DNA from: a virus | Lineage: Duplodnaviria > Caudoviricetes | Reading direction: 5' to 3' (one strand) | Length of the DNA stretch: 43,825 bases | Virus record (IMG/VR): IMGVR_UViG_3300037470_000389 | Location: 1-43,825 of that record | Shown: piece after piece, positions 1 to 43,825 of the stretch | How the letters are laid out: each line of letters starts with the position of its first letter | Position numbering within the stretch: position 1 is the first letter of the stretch | Notes under the pieces: model-generated | What the model saw: the letters and a program-made list of their open reading frames with translations, nothing else | What the model was told of the DNA's origin: nothing | Databases searched by the model: none | Position numbers and translations under genes: made by a program

Positions 1-127
1 CCCCTGTATCTGCGTCATCCGAGGCCACTCATGGAACAAACATGGGAAAGCCCATAGAGCGTATCGAGCAAGACTGGCAGATAACTTTAGCTGCCCTTGA
101 ACGAAACGATTGGGACTGTGCTAAAGC
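1..127 (+). repeat. Terminal direct repeat, copy 1 (assembly circularisation overlap)
   Basis: 1-127 identical to 43699-43825; 127 nt is a common assembler k-mer length and the repeat cuts through a CDS. Confidence 0.9.
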
Positions 128-1166
128 CGGGTTAGAGCTTGGCAAATCCCGTCAGACTATCGAATCCCGCATTCTCTCGGCTAGAGCTAGAGGATGGGTC
201 GAAGATGGGCCTCCGTTAGAAGGTTTCCGGGTCACTGGCACGTCAACCTTGTTTGATGGCGAGGGGAACAAACGAGCAACATGGCTTAAGACCGCCAGAG
301 ATGCCCCAGGACCGGAGGAAATAGCCTCCAGTATCAGACAAGCCTTCGAGGATTACACGCCTCCTGAGCCTTCTGTGTGGCTCTCAGAGCCTATCACCGA
401 TTCTGACCTCGCCACTATCTACATTTGCGCCGACTGGCATGTGGGGCTCCTGAGCTGGAAGAAGGAAACCGGGCACAACTATGACTTGAAAATCGGCCAG
501 TCCACTATTCAGACCGCGATGGAGCGGCTGATTGCAGGAACTCCGAAATCCGGTCAAGCAGTCGTGCTAGGTTTGGGCGATCTCCTGCACTCTGATAACT
601 ACGACAATCAGACCTCCAAGAGCAAAAATGTCTTGGACGTTGATGGAAGATACCCTAAGATACTCAGCGCGGCGACGCAACTCCTTCTTTACACAATAGA
701 CCTGGCTCTCCAAAAACATGAAACAGTCATCGTCAGAGTGCTACCAGGCAACCATGATGAACATGCGGCGATTGCTGTTTCGTTGGCTCTCTCGCTCTAC
801 TACGCGAACAACCCCCGTGTCAGTGTTGATGACGATGCGGGAAGATTCTGGTGGTGGTCGTTCGGAAAAGTCTTTCTCGGTGCGACCCACGGCGACAAAG
901 CCAAGATGAAGGACTTGCCTCTTATCATGGCAGCAAGAAACCCGGAAGCCTGGGGCAAGGCTAAATTCCGGCACGTTTATACCGGACACATTCATCAACA
1001 GTCCGGGATCGAGATGAGCGGCGTAACGGTCGAGAGTTTTCAATCTCCCGTGGCCCCAGATGCCTGGCACGTTGCTCAAGGATACGGTGCAAACCGATCT
1101 GTGCAGGCAATAAACTATCACAAGGCGGACGGCGAAATCTCACGTAACAAGGTGAATATTCTATGA
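42..1166 (+). CDS. Calcineurin-like metallophosphoesterase with N-terminal HTH-like segment
   Basis: Motifs ADWHVG, GLGDLLH, PGNHD, THGD, GHIH in canonical metallophosphoesterase order. Confidence 0.88.
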   Translation: MGKPIERIEQDWQITLAALERNDWDCAKAGLELGKSRQTIESRILSARARGWVEDGPPLEGFRVTGTSTLFDGEGNKRATWLKTARDAPGPEEIASSIRQAFEDYTPPEPSVWLSEPITDSDLATIYICADWHVGLLSWKKETGHNYDLKIGQSTIQTAMERLIAGTPKSGQAVVLGLGDLLHSDNYDNQTSKSKNVLDVDGRYPKILSAATQLLLYTIDLALQKHETVIVRVLPGNHDEHAAIAVSLALSLYYANNPRVSVDDDAGRFWWWSFGKVFLGATHGDKAKMKDLPLIMAARNPEAWGKAKFRHVYTGHIHQQSGIEMSGVTVESFQSPVAPDAWHVAQGYGANRSVQAINYHKADGEISRNKVNIL

Positions 1167-1420
1167 CCGACAACGTAGTTCCGATCCGCCCAGACATAGA
1201 CCCAATCTGCGAAGGCTATGGCCTAGCAAGCATAGATTGGAACCTTCACGATAAGGAAGGTTCACATCCGTTCCCTTGGGTCACAGCAATTACTAATGCG
1301 GATAAGACATGTTTTATCAGGGCTCAGACTGGACACGATTCCAAGATTGATATTCAGGTGACGAAGCTCCAGGCAGCTTCACTGATATCAATTCTTGCTA
1401 ACTTCTTGGCCCAGCCATGA
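1163..1420 (+). CDS. Hypothetical protein
   Basis: ATGA overlap with upstream stop; co-oriented chain. Confidence 0.7.
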   Translation: MTDNVVPIRPDIDPICEGYGLASIDWNLHDKEGSHPFPWVTAITNADKTCFIRAQTGHDSKIDIQVTKLQAASLISILANFLAQP

Positions 1421-1677
1421 AAGAGTTCGAGCTAACCTACCTCAGACACGGCCAGCAAATCCCCGAGGGTTGGGAACTCGTTGCTGACTTCGACAACTGT
1501 CACCACGGTCGATACTCACAAGGCATCATCAAGAAGATCGAGAAGGCAGAGGGACGCTGTCCCTTCTGTGGCAACCCCTTAGTCGAAGATTGGAATGGTG
1601 CCCACTACGCCTGCCAGACGTGCCGACAGGTTACTCAAGCTTGCTGCTGCGGGGCTGGGAATGGCGAAACGGGGTAG
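1417..1677 (+). CDS. Hypothetical protein with C-terminal Zn-ribbon
   Basis: CPFC...CQTC...CCC; ATGA coupling. Confidence 0.7.
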   Translation: MKEFELTYLRHGQQIPEGWELVADFDNCHHGRYSQGIIKKIEKAEGRCPFCGNPLVEDWNGAHYACQTCRQVTQACCCGAGNGETG

Positions 1678-2080
1678 CTCAAAAGCGGAGTGGAATCCGG
1701 CACCAAAGATCATCCGTGGCAGGCTAAAAGAAATCCGAGTCCCTATGGGGATGTTTGATTATGCGGTCTATTGTGTTGTCGGCCCGTGGGATGATCTCAA
1801 AAAATATGTCGAATGGAAGGGAAGACCAGACACCGACATTCCTAAGGCCAGAGGGCTTCACTTTGAGAGCTATGAAGAATACGGCCCGATCATCTGGATA
1901 CCTCGAACACCTCGAAGCCCCGAAGACTATGCCACGCTAGCCCACGAGGTCTGCCACGCCATGAGAGATATGATGGTGAGCTGGGCGGGAATGGAAATCA
2001 ACGAGCACACAGACGAAACTTTCTGCCATGGGGTTTCACACGTCATGACAACCGTTCTGACCGAACTCCGACAATCCTGA
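1661..2080 (+). CDS. HExxH zinc metallopeptidase-like protein
   Basis: TLAHEVCHA followed by downstream E (DETFC); start chosen at ATG 1661. Confidence 0.65.
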   Translation: MAKRGSSKAEWNPAPKIIRGRLKEIRVPMGMFDYAVYCVVGPWDDLKKYVEWKGRPDTDIPKARGLHFESYEEYGPIIWIPRTPRSPEDYATLAHEVCHAMRDMMVSWAGMEINEHTDETFCHGVSHVMTTVLTELRQS

Positions 2081-2277
2081 AAGCCCTTCCTCCTGAGAGG
2101 CCGCGTTAAGCGCTTTTCTTCTTAGGCTTTCGTGACTTTGGGTCAGGCAAAGCTCTCGACGGGATGTCAGTGCAAAACGCAACCTTCCCACATATTTCAC
2201 AGGGGCCGTGAGACTTTAGATGACCATCTGGCCACCCGGCTTCATCGCCACATTTCTTGCAATAGAACATCTCTCTT

Positions 2278-2520
2278 CTACTCCCTTCCTTGGTCTTGTG
2301 AGGCGAGCATGTCTTGATAAAGACGCGTCATGTCGTATGCCGAAAGGCTAGTCCACTTAGTTTCAACCAAGTTGATAAACGCTTCCGGCGGGTCTTCAGA
2401 GACTTGCGCGTATCCTGAGGCTTTGAGAACTTCGATGAGCTTATCTACTTCCGCGTCTGTCCAGACGATGCGCTCGCCCCAGCTTTCAACGCTACGTAAA
2501 GCCTCTCTCACACTCTTCAT
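2278..2520 (-). CDS. Hypothetical protein
   Basis: Part of ATGA-coupled minus-strand chain. Confidence 0.6.
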   Translation of the reverse strand: MKSVREALRSVESWGERIVWTDAEVDKLIEVLKASGYAQVSEDPPEAFINLVETKWTSLSAYDMTRLYQDMLASQDQGRE

Positions 2521-2744
2521 GGCTTCTCTTCCTTAGGTGGTTGGGGTTTGAGGCTTCGGATTTTCGCTGCGGCTTGTAGAAGAACATCACAAGCGGCATC
2601 GTCCGTGGCCTCATTGAGTTCCCGGCTATCATGCAACGGAAGCACAAAGTTCAGGTTTTCAACTTCCTGAGCCATCATCTCGATTAGCGCAGTCACCATT
2701 TCCTCTTCAGCGTCTCGGCACTCTACCTGTCTTTCATCGGTCAT
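2517..2744 (-). CDS. Hypothetical protein
   Basis: ATGA-coupled to neighbours. Confidence 0.65.
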   Translation of the reverse strand: MTDERQVECRDAEEEMVTALIEMMAQEVENLNFVLPLHDSRELNEATDDAACDVLLQAAAKIRSLKPQPPKEEKP

Positions 2745-2995
2745 GGTGCAGCCTCAATCTCGACTTCGTACCCAAGGTGTTCAAGAAGGGTTTTCAGAAT
2801 GGCGTCCTCGTCGTAGTTCGTGCCCCCAAAACAATGGGCAACTGGGGCGAGGTCGAGAGCCTCCTTGCCGTCGATGTAAATCACAGCACCTTCGGCATAA
2901 GACGAGCCGCACGTCTCACAGTCTGTCCAATCTGTGACGCGCTTTATCTTGATGCTGCCTGCCCCACCCTTGCCCACCATCTTCTCAGTGTTCAT
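2741..2995 (-). CDS. Hypothetical protein (CxxC)
   Basis: DCETCG motif; coupled chain. Confidence 0.65.
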   Translation of the reverse strand: MNTEKMVGKGGAGSIKIKRVTDWTDCETCGSSYAEGAVIYIDGKEALDLAPVAHCFGGTNYDEDAILKTLLEHLGYEVEIEAAP

Positions 2996-3141
2996 GACAC
3001 GTTCTCGCTTTCAGAAGCATCGAACGGCAGTGAAAAGCGATTAGCTTTCTTTGGCCTGTACGTCTTAAGGGTTGCACCCATCTTGTGCCCGCGCAGGACT
3101 CTCTCTTGGGGCGGACACACTGTTTGGCCTCGTATTTTCAT
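2992..3141 (-). CDS. Small hypothetical protein (49 aa, MKIRGQTV...), below ORF-track cutoff
   Basis: Fills the gap exactly with ATGA overlaps at both ends. Confidence 0.55.
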   Translation of the reverse strand: MKIRGQTVCPPQERVLRGHKMGATLKTYRPKKANRFSLPFDASESENVS

Positions 3142-3341
3142 TTGGGAGGCTCCGGGAGTGGCATCCAGTGGGTTGGATTTTTGATGATGTCGGTGCGGTC
3201 GCCAACATGAGCCATCCAGCTATTCAGGGCTCCTGAGTACCACCCCCAAACTGGTCGCGAGTATTGGCGTTCGGACCAAAGCCAAACTTGCGTCCCATCC
3301 CTCGGAGCCGTATCTATGTTCCGCCACTCGTTCTCAGACAT
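3138..3341 (-). CDS. DUF551-like phage protein
   Basis: WRNIDTAPRDGT...PTHWMPLPEPP signature. Confidence 0.85.
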   Translation of the reverse strand: MSENEWRNIDTAPRDGTQVWLWSERQYSRPVWGWYSGALNSWMAHVGDRTDIIKNPTHWMPLPEPPK

Positions 3342-3834
3342 CGGTATATGTCTCCCGGCGCAAGACGCGCCCAATCGCGCGTTTGCTTAATTCGTGTTTT
3401 CGCGCTAACTTATCCCACGAAACTCCTCCTAGCGCGTATTCACGTCTAATCTGGCGAACTTGCTCATCAAGCAACGCGGCGTTTGGAGATCGCCGCCCCT
3501 TCCAATAATTCGTCATGCGACCGGCACGCCTTGCATGGGCTAAGTTTTCCTTTTGCGAGCACCATTCTAGGTTCTCGACATTATTGTTCTGTCGGCAATG
3601 GTCTATGTGATTCACGCATGGTAGCCCGTCAGGGTTTGGGATGAACGCTTGAGCGACTAGGCGATGAACGCGGGCAAGTTTGCGGAAGCCCTTTCCTCTA
3701 AGGTTGATGACCGGATAGCCAAATTGGTTCTCGAGTGGATTCAGAAGCAGCCCGTCAGTCCGCCGTACCCGCCCATACCGGCTAACTTCATAGCGTCCCG
3801 AGAACCCATCTACTGGCTTCCACTCATCGGTCAT
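3334..3834 (-). CDS. NUMOD4-HNH homing endonuclease
   Basis: EWKPVDGFSGRYEVSRYGRVR (NUMOD4) and VHRLVAQAF...VNHID...NNVENLEW (HNH_3), C-terminal HTH. Confidence 0.9.
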   Translation of the reverse strand: MTDEWKPVDGFSGRYEVSRYGRVRRTDGLLLNPLENQFGYPVINLRGKGFRKLARVHRLVAQAFIPNPDGLPCVNHIDHCRQNNNVENLEWCSQKENLAHARRAGRMTNYWKGRRSPNAALLDEQVRQIRREYALGGVSWDKLARKHELSKRAIGRVLRRETYTDV

Positions 3835-3902
3835 GGTGTTAGCTCCGGTGTCGTTGGACTAGTGGACCACTGTGCGTTTTCAGTCAAAAATGGCTGAAAC
3901 AT

Positions 3903-3948
3903 TGGTGGGCGGTACTGGACTCGAACCAGTGACCCCTGCGATGTGAAC
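3903..3948 (-). other. attP core: 3' half of tRNA-Val(CAC)
   Basis: Minus strand reads GTTCACATCGCAGGGGTCACTGGTTCGAGTCCAGTACCGCCCACCA (anticodon loop TTCACAT, T-arm ACTGG-TTCGAGT-CCAGT, ACCA); no 5' half; about 10 nt from the integrase stop. Confidence 0.9.
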
Positions 3949-3957
3949 ACTTTGACC

Positions 3958-5034
3958 CTACTGCTTTTTGGCCGTTTTAGCTAGAGACAATCGCTTTTTG
4001 GGCTGTTTTTGTACCGTTTGCATTCCCGTAGTCCGGTTCGCTGGCCCAAAGAGAGCTGTGTGAATCGCGGCGGCTCCTTTCTGGAGGTAGTCTGGCGAGT
4101 AACGTGCGTACACCCGTTCCGTGACCGCCGTGGACGTGTGACCTAGGAATTGGCTTAGCTCGCTCATGGGAACCCCACCCTCGGCCATGAACACCGCGGC
4201 CGAATGACGTAGTACGTATGGCGTCACCCCGGACAGACCGGCCCGGCGACAAGCCTCTGCAAACCCTTTCTTGATACTCCCCACCTTCTGTCCTGCCCAT
4301 TCGATCACGTAGTCCGTTCTGGCAGCCTGCTGAGCCAATACAAGCGGTCCAACAAGCGATGGAGCCATCGGTACAGTGGCCCTCCCTTTAGCGGTTTTGT
4401 CTCTAGCTGGATTGTCCAAGTGAATCCGCCGTCCCTTGAAATCCACTCTCTCCCAAACAAGGTCCAAGATTGAACTTGGCCGTCCAGCCGTGTAGATGCT
4501 GAGTAGAATAAAGAGCCGCACATGGGGCATTTGTGCTGCATCTAGGAGTCTCCTGGCTTCATCGGAGGTGAGGTGGCGGGCACGTGGTCTTGGTTTTGAG
4601 GGGAGCTTAAACTTGGCGTCGGACCCTCCGTGTCGGAGTGCAGCTCTGAGGTAGCCAAGTTCGGTGTGGATAGTTCCATCGCCAACAACTCTGCGACGGG
4701 TCGCCACGTATCCTCGTGCCCAAGCGCTTGAAATAGTTTCTGGCGCGTGCGAAGCGCATTCATGGCTGAGTGCTTTCCAAGCATCCCGCATCCTTCCTAC
4801 TGAAATTTTCCCCTGAGCTTCTTTTTCTGCCACATAATCGGCCCAAATATCCCCTACTGTGAGTCTGTTCGATGGTCGTAAGAGGGCGTCTCGTTCTCTG
4901 GCGAATTCTCTGAGGGCCGCTCGCGCTTCAGCCGGTGAAGCTGCATTAACAAGACGCCATCGTTTGCGCCGGCCTCCTTCGTACCAGACGCAAACCCATC
5001 GGCCTTTGAGCTTTCCGAGGCGATAGTCTGGCAT
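3958..5034 (-). CDS. int: Tyrosine integrase
   Basis: TAGR, K (KTAK), YVLRHS, LGH, VYAR catalytic positions; adjacent tRNA-derived att. Confidence 0.93.
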   Translation of the reverse strand: MPDYRLGKLKGRWVCVWYEGGRRKRWRLVNAASPAEARAALREFARERDALLRPSNRLTVGDIWADYVAEKEAQGKISVGRMRDAWKALSHECASHAPETISSAWARGYVATRRRVVGDGTIHTELGYLRAALRHGGSDAKFKLPSKPRPRARHLTSDEARRLLDAAQMPHVRLFILLSIYTAGRPSSILDLVWERVDFKGRRIHLDNPARDKTAKGRATVPMAPSLVGPLVLAQQAARTDYVIEWAGQKVGSIKKGFAEACRRAGLSGVTPYVLRHSAAVFMAEGGVPMSELSQFLGHTSTAVTERVYARYSPDYLQKGAAAIHTALFGPANRTTGMQTVQKQPKKRLSLAKTAKKQ

Positions 5035-5189
5035 TCGAACCGCTCAACCTCCCCAGCCGAAATCCTCCACAGTTTGCGCCCGACCTTGAAGCCACGCAAG
5101 TCGCCCTTCTCCAGCATCTTCCGCACGCAGACAGCCGAACAGCCCCACCGCTCTGCTAACTTCTCTGGCGTGTAAGGACGCTCGCTCAC
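4854..5189 (-). CDS. xis: Excisionase-like HTH protein
   Basis: YTPEKLAERWGCS...LRGFKVGRKLWRI winged-HTH pattern directly upstream of and overlapping int. Confidence 0.75.
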   Translation of the reverse strand: MSERPYTPEKLAERWGCSAVCVRKMLEKGDLRGFKVGRKLWRISAGEVERFECQTIASESSKADGFASGTKEAGANDGVLLMQLHRLKRERPSENSPENETPSYDHRTDSQ

Positions 5190-6133
5190 TTCCCCTCTCC
5201 TTGGAGAGCGGCGCGGGCCTTATTGAGCGAGAATGGTTGGTGATGGCTCGGGTTTGCCATCTGCCGTTCGGCGTCTTCTATTAAGTCCTCCAGCGCCTCC
5301 TTGAGCGCGTCACGTTCTTGCTTGAGGCTGGAGAGTTCGTGCTGTAGCTTGATCTTGCGCACGCGCAGGGCAATGTTGTCCTTTTCCGCAATGTCATAAT
5401 ATTCTTTCCAGCCGTCCCGCTCATCCCTGAGCTTGACGAGAAGGGCGGCGGCTTCCGCGCATATCTCAGCACAGAACGCGCTAGACGTTTCACATTCATA
5501 CGGAGAGACTTTTTCCAGCCTCTCCACCAGCCCTTCTACGTCAGTGTCGGAGGGGGAGGGCTCGACAGACTTCATGGCATCGCCAACGGCGTACTTATCA
5601 GCGAGCCACGGTTCGGGAGTTACAACAGGGGAGGGCTTCCGATTTACCTTGTCTGCGACAGTCTCCACCCCTGGCATCTCAAATTTACAGATGGCGTTTT
5701 CGACTTCTGGCTCCGAAATGTTCAGGGCCTCGGCAATCTCGACCGTATTGATCTGTTCTCTGTTCAATGCCCTCACGGCTTTGATGTAGCCAAAAACGGC
5801 AGCGGCAATATCTTCCTCTGAATACCAATGGGTTTCGGCAGGGGAGGGAGCCTGAGAAGGTGGGGAGGGCATGAAATGTTCTTGGAGATAGTCTGCAATC
5901 TGCGCGGAGTGCCCACCATGAACGTGAAATGGTAGGTTCCGCACAAACTCAATCAGGCCATCGGCTTCGATCCCCTTGATGACGAGGTCACAGATGGCTT
6001 CCCATTCGTCGAGGCGCAATTGTGAAAGCTCACAACCGTATTGTTGAAGCCAACGAGGAAGGTTGCGATGCCAGTCATCTAGTTCTTCGCGCGTCAGGCA
6101 CTCGGTCATGGCATGTCCTTCATCCTTGGTCAT
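5186..6133 (-). CDS. Hypothetical mosaic protein (internal HTH-like segment, C-terminal coiled coil)
   Basis: 315 aa ORF; INTVEIAEALNISEPEV; C-terminal ARAALQGE typical of phage early proteins. Confidence 0.7.
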   Translation of the reverse strand: MTKDEGHAMTECLTREELDDWHRNLPRWLQQYGCELSQLRLDEWEAICDLVIKGIEADGLIEFVRNLPFHVHGGHSAQIADYLQEHFMPSPPSQAPSPAETHWYSEEDIAAAVFGYIKAVRALNREQINTVEIAEALNISEPEVENAICKFEMPGVETVADKVNRKPSPVVTPEPWLADKYAVGDAMKSVEPSPSDTDVEGLVERLEKVSPYECETSSAFCAEICAEAAALLVKLRDERDGWKEYYDIAEKDNIALRVRKIKLQHELSSLKQERDALKEALEDLIEDAERQMANPSHHQPFSLNKARAALQGEGK

Positions 6134-6300
6134 GGGGAGGTTCTCTGAAATTCACAGAGCCAGTCCGTTAGAAAGACCCGTTGTTGACGTAGAGCTTCCT
6201 CGATCTGGTTGGCAGCCCTGCTCATTTCAGCGGCAGCACTCTCCATTGTCCGTGCGGCGTCTTTGATTTTCTCTGTTCCAAGCAAGGTGATGCTATCCAT
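6130..6300 (-). CDS. Small hypothetical protein
   Basis: MDSITLLGTEKIKDAA...; coupled to neighbours. Confidence 0.55.
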   Translation of the reverse strand: MDSITLLGTEKIKDAARTMESAAAEMSRAANQIEEALRQQRVFLTDWLCEFQRTSP

Positions 6301-6775
6301 CGTTCGTGTCCTTCTGAATGCGGGATAGGAGGGCGCGCAATAAAGCAGAGAGGACGGCAAGTGCTGGATTGGGCGACCCAGGATCGCTCTTACTCCTAAA
6401 CACGCGCCTGTGGTTGCTCGGGTACCCTTCTCCGATGGCGGCAATCCAATTCCAGTGATCGTCTTGGCCGATGCTGCGAACATGATAGCCAGGAGGCGGC
6501 AACACCCGCTCTACAAGCCCTATCGCTGCGTCGAGGGATGACGAGTAGTAGTCTGGTTTGATCGAGGTTGTTCTGCGCTCGCCAGAATCTGTGTCGATAG
6601 TCGCCAGTTCTTTGCCTGGGATGCGTGCGTAACGTGTTACACTGTCGCCTTCCCAAGCCTCCGCGTACTCTCGCATATGGTCGTGGTCGAGACCGCACGC
6701 GATCAGCCAGTCGATTTCCCTATCCGGCCCACTAGCCTTCTCCACGCGCTCGATTAGATCAGCGTATTTCATCAC
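6293..6775 (-). CDS. Phage hypothetical protein (LIERVEKASGPDREID / YSSSLDAA family)
   Basis: Motif pattern recurrent in alphaproteobacterial phage early genes. Confidence 0.75.
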   Translation of the reverse strand: MMKYADLIERVEKASGPDREIDWLIACGLDHDHMREYAEAWEGDSVTRYARIPGKELATIDTDSGERRTTSIKPDYYSSSLDAAIGLVERVLPPPGYHVRSIGQDDHWNWIAAIGEGYPSNHRRVFRSKSDPGSPNPALAVLSALLRALLSRIQKDTNDG

Positions 6776-6963
6776 CCCCGCTCCCTCTCGTTAAGGGCGG
6801 CTCGGCCTGCATCTGTTAATTCCCTAATTCCTCCCCACCCCACAGTGACCCAACCGTTCGAGATAGCGTGCCGCAACTCTTCGTTCCACACTTGCGGAAT
6901 ATGGTGCTTCCCGAACTTGAGCATCGTTAGAAACTCCTTGTCGCGCTCGCTCAACTTCATCAC
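6772..6963 (-). CDS. Hypothetical protein, possible winged helix
   Basis: ELTDAGRAAL C-terminus; coupled chain. Confidence 0.65.
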   Translation of the reverse strand: MMKLSERDKEFLTMLKFGKHHIPQVWNEELRHAISNGWVTVGWGGIRELTDAGRAALNERERG

Positions 6964-7367
6964 TCCCTCCCTTGGCGTTCGACGGGCAAGTATGCGCGGA
7001 CAATCTTCTCCATCCGTTCCAAATCACCCGTGTTCTTCCACAGTGCATTTGCTAAATCATATGGATTGAAGCCGAGAGCCTTGAAGTAGATGGTTTCACG
7101 TTTCGATCCGAACGTGTGAACATGGTCGTGCTCGTCTCTTGTTAGAGGAATTGCCCAACGGTCTGTTGCACGCAAGCCAACCCCACGCTCGTCTTTCAAT
7201 CTCAAGTGATGAGGGTCGCACGGCTTCCGCCCGCTGACACAACTCGGTAGGTTCCGAATTAGAGATAGATGCTCAGGTGACATTCCTGGCCGTTTGTCGC
7301 GCGCCTTCAGTTCCCGTTTTGCATTGGGGTTCTTGGGCGGCTTGAAATTTGTAACGACCTCGGTCAT
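6960..7367 (-). CDS. DUF968/Ref-like HNH-fold nuclease
   Basis: LPSCVSG...DPHHLR...DRWAIPLTRDEHDHVH. Confidence 0.7.
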   Translation of the reverse strand: MTEVVTNFKPPKNPNAKRELKARDKRPGMSPEHLSLIRNLPSCVSGRKPCDPHHLRLKDERGVGLRATDRWAIPLTRDEHDHVHTFGSKRETIYFKALGFNPYDLANALWKNTGDLERMEKIVRAYLPVERQGRE

Positions 7368-7476
7368 CTCATCCCTTCCCCGTGCTGAGGGTCTACAGTG
7401 GCTTTAGGCGGTTTGATTAAAGTCGCGGCCCCGCCCGCAATTAAGGAGTACGATTCCGCTAACGCACCCCACCACT

Positions 7477-7818
7477 TTAAAGTCTTCTCTCGGCTCTTGC
7501 TGTCGCTTCAATGCTCTGTTGCTCTGAGTGACGCATCCGTAGATATTCCATGTCGATTTTCAGTTTGTTTGCAGCGTTCCGATCCTTGATCATGTCAGCC
7601 AAGTAGGAGCGCCATTCGTCGCCGGACTTGACAATGCGTTCGGCCTTCGTCTCTGACATCTTCGCGTCGGCCTCAATCAACTTGGACTTGAGCGAGGAAA
7701 GGAAGGTGGTCTTGCCTTCCTCCCTCATTCTTGCGGCTGCATCGAGTTCAGCCCACTGCTTGCCGATCAAACGGAACTGCTCACTAAGAGGCTGGTTGCT
7801 TATCTCGGACATCGACAA
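7477..7818 (-). CDS. Hypothetical helical protein in recombination region
   Basis: 113 aa, coiled-coil character. Confidence 0.7.
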   Translation of the reverse strand: MSMSEISNQPLSEQFRLIGKQWAELDAAARMREEGKTTFLSSLKSKLIEADAKMSETKAERIVKSGDEWRSYLADMIKDRNAANKLKIDMEYLRMRHSEQQSIEATARAERRL

Positions 7819-7868
7819 TCCTCGCGTCGGGCCATATACGCATTACCTCTTGAATGGCCGGGTGGTCA

Positions 7869-8213
7869 TCAAAAGGGAATCTCGTCGTCTAGAGCCTGAG
7901 CCACGGGAATGCGAACCCTGAGACAGGGCACCATGTTGCCCTGGTACTTTGTTTTTGACGGGTACAAGACGACCTCTTTCCCGCTCCACTTATCCGTCTC
8001 TCCGGTGTAGGCTTCTTTGATCGCGTCCTTATTCGTCATGTTAAGGACCAGGCCCTTTTCTTTCCCTTTGAAATAAACGACAGCCTTCACGCCATCGTCG
8101 CCAACCTCTTCGAACTTGCATTCTGAGATGGTGCATGGGACTTCCTTCCCCTGCAAATCTGTGGCTTTCAGATATTTGGACTCACTCTGGTAGTAGTCAT
8201 CGACGTTAGGCAT
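7869..8213 (-). CDS. Putative single-stranded DNA-binding protein
   Basis: SKYLKATDL...LVLNMTN beta-rich core and acidic SSB-type tail DDEIPF. Confidence 0.7.
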   Translation of the reverse strand: MPNVDDYYQSESKYLKATDLQGKEVPCTISECKFEEVGDDGVKAVVYFKGKEKGLVLNMTNKDAIKEAYTGETDKWSGKEVVLYPSKTKYQGNMVPCLRVRIPVAQALDDEIPF

Positions 8214-8577
8214 CGGAAACCCTTTCCTTTTGGCGTGCATAAAGTTCGTTCAGCGGTTCAATCCATTCGTTCGGGCAGACAGCTATCCGCGAGCGGTTAT
8301 CGGACCTCCATTGCAGGAGTTCGGTGTATGACTTGCAGTTCTCGATACCGCCCTTGAGAATGTCCCAATCGCCATCGAGCTTGGCGCGGTTCGATGTTTT
8401 GCGGTTCAGATAGCCGGCGAGGCGTAGTGCGATGCTGGCTTCCTCAAGCGTAGAGATTGCGATGTCGCGGTAGCCTGTTTTATCCAGGCGCTCGAAGCCG
8501 CTCATAATCGACTTCACGATCAGTTGCGGGTCTTCGTCCTCCTCACATTCGCCGTATATCGTGATTATCTTTTCCAC
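8206..8577 (-). CDS. Hypothetical protein
   Basis: Tightly packed minus-strand ORF. Confidence 0.65.
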   Translation of the reverse strand: MEKIITIYGECEEDEDPQLIVKSIMSGFERLDKTGYRDIAISTLEEASIALRLAGYLNRKTSNRAKLDGDWDILKGGIENCKSYTELLQWRSDNRSRIAVCPNEWIEPLNELYARQKERVSDA

Positions 8578-8826
8578 TTACGCGGCCTCACGATCCTGCT
8601 TTTCTCGCGCTTCACGAAGGCAATGCTCGACAAGTTTCACAACGTCATTGTTCGGATCGCCGCCGATGTAGATTGAGATTGCCGCATTGATCGCCCAGGT
8701 GAACGCACTGGAATATTGAGCCTTCTCACGAAGATTCACGGATCGAAGGTTTTGGAGAACTTGCAGCGTGTCACTCATAGCGTGCACCGCCTGCCCATTT
8801 AAGGATAACGTCCATTGTGTTGTCAT
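8578..8826 (-). CDS. Hypothetical protein
   Basis: Abuts neighbours. Confidence 0.6.
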   Translation of the reverse strand: MTTQWTLSLNGQAVHAMSDTLQVLQNLRSVNLREKAQYSSAFTWAINAAISIYIGGDPNNDVVKLVEHCLREAREKQDREAA

Positions 8827-8983
8827 CCCAATTGGCTAGAGCGTGTTGTTCAAGTTCAGACCGTGAGCAATGCCAAGGTCCGTCTACGTAAGACACCTCC
8901 TCAAGCAGCTGCCGGGGGAGGGCTCCCAACAGCTTCTTTCTGAGGGCTTCTTTCCCAGTTGCTCGTTTCATGCCTTGCTCCAT
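8771..8983 (-). CDS. Hypothetical protein
   Basis: ORF in operon orientation; overlaps neighbour. Confidence 0.5.
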   Translation of the reverse strand: MEQGMKRATGKEALRKKLLGALPRQLLEEVSYVDGPWHCSRSELEQHALANWDDNTMDVILKWAGGARYE

Positions 8984-9162
8984 TCATCGAAACCCAACCT
9001 CAAGCATTTGGCGCACACTAGAACGACATCGAACTCGCCACGGTCGAGAAGTTCTTTGATTGCGAGAACGGCGGTGCGCTCCAGTTGCGCGACGGACTTT
9101 TCATCGTCCCTCCGACGCAACTCATCTGCAAACCAGCGCCACGGGGATTGAGCGAGCGTCAT
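8968..9162 (-). CDS. Hypothetical protein
   Basis: Start chosen at MTLAQ. Confidence 0.5.
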   Translation of the reverse strand: MTLAQSPWRWFADELRRRDDEKSVAQLERTAVLAIKELLDRGEFDVVLVCAKCLRLGFDEWSKA

Positions 9163-9247
9163 ATGAACCCCACAACCACGATCAAACAAAGAAGTTGAAT
9201 CTGAATGACGGTCACCCCCAACATTAGAGAGTTGAATTGAGCTTCGT

Positions 9248-9505
9248 TCATTCCGCCGCCTCCCGAACCCAAACCTGATCATCCATCCGATCTTGATGAA
9301 GCCTGTTCAGAACCTCGATGTCCTTTGCAAACCCGAAGGCCCTTTCTCTCATGTGCAACAAAGCAGCTCGTCTCTGTTCCCAGTATTGAAGATCGGAGAG
9401 AGAGATTCCTTCCGCGTTCAGGTTCTCATAGGTGTTGGATAAATCCTCTGCGAACTCTGATGCGAGATTGCGTAGGGCCTCAGCGGAAATAGTGTAGTGC
9501 ATCAC
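9248..9505 (-). CDS. Hypothetical protein
   Basis: GGAGG RBS upstream; ends REAAE. Confidence 0.65.
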   Translation of the reverse strand: MMHYTISAEALRNLASEFAEDLSNTYENLNAEGISLSDLQYWEQRRAALLHMRERAFGFAKDIEVLNRLHQDRMDDQVWVREAAE

Positions 9506-9793
9506 TCAGCCCTCCTCAGTGGGGGAGAGAGCGGCCATGGCGCGGTTAAATATCCACTCGGCCTGCTCGCTGTCGGCAATGACTGTGGCATCGGTAATGG
9601 TTGCCAGTGCCTCACGCAGTCTCGTAATCTCGTCGGCGGCAAGCCATTCGGCAAGGTCGCGGGCGACTATCCCGGTGCCCGTCAACTTTTCCGCTTTGTC
9701 CCGCGCAATCTCACGAAGCGTTCTGACGAGGTCCGTTTCTATCTCTCCGCTCATCTTTCCATTCCTCATTAAGAAGGTCGGGACGCGATACAA
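9506..9793 (-). CDS. Hypothetical protein (DLVRTLRE...AADEITRLR type)
   Basis: Common phage early-gene motif; start probably internal (MSGEIE). Confidence 0.65.
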   Translation of the reverse strand: MYRVPTFLMRNGKMSGEIETDLVRTLREIARDKAEKLTGTGIVARDLAEWLAADEITRLREALATITDATVIADSEQAEWIFNRAMAALSPTEEG

Positions 9794-9844
9794 ACCCGAC
9801 CCTAGGGTGGTGCTGTCAGGAGGGGATCAGCACCGGGGAGAACG

Positions 9845-10129
9845 TCATTTTCCTTCGTTCAATGCTCTGTTGATGGCGTGCGTGTACATCTGCATGACTG
9901 CGGCGTGGCCGAGTTTGTCGTTTACTTGATGGGGGCGTAAACCGTCAAAAAGCTCCAGAGACACTTGGGACAAAAGATCGTAGCCTCCGCCATGTTCGAT
10001 CAAAGCTGTCATCGCGCACATTCGGCCTCGTTTGTATGTGAGGGGGGTGCACCAATTCGCAGGGTCTTCGATCCGCTTCTTGGCTTCGATCAGTTCACGC
10101 GCTACAGCGCCTATTTTTCTGTCGCTCAT
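9845..10129 (-). CDS. Hypothetical protein
   Basis: W...CAMTAL...VNDKLGHAAV pattern; purine-rich RBS. Confidence 0.7.
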   Translation of the reverse strand: MSDRKIGAVARELIEAKKRIEDPANWCTPLTYKRGRMCAMTALIEHGGGYDLLSQVSLELFDGLRPHQVNDKLGHAAVMQMYTHAINRALNEGK

Positions 10130-10161
10130 TGTCTCTCGTCTCCTTCCCGCTGGTTAGGCGG

Positions 10162-10356
10162 CTACAGTTTGAGCGTTCCCATTGCGACTACCTCTGGCGT
10201 GTCACTACCTTCGCCGTGCTGGCACGTTTCGCCCTTACGATAGCTGCGACCGCACGTCTCGCACTTCGCCCAGCAATCGCACTTGCCGTAACCAGCGCCG
10301 CAAATCACGCATTTGGCCGCTCCAAGAATCGCCTTTTCAAGTGGTGTGTCAGCCAT
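10162..10356 (-). CDS. Small Cys-rich (Zn-binding) protein
   Basis: CVIC, CDC, CETC, CQH. Confidence 0.65.
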   Translation of the reverse strand: MADTPLEKAILGAAKCVICGAGYGKCDCWAKCETCGRSYRKGETCQHGEGSDTPEVVAMGTLKL

Positions 10357-10388
10357 TGTCTCTCTCCCTTCCGCTGTGGGGTGTGGGG

Positions 10389-10619
10389 CTAGGCGTCTTC
10401 AACGTCACTTTCACCAACGGGGCAATGAACGAGCTTGATTGCCCTGCAGACCGTAATCACGTCGCCTGGGCATGAGTGCGCCATGTCTCGCGCCCGCTTG
10501 ATTGCATCGTCTTCGGTGTCAAAGTTCTCTGGCCCATCGTCCGATGGCTTCTCATCGTTCACGAACCATGAGACGTGGCCTTCAGCATCAATCACGTAGA
10601 ATTTTGTCATCACCATCAT
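10389..10619 (-). CDS. Hypothetical protein
   Basis: GAGG RBS; operon orientation. Confidence 0.65.
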   Translation of the reverse strand: MMVMTKFYVIDAEGHVSWFVNDEKPSDDGPENFDTEDDAIKRARDMAHSCPGDVITVCRAIKLVHCPVGESDVEDA

Positions 10620-10650
10620 CCTCTCGTCTCGTGCCGCTCCCTAGGTGGGG

Positions 10651-10947
10651 TTAGGCTGCGCGTTGTGGGCCGAACCTCAGAAGGGTTTTCATGGCTTGCC
10701 GAGCATTGCGAACGTCGCCGGTCTCGCTCATTTCCTCATCAAAAAGCTTCATCGCGTCGGCAACACCTTGCTTGTATCCAACCTCGTAATTAGTGACCGT
10801 TTGGATTGTCTGTTCGTCGTTTTCGCTCGCTGGCTTCTTTGTGTCGTCAACCTGACCAGTGCCCTTACAAGTCGGGCAATCCCACATGTCAAAGTCATCT
10901 GGGCCTAGACACGTTTTTGCCCCGTGGCACTCTGGGCAGGTCGCCAT
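10651..10947 (-). CDS. DnaJ-type zinc-finger protein
   Basis: CPECHG...CPTCKGTG repeats. Confidence 0.7.
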   Translation of the reverse strand: MATCPECHGAKTCLGPDDFDMWDCPTCKGTGQVDDTKKPASENDEQTIQTVTNYEVGYKQGVADAMKLFDEEMSETGDVRNARQAMKTLLRFGPQRAA

Positions 10948-10950
10948 ATC

Positions 10951-10980
10951 CGTTCTCTCCCTCTCTGCAATGGGGGCTAG
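10951..10980. repeat. Intergenic direct repeat, copy 1
   Basis: CGTTCTCTCCCTCTCTGCAATGGGGGCTAG; last 20 nt identical to 11188-11207. Confidence 0.85.
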
Positions 10981-11177
10981 TACGCGCGGAGTTTTTCGCT
11001 GTAGGCGTCAGCTGCCTCGAAGTAGCTTGAGCGTTCGCCGCCGTCGCGCGCCTCCATCCATCCGAGCGTCCATGCGTCAAAGAGGTCGCCGTTCCATGCG
11101 CTGATCGGGCAGTGCTTGATGGACTTGCCGTCGCGGTAAGCGTCGAAGCCGTCTTGGAAAGCTTGGGTCGCGTCCAT
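10977..11177 (-). CDS. Ribosome modulation factor (Rmf)-like protein
   Basis: AFQDGFDAYRDGKSIKHCP...WTLGWMEA parallels the Rmf pattern A-x-x-x-G-[YF]-x-A-x-x-x-G-x-S-x-x-x-C-P...W-x-x-G-W-x-E-A. Confidence 0.7.
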   Translation of the reverse strand: MDATQAFQDGFDAYRDGKSIKHCPISAWNGDLFDAWTLGWMEARDGGERSSYFEAADAYSEKLRAY

Positions 11178-11179
11178 GT

Positions 11180-11207
11180 CGTTCTCTCTCTCTGCAATGG
11201 GGGCTAG
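11180..11207. repeat. Intergenic direct repeat, copy 2
   Basis: CGTTCTCTCTCTCTGCAATGGGGGCTAG. Confidence 0.85.
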
Positions 11208-11383
11208 GCGTTTGGTGGTTCGCCTTCTTCAAGTGCTGCTAAATAGGCTCGGGTTTTAGTAAGAACGGATTGGATTGCGTCAGCATCATGCGGTTCCATC
11301 CGGTAGGAGCGCGCGATTGCTGCTACGCGCTCCATGTCTTGCAAGACATCCTTGACCCAAGCCCTTGTGGTCTCTGCTGTCAT
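11204..11383 (-). CDS. Small hypothetical protein (59 aa, MTAETTRAWV...), below ORF-track cutoff
   Basis: Starts at a TAATG overlap with the upstream gene and stops inside repeat copy 2. Confidence 0.65.
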   Translation of the reverse strand: MTAETTRAWVKDVLQDMERVAAIARSYRMEPHDADAIQSVLTKTRAYLAALEEGEPPNA

Positions 11384-11583
11384 TAGCTCCGGTTCTTCTC
11401 AAGTTCCGTGAGCTGTCTCTGAGCATCTTCGTAGGTCTCAAAGCGCCAAGCTGCCGTGCCCAGGGTCTCCCGAAAAATTTCCCCGCTGGGATACTCAATC
11501 CATGCGTGACGCTTGTTCTCACGCGCCACCTTGCCAATGACGTAGTAGCCACTGCCTTGCTTTATGAGGGCGTATGTCGCCAT
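11383..11583 (-). CDS. Hypothetical protein, first gene of leftward early operon
   Basis: GAGGGAG RBS; directly downstream of predicted PL. Confidence 0.7.
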   Translation of the reverse strand: MATYALIKQGSGYYVIGKVARENKRHAWIEYPSGEIFRETLGTAAWRFETYEDAQRQLTELEKNRS

Positions 11584-11609
11584 GTCGTTCTCCCTCTCTG
11601 ATGGTTAGA

Positions 11610-11649
11610 AAGATACACGCACCATGCGTACATGTCAACGCATAAACGT
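11610..11649 (-). promoter_or_regulatory. PL-like promoter with operators
   Basis: Minus strand TTGACA-17 nt-TATCTT; palindrome ACGCA-CCA-TGCGT (11617-11629) in the spacer and related ACGCATAAACGT (11638-11649). Confidence 0.75.
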
Positions 11650-11667
11650 ACAGACAGGGCAAAATTT

Positions 11668-12387
11668 TTATGGTTCCATAGGAGCGTATTTTCCGAGGAC
11701 TTTGGCGATAACCATCACGGAGGTGTGCTCAGACGGCTTCCCGAGGCTCAGGGGCGTCTGAAAGTCTGGGTGGGTACTCTCGGGCCAAAGTTCGAAACGG
11801 CCCCCAGTGGTCGATTTTAGGCGTTTGATGCTGTATTCATGGAGGCCGCCGTCGCGGGTTCTTTCCACAACGACCAGTTCTCCGGCTAGTGGTTCGCGCC
11901 CAAGGTCAGAAAACCGGGAACAAATGGCGTATTCTCCGTCCTGAATAAGAAGGTTTACAGACTGCCCTTCGACCAGTAGGGCGAATTGCCTAACTTCTGC
12001 GAACCTGGGGTCTGCTGGCACTTCGGCGTCTCCCCCCGCATCCCAAGGAAAATCAACCTCTCGCCAAAGTCCTGCTGCTACGATCCCCTCTACCGAAAGT
12101 CCCCTGACCGGCAGAGGGGAATGGTTAGCATGACGTGACAACTCGTTGCCGACGAGGGCCAACACCTCTTCCCGGTTAATGGGGGGAGTACCTTTCCCAT
12201 CGAACTTACCGATAATCAGCAACGCCAACTTTATAGGTAGTTGTTTATCTTCCATCTTCTCAGGGTCTTCGTACCTCTGGTAGCTGGACCCGTCTTTGTA
12301 TCCAAGCGCGCGAGCCATCGACCTCATCGAGAGATCGAGTCGGCCCCGCAGCTTCCGCAACTCCACGGCAACGTTCTTTTTCGCCAT
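11668..12387 (-). CDS. cI: CI-like repressor (XRE HTH + S24 peptidase)
   Basis: N-terminal HTH (LRKLRGRLDLSMRSMARALG...YQRYE), VAAG cleavage-type site, GQSVN (Ser) and SIKRL (Lys); start may extend to 12405. Confidence 0.9.
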   Translation of the reverse strand: MAKKNVAVELRKLRGRLDLSMRSMARALGYKDGSSYQRYEDPEKMEDKQLPIKLALLIIGKFDGKGTPPINREEVLALVGNELSRHANHSPLPVRGLSVEGIVAAGLWREVDFPWDAGGDAEVPADPRFAEVRQFALLVEGQSVNLLIQDGEYAICSRFSDLGREPLAGELVVVERTRDGGLHEYSIKRLKSTTGGRFELWPESTHPDFQTPLSLGKPSEHTSVMVIAKVLGKYAPMEP

Positions 12388-12413
12388 AAACGCATCTTCT
12401 CGCACTATAGCGC

Positions 12414-12461
12414 ACGCAATCTACGTTGACAAGCGTGGCAAATGCGTATACGTATTTGCGT
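12414..12461 (+). promoter_or_regulatory. PR-like promoter / OR operators
   Basis: TTGACA at 12426-12431; ACGCA-ATC-TACGT (12414-12426) and 22-bp near-palindrome GCAAATGCGTATACGTATTTGC (12438-12459) share the ACGYA...TRCGT half-sites seen at PL. Confidence 0.7.
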
Positions 12462-12465
12462 TGAA

Positions 12466-12675
12466 ATGTCTCAAGCAGAACACGTCATAGCGAAATTCGG
12501 GGGAATTCGTCCGATGGCTCGCATTCTCAAACATCGGAACCCGACCACTGTTCAGGGTTGGGCCGAGCGCGGGTACATCCCTGTTCGCCAACAAGCCATC
12601 GTTCTGAGCAAAGCGCGAGAGAACGGCATCAAGCTCCGCCCCGATGATTTTTTCACCGAGGCCAGAGCCCAATGA
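12466..12675 (+). CDS. cro: Cro-like HTH regulator
   Basis: VIAKFGGIRPMARIL...TVQGWAERGYIP; divergent from cI. Confidence 0.8.
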   Translation: MSQAEHVIAKFGGIRPMARILKHRNPTTVQGWAERGYIPVRQQAIVLSKARENGIKLRPDDFFTEARAQ

Positions 12676-12717
12676 CAAGCCCACCCTGCAAACCCAGCAA
12701 CATCAAGCCCGAGGCTT

Positions 12718-12969
12718 ATGGCTTCGGCGAGGGTCATGATGTCTGACCATTGCCAAGATTGCGGAGTGACCGTGCAACGTAAGCATCCAAAAAGGATGCC
12801 GCCAAAGCGGTGTCACAAGTGCTGGCTCGCAGCGAGCAGAGCGCGACGGGATGCGTCTCGTGATCGGTACTATGGAACAGCAGAGGGTAAGGCCGTGAGA
12901 AAAGCTTACATGCGTACTTACATGCGCGGACACATGCAGAAGCGCCGTCAGAGCGCCCGCGCCAGTTGA
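12718..12969 (+). CDS. Basic Zn-finger hypothetical protein
   Basis: CQDC...CHKC, Arg-rich. Confidence 0.55.
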   Translation: MASARVMMSDHCQDCGVTVQRKHPKRMPPKRCHKCWLAASRARRDASRDRYYGTAEGKAVRKAYMRTYMRGHMQKRRQSARAS

Positions 12970-13156
12970 TGATGTCAGTTTCACCCTTTGCCCAGGAGTG
13001 CGGCGCGGGGGTGAGGGAGCCAAGTCCAGCGTAGGACGATGCACGGGGGGTTGAAACGTCTCTCCGCATTTCCTTGGCTCCCTCTGTCTTAGTAACCGCT
13101 CGGTGAATGCGTACACCGATCCGAGCGCGTCAAAACAGTAACCAGTGGAGTAGTGC

Positions 13157-13525
13157 ATGTCGCTCTTGATGAGTTATTTGTGCGGTGCGGTCGAACTCAG
13201 AATTTTACAGAGAGACGCACGGGACAAAGTTCGATGGGCGGCAGAGCCGGTTGATCCGGGTGAGCAAACCAAGGCGCAAGTCTATCGCGCCTTTCAGGAA
13301 TTGCGGACGCTGCCACATGGACTCGTCAAAGACGCTTGGTACGAGCAAATCGGCCCCTACCAATATCCTTCCGTTCACAATGCTTGGCTCGAACTCGCCA
13401 CGCGACGAGCCGAACACTTGGAAACCCCGTGGGCGCTCTACGTCAACGAGCGACCGATTGAGCCGATTACGCGAGCGCAGGCCAATCTCGCCCTCGTCAT
13501 CGCGCAGCTTCGCAAGGTCGGCTAG
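13157..13525 (+). CDS. Hypothetical protein (cII position)
   Basis: GGAG RBS; position downstream of cro. Confidence 0.6.
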   Translation: MSLLMSYLCGAVELRILQRDARDKVRWAAEPVDPGEQTKAQVYRAFQELRTLPHGLVKDAWYEQIGPYQYPSVHNAWLELATRRAEHLETPWALYVNERPIEPITRAQANLALVIAQLRKVG

Positions 13526-13651
13526 TGCAACGCTGACGCTGTTCACGCTGACCCTGTGTCTGTTGATTGCAGCTATCTACGCCACGCACGAACCAAATGG
13601 AGGGGAGTCCTCTCACGATAAAAGCTGGCAAGTAGTAGGGAGTCAGAGCGC

Positions 13652-14245
13652 ATGAGGCACCGACATTTTTCCAATTGCTCCTATTGGACCCAATCCGAGA
13701 TTGCGTTCCTCAAAAAGCAATGGGGCACCGGCACTATTGAAGCCATCGGCAAGCAAATCGGGCGCACATACAATGCCGTTCTAGCGAAAGCCATGAGGAT
13801 CAAGCTTCCACGTTTGAGGGGTGAGCAATGGTCAGAGGCTGACGCGGCAGCACTCACAGGCTACTGGTCGAAAGGGTTATCAGGTTCGCAGATAGCCGAT
13901 CTTTTGGGGAAAACGCGTTGCGCGACCCTTGGAAAGATACGGCGTCTCGATTTGCCACGTCGAGCCCCAGGCAATCAAAAGAGCCGTGAGGTGTCACCGT
14001 GCCGAACGGCTCCAGTTCGCAAGCTGCCTATCTTGGTGCCGGACCCTGAGCCGGGTGATCGCATTCCATTTCTTGAACTCGAACCCCACCACTGCCGATG
14101 GCCCATGTGGAATGAGGGTGAGGCGCATCTGTTCTGCGGGCGCAATCGCGAACCTGGAAAACCCTATTGCAGCAGCCATCAGAGCATAGCGATAGGCACT
14201 GGAAAACCAAAAGGCGTGTTCGTCAAATTTCCGAGGGCCGCATGA
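13652..14245 (+). CDS. gcrA: GcrA-family regulator with tandem N-terminal domains
   Basis: Two W-x7-L-x3-W...I-x3-[IL]G-x-T...K-x-x-R-[IL]-x-L units plus C-terminal ELEPHHCRWP...FCG...PYCSSH. Confidence 0.85.
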   Translation: MRHRHFSNCSYWTQSEIAFLKKQWGTGTIEAIGKQIGRTYNAVLAKAMRIKLPRLRGEQWSEADAAALTGYWSKGLSGSQIADLLGKTRCATLGKIRRLDLPRRAPGNQKSREVSPCRTAPVRKLPILVPDPEPGDRIPFLELEPHHCRWPMWNEGEAHLFCGRNREPGKPYCSSHQSIAIGTGKPKGVFVKFPRAA

Positions 14246-14454
14246 CCACAGCATACGGAAGCGAGAGCGAAGCTTATCACACGAGCCGATCTCTTTCAGC
14301 GTTACGACCTCGTCATGTTTGGGAGCATGAGGAATTTTCGCTCTGTTGGTATCTCGCGCAAGATCGAGCTTTTCGTGAAGCGATGAGAGCCAACCCGACA
14401 GAAAGACCATTGAGCTACACGTTCCCTTCTCTCTCCGCTACGGGAGGGGGGTAG
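14242..14454 (+). CDS. Hypothetical protein
   Basis: ATGA coupling to gcrA. Confidence 0.55.
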   Translation: MTTAYGSESEAYHTSRSLSALRPRHVWEHEEFSLCWYLAQDRAFREAMRANPTERPLSYTFPSLSATGGG

Positions 14455-14455
14455 C

Positions 14456-14827
14456 TTGGAGCGCACCTATCATTTCCCATGGCCGATATCACAAAACGCC
14501 ATCTGGCGAGCGGTGAAGGGCCGGAACATTCTTTCGTCAGCGGCACGAAGATGGTTTGCAGAGGCTTCTGAGTTATTGAGCCTTCAACCGTTCAAGGCTT
14601 TCAAGGGGCCTGTTGAGCTTTCGGTGAAGCTGTGTCCCCCGAACAAACGCAAGTGGGACATCGACAACAAATCGAAGGTGTTACTGGATGCTCTCGTTAA
14701 AAAAGGGATTATCGAAGGCGATGACTGGACGATAGTCAAGAAGCTCACACTTGAAATCAACGAAGAGAGCGAACCTGGAAACGCATTCGTCACTGTCCGC
14801 TCCAATTCATCGGAGGGGGGAGCGTGA
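14456..14827 (+). CDS. rusA: RusA-family Holliday junction resolvase
   Basis: PWPISQNAIWR, DIDNKSKVLLDAL, IIEGDD. Confidence 0.9.
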   Translation: MERTYHFPWPISQNAIWRAVKGRNILSSAARRWFAEASELLSLQPFKAFKGPVELSVKLCPPNKRKWDIDNKSKVLLDALVKKGIIEGDDWTIVKKLTLEINEESEPGNAFVTVRSNSSEGGA

Positions 14828-15534
14828 ACCGTATCGAACATATCGGAGACGCCACGCTCTATCTGGGTGATTGCCGAGAGATATTGCCCACGCTGGGCAA
14901 GGTCGATGCTGTGGTGACTGATCCTCCCTATGGGATTTCGCATTCGTCAAATCACGGTGCTAGTTGGGAAGGGTCGAAGATCGCGAATGATGGAGACACG
15001 TCTGTTCGTGACGAGGTGTTGCAGCGTTTTGATAATGTTGCAGCATTCGGCACATGGAAAACTCCGCCGATAGATAGAACGAAAGGCGCACTTGTCTGGG
15101 ATAAGGGACCAGCGTTCGGGATGGGCGATCTTAGGTTTCCGTGGAAGGGAAGTTGGGAGTTGATTTATGTGCGAGGCAATGCCTGGCGCGGGGTTAGGGA
15201 TGAGGGCGTGTTGAGGGGCCATATTCAAGTCAGTTGGGAGTCACAAGGACGGGCTCACCCACATCAAAAGCCCGTAACTCTTTGCGAGGCCCTTCTCCAA
15301 AAGCTGCCCGCTAATTTTATTATCCTCGACCCTTTCATGGGCTCCGGCACCACCGGAGTTGCTTGCGCCAAACTAGGCCGGAAATTCATCGGCATTGAGA
15401 TCGAGCCCAAGTATTTCGACATTGCCTGCCGAAGAATAGACGAAGCCTACAAGCAAGGAGACTTCTTTGTAGAGCGTCCCAAGCCTGCAAAACAAGAAGC
15501 CTTTCCACTCACCAACAAGGGGGCGGAAGCGTAG
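14824..15534 (+). CDS. N4/N6 DNA methyltransferase (beta class)
   Basis: GDC, TDPPYG, HPHQKP, DPFMGSGTT, GIEIE. Confidence 0.92.
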   Translation: MNRIEHIGDATLYLGDCREILPTLGKVDAVVTDPPYGISHSSNHGASWEGSKIANDGDTSVRDEVLQRFDNVAAFGTWKTPPIDRTKGALVWDKGPAFGMGDLRFPWKGSWELIYVRGNAWRGVRDEGVLRGHIQVSWESQGRAHPHQKPVTLCEALLQKLPANFIILDPFMGSGTTGVACAKLGRKFIGIEIEPKYFDIACRRIDEAYKQGDFFVERPKPAKQEAFPLTNKGAEA

Positions 15535-16058
15535 TGAGCGACCCTTATGCAAAACTCCGCGCCATCGTTGCGGAAAAGGTTGAAGACCATCTAGCCGATT
15601 TGATGGACGAAACCGATTATCCCTTTGCGTCCCCTATAGAGCGCCTGTTTTTTGTCGCCTTGGTGTTTGCCTGCCGCTACGGCCAAACTGAGATCGACGA
15701 AGTGTTTACGATCCAGGACCACGGCCAGTTGAAGCGGCTTAAGGAGTCGGGGTGGACCAAGACCGGGCTCTTGGTAGAGTTCCAGCCCCAATTAGAGGGG
15801 TGGAAGCCAGATTTCCTCATTCACTATTACGATCACGGCTACCCCAACCGGGAGCCATGCTGGCGGTCACTGATTATTGAGTGCGACGGCCACGATTTTC
15901 ACGAAAGGACGAAGAAACAGGCGGCCAGAGATCGCAAGCGCGACCGCACGGCGCAGCATCACGGCATCCCTGTTCTCCGCTTCACAGGATCGGAGCTTTG
16001 GGCAGATGCCTGGGGCTGCGCGATAGAAGTTATTGCTTGGGCTCAGAAGGGCTTTTGA
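15534..16058 (+). CDS. DUF559/Vsr-like PD-(D/E)xK endonuclease
   Basis: SPIE, KPDF, IECDGHDFH, RDRKRDR, LRFTGSEL. Confidence 0.85.
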   Translation: MSDPYAKLRAIVAEKVEDHLADLMDETDYPFASPIERLFFVALVFACRYGQTEIDEVFTIQDHGQLKRLKESGWTKTGLLVEFQPQLEGWKPDFLIHYYDHGYPNREPCWRSLIIECDGHDFHERTKKQAARDRKRDRTAQHHGIPVLRFTGSELWADAWGCAIEVIAWAQKGF

Positions 16059-16654
16059 TGATCGAGCCTTCCGTCCTCAGAGTCATGTTAGCAGCCGGCG
16101 CTACTGCGGAGATGATCGTCTCTGTGGTCGAGGCTGATTATCAAGCTGAGCAAGAGAAACAGGCGGTTAAGAGAGCGCGTGACGCCGAGCGCAAGCGGAA
16201 CCAACGTCCGTCGGATTCCGTGGGACAGACTGGAAAGACGCGGAATCCGCAGGACAGCGCGGACACGACGCCAGAAATCCCCCCTAAGAAAAAATCAAAC
16301 CCCCCTGTTTCCCCAGATACCCTACGGGTATCTACCCCAAAGCAGCGCGGCTCACGGTTGGACCCTGACTACCAACCCTCTGAAAACCTCTTCAACAAAG
16401 CCAGAGAGAATTTCGGACTCTCGACCGAGGTTCTAAAATTCGAGACTGAGGGGTTCCGCGACCATTTTCTAGCGCAGAGCGGTCCGCGCGCCGTCAAATT
16501 GGATTGGGACCGAACCTGGATGAACTGGATGCGAGAGGCCAAGCGCCGCGAAAAAAAGCCAAGGGACACGGTTGTTCCGTTCAAGCCGACTGGAGGTCCG
16601 CGTCGGACTTGGGCTGAGATTAAAGCCGAACGTGATGCTCAGAAAGACGCCTAG
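16058..16654 (+). CDS. Putative replication initiator protein
   Basis: RARDAERKR, low-complexity linker, C-terminal FRDHF...KLDWDRTWMNWMR typical of phage replisome organisers. Confidence 0.65.
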   Translation: MIEPSVLRVMLAAGATAEMIVSVVEADYQAEQEKQAVKRARDAERKRNQRPSDSVGQTGKTRNPQDSADTTPEIPPKKKSNPPVSPDTLRVSTPKQRGSRLDPDYQPSENLFNKARENFGLSTEVLKFETEGFRDHFLAQSGPRAVKLDWDRTWMNWMREAKRREKKPRDTVVPFKPTGGPRRTWAEIKAERDAQKDA

Positions 16655-16932
16655 TGAAGATCGGGGTTGTCACGCAAGACCTGATTGACGAGGTGGAGAG
16701 GCTTTTGGTGAAAGCTCGTCGCCAGCGTAAGGAAGATTTGGGCGCGGTTAACTGGGGCGATCTTCATGTGGCTGACATTGAATACCGACTTTCGATGTTG
16801 CGTCCAGACGATGGTCCTATCTGCGTTGTAACCGTCGAGGAAGCTTCACCTGACTGCAAACTCGCCCAGTGGCTTTACGACCAGCTCGATAAAGAGCGGT
16901 TCCATAAAACCTACATCGAATGTGAGTGGTAA
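16654..16932 (+). CDS. Hypothetical protein
   Basis: AVNWGDL...IECEW; coupled start. Confidence 0.65.
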   Translation: MKIGVVTQDLIDEVERLLVKARRQRKEDLGAVNWGDLHVADIEYRLSMLRPDDGPICVVTVEEASPDCKLAQWLYDQLDKERFHKTYIECEW

Positions 16933-17312
16933 TCCCCATGACCACAGAAGCTGAATTGATTGAGAAGGTGGCGCGGGCCTTAGCTATGGCAGACGGTGGG
17001 ACTATAACCGGCCCTAGTCGCTGTAAAGCGACTGACGAGTTTGGATGGCCGGGAGAAATCCCATTGGGAAAGTATTCTGATGCCCACTGGCCAAGATTCA
17101 AACACGCGGCAAGCTTTGCGATAGGAGCAATCCGTCCACTTATAGAGGAAGAAGCACGGGATAAGATGTTGCGTGAGCTTTGTGAGTTTTGGCCTGACGG
17201 TCTTGTGGTGGTGTCTCGTGGGCCGAAAGAGACTGTTCTGCAAGTCGTCAGAGCCTTCGCCACCGAACACAACATCCTCCTCGTCACCAAGGGTGAGACG
17301 GACAATGACTAA
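16926..17312 (+). CDS. Hypothetical protein
   Basis: LIEKVARALA motif; start probably MTTEAE. Confidence 0.65.
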   Translation: MVIPMTTEAELIEKVARALAMADGGTITGPSRCKATDEFGWPGEIPLGKYSDAHWPRFKHAASFAIGAIRPLIEEEARDKMLRELCEFWPDGLVVVSRGPKETVLQVVRAFATEHNILLVTKGETDND

Positions 17313-17610
17313 CCACGGAGAGAGTGCGGAGAAAATAACGAAGCAATGGTGCCAGGAAATCAACTACGGGCAAATGGCACCGTGTGCCTCTCAGCATCTA
17401 ATTGTCCTGGAGAGGCTGGTTAATGACGCACTCCAATCCGCCTACGCATCCGGCCTAGAAGCGGCGGCGAAGGTGTTAGAGGAGCGTGCCGACAAGCTTT
17501 GGCCCGAAAACCTAGCCGCTGGCCCAGGCAGTGAGTATCGCTGGAACGAGGCGGCCTTACTGCGAAACGAAGCTTCCAATTTGCGCGCTCTAATAGAGGG
17601 GAAGAAATAG
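17305..17610 (+). CDS. Hypothetical protein
   Basis: GLEAAAKVLE motif; start at ATG 17305. Confidence 0.6.
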   Translation: MTNHGESAEKITKQWCQEINYGQMAPCASQHLIVLERLVNDALQSAYASGLEAAAKVLEERADKLWPENLAAGPGSEYRWNEAALLRNEASNLRALIEGKK

Positions 17611-17868
17611 ATGGGAGCATTAATCCTGATTTTGGCACTTACGTTTGGAGGCTCAGCAATGGCGGAAACAGCAGATCACGAGCATTCGCGCTGTGGGGTT
17701 GCTTGTCGGGAAGGCGTCGAAGAGGCGATTAAAGAGCTGGAGCAAATGCAAAAAGAGTGGGGCGGTATCTATTTCCCAGGGATGTTCAATTGGGCAGCAG
17801 ACCGTTTGGAGAGGCGTCTTCTAGGCCGTGAGCCAGTTGTTAAGCGATTTAAGGGCCAGCCATTCTGA
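17611..17868 (+). CDS. Hypothetical protein
   Basis: Abuts neighbours; hydrophobic N-terminus or internal start at MAETAD (GGAGG RBS). Confidence 0.55.
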   Translation: MGALILILALTFGGSAMAETADHEHSRCGVACREGVEEAIKELEQMQKEWGGIYFPGMFNWAADRLERRLLGREPVVKRFKGQPF

Positions 17869-18428
17869 TGACGGAAAGGAATAGGGGAATGCCTCACTGG
17901 TTTGCCTGCCACACTCAAGCCCAGAAAGAATCATTGGCTGCCAGAGAGCTTCGTAGAGCTGGGTTTGAGGTCTTTTACCCTCATACTACCGAGTGGGTTG
18001 GAACGGGCCACAAGGCCAAATCTAGGCTTGTGAGACGGTCCTGGTTGAGTAGGTATCTGTTCGTAAGGACTCTCAAAGAACACCTATGGTCAGTGAACCA
18101 GTTCCCGGGGGTTAGTACGGTTGTCTTTGCCCCAGGGGGTGAGCCTTACCCAGTGCCTGAGAAGGCTATGCAGCTGCTTTGGGAAATGACGGACCACTTA
18201 GGTGAGGTGTTTATTGGCAAGACGGTCAGGCCCAAGCCTAAATATCGGGTAGGGGACTTGATACGCATTGCCGACGAAAACTCCCCTCTGTTCGGGCTCT
18301 ATGTCCAGGCAAAATTAGTCCTTGACAATGGCACAGTTCACGCTATGTTTCAAGGATCGATGGTGGGCGGGGGCAAAATCATCCTCCCCGATTCGGTCAT
18401 TGGCGAGGTTGTTGAAGGCGCGGCCTAA
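17868..18428 (+). CDS. NusG/RfaH-like transcription antiterminator (late regulator position)
   Basis: WFACHTQAQKE...GFEVFYP...YLFVR NGN domain and YRVGDLIRI KOW-like segment; directly before terS. Confidence 0.85.
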   Translation: MTERNRGMPHWFACHTQAQKESLAARELRRAGFEVFYPHTTEWVGTGHKAKSRLVRRSWLSRYLFVRTLKEHLWSVNQFPGVSTVVFAPGGEPYPVPEKAMQLLWEMTDHLGEVFIGKTVRPKPKYRVGDLIRIADENSPLFGLYVQAKLVLDNGTVHAMFQGSMVGGGKIILPDSVIGEVVEGAA

Positions 18429-18458
18429 GATAACACGCGACGGCAACCAAGCTTTTCT

Positions 18459-18490
18459 CCCCTTCTAGCTACGGCTAGCGAGGGGCTTTC
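18459..18490 (+). terminator. Hairpin, possible intrinsic terminator before late operon
   Basis: CCCCTTCTAGC-TACG-GCTAGCGAGGGG followed by CTTT; weak U-tract. Confidence 0.5.
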
Positions 18491-18534
18491 GCATGTCTGA
18501 TAATGTAACGACCATTAACACTTAGGAGCTATTC

Positions 18535-18870
18535 GTGGCTGCCCGCACAACCCCATCGAGGGGTGCCAAACCAGACAAGCTAATGCGTGATGCGTTGATT
18601 GTTGCTCTCAAGGAAGAGGCAACTGACGCGGACGGTCAGATGACCACCAAGCTCCGCATGGTCGCACGCAAGTTAGTTGATCGCGCGATGGATGGTGACG
18701 TGCCGGCAATCAAGGAGGTTGGCGACCGAGTAGACGGTAAGCCGCCTCAGGCGATTATCGGTGACTCCGACGAAGACCCGATCAACATGCTCCACAGAAT
18801 CGAGAACATCATTGTCGATCCTCAAAAGAGAGGTAGCGAGGGCGTTCCGTCCTCTGCTGAACCCGAGTAG
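18535..18870 (+). CDS. terS: Terminase small subunit
   Basis: AMDGDVPAIKEVGDRVDGKPPQ; upstream of terL; AGGAG RBS. Confidence 0.75.
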   Translation: MAARTTPSRGAKPDKLMRDALIVALKEEATDADGQMTTKLRMVARKLVDRAMDGDVPAIKEVGDRVDGKPPQAIIGDSDEDPINMLHRIENIIVDPQKRGSEGVPSSAEPE

Positions 18871-20131
18871 ATACAAGGGAGCTTGGGGAGGTCGAGGCTC
18901 CGGCAAGTCCCATTTCTTCGGTGAACAGATCGTAGTCGATAGCCTGGCCGAACCCAGCATAACGGGGGAGGGGCTGAGATCGGTCTGCATCCGAGAGGTT
19001 CAGAAAGACCTCAAGGATTCTGCCAAGCTTCTGATCGAGGACAAGCTAAAGCAATTCGATCTTGGGGAGAAGGACGGCTTTAGGGTTTTCACTGACCGGA
19101 TCGAAACGCCAAGGGATGGCGTGATCATCTTTAAGGGAATGCAGGATTACACAGCCGAGTCGATCAAGTCGCTAGAGAGGTTCAAGCGGGCATGGATCGA
19201 AGAGGCCCAAACGCTATCGGCTAGAAGCTTTACCTTATTGCGCCCGACCCTCCGTGTTGATGGGTCAGAGATATGGGCCAGCTGGAACCCACGGCGCAAG
19301 TCAGATACGATAGACGATTTTCTGAGAACCAAGAAACCAGCTAACGCGATTGTCGTAGAAGCCAACTGGCGAGACAATCCCTGGTTTCCGAAGGTTCTTG
19401 AAACAGAACGCGCGCTCGACCTTCGGCAATATCCCGAACGCTATGACCATATTTGGGAAGGCGGGTACGCCAAGGCTTTCGAGGGCGCGTACTTTGCAAA
19501 GGGTTTAGAGGACGCACGTCAGCAGGGTCGCATTACACGATTGACCCCTGACCCGATCCTCCCCTTGAAAGCCTTTTGGGACATTGGTGGTTCCGGGGCT
19601 ACAGCCGATGCCAACGCGATCTGGATTGTTCAGTTTATCTCAAGAGAAATACGGGTGCTCGACTACATCGAGGGCCAAGGTCAGGTGCTGGCCTATTACG
19701 TCAACGAGTTGCGGGACAGAGGCTACCAGAGGGCTCTTTGTGTCCTTCCCCATGACGGCGTGAACGCCAACAACGTCACCGGCAAACGCTACCAAGACCA
19801 TTTGAGCGAAGCCGGGTTCGAGGTTGAGTCGGTCCCTAATCAAGGACGTGGCGCGGCCAAGATGCGGATTGAGGCTGTCAGACGTGTCATGCCCATGTGC
19901 TGGTTTAACGAGAGCACAACGGAATCCGGCAGGGACGCACTGGGCTTCTATCACGAGAAGCGTGACGAAGATCGCAACGTAGGCTTAGGGCCCGAGCATG
20001 ATTGGTCAAGCCATTGTGCGGACGCATTTGGCCTAATGGCGATCAAGTACGAAGAACCCGACGCTCTGTCCAATAGTGCAGAGGAACGCTACCGCCCGGC
20101 TCGGGGCGAGGGAGCCTGGCTCGGGACTTAA
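18761..20131 (+). CDS. terL: Terminase large subunit (PBSX-like)
   Basis: GGRGSGKS Walker A, WIEEA Walker B, WNP, nuclease WDIG...DAFG; true start probably near 18812. Confidence 0.95.
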   Translation: MTPTKTRSTCSTESRTSLSILKREVARAFRPLLNPSRYKGAWGGRGSGKSHFFGEQIVVDSLAEPSITGEGLRSVCIREVQKDLKDSAKLLIEDKLKQFDLGEKDGFRVFTDRIETPRDGVIIFKGMQDYTAESIKSLERFKRAWIEEAQTLSARSFTLLRPTLRVDGSEIWASWNPRRKSDTIDDFLRTKKPANAIVVEANWRDNPWFPKVLETERALDLRQYPERYDHIWEGGYAKAFEGAYFAKGLEDARQQGRITRLTPDPILPLKAFWDIGGSGATADANAIWIVQFISREIRVLDYIEGQGQVLAYYVNELRDRGYQRALCVLPHDGVNANNVTGKRYQDHLSEAGFEVESVPNQGRGAAKMRIEAVRRVMPMCWFNESTTESGRDALGFYHEKRDEDRNVGLGPEHDWSSHCADAFGLMAIKYEEPDALSNSAEERYRPARGEGAWLGT

Positions 20132-20145
20132 CTAGGACAATCTGA

Positions 20146-20337
20146 ATGCAAGTCAGTTCACGCGCGCCTGTTCGTCAGGCGTCGATTTCGGCTGTTGTGA
20201 CACGAAGGAATCCCGATGGGACCGTGCGCGCAGTCGAAGACCTTGGGGTGGTCAGCTTCTACCACAAGAACCCGCTTCACAGACTTTGGTGGTGGCTTAC
20301 GCGGGCTGTTCGGAAGGCTGTTTCAGCAGTTTCGTGA
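20146..20337 (+). CDS. Hypothetical protein
   Basis: AGGA RBS; late-operon orientation. Confidence 0.65.
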   Translation: MQVSSRAPVRQASISAVVTRRNPDGTVRAVEDLGVVSFYHKNPLHRLWWWLTRAVRKAVSAVS

Positions 20338-20506
20338 GTTCATCGTGAGATGGCAGGCCGTGGACTTCGTTCCAGTAGGGACGGCCAACCTCATCAATGA
20401 TGTCGGACGCAAGGGGAACGAAGTCCTCCCACTTGTCCGGGTCAACCCCTAGTCCCTCGCAAATCATACGGCTGATCTTTTCGAGCAGGTCTCGGCCTTT
20501 GCTCAT
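20297..20506 (-). CDS. Small antisense-oriented hypothetical protein
   Basis: GAGGTG RBS upstream of ATG; fills the gap between plus-strand genes. Confidence 0.6.
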   Translation of the reverse strand: MSKGRDLLEKISRMICEGLGVDPDKWEDFVPLASDIIDEVGRPYWNEVHGLPSHDELTKLLKQPSEQPA

Positions 20507-20542
20507 TTCGTCACCTCACCTTTCAATCGAAGGATAGCACAG

Positions 20543-20932
20543 ATGGCTTCATTTGTAACCAATACAGGGCTCAAGTCCTTTGTGGATGCCTTGGTGGCAG
20601 CCGATGAGGATAAATACGTCGGCTGGGGGACAGGTTCCGGCCAGGCCGTCACCGATACTGACCTTGCCACGGCTGCTGCCGAAGACCGCACGGCAGGAAC
20701 GCTCTCAGCGGAAGACGAAACCACCACTGACGACACGTTTCAGGTCGTGGGAACGCTGACGGCGGGCGGCGCGAGAGCGATTACGGAAGCGGCTGTGTTT
20801 GATGGCGCCGGCACGGGTAATCCCCCTTCCGGGGCGAACATGAGCATCTACGGAGATTTCTCGGTCATAAATCTCGCAGAAAATGATAGTATAACTTTTA
20901 CGTTCCGCGCGACCCTCGATCAGGCTGCGTAG
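20543..20932 (+). CDS. Virion structural protein resembling fibre-attachment N-terminal domains
   Basis: VGWGTG...DTDL...ITEAAVF...FSVINL...SITFTF. Confidence 0.65.
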   Translation: MASFVTNTGLKSFVDALVAADEDKYVGWGTGSGQAVTDTDLATAAAEDRTAGTLSAEDETTTDDTFQVVGTLTAGGARAITEAAVFDGAGTGNPPSGANMSIYGDFSVINLAENDSITFTFRATLDQAA

Positions 20933-20935
20933 TTT

Positions 20936-21718
20936 ATGCCAGCCGTTGCCAATCTCGTTTGGGAAACCACAACCGATACTGGAACGGGACCGTTCACGGT
21001 TGCTGCGTCGGGACAGACGTTCAACAATGCGTTCGGCACGGGAGGAACTGACACCTTCGACGTGTTCATGCGGAATCGTAATGTCCCTACGGAGTGGATG
21101 GTCGCCACTGGCCACCTGAGCGATGCCACTACGTTAGTCATCGATACTGTCATTGAAGGCTCGAACGGAACAAGCGAGGTTAGCTGGTCAGCCGGGACGA
21201 AGGATGTCACCAACGACTTGCCTGCCAGTTTACAGCGGGGACGGGGTGTAGGCGAGTTCTTCTGGTATCTAGCCGATAGCCCGCCGGATTACGCCCTTGA
21301 GCTTGATGGTTCGGCTGTATCTCGCACGACCTATGCCGAACTATGGACGTGGGTACAGGCAAGCGGCAATCTTGCCGCGTCCGAGGGTGCGAAGCTAGAT
21401 GGTGAGTTTGGTCCTGGCGATGGGTCAACCACCTTTACGCTGCCAGACCTTATTACATCTAGCCGATTCATTCGTGCTGCTACCACGGTTGGCGCGGAGC
21501 AACTAGACGCCTTCCAAGGGCATGTGCATCCGCAGCGATTTGACAGCACTGCGGCGCGCACGACTGGCGCATCAATCGACCATTTTCAGACAGGGACTGC
21601 CGATAGCACCGGGTTTGATACTCTCGGTCCGAGCACGGATGGCGTTAACGGCACGCCGCGCACTGCATCAGAAACCCGTCCTACCAACGTTGCACTCTTG
21701 CCATGCGTGGTGTTCTAA
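20936..21718 (+). CDS. Short fibre protein with tail collar domain
   Basis: LDGSAVSRTTYAELW...GDGSTTFTLPDL...QLDAFQGH...ETRPTNVALLPC. Confidence 0.85.
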   Translation: MPAVANLVWETTTDTGTGPFTVAASGQTFNNAFGTGGTDTFDVFMRNRNVPTEWMVATGHLSDATTLVIDTVIEGSNGTSEVSWSAGTKDVTNDLPASLQRGRGVGEFFWYLADSPPDYALELDGSAVSRTTYAELWTWVQASGNLAASEGAKLDGEFGPGDGSTTFTLPDLITSSRFIRAATTVGAEQLDAFQGHVHPQRFDSTAARTTGASIDHFQTGTADSTGFDTLGPSTDGVNGTPRTASETRPTNVALLPCVVF

Positions 21719-21720
21719 CC

Positions 21721-22185
21721 ATGACAACCATCTATCTTTTTGACCCTGAGACCGGCGAGCACAAAGGCTCGATGGAAGCCAAGCGGGACTCGTTCTGGGC
21801 AGAGTTGCTACCGCCGCCTAATCACAAGTCGCGCACTCTAGAAGCGCCACCGGCTGCGCAAGAGGGGCATGTTGTCTGCCGAAAGAATGGCGAGTGGGAA
21901 CAGGTCGAAGATCACAGGGGCGAGACGGTCTATTCAACGCTCGACGGTGCAGAGCGCAAAGCCAAAGAGCTTGGCCCGCTCGTGGACGCAACGACCGCGA
22001 AGCCTGCAAACCCATATGACAAATGGGACGGGGTTAAGTGGTCCGAAGATGCTGAGTTGAAGGCCGAACACGGCAAGCAAGAGGCTCGGGCCACGGCACG
22101 TGCCGAAGCACAGCAGCGCATTAGCATGGCAGAGCCTAACGAGATAACGGTGGCCGATCTTGCTGTAGCTTTAGGATTGAGATGA
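21721..22185 (+). CDS. Tail fibre assembly chaperone (Tfa-like)
   Basis: YLFDPETGE...WEQVEDHRGETVY...KWDGVKW. Confidence 0.8.
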   Translation: MTTIYLFDPETGEHKGSMEAKRDSFWAELLPPPNHKSRTLEAPPAAQEGHVVCRKNGEWEQVEDHRGETVYSTLDGAERKAKELGPLVDATTAKPANPYDKWDGVKWSEDAELKAEHGKQEARATARAEAQQRISMAEPNEITVADLAVALGLR

Positions 22186-22226
22186 ACAAACCCTTCTACG
22201 GACGCGAGCGGCGGTAACGATTAGCT

Positions 22227-22352
22227 CTATCCATTACGTCGCTCTGATCGCCTGAACTCAAGCAACATTAGAATCTGTTGGCCTAGGATGCCAATAACTG
22301 CCCCGGCTGTGAAGCAGCCCAAGCCAAACAATACTAACCAGAGACCGTTCAT
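22227..22352 (-). CDS. Small antisense-oriented membrane peptide (41 aa)
   Basis: AGGAG RBS; MNGLWLVLFGLGCFTAGAVIGILG hydrophobic helix with basic tail. Confidence 0.55.
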   Translation of the reverse strand: MNGLWLVLFGLGCFTAGAVIGILGQQILMLLEFRRSERRNG

Positions 22353-22415
22353 TTTGTTGCTCCTACGCGATGCACCCAAGGACCACAGCATAGCCCATAG
22401 GAAGGCTGTTCGCCA

Positions 22416-24215
22416 ATGATCGGAGCCCCTGTAGGCCATGCAATAGGCGGGGCCCTTCCTGTTGATACGGGAAACCTATTCGAGCAAGCCATTACGGCTG
22501 GAATAGGAGCCAGTTCAGCCTTTCAGTTCCATATTGGCAAGCTGCTTTCTTCCTCTGCCGATATGGCGGGGCTGACACTTAAGAATGTGGGGAAGACGAT
22601 TGATGTTTGGTTTCCTGGTATCGAGCCGGAAACCAAGGTCATCTTTCTCACCTCTGGAACGTCCTGGACTGTTCCTGCCGACTTCACCACGACTAACACC
22701 ATAGAGGCTCTTGGCGGTGGTGGTGGAGGTGGCGGAGGTAGAAGCAACCCTGTTAGGCGGTCTGGTGGGGGCGGAGGTGGCGGTGGGTATGCTCTCCTCG
22801 TAAACTTTGATCCGGGAATGGCATCATCCATTCCTTATTTAATTGGTCAGGGAGGGCTTGGTGGTGATGGCGGATTAGCGTCTGGATCGGATGGCAGCCA
22901 CGGCACAGACACCACATTCAATACGTCTTCGCTTGTAGCGAAAGCTGGGCAGCTCGGCGTTGGCGCTGTTAGTGGTGTTGACGGTAGCGGCGGTAGCGGT
23001 GGGTTGGCATCGGCTTCAACGCCTAGCGCTGATGCAAATGATGGAGGCGATGCCACCGATGGTGCTCTAAATTTTGGCAGTGGCAGTTCATGGGGCGGAG
23101 GTGGTGGCGGTGCGGCTGGTCCGTCTTCTGATGGAGGAGATGGGTCGCAAGGTTCAACCGCAAATGGCGCCGGCGGTGCTGGGGGGTCGCCGGATGGCGG
23201 GAGTTCTAATGGCGGCAACGGAACGACCTGGACCTCAAACCCCGGTGGGGTGTCAGCCGGTCCAGGCGGTGGTGGAGGTGGTGGAACAACAACTGGATTG
23301 GCCGGACTATATGGAGCCGGCGGAGTAGGCGGCGCTGCGCCAACGTCGATTGACGTAGGGAATCCAGCACATAGCGGCGGTAATGGTCGCAACGGCATCA
23401 TCGTCATTAGCTATACCACGGTAGGAGAGCCAGCGAGGTTCGTTTCCGCATCGGCCACTTTATCGCGTGATGCAGGCAAAATCGTAGCTCCTATCGTTGA
23501 AGCCTCTGTAGCGTTCGGAAACTTTGCAATTGGGAAGGTCGTAAGCGCCTCTGTCACGGCAGCAACGACACTATCCCGCGACGTTGGCAAGATCGTCTCT
23601 GCTCTCACACAGAGCACGGTAACGATCACGAAGGCCGTCACTCATCTGATCTCGACGGCGATTGATGTTGCGGCTGCGGTCTTTAAGTCCTTCCCAGTTC
23701 TCATCACGGCTGGCGTAACGGCGTCAGCAAGCCTCACCAAAGACGTTGGTAAGCTGGTCCTGGCCGGTGCTGATTTTTCTGTTTCTCTATCTCGAAGCGT
23801 TGGGAAGACTGTAGCAGCAATAGTTATCGCTCCGGTCACGCTCATCAAGAATGTCGGTAAGTTCCTGGAGAGCGGGATTGCCGCGTCCGCGATGGTCTTC
23901 CAGGGGAACTTCTTTAAAGTCGCCATTACTGTCGGCATGACCTCAAGTGTCACCGTGTCCAAGGCGGTGAGCAAGTTTATCTCTACTGGGTTTGTCGCAA
24001 CTGGCGACGTTCTCACGTCAATCGTTCGTCACGCCTTCAGATTACTCAGAGCAGCCATATCCCCACGCAAGGGCGGTGTGGACTTTGAGCTATTGCACAC
24101 AAGCGCCGCCCTGCAATTCATGGCTGGCAGTTGCGACCTCTCTCTATCCCGCACGAGCGCCAACATGACGATTGAAGCCGGAAGCGTAGCGATCAAGCTG
24201 GAGCATACCCAATAA
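22416..24215 (+). CDS. Glycine-rich virion protein with 18-aa repeat stalk
   Basis: FLTSGTSWTVP...GGGGGGG...GRNGIIVISY domain embedded in periodic [ST]-[LI]-[ST]-[RK]-x-V-G-K repeats. Confidence 0.8.
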   Translation: MIGAPVGHAIGGALPVDTGNLFEQAITAGIGASSAFQFHIGKLLSSSADMAGLTLKNVGKTIDVWFPGIEPETKVIFLTSGTSWTVPADFTTTNTIEALGGGGGGGGGRSNPVRRSGGGGGGGGYALLVNFDPGMASSIPYLIGQGGLGGDGGLASGSDGSHGTDTTFNTSSLVAKAGQLGVGAVSGVDGSGGSGGLASASTPSADANDGGDATDGALNFGSGSSWGGGGGGAAGPSSDGGDGSQGSTANGAGGAGGSPDGGSSNGGNGTTWTSNPGGVSAGPGGGGGGGTTTGLAGLYGAGGVGGAAPTSIDVGNPAHSGGNGRNGIIVISYTTVGEPARFVSASATLSRDAGKIVAPIVEASVAFGNFAIGKVVSASVTAATTLSRDVGKIVSALTQSTVTITKAVTHLISTAIDVAAAVFKSFPVLITAGVTASASLTKDVGKLVLAGADFSVSLSRSVGKTVAAIVIAPVTLIKNVGKFLESGIAASAMVFQGNFFKVAITVGMTSSVTVSKAVSKFISTGFVATGDVLTSIVRHAFRLLRAAISPRKGGVDFELLHTSAALQFMAGSCDLSLSRTSANMTIEAGSVAIKLEHTQ

Positions 24216-24538
24216 TGGCTATTGATCGCGGCAACACGGTCTTTTTCAAGAACATCACCTTTACCGACGAGGAAGGAGGTCTAGTCGTTGCCGACACAGC
24301 AACGCTAGCTCTCAGTTATCCGAGCGGGGGATCGTTCGTTGATGCGACAGTCACACTCACACTTCAAGACGATAGCACTTGGCAGGGCTCGTGGGATTCG
24401 ACCGTATCGGATAATGGCACAGTGCACGGAACGCTAGAGGGTGTTGGCACTAATGCTGACGAAGACCCGATTACATGCACCAAGGACTTTAAATTCAAGT
24501 TGACCTGGAACAGGTCCAACGAGGCCGTGAATGGCTGA
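24215..24538 (+). CDS. Small acidic beta-rich virion protein
   Basis: IDRGNT...ITFTDEEG; TAATG coupling. Confidence 0.65.
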   Translation: MAIDRGNTVFFKNITFTDEEGGLVVADTATLALSYPSGGSFVDATVTLTLQDDSTWQGSWDSTVSDNGTVHGTLEGVGTNADEDPITCTKDFKFKLTWNRSNEAVNG

Positions 24539-26510
24539 TGAAGCGTATTCCGAACCAAAGGACGGTGACGACGACAACCGAGCGTTGCTAACGGAAGCTA
24601 AAAAGCGTCTTGAGGCAGCTTGGACTTACGACAAGGAGAACCGTCAAGAGGCGCTAAAAGACCTCAAGTTCCTTGCGCTCGATCAATGGCCGGAGGACGT
24701 GCGGCAACAGCGTGAAGCGGCCGGTAGGCCCGTGCTCACTCTCGACAAGCTGAACCAGCACAAGAACCAGGTCGTCAACGACATCCGTCAGGCCGACATC
24801 GCTATGAAGGCGATCCCTGGCGATGACGAGTCCGACGAGGATATTGCAGAGGTCTACACGTCGCTTATGCGTGACGTGCAGTACCAATCCCATGCCGAGC
24901 ATGTTTTTTGCACTGCTGCCGATGGTGCAGTGTCATGCGGCATAGGACACTTTCGCTACAAGACGGAGTACGTCAAGGACCGGGTGTTCGAGCAGGAACT
25001 GTTGATCGAGTCAATCCCATATCCGCTTGCGGTGTATTGGGACCCGGCTTCGGTAAAGCCTGACCGTTCGGATGCGGAGTGGTGCTTCGTTACCGAGTTC
25101 GTTCCTACCGGGACATTCGAGAGCCGCTTTCCGAAGGCAAAGAAGGTTGAGTTCGACGCCCAAAAGGATGGCAGCTCCGACTCTGGGCTCTATTGGTCAA
25201 CCCGCGATGGCGTCTTGCTTGCCGAGTATTGGTGCAAGAAGGCGTCCAAGCGCCGTCTAGTCGCCTTTGAGGATGGGTCAGTCTTTGACCTGACTGACAA
25301 GGACGGCGAGGAGGCCATGTTAGGTGCCGCTCACGGCCAGATTGTCGGGGAACGTGAGGCTGACGGCGCTAAGATCGAGCAGAGCTTGTTGTCAGGTGCA
25401 GAGGTTCTGGACGGCGTAAACAAGTGGGCCGGTCAATACTTTCCGATCATACCGGTAATTGGCTCCGAGGTTCATCTCGAAAACAAGACTGTTCGTATGT
25501 CGCTCATACGCGGCGCTCGCGACCCGCAGCAGCTTTACAATTACTGGAGAAGCGCAGCAGCGGAGTTGATTGCGCTCGCGCCTAAGTCCAAGTGGCTCGT
25601 TACCGATACGCAAATCGGAAAGCACAAAGGGGAATGGGATTCCGCTCATAGCTCCCCGAAAGCCTATCTGAGATACACGCCGGACAACAAAGCCCCATCG
25701 ATTGAGCCGAAAAGAATTGATCCGCCAGAGCCACCGGCTGCAATCTGGCAAGAAGCCGCTCTTGTTACCGACGACATCAAGGCGGCAACCGGGATTTACG
25801 ATGCTGCACTAGGAGCGAAGTCCAACGAGACTTCCGGTGTGGCTATCGCACGCAGGCAGCAAGAGGGTGACGTTAGCACCTATCACTTTGCCGACAATCT
25901 AAAGCGTTCGCTCGATCATGCCGGGAGGGTGATGATCGACCTCATTCCTAAGATTTACGATACCCAGCGCATCATCCGTGTGATGGGCGAGGATGAACAG
26001 CAAAAGTTTGAGAACATCAACTGGCCGACGATGGACGAAGACGGAATGCCGGTCACGTACAACGACCTCACCAAGGGTCGTTATGACGTGCGTGTTTCTG
26101 TGGGTCCGAGCTACACAAGCCAGCGCATCGAGGCGAGAGAGACGCTTATCGAATACATCAAGGCCGACCCGGAAGCACTGCCGATTGTGCGCGATCTGAT
26201 TGCCAAGACGCTTGACTTCGACGGCGCGGACGAAATGGCCGAACGCTTCAAGAAGATGGTTCCGCCCGAGTTCCTGCCAGAAGAGGAACAGCCGCCACAA
26301 CCTCAGCCTGACCCAATGGCGGAACAAGCCAACGAGCTTCAGATGAAGGAAGTCGGGGCCAAGGTAGCGGAGACTGAGGGCAAGTCCCGCAAAGTTCATG
26401 CGGAAGCCGATGCTCAGGAAATGGAAAACGCAGAGCGCCAAATTCAAGACGAGTTGTTCGGCGTTCCGCCACCGCAACACGCCATGCCGCAAGAGGAGCC
26501 CGAGTTCTGA
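24531..26510 (+). CDS. Portal protein (P22-like)
   Basis: 659 aa; DLKFL...QWP, RPVLTLDK, ARDPQQLYNY, SNETSGVAIARRQQEGD, GRYDV. Confidence 0.93.
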   Translation: MADEAYSEPKDGDDDNRALLTEAKKRLEAAWTYDKENRQEALKDLKFLALDQWPEDVRQQREAAGRPVLTLDKLNQHKNQVVNDIRQADIAMKAIPGDDESDEDIAEVYTSLMRDVQYQSHAEHVFCTAADGAVSCGIGHFRYKTEYVKDRVFEQELLIESIPYPLAVYWDPASVKPDRSDAEWCFVTEFVPTGTFESRFPKAKKVEFDAQKDGSSDSGLYWSTRDGVLLAEYWCKKASKRRLVAFEDGSVFDLTDKDGEEAMLGAAHGQIVGEREADGAKIEQSLLSGAEVLDGVNKWAGQYFPIIPVIGSEVHLENKTVRMSLIRGARDPQQLYNYWRSAAAELIALAPKSKWLVTDTQIGKHKGEWDSAHSSPKAYLRYTPDNKAPSIEPKRIDPPEPPAAIWQEAALVTDDIKAATGIYDAALGAKSNETSGVAIARRQQEGDVSTYHFADNLKRSLDHAGRVMIDLIPKIYDTQRIIRVMGEDEQQKFENINWPTMDEDGMPVTYNDLTKGRYDVRVSVGPSYTSQRIEARETLIEYIKADPEALPIVRDLIAKTLDFDGADEMAERFKKMVPPEFLPEEEQPPQPQPDPMAEQANELQMKEVGAKVAETEGKSRKVHAEADAQEMENAERQIQDELFGVPPPQHAMPQEEPEF

Positions 26511-26682
26511 TGACCTTTTATCTGATGATGTCATCGTGGATGTGGGCTGCGACTTTTGGACCCTATCCGTCACTCGCTGAATGCGATGACGCAGCCAGGG
26601 ACGCTCCCTGGTACGTGGCAGCCACTTGCGTTGCCATGCCCGCTCCTAAAGCGGACCACTCACACTAACCTCAGAGGAATTT

Positions 26683-27501
26683 ATGTCCGACGAAAACACG
26701 CTGACGGGCAGCGAACAACCCGCCACGCCTACACCGGATGAATCCGGTTCGGCGGCAGAGGTCGAAAAGACCGAAGCTAAAGCTACCGACGACACGACCG
26801 AGCAGGGAAGTGCCGACGCAGGGGCCACGGATCCCGACACCAAATCCGACAGCGAAGCGAAAGACGAGCCTAAGCCGAAGCCTAAATCTCGGGCGCAAGA
26901 ACGTATCGAGCAAGTCACGCGGGATAACCGCAACTTGCGTAGGTCCGTATCCCGTCTGAACCAGGAGATCGGCAAGCTGAAAGCCGAGAAGCCTCTGAGA
27001 GAAGAGGACTTCAACGATCCAGCCGAATACCAGACAGCCACGTTCAAGCGCGCGACGAAAGAAGCCGCATTGGAAACCCAATTCGACGGCGTTCAGTCCG
27101 AATTGGCGGAACTGGCTGGCAAGCGGCAGGAGGCGTGGGCAGACGTGGTGGCGGAAGCGCGCCAGACCATGCCCGATTTCGAGACTGTGTTTGACTCATC
27201 CGTTCCTGTTTCCGAGGTCATGGCCGACCTCATCATGGAAGGGGATGCCCCGGCACAGCTCGCATACTGGCTCGGCAAGAACAGGCACGAAGCAAAGCGC
27301 ATCGCTGGAATGTCGCCCGTAGAGGCGGCACGAGCATTGGGCAGGCTGGAGCAGAGACTAACCGCTCCAACGCCCAAGACTGTTTCATCGGCACCCAAAC
27401 CTGTCCCCACGGTTAGCGGTAAGGCGCACCAAGGTGGCAGGACGCCAGAAGAAATGCCTTACGAAGAATACAAGGCATGGAGAATGGCCAAGGGTTCCTA
27501 A
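26683..27501 (+). CDS. Scaffolding protein
   Basis: Acidic N-terminus, QERIEQVT coiled coil, AYWLGKN, C-terminal EEYKAWR; between portal and coat. Confidence 0.85.
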   Translation: MSDENTLTGSEQPATPTPDESGSAAEVEKTEAKATDDTTEQGSADAGATDPDTKSDSEAKDEPKPKPKSRAQERIEQVTRDNRNLRRSVSRLNQEIGKLKAEKPLREEDFNDPAEYQTATFKRATKEAALETQFDGVQSELAELAGKRQEAWADVVAEARQTMPDFETVFDSSVPVSEVMADLIMEGDAPAQLAYWLGKNRHEAKRIAGMSPVEAARALGRLEQRLTAPTPKTVSSAPKPVPTVSGKAHQGGRTPEEMPYEEYKAWRMAKGS

Positions 27502-27519
27502 CCCCAAGAGGGGGATTAG

Positions 27520-28752
27520 ATGTCGAACACCCTTATTACTCCGAGCATCATTGCCAAAGAGGCTTTGATGCAGCTGGAGAACAACTGCGTGATGGGCGGA
27601 CTTGTCCATCGCGACTACGAAGACGAGTTCGTAAAGGTGGGCTCTACCATTTCGGTGCGTCGGCCTGTTCAGTTCACCGTGACCGAAAGCGCCACGTTGA
27701 ACAAGCAGGACGTGACGGAGGGTAAGTTCTCCGTTGCGGTCGATAGGCAGAACCATGTCGCGTGGGGCTTCAGCTCTGCCGACCTGACTCTGACTATTGA
27801 CGAGTATTCAGAGCGGTACATCAAGCCAGCAGTTATCCAACTCGCCAACAAGATCGACGCTACTGTGTGCGGTCTTTACAAGGACGTGTGGAACTGGACC
27901 GGCACGCTTGGCTCCGTCAACGAGATCAACTCCTATGCCGATTTTGCGAAAGGCCCGGAGCGTCTTGATCTTGGCGCGGTGCCGACTGACAACCGCTCAG
28001 CCGTTCTGTCACCTTCGGACCATTGGGCCTTGGCTGGCTCGCAGACCGCGCTGTTCTTCAACTCGATTGGTGAGAAGGCGTATCGCCGTGGCACCATCGG
28101 CAAGATCGGCAACGTAGATACGTACATGAGCCAGAACGTGGCGACCCATTTGACGGGTGGCCGCGACGACACCACGCCTCTTGCCGACGCGGCAGCGGGC
28201 GACGGTGTCTTGACGACCACTTATGCGTTGTCGAAGGATTCGGGCGAAATGATCCTGTCTACGGACGGGTGGGACTCGACCGACCTCCATCAAGGTGACG
28301 TGTTCACTATCAATAGCGTGTTCGCGGTCAACCCTGTTTCCAAGGCGACCCTTGCTCACTTGCAGCAATTCGTCGTGAAGGCAGATGCCACCGTGACCTC
28401 TGGAGACTCGGAAATCACTGTCTCGCCCCCGGCTATCACGTCGGGTGCTTATCAGACTGTGAATGAGGCTCCTGCGGACGCCGACACCATCTTAAACATG
28501 GGCACGGCTAGCACCAACTACGTTCAGAATATGTGCTTTCACAAGAACGCCTTTGCGCTCGTGATGCGTCCTCTCGTGATGCCTGACGGCGTGGCGTTCA
28601 AGTCCAAGCAGCAGAAGAATGGCTACTCCATTCGTGTTCTGAAGGACTACGACATCATCAACGACGAAGAGATCATCCGTCTCGACGTTCTCTATGGTGT
28701 CAAAACCCTCGATGCCAGACTTGCCACTCGCATGTCCGGTAACGGCACTTAA
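27520..28752 (+). CDS. Major capsid protein (P22 gp5 coat family)
   Basis: MSNTLITPSII...KVGSTISVRRP...FHKNAFAL...RLDVLYG. Confidence 0.95.
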   Translation: MSNTLITPSIIAKEALMQLENNCVMGGLVHRDYEDEFVKVGSTISVRRPVQFTVTESATLNKQDVTEGKFSVAVDRQNHVAWGFSSADLTLTIDEYSERYIKPAVIQLANKIDATVCGLYKDVWNWTGTLGSVNEINSYADFAKGPERLDLGAVPTDNRSAVLSPSDHWALAGSQTALFFNSIGEKAYRRGTIGKIGNVDTYMSQNVATHLTGGRDDTTPLADAAAGDGVLTTTYALSKDSGEMILSTDGWDSTDLHQGDVFTINSVFAVNPVSKATLAHLQQFVVKADATVTSGDSEITVSPPAITSGAYQTVNEAPADADTILNMGTASTNYVQNMCFHKNAFALVMRPLVMPDGVAFKSKQQKNGYSIRVLKDYDIINDEEIIRLDVLYGVKTLDARLATRMSGNGT

Positions 28753-28767
28753 GGGAGGGACCTGACA

Positions 28768-28992
28768 ATGGCAGGCGAAAAACAACTATCTGACGGCGAC
28801 GTTGACGGAACCATTCTCGGTCAGTCAGCAGCCGATAAGCTTGGCTTCTATGGCAAAGCGCCAGTAGCCCAGCCAGCGGCGGCAGCTCAATCGGCTATTA
28901 CTACGGGGGCCACTTTGGTCGCTGCGGTAGCTCTCTTGATTGAGGTGCAGTCTGCACTTGCTACGTTGGGCCTTATCAAGGGCGCTGCCTAG
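28768..28992 (+). CDS. Small virion (head-associated) protein
   Basis: GQSAADKLGFYGKAPVAQP...LATLGLI; directly after coat. Confidence 0.75.
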   Translation: MAGEKQLSDGDVDGTILGQSAADKLGFYGKAPVAQPAAAAQSAITTGATLVAAVALLIEVQSALATLGLIKGAA

Positions 28993-29676
28993 TTGCCCCA
29001 ACGTAACGTGTATATCGCTGTCCCATCTAGCCGGGATGGCGTTCGTGTCCTTACCATGAGGTCGATCATGGAGGGCATGGTATCAATCGCTCGGGAGGGA
29101 TGGGGAGTAACATTAGGTGAAAGCCTACAATGTTTTGCCCCCATCTCTCTCGCGCGCAATCTAGCAGTTGCAAGGTTCTTGGCCTCAGACTGTGACGATC
29201 TGCTTTTTGTCGATGACGATGTCGCGTGGCAGGACGGAGCAATGGTCAAGTTGCTCAAGCATCCTGTTGACGTAGTAGCGGGTGCCTATCCGCGACGGTT
29301 TCCCGAAACCTCGTTTCCGATCCGTTGGGTTGAAGAGGGAGCCGAATTATGGGCCGATCCCGAAACCGGATTACTGGAAGTCGAGGGTATCGCGGCGGGG
29401 TTCATGCGTTTAACCCGCAAGGCGTGTGAGCAGCTAGTAGAGGCTCACAAGGACGATTGGTACGAGCAGTTCGGTGCTCCCGAAGGCAAAGCTTGGCCGT
29501 TGTTTGATTTCGTTCGCGAGGGCCGGACCTTCTTTAGCGAGGACTACACCTTCTGCCGGAAGTGGCGAAGCCTTGGGGGCAAGGTGTGGGTCGACCCCGA
29601 AGTGACGTTCATGCACATGGGCGAGGCTGCGTTCGTTGGCAATCTTGGTGACTGGTTGAGATCGAGAATGGCTTGA
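28993..29676 (+). CDS. GT-A-fold glycosyltransferase-like protein 1
   Basis: IAVP, ARN...FL, LFVDDD (DxD), AGFMRL, SEDYTFC, HMG. Confidence 0.8.
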   Translation: MPQRNVYIAVPSSRDGVRVLTMRSIMEGMVSIAREGWGVTLGESLQCFAPISLARNLAVARFLASDCDDLLFVDDDVAWQDGAMVKLLKHPVDVVAGAYPRRFPETSFPIRWVEEGAELWADPETGLLEVEGIAAGFMRLTRKACEQLVEAHKDDWYEQFGAPEGKAWPLFDFVREGRTFFSEDYTFCRKWRSLGGKVWVDPEVTFMHMGEAAFVGNLGDWLRSRMA

Positions 29677-30204
29677 ATGGAAATCCTCCTAGGCTGCGGC
29701 AGGAACCACGCCAAGAAGCTCTATCAGAAAGACGATACGGACTGGAAGGATTTGGTCACGGTGGATATTAGCCCCGATGTTGGGGCTGATATTGTCCATG
29801 ACCTTTCTGTTCTGCCGCTCCCCCTCGGTGACAACGTGGCCGACGAAATCCACGCTTACGAGGTGATGGAGCACACGGGTCAACAGGGCGACTGGAAGTT
29901 CTTTTTCGATCAGTGGTCCGACATCTGGCGGGTGCTTAAGCCGGGAGGTTGGTTTTATGGAACCTCTCCCGATTGTAAATCCAGATGGGCTTGGGGTGAT
30001 CCGGGACACACGCGGATTGTCGGCTTAGAGCAACTGACATTCCTGAACCAGCCCGAATACGAGAAGCAATGTGGAAAGACGCCGATGACCGATTATCGGT
30101 TTTGCTACAAGGCTGATTTTGATTTCGGGCACTTGAAAACCTACGCCGATGGGACGTTTGTTTATATCCTTCAAGCCGTTAAGCCGTCTCGATGCGAGTT
30201 ATGA
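29677..30204 (+). CDS. Class I SAM-dependent methyltransferase
   Basis: LLGCG, VDIS, HDL, EVMEH, WRVLKPGG, DPGH. Confidence 0.85.
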   Translation: MEILLGCGRNHAKKLYQKDDTDWKDLVTVDISPDVGADIVHDLSVLPLPLGDNVADEIHAYEVMEHTGQQGDWKFFFDQWSDIWRVLKPGGWFYGTSPDCKSRWAWGDPGHTRIVGLEQLTFLNQPEYEKQCGKTPMTDYRFCYKADFDFGHLKTYADGTFVYILQAVKPSRCEL

Positions 30205-30857
30205 AGCCTGACGTATTCATCGCCACACCAACCCATAGCGGTGACGTGTGCGTGTCCTACACTCAATCGTTGTTCAAGACCTGTGTTGCTCTGGGCCAGC
30301 TAGGGTTGGCGTCTTCAGTATCGTTTCAGAGCCATTGCGCGATGATTTCGTTCGCGCGGGCTATCTTGGCGCAAGAGTTTTTGGATTCCGGTGCAGAGCA
30401 CTTTCTATCCATAGATGCAGACCTTGGATGGGACGAACAAGGCGCGCTAGAGATCATCAAGTCACCCCATGACGTGATTGGCGGTGTGTATCCGGCCAAG
30501 ACTGACAAGCCTGTGTTTCAGGCAAGGAATAAGCGTGAGAGCGGTTCTCAGGCTCTTATCGAGGCCGATGGCATTCCCGGAGGGTTCATCAGAGTCCGGC
30601 GTGGGGCCATGCTCAAGATGCAGAAGGCATACCCCGAGCTGAGTTGTATTCGTAAGGGACAGCCTCTTTCGCTCTTATACGAGACAATCATTCTCGATGA
30701 TGGATCGCCGTTAAGCGAGGACTACGCCTTTTGCGAACGCTGGCGCAGGATCGGCGGCAAGGTTTTCATCTACCCCGACATTCAGTTCTCGCACTTCGGA
30801 CGCAAGGAGTGGACGGGGAACATGATCAACGATGATCCGCAACTGAAGGTTATCTAA
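30192..30857 (+). CDS. GT-A-fold glycosyltransferase-like protein 2
   Basis: IATP, AR...FL, LSIDAD, GGFIRV, SEDYAFC, HFG; paralogue of 28993-29676. Confidence 0.8.
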   Translation: MRVMKPDVFIATPTHSGDVCVSYTQSLFKTCVALGQLGLASSVSFQSHCAMISFARAILAQEFLDSGAEHFLSIDADLGWDEQGALEIIKSPHDVIGGVYPAKTDKPVFQARNKRESGSQALIEADGIPGGFIRVRRGAMLKMQKAYPELSCIRKGQPLSLLYETIILDDGSPLSEDYAFCERWRRIGGKVFIYPDIQFSHFGRKEWTGNMINDDPQLKVI

Positions 30858-31162
30858 TGAGCGTCGAGAAATCCGTCCCCGAGGACATTCACTATCTTGC
30901 GGGCGTTCCTCCGTCTAAGAACCCAGACATTTACCAGATGACGGTCGCGATGATCGCCGCCGTTGTGGATCATTGCGAGAAGGCCGGTCTATCGCGTGAT
31001 GAATCCCGTGCCCTAATGGGCAAGAAGAAAGACGAGCTTATCAGTGAGCTTATTTCACTGAGGGAGCGCGGAATTCTCATAGGTGAAAGCGACGAGCCCA
31101 GGAAATCAAAGCCCGTCCGTAAAGTCAGCATGAGAGATGTGCAGAAGGTGGCGCGGCAATGA
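30857..31162 (+). CDS. Hypothetical protein
   Basis: Coupled at both ends. Confidence 0.65.
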   Translation: MSVEKSVPEDIHYLAGVPPSKNPDIYQMTVAMIAAVVDHCEKAGLSRDESRALMGKKKDELISELISLRERGILIGESDEPRKSKPVRKVSMRDVQKVARQ

Positions 31163-31551
31163 CCAGCATGGGAGACGTTGTGACCGGAGCCCTCAAGAGG
31201 TTGCGTGTCATCAATCCCCGAAAGACTCCTGACGGTGCCGCAGGCAGTGAGGGCCTAACCGCTCTTAACGAGATGATGCACTCATGGAAGGCCGAAGGGG
31301 TTGACACCGATCACGACACTCTAGCGGCGTCAGACGATTTCCCGCTTGATGACGAGCACATTCAGGGAGTGAAGGCGCTGCTGGCTGTAAGGCTCGCGAG
31401 CGACTACGGGATGGATATTGATGCTGGGATCGGTCGCGATGCAGAGATGGGCTGGGCGGCGTTGCAGGCTGAATACATCGAGCCTGCCGGCGACGCGTCA
31501 CTGGACGCGGGACTAATCAGAACCCTTCATGGACGCTGGGGCGTTTCGTAA
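31159..31551 (+). CDS. Head-tail adaptor (P22 gp4-like)
   Basis: ALKRLRV...GLTALNEMMHSW...LAVRLASDYG. Confidence 0.8.
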   Translation: MTSMGDVVTGALKRLRVINPRKTPDGAAGSEGLTALNEMMHSWKAEGVDTDHDTLAASDDFPLDDEHIQGVKALLAVRLASDYGMDIDAGIGRDAEMGWAALQAEYIEPAGDASLDAGLIRTLHGRWGVS

Positions 31552-32961
31552 ATGCCTACTCAGCCGCTTAACTTTGGCTTGGAGTCCAGACCTGGATGCT
31601 TCGGGCCGGAAGGCGGCGCGCGTCTTGTCAATGCATTTGTTGAACAGGCTGCGGAAGACGCCAAAAACCCGTTTATCATTTATTGCCGACCTGGATTGAG
31701 AACCTTTGCCTCCCTTGCAAGCGCAGGCGGGTTTCGGGGCGGGATTGATCTTGGTTCGGTCGGCTACATCGTCAACGGTGCCACGGTCAACAAGGTAACA
31801 TCTGCCGGAGTAGTGACGGCGGTAGGACTGTTTGCGGGCGAGAAGCCCGTCATCGCGGCCAGGAATAGGAAATCCCCTAACGCTCAGGTCGCCTTTGTTT
31901 CGGACGGGCTTAAGTCGATCCTTGAGAACGATACCGTAACGCCCATTGCGGACTCGGACCTACCATCCCCAAACGGGGTGTGCTCAATCGGTGGCTATTT
32001 CGTCTTTTCAATTCCAGACGGTCGCTATTTCTGGACCTCGATTGACGAAGGCACGGATATTGCGGCGTTGGACTTCGCTAGTGCGGAAGCAAATCCTGAT
32101 GGGCTAGTCGGCATTATAGACCGGACTCAGGAAATTGTGCTGTTCGGCAGCAAGTCCATCGAGTTCCACGCTCTGACTGGCTCCAGTGCCGTGTTCGAGC
32201 GCGTGCCACAAACCACATTGCAGCTCGGGTGCTATTCCGGCGCTGCGATCAAGAGCCTAAACGGTATTCCGATCTTTCCTGCATCGGATGGGACGGTTCG
32301 GATGCTCTCAGACTATAGCCCTGAGAGAATATCAAATCACGATGTCGAGCGCGACATTCGCAGGCTGACTGACAAGACGACTCTAACGGCGCAAACCTTC
32401 TCGCTCGACGGCCACCAATTCTACTGCCTGAACTGTGCTGACTTTACCTGGGTTTGCGATCTTGTGACCCGCAAATGGTTCCAATGGAAAACCGAAGGGC
32501 ATGATCGCTGGGCCGCAGAGGGCTTCGTTGACATAGACGGGAAGATGATAACTGGGGACCACGCATCAAACGAGTTGTACGAGATAGACCCCGGCTTCAA
32601 CGCAGACGCTGACGACCATCTGATCTGGAAACTCACTTCCGGTCCGGTTGGGGCATATCCCAATAGGGTTATCGCGGACGAACTCTACGCAGATGTTCTT
32701 ACTGGCGTTGGGATCAACTCAGCTGACGCTCACGAATCCGACCCAAAGATAATGCTCCGGGTGACTGACGATGACGGGGCAACATGGTCCGACGAGATGA
32801 TGGCTGCTGTGGGAAAGATTGGCGACAAGCGGAAGGAAATCAGCTTTCACCGTTTGGGAGCATCTGGCGAGGACGGATTTAGGTTCGAGCTTTCCATGTC
32901 AGCCCCGGTCAACCGCGCACTGACACGTGCCGCGCTCAGATACACACCGATCAAGCCGTAA
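31552..32961 (+). CDS. Tail hub / packaged-DNA stabilisation protein (P22 gp10-like)
   Basis: RPGL, GGYFVF, DFASAEANPD, LFGSKSIE, F-x-x-DGHQFY, RLG; follows gp4. Confidence 0.88.
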   Translation: MPTQPLNFGLESRPGCFGPEGGARLVNAFVEQAAEDAKNPFIIYCRPGLRTFASLASAGGFRGGIDLGSVGYIVNGATVNKVTSAGVVTAVGLFAGEKPVIAARNRKSPNAQVAFVSDGLKSILENDTVTPIADSDLPSPNGVCSIGGYFVFSIPDGRYFWTSIDEGTDIAALDFASAEANPDGLVGIIDRTQEIVLFGSKSIEFHALTGSSAVFERVPQTTLQLGCYSGAAIKSLNGIPIFPASDGTVRMLSDYSPERISNHDVERDIRRLTDKTTLTAQTFSLDGHQFYCLNCADFTWVCDLVTRKWFQWKTEGHDRWAAEGFVDIDGKMITGDHASNELYEIDPGFNADADDHLIWKLTSGPVGAYPNRVIADELYADVLTGVGINSADAHESDPKIMLRVTDDDGATWSDEMMAAVGKIGDKRKEISFHRLGASGEDGFRFELSMSAPVNRALTRAALRYTPIKP

Positions 32962-33248
32962 TGGAAAAGACCTATCCCTTTCCAGCCGGTCCGATAGTCG
33001 ATGGAACGGGCAAACCAACATTGCCTGGAAAAGGCTACCTCGTCGGCATTCAGGAAATCGCCGCGCTTGTCGATGCCGTTAGTGGACTGACGGAACGATC
33101 CGAAGACCCTGTAAACCCAGCCGAAGGTCACTCAATCATCTGGCAGTCGGACGGCACCGATGCTGGCGATGATGGTGACATCCTCATCAAGATCACGGCG
33201 GGCGGCGTAACCAAGACCGCAACTCTCGTAGACTTCTCTGCAATCTAA
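32961..33248 (+). CDS. Small tail-associated protein
   Basis: PIVDGTGKPT; position after gp10-like gene. Confidence 0.65.
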   Translation: MEKTYPFPAGPIVDGTGKPTLPGKGYLVGIQEIAALVDAVSGLTERSEDPVNPAEGHSIIWQSDGTDAGDDGDILIKITAGGVTKTATLVDFSAI

Positions 33249-33259
33249 GGGCGGGCACA

Positions 33260-34612
33260 ATGGCTCTCATGGACGAAATTGGCAGCTTCTTTTCTGCCGG
33301 TGCTGACAAAGCGGCGCTTAAGGCTGGAGATATCCAAGCCCAAGCCGCTCAACGTCAGATGGCTGCTTCCAGGCAGTATCAAGATCGAGCCCTTGCTGAT
33401 CAGACTAAGTCTCAGGGCCAGGCTGTCAGCACGCTCAAGGCTGCCGAAGCGCAAGCCCTGAAATACCGTCAACAGGCAGGCCAGCAACTTACAAACGCGG
33501 AACAACGCGCTCTTGCCGCTTACGATCAGGCCCAGACCGGAGCCTTGCAGAGAATTGACGCGGGTCAGACCGGCGCTATCGGCGCTCTCGGTGAAGGCGA
33601 GACAGCCGCCCTTGGTTCTATTGCCGGTGGCAGGACGGGCGCAATCAACTCCCTTCTTGGTGGCCGTGACGATGCTTTGAGTGCTATCGACGCCGGAGGT
33701 CAACAGGCTTTTGGTGCTTTGTCGTCTGCCAGGGCCGATGCGGAAGGTCAGTTCCAGCCTTATGCCTCAACTGGCGAGGCGGCACAGAATGAGATTGCCG
33801 ACCTTCAAGGGCTGAACGGCCCTGAGGCCCAAGCGGCTGCTAGAGCAAGGTTCCAAACCGATCCAGGTTATCAGTTCCGCGTTCAGGAAGGTATCAACGC
33901 GCTCGACAAGTCCGCGACTGCAAGGGGGGGTCTGTATTCCGGCAACGCGATGAAAGAGCTTCAAGAGCGAGGCGATCAGCTCGGAGCGCAGGAATACGGA
34001 AACTACTACGGCAGAACGGCCAACATTGCGAACACTGGATTTAATGCGGCTTCGAGTCTCGCAGACCTAGCCCGACAGTTCGGCATGAGCGAGGCTGATC
34101 TAGCCGCACGGTTGGGCACGGAACGCTCAGGCTTGCAAGAAAGAACCGGCCAGAATGTTGCCGGTGTCGAGCAGACTGCTGGGGCTCAGAGCGCAGACAT
34201 TCAGACCGGGGCGGCTGCGAACAGGTCCAATGTCTATCAGAACGCGGCAACGCAAGGCGCTGGCGTTATCTCGGACTTCGGCGCAAGACGCGGTGGCACG
34301 ATAGAGCAAGCAGGTGTTAACCGGGCCAATTTGCTGACGGGCTCCGGCGATATGGTGATGAACAACCGCGATAACATCGCCAACTCTCTTCTTGGCGGCT
34401 CGCAGGAACGGAACACTATTAGGAGCAACGCACTCGGCTACAGAACTGACGCACTGGCTGGTAAGGGCAACGCGCTTGCTGCTGGTCAGGTCGGAGCTGC
34501 GAATGCTCGGGCTGGAGGGATTAACAATCTCCTAAGCGCGGTTGGGTCCGGCATTAGCCTGGCAACGTCACCGATCAAAGGCTCTAGTCTCTTGGGGAGG
34601 GCGCTTGCCTAA
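33260..34612 (+). CDS. DNA ejection/pilot protein 1
   Basis: Ala/Gly/Gln-rich with 11-aa periodicity; FQTDPGYQFR...G motif typical of podoviral injection proteins. Confidence 0.8.
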   Translation: MALMDEIGSFFSAGADKAALKAGDIQAQAAQRQMAASRQYQDRALADQTKSQGQAVSTLKAAEAQALKYRQQAGQQLTNAEQRALAAYDQAQTGALQRIDAGQTGAIGALGEGETAALGSIAGGRTGAINSLLGGRDDALSAIDAGGQQAFGALSSARADAEGQFQPYASTGEAAQNEIADLQGLNGPEAQAAARARFQTDPGYQFRVQEGINALDKSATARGGLYSGNAMKELQERGDQLGAQEYGNYYGRTANIANTGFNAASSLADLARQFGMSEADLAARLGTERSGLQERTGQNVAGVEQTAGAQSADIQTGAAANRSNVYQNAATQGAGVISDFGARRGGTIEQAGVNRANLLTGSGDMVMNNRDNIANSLLGGSQERNTIRSNALGYRTDALAGKGNALAAGQVGAANARAGGINNLLSAVGSGISLATSPIKGSSLLGRALA

Positions 34613-35628
34613 TGGCTCAGTCCTTGAATGCTCTCATTCCTATGGGCGTGAAGCCCTTTGATATGAACTCTCTCGGTCAAGGTATCGAGACTGGGAATGC
34701 GCTTCTTGATGCTCCGATCAAGCGCGATCTAATGCAGGCTCAAGCTCAATATTATGGCAGCCCAGACGCGCGCTCTAGTGTTTACGGAACGCCTATCTAT
34801 GGCGTCGATCCAGTTACTGGCGATCAGGTGCTTGGCGCTATCGGTAAGGACGGAACGTTCCAGAGATTGGACACTGGCGGGGTGCAAGTCACTCCAGGCG
34901 TAACGTTCCAAAACCTCGGCACGAGTGTTCAGCCGTTCAGCTCCAAAACTGGAGCCCCTATGGCCGCTCCGACTCCGATAGATGTTTCTGGTGAGGCTTC
35001 CCAGAAGGAAGTTGGCAAGCAGCGCGGCGAGGCGTTTGTTGACATGCCTGGTGCTCTATCTAAGGCCGACCAGGCAATCTCCCTGATTGACAAGATGATC
35101 GAACACCCCGGACGCGAAGCTGCGACCGGCAAGAGTGGCATGTTCGATCCTCGGAACTACATTCCTGGGACTGACGCCAAAAACTTTCAGATTGCAGCCA
35201 AGCAACTAGAGGGCAAGACGTTCTTGGAAGCGTTCGAGAGCCTGAAGGGTGGCGGTCACATTACCGAGATCGAAGGACAGAAGGGCACTGAAGCCGTTGC
35301 CCGTCTTGATCGCGCTCAGAGTGACGAAGCGTATGTTGAGGCACTTCAAGAATTGCGTGGGATTATTGAGATCGGGAAGCAACGGGCCACACAGCGAGCT
35401 GGCGTTAGGTCAGTTCCAACCATGAACGTCACGCCTAGCGGCTCCATGACGCCAACCCAGCCTCCCCCAGTGACAACCGACTCTCCCTATAACCCTGACG
35501 TGCAAATGCCACAGGGCATGAACGAGGAAACGGTCAAGCGTTGGGTCCAAGAAGCAATGGACGCCGGTGTTCCTGAAAATGCTATCCGCTCCGAACTCCT
35601 TAAGATGGGTGTCAAGGTCGGCCAATGA
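34612..35628 (+). CDS. DNA ejection protein 2
   Basis: Position; FLEAFESLKGGGHITEIEG. Confidence 0.7.
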   Translation: MAQSLNALIPMGVKPFDMNSLGQGIETGNALLDAPIKRDLMQAQAQYYGSPDARSSVYGTPIYGVDPVTGDQVLGAIGKDGTFQRLDTGGVQVTPGVTFQNLGTSVQPFSSKTGAPMAAPTPIDVSGEASQKEVGKQRGEAFVDMPGALSKADQAISLIDKMIEHPGREAATGKSGMFDPRNYIPGTDAKNFQIAAKQLEGKTFLEAFESLKGGGHITEIEGQKGTEAVARLDRAQSDEAYVEALQELRGIIEIGKQRATQRAGVRSVPTMNVTPSGSMTPTQPPPVTTDSPYNPDVQMPQGMNEETVKRWVQEAMDAGVPENAIRSELLKMGVKVGQ

Positions 35629-37247
35629 GCCCCGATAATCCCTTTCGCAACCTAGTTGCTCAGAATGGGCAGATGAGCCCGGACAATCCGTTCGCGCGGT
35701 TGCTACAGGCTCCCGAACCTCCTGCCCCCACCTCAGGCGTTACGATAGCGCCAAAGGGAGGCATGGCTAGGGAGGCTACGCCGGAAGAGGCAGGACAACT
35801 TAATCCCGGTGCCAGTCTTGCTGACGTTGGCGGCATGGCTATGTCCAATGTCGGCCCGAGTGCCAAGCGGTTTGGCCAAGACATGCTCCAAATGGTCACT
35901 GACCCTGTTGGCACGGCAAAGACGCTTGGCAAGGTTGGCGTCGGCGCGGCTCAGAAAGTGATTCCAGGCGAACAGGAATATGAGCCCTACGCAGATGCAG
36001 TCGGGCAGTTTTTTGCTGATCGTTACGGCGGGTTGGATAACGTCAAGCGCACCCTAGCAGAAGACCCGGTTGGCTTCGCGGCTGATCTTTCGACCGTTCT
36101 AACCGGGGGGCAGATGGCGCTCTTACGCGCTCCTGGCATCGCTGGCCAGGTTGGCAGGGCTGCCGGAACGGTATCGCGCGCGGTCGATCCCATCAATGCG
36201 ACACTCAAGGGCGCTCAGGCTGTCGGAAAGGGTATCGGGCATACTGGCGCTGCGATCATGGGTGTTGCGACCGGAACGGGCGGCAGGCCGATCAGAGAGG
36301 CGGCTAGATCGGGTGCCCAAGGCGGTGCGGCGTCAACCGCGTTTCGTGAGAACATGCGCGGCAACGTGCCCCTGGAAGATGTTATTGGTGATGCAAAGAC
36401 CGCGCTTTCTGCAATCAAAGCTGAACGCAGTGCTGCATATACAGCAGGCATGGGCGATGTTGCCAAGGACGCAAAGGTTCTGAACTTCACCAAGGTTGAG
36501 GACGCGCTGAATAAAACGCGCGCTGATACGACCTTTAAGGGGGTGAGCGTTTCCCCGAGCACGGATGCGACCATTTCCGACATAGCGAAAGTTATGGACG
36601 AATGGAAGCAACTCGACCCGGCTGAGTATCACACGGCGGCAGGGTTTGACGCGCTTAAGAAGCGTATTGGTGACATTCGAGAGAGCGCGCAATACGGAAC
36701 GCCACAGCGTCGTGTTGCCGATCAGATTTACAACGTAGTCAAGGACCAGATTACCAAGCAGGCTCCGACCTACGCAAAGACGATGAAGGATTACAGCACG
36801 GCGTCCAATCTCATTCGCGAGATGGAAAAGACGCTCTCGCTCAATCCTAAAGCCAGTGTCGATACCACGCTCCGAAAGCTGCAATCGGTCATGCGTGACA
36901 ACGTGAACACCAATTACGGCAAGCGCGCAGACTTGGTGAAATTGCTGGAGGAACATGGGGCAACTAACCTCATGCAGAAACTTGCTGGCCAGGCGCTCAA
37001 GAGCTGGGAGCCTCGTGGCCTGGCTAGGCTTGGGGCTCAGGCCGGTGCTGTGCTGACAGGTGGGGCAGGGCTTATGACCATGAACCCGCTTGCGCTTCCG
37101 GCAGTGGCCGGGCAACTCGCCATGCAATCTCCGCGCATTGTTGGAGAGGTTGCCCATGCCGGAGGCCGCGTGGCGAATGCTTTGAGCAACGTCCCGGCTC
37201 GCAATGCGTTGCAGGCCGGATACCAAACACGCGGCGCGCGTCAGTGA
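35625..37247 (+). CDS. DNA ejection protein 3
   Basis: NPF N-terminal repeat, Ala/Gly-rich helical, C-terminal SPRIVGE. Confidence 0.75.
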   Translation: MSPDNPFRNLVAQNGQMSPDNPFARLLQAPEPPAPTSGVTIAPKGGMAREATPEEAGQLNPGASLADVGGMAMSNVGPSAKRFGQDMLQMVTDPVGTAKTLGKVGVGAAQKVIPGEQEYEPYADAVGQFFADRYGGLDNVKRTLAEDPVGFAADLSTVLTGGQMALLRAPGIAGQVGRAAGTVSRAVDPINATLKGAQAVGKGIGHTGAAIMGVATGTGGRPIREAARSGAQGGAASTAFRENMRGNVPLEDVIGDAKTALSAIKAERSAAYTAGMGDVAKDAKVLNFTKVEDALNKTRADTTFKGVSVSPSTDATISDIAKVMDEWKQLDPAEYHTAAGFDALKKRIGDIRESAQYGTPQRRVADQIYNVVKDQITKQAPTYAKTMKDYSTASNLIREMEKTLSLNPKASVDTTLRKLQSVMRDNVNTNYGKRADLVKLLEEHGATNLMQKLAGQALKSWEPRGLARLGAQAGAVLTGGAGLMTMNPLALPAVAGQLAMQSPRIVGEVAHAGGRVANALSNVPARNALQAGYQTRGARQ

Positions 37248-37396
37248 ACGGGCGGCAGTCCGACAATATCGCGCGCTAGAAGGTACATGGCGTAGAGGAA
37301 CGCGGCGACGAACACCAAGCTAATATAAATCGCGAAGCCTCTCCCTATGTAGTGAATCCACTTTTCGGCTGTTCTAGCCACGTCAGTAAATTTCAT
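37241..37396 (-). CDS. Small antisense-oriented membrane protein (51 aa)
   Basis: AGGAG upstream; GFAIYISLVFVAAFLYAMYLL TM helix. Confidence 0.6.
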   Translation of the reverse strand: MKFTDVARTAEKWIHYIGRGFAIYISLVFVAAFLYAMYLLARDIVGLPPVH

Positions 37397-37457
37397 TTTC
37401 GCGCATCTCCTGACCCCGCGCGGCCACAACCCTACCATAACCAGAGAGAGAAAAGGA

Positions 37458-39377
37458 ATGCGTCTTTCCCGCATTGTCCTGCCGCTTTTGCTCGGCTTTT
37501 CGGCCCTCCCGGCTCATGCCGCAGACCTATGGCGTTCCGAGGGTGCCCCTTCGTTTGTCAATCAAAACGGCAAACCCTACGCCAGTGGAAAGCTCTGCTA
37601 TTACGAGGCGGGAACCACTGACGCCCTGACCGTCTTTAAGACAGCTGATGAGGCAGAGGCGTGGGCTCAGCCCATCGAGCTTAGTTCTGCCGGCACTCTT
37701 GGCGATCCGATCTATGTTCCTATCGGAGCGTTCAAGGAGGTGTTTCTTACCTCAGACGCCGAGGATTGCGATACCGGCACGGTCCTATTTACCTCCGACG
37801 ATATTCCCGGAGCGCTGAATGCGGCAGACCTGGGGATCGATACCACCCCCGAACGGCCAATCCTAGCTAAGGCTGGAAACTATACGCTTGTCGCGGCTGA
37901 TATTGGCAAGGTTGTCGATGTCGATGCCACGGCTGACCATACGACTATAACCCTGATCGGAGTCCTCAACGGGGAAATGGTCACGGTCCGCAAGAACGAT
38001 GCGTCGGCCAATACAGTCATCGTTGACACGATAGGCACGGAGACGATCAACGGGACTTCGACCTACACTCTCACCAAGCAAAACGAAACTGTCACCGTTG
38101 TCTCGGACGGGTCCAGCTGGAGAACCATCGACACTGACGTTGCGGGCACCATCACCTTTGCCAAACTCGCGACCGATGCCTGGGACGACGATCCGACTCT
38201 TGGGGCTGATTCAGACGCGCTCTTGCCAACTCAGGCAGCGGTCAAGGATTACGTCGATGCGGTAGCTGTTGCTAGCATCAAGTGGAAGGCTCCGGTTAGG
38301 GTTGCTACTACTGCTAACGGTACTCTTGCCTCTGACTTCGAGGATGGTGACGAGATCGATGGCGTTACGCTGGCGACCGGCGACCGTATACTCATCAAGA
38401 ACCAAACCACCGAGACTGAAAACGGTATCTATACGGTGGAGGCTACCGGCGCTCCTACACGAGCGGCTGACGCAAACGAAGACGCCGAAGTTCCCGGCTC
38501 TACAGTGCTGGTCGAGGAAGGCACTGCTAACGGCAACCAGACCTGGGCCAACAATAACACATCCGTCGAAATTGGCACAGATAACATCACGTTCGTGCAA
38601 ACTGCGGGATCGAACGTCTACACTGCTGACAACGCCACGCTTGAACTGAACGGCTCACAATTCCGTATCAAGAACCTCGGAGCTACTACGGCGAAGATTA
38701 ACGACCTTGCCGTAACGGAGGGCAAGATTGCATCGTCGGCTGTCACCTATGACAAGCTTGCAGCCGATGTTCAGAAAAGAACAATACAGGTCGGGACGAT
38801 CTTCGACTATGTGGGCGCAACATGTCCCGCGTATTCCGTATCTCCCTTCGGACAAGCAATCAGCCGGGAAACCTATTCTGTCCTGTTCGGGATAACCAGC
38901 ACGACCTATGGCGCTGGAAACGGCACCACGACCTTCAACGTGCCTGACATTAGAGGCCGTGTCGTTGCTGGCGATGACGACATGGGGGGCACGTCCGCCA
39001 ATCGGCTCACTGACTTAACAGACGGGGTAAACGGCGACACGCTGGGCGCGGTGGGCGGTGTTGAGAGTTTCACTCTCGCCTTAGGCAACCTACCCAGCAC
39101 CAACCTGTCTTCGGCCAACCTATCTGTTACGGGGAGCATTTCCCTTACGGGTTCGGCCAGCTTTGCCAACATAGCGCGTAACGTCAGTGTTAACACCGCA
39201 GGCGTGTCTCAAGGTGGGTCGGCGCGCGTGACATCTATAAATCAGAACCAGTTTGATCTTGGCATAACATCCAATCTTGATGTTGGCGGGTCCATCCCTC
39301 TAGGTGGTTCCGGGACGGCTAAGGGTCACATCCAGCCCACGATTGTACTGACAAAGTGCTTGCAAACTGGAGTCTAA
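37458..39377 (+). CDS. Main tail fibre/spike with head-binding-like N-domain and collar domain
   Basis: NGKPYASGKLCYYEAGT...PIELSSAG (tailspike attachment type), WKAPVRVAT...DRILIKNQT...NGIY, GQAISRETYSVLF...TTFNVPDIRGR (collar). Confidence 0.88.
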   Translation: MRLSRIVLPLLLGFSALPAHAADLWRSEGAPSFVNQNGKPYASGKLCYYEAGTTDALTVFKTADEAEAWAQPIELSSAGTLGDPIYVPIGAFKEVFLTSDAEDCDTGTVLFTSDDIPGALNAADLGIDTTPERPILAKAGNYTLVAADIGKVVDVDATADHTTITLIGVLNGEMVTVRKNDASANTVIVDTIGTETINGTSTYTLTKQNETVTVVSDGSSWRTIDTDVAGTITFAKLATDAWDDDPTLGADSDALLPTQAAVKDYVDAVAVASIKWKAPVRVATTANGTLASDFEDGDEIDGVTLATGDRILIKNQTTETENGIYTVEATGAPTRAADANEDAEVPGSTVLVEEGTANGNQTWANNNTSVEIGTDNITFVQTAGSNVYTADNATLELNGSQFRIKNLGATTAKINDLAVTEGKIASSAVTYDKLAADVQKRTIQVGTIFDYVGATCPAYSVSPFGQAISRETYSVLFGITSTTYGAGNGTTTFNVPDIRGRVVAGDDDMGGTSANRLTDLTDGVNGDTLGAVGGVESFTLALGNLPSTNLSSANLSVTGSISLTGSASFANIARNVSVNTAGVSQGGSARVTSINQNQFDLGITSNLDVGGSIPLGGSGTAKGHIQPTIVLTKCLQTGV

Positions 39378-39520
39378 CGTAGCGGAACGCCCAGGAAGAT
39401 TAGCGCAACCTGGACGTTCCTAACCACTACTCAACCTCAAAACGGGAGGTCTTTCATGGCTCAGGATACTACATGCGAACCCAGCCACGTGTGCAAATCA
39501 CAAATCGCCAGGTAGGCGAG

Positions 39521-39712
39521 ATGTGGTGGCAGGGGCACAGCGAAGCGGCCAAGGATTGGATAACCGCAACGGCTGGGGGAGGTCTTCCTTTGGCTGCATA
39601 CCTTGGCGATCTGAACTCAATTCTAGTGACGTTCACGGCTATGGGGGGCTTGGCTATCATGGGGATCAGGTTGCGTCAGCACTGGCTCCATAGGAACGAC
39701 AAGCCGAAATGA
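39521..39712 (+). CDS. Putative holin
   Basis: Hydrophobic helices with basic C-terminus; upstream of endolysin; alternative start 39473. Confidence 0.55.
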   Translation: MWWQGHSEAAKDWITATAGGGLPLAAYLGDLNSILVTFTAMGGLAIMGIRLRQHWLHRNDKPK

Positions 39713-39713
39713 C

Positions 39714-40037
39714 ATGGACGATCTACAAAAAGCCGTCACGCAATTAGCGGTCGATGTTTCGAGGATCGAAGCTCAGCAAAAAGAGCGTTCTAGGGAATAC
39801 GCACGCAGGCTGAAAGAGCTGAACCACTCTCGGGCTCAAACCAGAGAGACGCAAGCACTTTACCTTCCGCGCGTTGCGTTCGAGAACGAACTGAAAGAGT
39901 GGACCACCTGGCGTCGAGGGATTGACAAGGAACTCGACACTAACAACGGCAAGCGGGCGATGATGGTGTCGATTATCTCGGCTGTCATCGCGGTGTCCGG
40001 GTTTGTCGGGACCGTCCTGAACTACGCGCTTCAGTAA
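39714..40037 (+). CDS. Coiled-coil protein with C-terminal TM helix (lysis region)
   Basis: MMVSIISAVIAVSGFVGTVL. Confidence 0.7.
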   Translation: MDDLQKAVTQLAVDVSRIEAQQKERSREYARRLKELNHSRAQTRETQALYLPRVAFENELKEWTTWRRGIDKELDTNNGKRAMMVSIISAVIAVSGFVGTVLNYALQ

Positions 40038-40114
40038 GCTTCCGCTTCGCTCGTTTATCGAGCCACCGGGCGATCTCACGTCCGATCATCTGAATCAATT
40101 TCACAGGCCAGAGC

Positions 40115-40666
40115 ATGAACAGAAAGCGTTTCTTCGACGCTGTCCGCCCCATGATGCCGGGCGGAAAGCTGACACAGGATCAAGTTGATCGTATCGAGGC
40201 TGTTGTCGATGGGCTAGAAGCGTCCAACCTTTCCCTTCGCTCCAGGGCTTATGTTCTAGCGACCGCGCATCACGAAGCTGACTATTGGCGAGCCCTTGAG
40301 GAATACGCCTCGGGCTCCGCTTACGAAGGCCGTAGAGACTTAGGCAACACTCAACCCGGTGACGGCAAGAGGTTCAAGGGCCGTGGCCTCGTGATGATTA
40401 CAGGCCGGTCCAATTATACCGATTGGAGCAGAAGGCTCAACGTCGATTTTGTAGGCAACCCGCAATGGGTTTCCGATCTTGAGTATGCCGTCCCGATCTT
40501 GATTGACGGGATGACGCTGGGAACCTTCACGGGCAAGAAGCTGCACGACTATTTCACTGACACGAAAACCGATTGGGTCAACGCCAGACGCACAGTGAAT
40601 GGGCTCGATAGAGCTGACTTGATTGCGAGCCATGCTCTCAAGTTCCTTGCGGCAATCGACCAATAG
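40115..40666 (+). CDS. Endolysin, glycoside hydrolase family 19-like
   Basis: AYVLATAHHE, FKGRGLVMITGRSNY, ARRTVNG. Confidence 0.9.
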   Translation: MNRKRFFDAVRPMMPGGKLTQDQVDRIEAVVDGLEASNLSLRSRAYVLATAHHEADYWRALEEYASGSAYEGRRDLGNTQPGDGKRFKGRGLVMITGRSNYTDWSRRLNVDFVGNPQWVSDLEYAVPILIDGMTLGTFTGKKLHDYFTDTKTDWVNARRTVNGLDRADLIASHALKFLAAIDQ

Positions 40667-40882
40667 CCCCTTCGGGTCAATCGTTCACCGATGCTTCAAG
40701 CATCCTAGAGCGTGCCGTCTTTGTCTCACGCTTAGATATCTCTTACTCAAACTCATGAGGCGCAAACGTCCATGGGAATCCTATTGCCTGAAAGGCAAGA
40801 GCCGGAAGCTCTAACGAGCCATGGTGAATACGCGATGCCGTTTGTGGAAGCGGCAAATGACTTAGCAAACAGGAGACTGAAC

Positions 40883-41125
40883 ATGGACTGGGTTATGAAA
40901 TTCGTAATGGGTGGTTGGATTCCCGAAGGGAAGCGCACCCAGTGGACTGCGTTCGCTGCGGCTGTGTCCGCTCTTGCGGTTGCCTTTGTCCAGTGGGGCT
41001 CAGGTGAAATGACCGCACAGATGCTTGTCGAAATGGTTGCCGACAAGTGGGAAATCCTGCTTGGCTCGCTGATTGCCTACTTCGTGGGTGAGAAGGTCGA
41101 TGCCATGCGTGAGGAAACCAAGTAA
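40883..41125 (+). CDS. Membrane protein, holin-like
   Basis: AGGAGA RBS; GKRT followed by two hydrophobic segments. Confidence 0.65.
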   Translation: MDWVMKFVMGGWIPEGKRTQWTAFAAAVSALAVAFVQWGSGEMTAQMLVEMVADKWEILLGSLIAYFVGEKVDAMREETK

Positions 41126-41265
41126 TGGACTTCTCCGGTCTGTTCGACATGCTGGCCTCCAACCCGCAGGTGGTTGGGGGCGGCATCTGGGGAACGATCT
41201 TCCTGCTTGGCCTTTCGTATATGAAAGCTCAGGCCGAGAAGAAGAAACCCAAGAAGCGCAAATGA
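41125..41265 (+). CDS. Small membrane peptide (46 aa) with Lys-rich tail
   Basis: TAATG coupling; MDFSGLFDMLASNPQVVGGGIWGTIFLLGLSYMKAQAEKKKPKKRK. Confidence 0.65.
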   Translation: MDFSGLFDMLASNPQVVGGGIWGTIFLLGLSYMKAQAEKKKPKKRK

Positions 41266-41348
41266 AACGAGACCTGAATCTAGCCGTGTTGGTATCAGTC
41301 GCGGCTATCATTCTTTTGGGTTTGTATGTTCTGGTTCTGGGTGGCTAG
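41262..41348 (+). CDS. Micro membrane peptide (28 aa)
   Basis: ATGA coupling; MKRDLNLAVLVSVAAIILLGLYVLVLGG. Confidence 0.55.
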   Translation: MKRDLNLAVLVSVAAIILLGLYVLVLGG

Positions 41349-41573
41349 AACTCCGCCGATGGCGTGGATTGCAATGCGAGCTTCCCCCTCCGAGGGGAAG
41401 GGGCCTATTGTTGCATATCGACTAATGACGTGAAATTCTCGGCGCGTCTTTTTCCCGCCCCACCATTTGCGTTCAACAACATCGCCAGAGAGGATTTGGC
41501 ATATGACGGGCTCTAGCTTAACGCAGCCAGTCAAATACGTGACGCGGTAGAACCCGTCAGCATCAGGTGTCAT
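41295..41573 (-). CDS. Hypothetical protein
   Basis: AAGGA upstream; convergent with lysis genes. Confidence 0.55.
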   Translation of the reverse strand: MTPDADGFYRVTYLTGCVKLEPVICQILSGDVVERKWWGGKKTRREFHVISRYATIGPFPSEGEARIAIHAIGGVLATQNQNIQTQKNDSRD

Positions 41574-41616
41574 CGCTTCCGTCCTTCATTCTTTTGGTCT
41601 GTTACGCTTTGGTGGT

Positions 41617-41817
41617 TTAGGAACGTTGGCCTGCGTCTTCAATCCAGTCAGCACGGCTATGACGTGACATCACGCTAACATATCGCTTCCCATATTGGTC
41701 TTCGATGGAGAAATGCTTTTCGACCTCGACAGCGTTACGCTTCGCATACGACTTGGCGCTCGGTCTTGATGGGCAAGTGCCAATTATCTTGCCTTCCATG
41801 TAAACGGTCCATGTCAT
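41617..41817 (-). CDS. Hypothetical protein
   Basis: ATGA coupled to RHH gene. Confidence 0.65.
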   Translation of the reverse strand: MTWTVYMEGKIIGTCPSRPSAKSYAKRNAVEVEKHFSIEDQYGKRYVSVMSRHSRADWIEDAGQRS

Positions 41818-42053
41818 CGCTTCCTCGCTTTCTGACGGCGCTTGATTTCTCGTTCGACGGCTTCTCTCACAAAATCAGTACGGTCCTCATTGGTTTTCAG
41901 GACAGAGGCGATTTGCTCGAAAGTCCCCTCCGGGAATCGAGCTTGCATGTCCTCGGACCATCGTTTTTTCCTGCCCACATGCCTAGGGGTAGCCAAAGGC
42001 GGGGGATTAGTCACCTGATTTTTCTGATATGGGATATTGACCTCGAAACTCAT
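41814..42053 (-). CDS. Ribbon-helix-helix (Arc/CopG-like) regulator
   Basis: MQARFPEGTFEQIASVL...RTDFVREAVEREIKRR; true start may be GTG at 41978. Confidence 0.75.
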   Translation of the reverse strand: MSFEVNIPYQKNQVTNPPPLATPRHVGRKKRWSEDMQARFPEGTFEQIASVLKTNEDRTDFVREAVEREIKRRQKARKR

Positions 42054-42077
42054 ATGAGGTAAGTTATCTCATATCAG
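42024..42077 (+). promoter_or_regulatory. Sigma70-type promoter embedded in inverted repeats
   Basis: TTGACC (42037)-17 nt-TAAGTT (42060); flanked by CTGATATGGGATA / TATCTCATATCAG (13 bp IR, 1 mismatch); internal palindrome CTCATATGAG. Confidence 0.7.
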
Positions 42078-42093
42078 TTATGGAGGCAAGGAG

Positions 42094-42269
42094 TTTCGGC
42101 GGCGGCGTGGAAAGCAGACACGCAGCCTTTAATGAGGCGAGGCCAGCCACCTTTTACAGGGCCGCAGGGGTGAGAAGCGCGACGATCCTGCGTACGGCAC
42201 GATGCCTCTACGGTGAGACCGGGGGACGCGCTCGTTCCCGGAGCCTCAGTAGCGCGAGGCCCGCCGAAA
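42094..42269 (+). ncRNA. tRNA-framed structured RNA, copy A
   Basis: Closing stem TTTCGGCGG/CCGCCGAAA, CG, GCGTG/CACGC arm, internal hairpins, GCCTC-AGTAGCGC-GAGGC arm stacked on the closing stem. Confidence 0.7.
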
Positions 42270-42285
42270 GCTAAACGGGGAACGC

Positions 42286-42462
42286 ATGACAAGGCTTCTC
42301 ATCATCCTGACCATCACCCTCTACGTCCTAGAGTGGAAGGGGAGCCCTATCAGCTTCGACATGACCAAGAGTGAGTGTGACGAAGTGAAAACCGAGATTG
42401 AACGAGAGTCAGGCCCGCTCATAGACCTTTGGTGCTCGCCTGTAGAGAGGGACGTGATCTGA
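42286..42462 (+). CDS. Small protein (58 aa) with hydrophobic N-terminus and two Cys
   Basis: GGGGA RBS; MTRLLIILTITLYVLEW... Confidence 0.55.
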   Translation: MTRLLIILTITLYVLEWKGSPISFDMTKSECDEVKTEIERESGPLIDLWCSPVERDVI

Positions 42463-42473
42463 TGGAGGTTAGA

Positions 42474-42596
42474 ATGAAAGAGATTATCTACGTTGCCCCA
42501 GACGAGTTGCATCGTCCTGGTGGTGGCTCAGGCTGCGCTCCACGCGAAGGCTGGGGCGGCGGCAACCCTGTCCTGTTTAAAGGCCCAGGAGCGTAA
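42474..42596 (+). CDS. Small Gly/Pro-rich protein (40 aa)
   Basis: GGAGG RBS; MKEIIYVAPDELHRPGGGSGCAPREGWGGGNPVLFKGPGA. Confidence 0.45.
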   Translation: MKEIIYVAPDELHRPGGGSGCAPREGWGGGNPVLFKGPGA

Positions 42597-42641
42597 TCCT
42601 ATGACCAAAACCTGTAGCGAACGGATTTAAGGGGGACTGAC

Positions 42642-43040
42642 ATGCCCGTGCCCATGCCCGCAGTCGTTGTTCTGGTGGTGTGCAAAACAATCATCTCAGG
42701 CCCTCCCGATCAGAACGCAGGCTACACGGGATACGAACCAAGGGAGTGGGCCACGGAGCACTCCATGATGATCTGCCGGCGTCTTGAGATCGACGTGATG
42801 GATCAAGCGGAAGCAATGGGAGCCGATCCCCAACCGTTCAATCAACAGCGATGCCAACGCAGCGGAGCGCTGTTAGGTGTCGAATGGGATCAAGCTCATA
42901 GGAGTTCATCGTATAGACATTGGAGATACGCTTGTCCGGTGCCCATTGTGAACACGATCACGAAAGAGATTATTGGCTGGAAAAAACCTGAGTGCGGACA
43001 CCGCGACACGGTACGCTGTGAGGTTGATGCCGAGATATGA
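42642..43040 (+). CDS. Hypothetical Cys-containing protein
   Basis: GGGGGA RBS; six Cys; short hydrophobic N-terminal stretch. Confidence 0.7.
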   Translation: MPVPMPAVVVLVVCKTIISGPPDQNAGYTGYEPREWATEHSMMICRRLEIDVMDQAEAMGADPQPFNQQRCQRSGALLGVEWDQAHRSSSYRHWRYACPVPIVNTITKEIIGWKKPECGHRDTVRCEVDAEI

Positions 43041-43052
43041 AGGAGACTGACA

Positions 43053-43127
43053 ATGGCTTTTAGCATCCCAATGTTTGGCCCAGGCCCAGCAAGCGGCCAG
43101 CCGCGTTACGGCAAGTTCGAAATCTAA
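43053..43127 (+). CDS. Candidate micropeptide (24 aa)
   Basis: AGGAGACTGA RBS context identical to that of the 40883 gene; MAFSIPMFGPGPASGQPRYGKFEI. Confidence 0.4.
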   Translation: MAFSIPMFGPGPASGQPRYGKFEI

Positions 43128-43335
43128 TTGCCGCCCGTGAACCCGAGTTTCGATTACTCGGCAGCTCCACCAATGGGCGCTCCTAGGAAATACGCTAGAG
43201 ATATGTTCCACAACTGTCTCTAGACAACCGATGGTCATGTGCGAGTTGTGGTTAGCGCATGATTGGAGCGTCCTTTAATGGGGCTGAAAAGGTATCGCAC
43301 GGGTAGCAGTCCTGAGCATGACGATAAACTGCTCA
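43127..43335 (+). ncRNA. ssrA: Circularly permuted (two-piece) tmRNA-like RNA / tRNA-Ala mimic
   Basis: 3' piece first: GCCCGTG-AAC-CCGAGT-TTCGATT-ACTCGG-CAGCTCC-ACCA (43133-43172); 5' piece second: GGGGCTG-AAAAGGTATCG-CACGGGT (43280-43304). Acceptor stem has G3:U70 and A73; stemless D-loop; helix 2 pairs across the pieces. Outer ends uncertain. Confidence 0.75.
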
Positions 43336-43419
43336 ATTGAGGCCCTCGGTGAAAGTCCGTTAAGCCATCACTGATGGATGAGGCAGACCAAGTTTCTGAC
43401 AGACCGTGAATCTGTCAGC

Positions 43420-43522
43420 GGATTGCGAGCGACGCGGTGAACCTCCAGGCCGTAGCCTTGGCATTACCCGTTTTCTGCCATGTGCGCCATGCAAGGGAAT
43501 TGGAGTCCTTGCCTCGCAATCC
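43420..43522 (+). ncRNA. Structured RNA, divergent tRNA-framed copy C
   Basis: 10-bp closing stem GGATTGCGAG/CTCGCAATCC with GCAAGGG-AATTGGAG-TCCTTGC arm stacked directly on it. Confidence 0.5.
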
Positions 43523-43528
43523 ATCTAA

Positions 43529-43693
43529 CTGGCGGCGGCGTGGAAGCTAGTTCGCGACAAGACACGCCTGAGAATGCAGCTGCAACGGCGGGTTACTACC
43601 GGGTTGATCACGGTAAACTGGCCGTAAGTGGAACATAGGCCCTGACGGTGCTGCTACCGATTCGGGGAGCCGGGATAGCGTCCGGCCCGCCAG
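43529..43693 (+). ncRNA. tRNA-framed structured RNA, copy B
   Basis: Closing stem CTGGCGG/CCGCCAG, CG, GCGTG/CACGC arm, internal hairpins, GCCGG-GATAGCGT-CCGGC arm; covaries with copy A. Confidence 0.7.
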
Positions 43694-43698
43694 AACTA

Positions 43699-43825
43699 CC
43701 CCTGTATCTGCGTCATCCGAGGCCACTCATGGAACAAACATGGGAAAGCCCATAGAGCGTATCGAGCAAGACTGGCAGATAACTTTAGCTGCCCTTGAAC
43801 GAAACGATTGGGACTGTGCTAAAGC
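43699..43825 (+). repeat. Terminal direct repeat, copy 2 (assembly overlap)
   Basis: Identical to 1-127. Confidence 0.9.

What the first reader, a model, noticed from the sequence alone, without database searches (positions are those of the whole stretch)
43127..43335. Phage-encoded, circularly permuted tmRNA-like alanine-tRNA mimic
Seen: a tmRNA-type 3' end (T-arm CCGAGT-TTCGATT-ACTCGG, CAGCTCC, ACCA; 43143-43172) lies 107 nt UPSTREAM of a tmRNA-type 5' end (GGGGCTG-AAAAGGTATCG-CACGGG; 43280-43303). GGGGCTG/CAGCTCC forms a 7-bp acceptor stem with G3:U70 and discriminator A. CACGGGT-A-GCAGT (43298-43310) pairs with ATTGC-C-GCCCGTG (43127-43139), giving helix 2. Known: G3:U70 is the AlaRS identity element, a stemless D-loop is the SmpB-binding tRNA-like domain (TLD) of tmRNA, and permuted two-piece tmRNAs occur in Alphaproteobacteria. 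Inference: this is not an att remnant, since the attP is tRNA-Val 4 kb away and both halves are present. The 6-bp T-stem and the absence of a canonical tag suggest a repurposed TLD: an SmpB/AlaRS decoy, a non-degradative ribosome-rescue RNA, or a decoy against tRNA-cutting defences.
Basis: partly seen in the sequence, partly recalled or inferred. Interest (0 to 1): 0.9.

Follow-up and report, generated by a model that had tools for sequence, protein, structure and literature searches.

The report
Tagless two-piece phage mini-tmRNA gene
A likely temperate phage carries a rearranged DNA copy of only the tRNA-like, alanine-type end of the bacterial ribosome-rescue RNA (tmRNA), with no tag-coding part; it is predicted to be cut into two paired pieces that likely interfere with the host's rescue-and-tag system, a stripped two-piece layout apparently catalogued so far only for mitochondria.

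Summary
43127-43335 is a circularly permuted tmRNA tRNA-like domain (RF04321, E 8.5e-4, below cut-off; fold z -5.2; 0 of 300 resampled windows match). It lies in a circular P22-like phage with an integrase and a tRNA-Val(CAC) att core; the host is likely alphaproteobacterial. No tag frame follows, or lies elsewhere in the genome, whereas 87 of 90 other phage permuted tmRNAs have one.

Three corrections. The 6-bp T-stem is not evidence of repurposing: 118 of 120 genome hits, mostly Chloroflexota ssrA, have one. The pseudoknot after helix 2 is a generic phage boundary motif, not tmRNA pk1. The 107-nt spacer is itself structured, with complementary loops.

No full homologue was found. One low-depth contig in the probable source sample shares the acceptor piece with different flanks.

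Best reading (0.5): a processed, alanylated, tagless two-piece domain that competes with host tmRNA, like phage DS6A's one-piece form. Each ingredient is published; I found the combination in a phage in no paper. This scan's earlier notes report one-piece tagless forms and the pseudoknot on other DNA, but not this layout. Expression and function are untested.

The parts
43127..43172 (+). Acceptor piece: helix-2 3' strands (43127-43131, 43133-43139), linker AAC (43140-43142), 6-bp T-arm (43143-43161), acceptor 3' strand (43162-43168), discriminator A and encoded CCA (43169-43172)
   Evidence: Sequence; pair list and probabilities; RF04321/RF01849 alignments; a second contig matches 43127-43183 with 4 differences and no gaps
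43173..43279 (+). 107-nt intervening segment: 9-bp closing stem (43175-43183/43265-43273), two hairpins (43195-43223, 43233-43264) whose loop regions are complementary over 8 nt (43208-43215/43244-43251; predicted kissing loop); predicted to be excised
   Evidence: Fold z -4.26, 0 of 200 shuffles; loop complementarity; excision inferred from two-piece tmRNA processing (PMC3985003 passages)
43280..43310 (+). 5' piece of the tRNA-like domain: acceptor 5' strand with G3 (43280-43286), stemless 11-nt D-loop with GG (43287-43297), helix-2 5' strands (43298-43304, 43306-43310)
43309..43335 (+). Small H-type pseudoknot (stem 1 43309-43311/43320-43322; stem 2 43313-43318/43330-43335); generic phage boundary motif sitting where pk1 would be; predicted end of the 5' piece
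   Evidence: 31 phage records match this stretch; 96.6% of cells paired in 13 aligned copies, compensatory changes at one pair; none in the permuted tmRNA loci fetched; a minor contig diverges right after 43335
43053..43127 (+). 24-codon ORF with a ribosome-binding site (43039-43045); its stop codon ends on the first base of the acceptor piece
   Evidence: no Pfam match; translation untested
3903..3948 (-). Predicted attP core: 3' part of tRNA-Val(CAC), beside the integrase gene (3958-5034, minus strand); shows the phage is not expected to integrate in ssrA
   Evidence: 12 of 401 genomes of one class match with up to 3 mismatches, 3 with one; ARAGORN calls those 3 loci tRNA-Val(CAC)

Best explanation
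This is a circularly permuted tmRNA tRNA-like domain with alanine identity elements and no tag frame, which is predicted to be processed into two paired pieces and likely competes with the host's own tmRNA. Shown by sequence and calls: architecture, pairing, G3·U70, discriminator A, encoded CCA, lack of a tag frame, and a generic pseudoknot in place of pk1. Inferred steps: (1) it is transcribed within a rightward operon of small ORFs and structured RNAs (about 42070 to 2090 across the junction). (2) Host RNase P cuts before G43280 and 3' trimming frees CCA 43172, releasing the spacer, as for alphaproteobacterial two-piece tmRNA. (3) The pseudoknot sets the 3' end of the short 5' piece near 43335. 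(4) Host AlaRS charges it. (5) It binds SmpB and EF-Tu, and so titrates SmpB or enters stalled ribosomes and adds one alanine without a degradation tag. That lowers tagging and proteolysis of phage or host products, as reported for the DS6A-type domain.
For: Architecture and statistics. Intact pairing despite only 30-33 of 46 identity to 5 candidate host ssrA acceptor pieces points to selection on structure. No tag: 87 of 90 real phage permuted tmRNAs have an Ala-ending tag by my filter; the best resume-site score in 43310-43530 is -8.2, and only 2 of 87 true sites fall below -7 in leave-one-out; no Ala-ending tag half elsewhere in the genome (0 of 9 sites above 5 bits). Boundaries: a 151-nt contig matches 43127-43183 with other flanks, and a 309-nt contig replaces 43336-43698 by 249 other letters. 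The host class likely uses two-piece tmRNA (5 of 5 att-matching genomes tested). Precedent: a DS6A-like domain inhibits endogenous tmRNA in E. coli, perhaps by titrating SmpB (PMC4131195 passage; PMC11915505).
Against: No expression or processing data. No full-length homologue, so no covariation for the domain itself. The elbow that SmpB binds differs from the norm: the A after UCG is present in 90 of 90 phage permuted tmRNAs and absent here, the linker AAC occurs in 0 of 90 (GAC in 84), and the D-loop is 11 nt. SmpB binding may therefore be lost, although one tagged tmRNA also lacks that A (L195). The score is below Rfam's cut-off. The outer helix 2 is weak. The letters that differ in the 151-nt contig were not shown, so conservation of G3·U70 there is unknown, and that run may be the source sample. 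The 249 replacement letters were not visible and could hold a tag. The DS6A result is known to me only second-hand.
Confidence: 0.5

Rival explanations
1. Processing scaffold: the permuted domain mainly recruits RNase P and 3' trimming to cut the polycistronic transcript and release the 107-nt kissing-loop spacer RNA (and neighbouring RNAs) as the real product; alanine identity is a by-product.
For: The spacer folds strongly (z -4.26) with 8-nt complementary loops. The second contig's match runs through the closing-stem strand and then changes sequence. The element sits in a run of structured RNAs. The SmpB elbow deviates.
Against: G3·U70, discriminator A and a tmRNA-type D-loop are kept, which cutting alone would not need. 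The spacer interior is not conserved in the one relative. Structured spacers also occur in tagged genes.
Confidence: 0.2
2. Decoy or substrate for host defence: the RNA soaks up tRNA- or tmRNA-directed nucleases or tmRNA-sensing defence proteins rather than acting on ribosomes.
For: Defence systems predicted to bind tmRNA through SmpB-like folds exist (CoCoNuTs, PMC11090510 passages). Other tRNA-like RNAs lie nearby.
Against: No anticodon arm, so anticodon nucleases have no target (general knowledge). No host genome or defence system is known. The CoCoNuT link is itself a prediction.
Confidence: 0.12
3. A working two-piece tmRNA with an unusual, non-degradative tag (ALGESPLSHH, frame starting at 43342).
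For: An Ala codon lies 63 nt from G1, within the 57-118 range of true resume sites, just after a pseudoknot. The peptide lacks an Ala-ending degron.
Against: Resume context scores -12.1, below the lowest true site in leave-one-out (-11.9). No A four bases upstream. The region is base-paired in the prediction and is replaced in a minor contig. Helix 2 has at most 12 pairs.
Confidence: 0.07
4. A passively captured or decaying ssrA fragment or att remnant with no function.
For: Sub-threshold Rfam score, elbow deviations, and no full homologue in any search.
Against: Both halves are present with 7 of 7, 6 of 6 and 7 of 7 pairs intact. Low identity to candidate host genes. The att core is tRNA-Val. 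A relative shares the acceptor piece in another context.
Confidence: 0.06

Closest known systems
TLD-only (CDS-less) tmRNA of mycobacteriophage DS6A (PMC4131195, PMC11915505)
   Same: Phage-borne tRNA-like domain with alanine identity and no tag frame
   Different: DS6A is listed as little more than the domain, in standard one-piece order (order recalled); this one is permuted, with a 107-nt structured spacer and a pseudoknot
Mitochondrial permuted CDS-less tmRNA of jakobids and others (RF02544; PMC3590771, PMC11915505)
   Same: Permuted, two-piece, G·U and discriminator A, no tag frame; likely alphaproteobacterial origin
   Different: Here in a phage; has a pseudoknot, which jakobid forms lack (PMC3985003 passage); CCA is encoded; no RF02544 match at E up to 10
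Two-piece tmRNA of Alphaproteobacteria and aquatic phages such as Melnitz (RF01849, RF04321; PMC9004378)
   Same: Gene order acceptor piece - spacer - 5' piece; acceptor, T-arm, D-loop and helix 2a
   Different: No tag, short helix 2, no second inter-piece pairing found, pk1 replaced by a generic motif, A after UCG missing, linker AAC, small integrase-bearing podovirus-like phage
Coremin motif, Watson-Crick variant xrRNA-WCC (PMC10321173)
   Same: Short hairpin whose loop pairs with a downstream spacer; boundary location
   Different: Described in eukaryotic RNA viruses as an Xrn1 block; the passages searched had no mention of phages or bacteria; here the loop-spacer stem has 6 pairs and activity is untested; the resemblance came as a lead from earlier scan notes

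Membership tests
Permuted (two-piece) tmRNA | Permuted order: T-arm/CCA end upstream of the 5' end, separated by a spacer | tested here: met
Permuted (two-piece) tmRNA | 7-bp acceptor stem with G3·U70, discriminator A, CCA | tested here: met
Permuted (two-piece) tmRNA | Stemless D-loop with GG, T-loop, and helix 2a | tested here: met
Permuted (two-piece) tmRNA | Score at or above Rfam gathering cut-off (RF04321 47 bits; RF01849 50 bits) | tested here: not met
   30.4 and 18.6 bits
Permuted (two-piece) tmRNA | Conserved elbow letters (A after UCG; GAC-type linker) | tested here: not met
   90 of 90 have the A and 0 of 90 have AAC; one tagged exception for the A
Permuted (two-piece) tmRNA | Resume codon context and tag frame ending in an Ala-type degron | tested here: not met
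Permuted (two-piece) tmRNA | Processing into two pieces, alanylation, SmpB binding, trans-translation | not testable with these tools
   No RNA holder listed; bench assays needed
CDS-less TLD-only tmRNA (DS6A type) | tRNA-like domain with alanine identity and no tag frame | tested here: met
CDS-less TLD-only tmRNA (DS6A type) | Standard one-piece order with helix 2 closed by a loop | tested here: not met
   Permuted order; L004 shows the one-piece form for contrast
CDS-less TLD-only tmRNA (DS6A type) | Inhibits host tmRNA when expressed | not testable with these tools
   Reported for DS6A-like RNA in PMC11915505
Mitochondrial permuted CDS-less tmRNA (RF02544) | Permuted and tag-less | tested here: met
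Mitochondrial permuted CDS-less tmRNA (RF02544) | Match to RF02544 and mitochondrial location | tested here: not met
   No such match at E up to 10; phage genes surround it
Coremin / xrRNA-WCC (for 43309-43335) | Hairpin-loop to spacer pseudoknot | tested here: met
   (13 copies chosen by BLAST similarity; compensatory changes at one pair only)
Coremin / xrRNA-WCC (for 43309-43335) | Blocks a 5'-3' exoribonuclease; needs a downstream hairpin | not testable with these tools
   PMC10321173 passages

The most novel reading that the evidence does not exclude
The acceptor piece has no promoter of its own and starts at a stop codon, here and apparently in the one relative. The upstream phage mRNA itself then ends in an alanine-charged tRNA-like domain completed in trans by a 56-nt pseudoknot-capped piece: an aminoacylated bacterial mRNA end, with the same cuts releasing a kissing-loop cargo RNA.
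Probability: 0.12. Interest if true: 0.85.

Novelty: new variant of a known kind. Interest (0 to 1): 0.52.

Why it matters
Tag-less permuted tmRNAs are catalogued at 72 sequences against 73 mitochondrial ones (PMC11915505 Tables 2-3), so they look like an organelle speciality whose function is open. A phage version in a likely alphaproteobacterial host would be a parallel reduction that can be tested in Caulobacter. It would show whether such a domain rescues ribosomes without tagging, blocks tmRNA, or serves as a processing device. It would also add a phage way of tuning trans-translation that ARAGORN and Rfam cut-offs both miss.

Tried and rejected
Homologue searches found no full-length relative.
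- Viral contig patterns: (one search stopped after 22 of 64 parts).
- Metagenome pattern: 50 hits, 1 real tagged tmRNA and 49 without a T-arm by my test.
- Genome pattern: flooded by Chloroflexota ssrA; 9 of 64 parts scanned.
- BLAST against phages and plasmids: short pieces only.
- RF04321 in 17 of the 30 related phage records found through neighbouring or capsid proteins: 0 of 17.
- DNA query in 3, 1, 1, 73 and 401 genomes: three short hits, one a pseudoknot alone and two chance-like.
No RNA holder listed.
The 6-bp T-stem as a sign of repurposing was rejected. A U-A closing pair also occurs in tagged phage tmRNAs (L051, L069, L118).
The pseudoknot as tmRNA pk1 was rejected. RAGATH-18 was considered from memory: no Rfam match, search listing only.
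A separately encoded tag half was not found.
The helix-2 length comparison was uninformative: median 19, range 5-28 in 90 genes, and the same crude measure gave 17 here through spurious extra pairs. The first tag finder picked wrong frames and was replaced.
No + strand sigma-70 site passed the scan.
Mao et al. 2009 was not held. Table S2 of PMC11915505, the taxonomic breakdown of forms, was not among the supplement text I could see; it could list a phage permuted tag-less gene.

Full report
Setting. The window is a whole virus record with a 127-nt terminal repeat. PHROGs finds P22-type portal, scaffold, capsid and ejection genes, an integrase, a repressor and an endolysin, so it is a likely temperate podovirus-like phage. 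A 46-nt tRNA 3' part beside the integrase (3903-3948) matches 12 of 401 genomes of one class with up to 3 mismatches, 3 of them with one. ARAGORN calls those three loci tRNA-Val(CAC). The class was reached through a genome titled Alphaproteobacteria, and 5 of 5 matching genomes tested carry a permuted ssrA. Only this class was searched and no match was exact, so the host is likely, not shown. The finding lies in a non-coding block (43041-43698) between a 132-codon gene and a phosphoesterase/exonuclease gene; two of four relatives of the 132-codon gene have no such block and run directly into what looks by eye like a phosphoesterase gene.

Observation. Every helix is present: acceptor 7 of 7 pairs with G3·U70, T-stem 6 of 6, helix 2a 7 of 7, helix 2b 5 of 5. 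RF04321 scores 30.4 bits (E 8.5e-4) and RF01849 18.6 bits (E 6.1e-4), both under cut-off. ARAGORN finds nothing. The fold has z -5.22, and the architecture arose in 0 of 300 resampled windows. Helix 2b has only about 0.2 probability in a wider context and overlaps pseudoknot stem 1 by two bases.

Baseline. A pattern scan of viral contigs gave 119 loci from 22 of 64 parts. These are 94 distinct sequences, of which I dropped 4 that lack acceptor or T-arm pairing, leaving 90. All 90 have A after UCG; this element has C. The linker is GAC in 84 and AAC in none. An Ala-ending tag is found in 87 of 90. Of the other three, L045 has a longer tag by eye, and L081/L092 have only a doubtful ARAGORN tag. 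With a resume-site matrix from those 87, the best site in 43310-43530 scores -8.2 and the frame at 43342 (ALGESPLSHH) -12.1; the leave-one-out median is 20.2, with 2 of 87 below -7. None of the 9 genome-wide sites above 5 bits opens an Ala-ending tag by my filter. So the element is tag-less on this evidence. One metagenome tmRNA with a normal tag also lacks the A after UCG (L195), so that change need not be fatal.

The 6-bp T-stem. A genome scan for this geometry returned 120 loci; 118 pair at all six positions, most are titled Chloroflexota, and 37 show the 5' end 322-345 nt upstream as in standard ssrA. The long stem is therefore compatible with ordinary chromosomal tmRNA. Those close with G-C and this one with U-A, but U-A closing also occurs in tagged phage genes (L051, L069, L118).

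The pseudoknot. 43309-43335 matches 31 phage records with hosts from several phyla. I read 14 of them: most sit just after a stop codon, two lie 3-6 nt before a tRNA, and two precede a DUF2800 RNA. In 13 aligned sequences (this one and 12 of the 14; two with longer loops left out) 96.6% of cells pair, one pair shows compensatory changes, and 5 of 500 shuffles reach the covariation score; the copies were chosen by similarity, so this is modest support. None of the permuted tmRNA loci fetched carries it. Earlier scan notes likened it to the coremin motif; the passages of PMC10321173 describe a similar hairpin-spacer knot and contain no mention of phage or bacteria. A role in fixing the RNA end is inferred.

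The spacer. It folds as a 9-bp stem with two hairpins (z -4.26), and the two loop regions are complementary over 8 nt.

Relatives. One run holds the stretch and may be its source. In it, a 151-nt contig at depth 2.6 (main path about 82) matches 43127-43183 with 4 differences and no gaps. It has other sequence on both sides, and its upstream flank ends in TAG. A 309-nt contig at depth 2.8 joins 43335 to 43699 with 249 other letters. These put both limits of similarity at the element's ends, but I could not see the differing letters and cannot tell whether the two contigs belong together. All other searches found no full homologue (see Tried and rejected). Five candidate host ssrA genes share 30-33 of 46 letters with the acceptor piece and have normal tags, so this is not a fresh capture.

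Mechanism. Shown: anatomy and lack of a tag. Inferred: transcription in a rightward operon, from a by-eye promoter candidate at 42037-42065 that the scan did not pass; cutting by tRNA-processing enzymes as described for two-piece tmRNA (PMC3985003 passages); alanylation; and SmpB binding at the elbow (PMC3968760 passages). A tag-less domain would then compete with host tmRNA, as reported for the DS6A type (PMC4131195 passages; PMC11915505 parts 1-3 of 5). I put this at 0.5, mainly because the elbow deviates. Rivals: processing scaffold for the spacer RNA 0.2, defence decoy 0.12 (PMC11090510 passages), odd tag 0.07, dead fragment 0.06.

Known versus new. Phage two-piece tmRNAs are published (53 ARAGORN calls; PMC9004378 passages). 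So are a tag-less phage tmRNA (DS6A) and permuted tag-less mitochondrial tmRNAs (PMC3590771 passages). PMC11915505 counts 72 permuted tag-less sequences and 73 mitochondrial ones; that these are the same set is my inference, as Table S2 was not visible. Six literature searches (listings and abstract starts) showed no permuted tag-less tmRNA in a phage. PMC1168896 passages confirm the roles of A86 and G333; other E. coli numbering is recalled. The element is not a member of working two-piece tmRNA (no tag, under cut-off). It is built like mitochondrial tmRNA and likely works like the DS6A RNA.

Verdict. A real RNA gene by structure, a new variant of a known kind, so far nearly a singleton, with untested expression and function. 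Interest 0.52.

Noticed in passing
window 42098-42270 and 43531-43692 (+): Two related tRNA-like structured RNAs that share their 5' and 3' ends but differ inside; no Rfam or ARAGORN match. Another contig in run X1 joins the 5' end of one to the 3' end of the other.
   Followed up: partly
window 43353-43425 and 43420-43523 (+): Two further predicted multi-hairpin RNAs, the second closed by a 10-bp stem; fold z-scores are unremarkable (-0.28, -0.43), and the region is replaced in a minor contig.
   Followed up: partly
window 42021-42080: Long imperfect palindrome covering a by-eye promoter candidate (42037-42065) between divergent genes; possibly an operator for the RNA operon.
   Followed up: no
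L081 and L092: Phage contigs with two tandem permuted tmRNA domains: the first has no clear tag and is followed by an ORF resembling a GIY-YIG endonuclease (by eye), the second has a normal tag and a hairpin spacer.
   Followed up: partly
L004 1501-1580 (-): 80-nt one-piece tag-less tmRNA domain beside phage tRNA genes (RF00023 51.9 bits), DS6A type.
   Followed up: no
L223-L342: Chloroflexota ssrA genes commonly have a 6-bp T-stem (118 of 120 pattern hits fully paired).
   Followed up: partly
L253: A contig of a genome titled Alphaproteobacteria has a Chloroflexota-type standard ssrA while the same genome has a permuted ssrA elsewhere; possibly a misbinned contig.
   Followed up: no
L013 430-1180: Microcystis phage Mwe-JY13 has an unannotated non-coding stretch of about 750 nt after the terminase gene that contains the same pseudoknot and a tRNA-like end; no Rfam hit at E up to 0.05.
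   Followed up: no

Follow-up and report, generated by a model that had tools for sequence, protein, structure and literature searches.

A 107-nucleotide intervening sequence with complementary hairpin loops in a tagless permuted tmRNA-like gene of a temperate phage

The window, by which we mean the whole 43,825-nucleotide stretch of DNA that was analysed, is one whole circular virus record whose ends overlap by 127 bp. Among its products are an integrase, a repressor, a Terminase_3 large subunit, a portal, a capsid, DNA-ejection proteins and an endolysin, and on the basis of this gene set the source phage is temperate and P22-like. A block of RNA domains occupies a stretch of about 650 nt between a 132-codon ORF (42642-43040) and a nuclease-like gene (phrog_704), which begins across the circular junction. 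The 132-codon ORF is also present in related phages, and the RNA block is absent from the same gene junction in all four (4/4); the block is therefore an accessory insertion. In a comparison of neighbouring genes in five records (L121-L124 and L138), no RNA block adjoined the matched gene, and a search of these records with RF04321 found no permuted tRNA-like domain (TLD). A standard-form tmRNA is borne by G010.

A single contig with a depth of 82, from a sequencing run that is a possible source of the record, covers 42435-43335 with zero differences. The assembly is therefore sound, and an assembly artefact is ruled out. A search for sigma-70 promoters in 41800-43825 found none. Elsewhere in the window, the 3' half of a tRNA, which we read as tRNA-Val, adjoins the integrase (around 3900-3950, minus strand); its best match in a plasmid collection is 85%, and it is probably attP.

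The features of the central part of the block, with their main sources of evidence, are as follows.

43127-43172, plus strand: acceptor piece of the permuted tmRNA-like TLD (Rfam, precursor fold and controls)
43127-43139, plus strand: P2 3' strand, followed by an AAC linker
43143-43161, plus strand: T arm, with a 6-bp stem and a 7-nt TTCGATT loop
43162-43168, plus strand: acceptor 3' strand, followed by discriminator A43169 and the encoded CCA (43170-43172)
43173-43279, plus strand: intervening sequence (IVS), 107 nt, a three-way junction (folding, motif check and Rfam placement)
43175-43183 with 43265-43273, plus strand: IVS closing stem, 9 bp including one G-U (folding)
43195-43223, plus strand: hairpin 1, 9 bp, with an 11-nt loop at 43204-43214 (motif check and precursor fold)
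43233-43264, plus strand: hairpin 2, 8 bp plus two G-U pairs, with a 12-nt loop at 43243-43254 (folding)
43280-43310, plus strand: TLD 5' piece (Rfam, precursor fold and controls)
43280-43286, 43287-43297 and 43298-43310, plus strand: acceptor 5' strand, D loop and P2 5' strand, respectively
43311-43335, plus strand: short hairpin
43331-43363, plus strand: the only resume-like frame, AQLRPSVKVR-stop, without the ...AA end of a degradation tag

At the gathering level, Rfam had no match anywhere in the window, and ARAGORN reported 0 genes and called no tmRNA. The stretch 43143-43297 aligns to RF04321 (tmRNA_permuted) with 30.4 bits (E 7e-4), which is below the gathering score of 47. The alignment spans model positions 36-104 of 213 and places 107 nt between the CCA and the acceptor 5' strand. 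The elements follow one another in the permuted gene order, i.e. T arm, acceptor 3' strand, CCA, IVS and acceptor 5' strand, with P2 joining the two pieces, and the precursor fold contains a 7-bp acceptor stem and a 12-bp P2 at probabilities of 0.86-1.0. The RF04321 placement and the precursor fold identify the 107 nt as the IVS of a permuted tmRNA-like gene, as a preliminary description of this DNA had proposed. That description also had the spacer excised, which agrees with what the available text of PMC11915505 and PMC3985003 reports for this gene form: the mature RNA no longer contains the IVS (PMC11915505), which is probably removed by RNase P and tRNase Z (PMC3985003).

The comparison set was drawn from scans of viral, metagenome and genome sequences (119, 1, 6 and 36 loci) and consists of permuted tmRNAs whose spacers measure 85-115 nt. 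Once matches without the T arm and D-loop word had been removed, 74 distinct IVSs in 44 clusters remained, the window included, and this control set is biased by its own search pattern. Alanine identity is kept in the window gene, with G3-U70 (G43282-U43166), A73 (A43169) and CCA at 43170-43172; the U at position -1 pairs with A73. The leader ends in TAAT, which fits the T[GA]AT end of 28/43 controls. The elbow departs from the controls. Its T stem has 6 bp, a length found in none of the 43; the linker reads AAC versus GAC in 42 of them (the remaining one is cut by a contig end); and the D loop reads TCGCA, without the TCGA that is present in 43/43. No tag frame ending in ...AA-stop occurs in the three frames of 43300-43540; such a frame is found by a crude pattern in 39/43 controls and is of the AND/ANN type in 36/43. 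As a tmRNA, then, the gene fails on tag, elbow and score, and its spacer is an IVS by position. Since it is tagless and has a changed elbow, and the elbow of the TLD is where SmpB binds according to the accessible part of PMC3968760, the locus is probably not a working tmRNA.

The minimum free energy structure of 43173-43279 is a three-helix junction at -41.5 kcal/mol (z -4.26, equalled by 0/200 shuffles), and in the precursor context of 43121-43315 the pairs of the quoted helices have probabilities of 0.90-1.0. The closing stem and two hairpins that had been described earlier are thus borne out, and all eight of the sequence motifs quoted for them lie where they were placed. The closing stem is flanked by single-stranded letters, 2 nt on the 5' side and 6 nt on the 3' side; hairpin 2 is stacked on it with zero linker, and the remaining junction linkers are 11 and 9 nt long. 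The earlier argument that the RNA is read from the plus strand also stands: all five non-Watson-Crick positions in the IVS are G-U on that strand, and the plus strand folds better than the minus strand (-41.5 versus -32.8). A coding explanation was rejected, the overlapping ORFs having no PHROG match and the IVS containing no ORF of at least 20 residues that starts with ATG. An Rfam scan of the IVS itself gave no match.

Much of this architecture is shared with the controls. A closing stem occurs in 42/43, beginning 0-2 nt past the CCA and ending 4-6 nt before G1; at least two internal hairpins occur in 31/43 (exactly two in 17/43), and z is -4 or lower in 14/43. Because these features are so frequent among the 43 controls, the size, closing stem and branching of the window IVS are ordinary for long IVSs and do not mark it as special. 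The match between the two hairpin loops does. When all were tested in one way, the best loop-loop match was below 4 bp in 33 controls, 4 bp in six and 5 bp in four; the window IVS has 7 bp, and none of the 43 exceeds 5 bp. This kissing complementarity is the only unusual feature of the IVS fold and is rare among its peers. The preliminary view that the sequence is more elaborate than a disposable spacer holds for the kiss (0/43 above 5 bp) and is overstated for the three-way junction.

The loop-loop match consists of seven Watson-Crick pairs (43208-43214 with 43245-43251), so the exact complementarity claimed earlier is confirmed. Its quoted length of 7-8 bp is fair, an eighth pair being available if A43203-U43215 opens. 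What we describe is complementarity, and neither a prediction of pairing nor a probing result; pseudoknots lie outside the ViennaRNA model. Freeing the kissing loop costs 2.2 kcal/mol. At least seven loop-loop pairs arise by chance with a probability of 0.005 when letters are shuffled within the loops, or 0.0014 for random loops, and the resulting p of about 0.003 is post hoc because the feature was chosen for looking special. The locus is the sole one with at least six pairs among 233 + 157 redundant adjacent-hairpin registers on both genome strands. An inverted duplication was ruled out as the origin of the match, the complementarity being confined to the loops. Antisense targeting of phage mRNA was also rejected: matches to the loops reach only 8-9 nt, in about the number expected by chance.

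Homologues of the IVS were sought in several ways. A blastn search of phages and plasmids gave no relative, nor did a viral pattern scan covering 61/64 parts (119 loci). Further viral pattern scans returned 0 loci, or one locus that is an ordinary phage tmRNA; the metagenome scan returned six, five being tmRNAs with tags or canonical elbows and one a chance match; and none of the 36 loci from the genome scan resembled the window IVS. Such pattern scans pick up only loci with exact words and a spacer of 85-115 nt, and diverged relatives could escape them. A single-sequence covariance model run on the window and 177 loci found self matches only. In 401 genomes, searching by DNA gave one chance match, in a coding region, and searching by pattern gave 0 matches; a covariance model over 151 and 5 genomes or records, run without a positive control, found nothing. 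With no IVS homologue found, there is no covariation for the IVS.

The only trace of a relative is a 151-nt contig of depth 2.6 from the probable source run, which matches 43127-43183 with four other letters. Past 43183 it has a shorter linker and keeps the hairpin 1 words GCTAGA and GTTCC; the would-be kissing letters are changed, and the second loop lies outside its coverage. The contig fits a conserved fold with a covarying kiss and, equally, a kiss that was not kept. Because the relative differs at the kissing letters, the kiss may not be conserved.

The slot between the two TLD pieces can hold cargo, as indicated by the control IVSs and by nearby structures. Among 71 distinct IVSs (a set that includes that of the window), 30 contain an ATG-to-stop frame of at least 20 residues. 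In 26/71 there is a strongly hydrophobic, conserved-looking ORF of 28-32 codons, with a purine-rich leader, right after the CCA; 22 of the 26 are exactly 30 codons long. Differences among these mini-ORFs fall mostly at third codon positions (1799, versus 1204 at first and 769 at second positions), as pairwise counts among close relatives that are not independent. Phage IVSs with such a mini-ORF include L003, L004, L007, L008, L011, L013, L054 and L087 (e.g. L004:1515-1604, minus strand). Two of the peptides were looked up in a protein collection and were absent from it, and comparison with PHROG gave one faint match (E 0.04). The mini-ORF likely encodes an unannotated small membrane peptide made from a tmRNA spacer. 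Published examples of IVS inserts are a tRNA gene and a repetitive element (available text of PMC11915505).

The nearby structures are two tRNA-like shells with inserts and a further domain.

42094-42269, plus strand: tRNA-like shell A, of the same family as shell B with another insert
43420-43522, plus strand: separate multibranch domain with a perfect 10-bp closing stem
43529-43693, plus strand: tRNA-like shell B

Shell B comprises an acceptor-like stem, a D-like hairpin, a structured insert and a T-like arm, without CCA. The inserts of shells A and B are structured and unrelated to each other, and both lie within 1.1 kb of the IVS. The same shell is found in six further loci (L125, L126, L130, L175 from Ochrobactrum phage POI1126, L176 and L177); the family occurs in proteobacterial phages, with a GTAGCG-type loop in the T-like arm and no CCA; an Rfam scan of the shells in L125, L126 and L130 gave no match. 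The multibranch domain has a possible 5-bp loop-loop match of its own (43443 with 43501), and by our motif reading T-loop-like words occur at 43420-43522 and 43350-43356. The IVS segment 43202-43211, which overlaps the kissing segment, is a perfect 10-bp complement of the shell B linker at 43628-43637. A low-depth contig (2.8) from the same run carries 249 other letters in place of 43336-43698, and the part downstream of the TLD is therefore exchangeable. Other contig joints skip parts of the RNA block, which suggests module exchange among co-occurring phages.

Our preferred explanation, to which we give slightly less than even credence, is that the 107-nt IVS in its tagless permuted tmRNA-like shell forms a processing cassette that would release a pseudoknotted small RNA. 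The reading is plausible and is drawn from one sequence. The locus would be transcribed from the plus strand and the TLD would fold; host RNase P would then cut at 43279/43280 and a tRNA 3'-end nuclease just after the CCA, so that the freed IVS would have an exact 3' end and a 5' end somewhere in 43173-43175. A 13-bp acceptor-plus-T helix could disturb RNase P cutting. Once released, the IVS is predicted to fold up as a compact three-way junction, held shut by the 7-bp loop-loop helix, and, being pseudoknotted, would resist decay and persist as a small RNA. We infer transcription, processing of the deviant shell, kiss formation and stability; the role that we favour for such an RNA, protein binding, is the weakest step and taken by itself looks improbable. 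A cassette had been suggested in the preliminary description, and the tagless, deviant TLD, the neighbouring shells with inserts and the mini-ORFs elsewhere speak for that part of the suggestion; a ribozyme product has no support. More broadly, and more tentatively, phages may have adapted the permuted tmRNA shell for use as an expression cassette, in which the tag has been dropped, the tRNA-like ends serve only to recruit host tRNA-processing enzymes and the spacer is the product, here a kissing-loop RNA and elsewhere a mini-mRNA for a 30-residue hydrophobic peptide.

A more conventional account, which strikes us as rather unlikely while deserving serious weight, is that this is an ordinary IVS whose stem unites the TLD ends for processing and whose spacer is then degraded. 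The loop match would be chance or would tighten the precursor, and the product would be an alanine-chargeable tagless TLD serving, in the manner of the phage DS6A TLD, as a decoy that draws off SmpB or the ribosome. The same closing-stem geometry in nearly all controls, the 14/43 that fold as well by z-score and the altered kissing letters of the only relative seen all favour it, as does the report that the DS6A TLD-only RNA inhibits host tmRNA, perhaps by titrating SmpB (parts of PMC4131195 and PMC11915505). Loop complementarity beyond that of any control, with a chance of 0.1-0.5%, counts against the match being incidental, and the decoy function is weakened because the elbow, where SmpB binds (accessible part of PMC3968760), is altered at letters that essentially all controls keep. 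Less probable again is a larger RNA assembly over 43127-43693, in which loop 1 would have two alternative partners: loop 2, through a kiss in cis or in intermolecular rings like those of the phi29 prohead RNA (pRNA), or, after a switch, the shell B linker. The block does fold as four abutting domains, the 43202-43211/43628-43637 duplex is worth -13.0 kcal/mol compared with -10.3 for the 8-bp kiss, its target is mostly unpaired (0.39-0.98), the conditional p for the 10-bp match is 0.005, and the depth-2.6 relative keeps GTTCC, the core of that match. Set against this, 7.7% of shuffles contain a perfect long-range 10-mer somewhere (unconditional p 0.077), cofolding the IVS and shell B brings no gain (-112.7 in both cases, in a model that cannot form loop pairings), and the depth-2.8 contig replaces 43336-43698, leaving the downstream part exchangeable.

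The two remaining accounts are both very improbable in our judgement. One is a functional two-piece tmRNA whose unusual tag, AQLRPSVKVR, would not lead to degradation and whose IVS is incidental: the gene keeps its alanine identity elements and CCA intact, and the GCT codon at 43331 follows an A-rich run, but the frame lacks the AND/ANN...AA pattern found in most controls, the elbow letters deviate, ARAGORN calls no tmRNA and the low-depth variant diverges at 43336, within the tag-like frame. The other is a decaying tmRNA pseudogene with a functionless spacer, which would account for the sub-threshold Rfam score, the lost tag and the changed elbow; the acceptor, T, P2 and IVS helices are nevertheless intact, the departures in the IVS are G-U only, and the relative retains the acceptor piece although its upstream flank differs.

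Among known systems, the closest is the IVS of two-piece permuted tmRNAs (RF04321, RF01849; available text of PMC11915505), which likewise lies between the CCA and G1 of a permuted TLD. In the phage and alphaproteobacterial controls, it shares a length of 85-115 nt, the closing stem and the leader; the window departs from it by the 7-bp loop complementarity, the missing tag frame and the altered elbow. TLDs that lack a tag have been described in mitochondria and in phage DS6A (parts of PMC11915505 and PMC4131195). The TLD-only tmRNA of mycobacteriophage DS6A and the tagless mitochondrial permuted tmRNA (RF02544) resemble the window gene in having a tagless alanine-type TLD, and that of DS6A is also phage-borne. 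The DS6A tmRNA is described as little beyond a TLD, and the available text of PMC4131195 mentions no permutation or IVS, whereas the window gene is permuted, contains a structured IVS of 107 nt and lies in an array together with further RNA domains. In the literature searched, we found no case of a permuted, tagless phage tmRNA and none of a structured, retained tmRNA IVS, although the permuted alignment in the supplement to PMC11915505, a source available in part, may hold comparable IVSs.

Other RNAs are similar in topology only. In the SRP Alu domain, as set out in the accessible part of PMC4231752, two hairpin loops pair across a three-way junction (5 bp in B. subtilis, 3 in human), a likeness to the loop-loop helix for which the window has complementarity, and the strand linking the two kissing hairpins contains UGU. 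The connecting strand in the window (9 nt, ACAACCGAT) is without UGU, and there is no helix 5, S domain or Rfam SRP match. Membership in the SRP Alu family therefore failed: UGU is absent and the IVS is not part of an SRP RNA. The prohead RNA of phi29 is of similar size to the window IVS. It too comes from a phage and combines a three-way junction with loops that are complementary, but it kisses between molecules and serves a phi29-type motor (available text of PMC4201828). The window phage instead has a Terminase_3 large subunit and a P22-like portal/capsid module, and with no phi29-type motor and no sequence or Rfam match, the IVS is not a phi29-type prohead RNA. Hammerhead ribozymes and purine riboswitches similarly combine three helices with a loop-loop contact, which in the window is a complementarity. 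The hammerhead core has CUGANGA and GAAA around the junction. CUGANGA is absent from both strands of the IVS, GAAA occurs once, at 43187, and Rfam gives no match, so the ribozyme option raised earlier finds no support; the UCUAC junction word of purine riboswitches is likewise absent.

Annotation passes over the IVS of two-piece tmRNAs, which is regarded as a linker to be thrown away. Should phages load cargo into it, a second product with defined ends may lie hidden in every permuted tmRNA-like gene, and the slot would be nature's counterpart to expressing RNAs in a tRNA scaffold. With its compact fold, the 107-nt RNA would be an easy target for structure determination and for ligand or protein capture. 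Even if the spacer is disposable, the tagless permuted TLD is an undescribed phage variant.

Two side observations concern the variety of IVSs. The locus L132:983-1106 is a complete permuted tmRNA with a T arm that is 88% like that of the window; its 101-nt IVS is very stable and has two hairpins, with a 6-nt palindrome in each loop region, and its loops are possibly self-kissing. In a group of alphaproteobacterial genomes (L140, L147, L156, L158, L159, L161-L163, L170 and L172), the IVSs of the chromosomal permuted tmRNAs have recurring short hairpins in common, in shuffled order.
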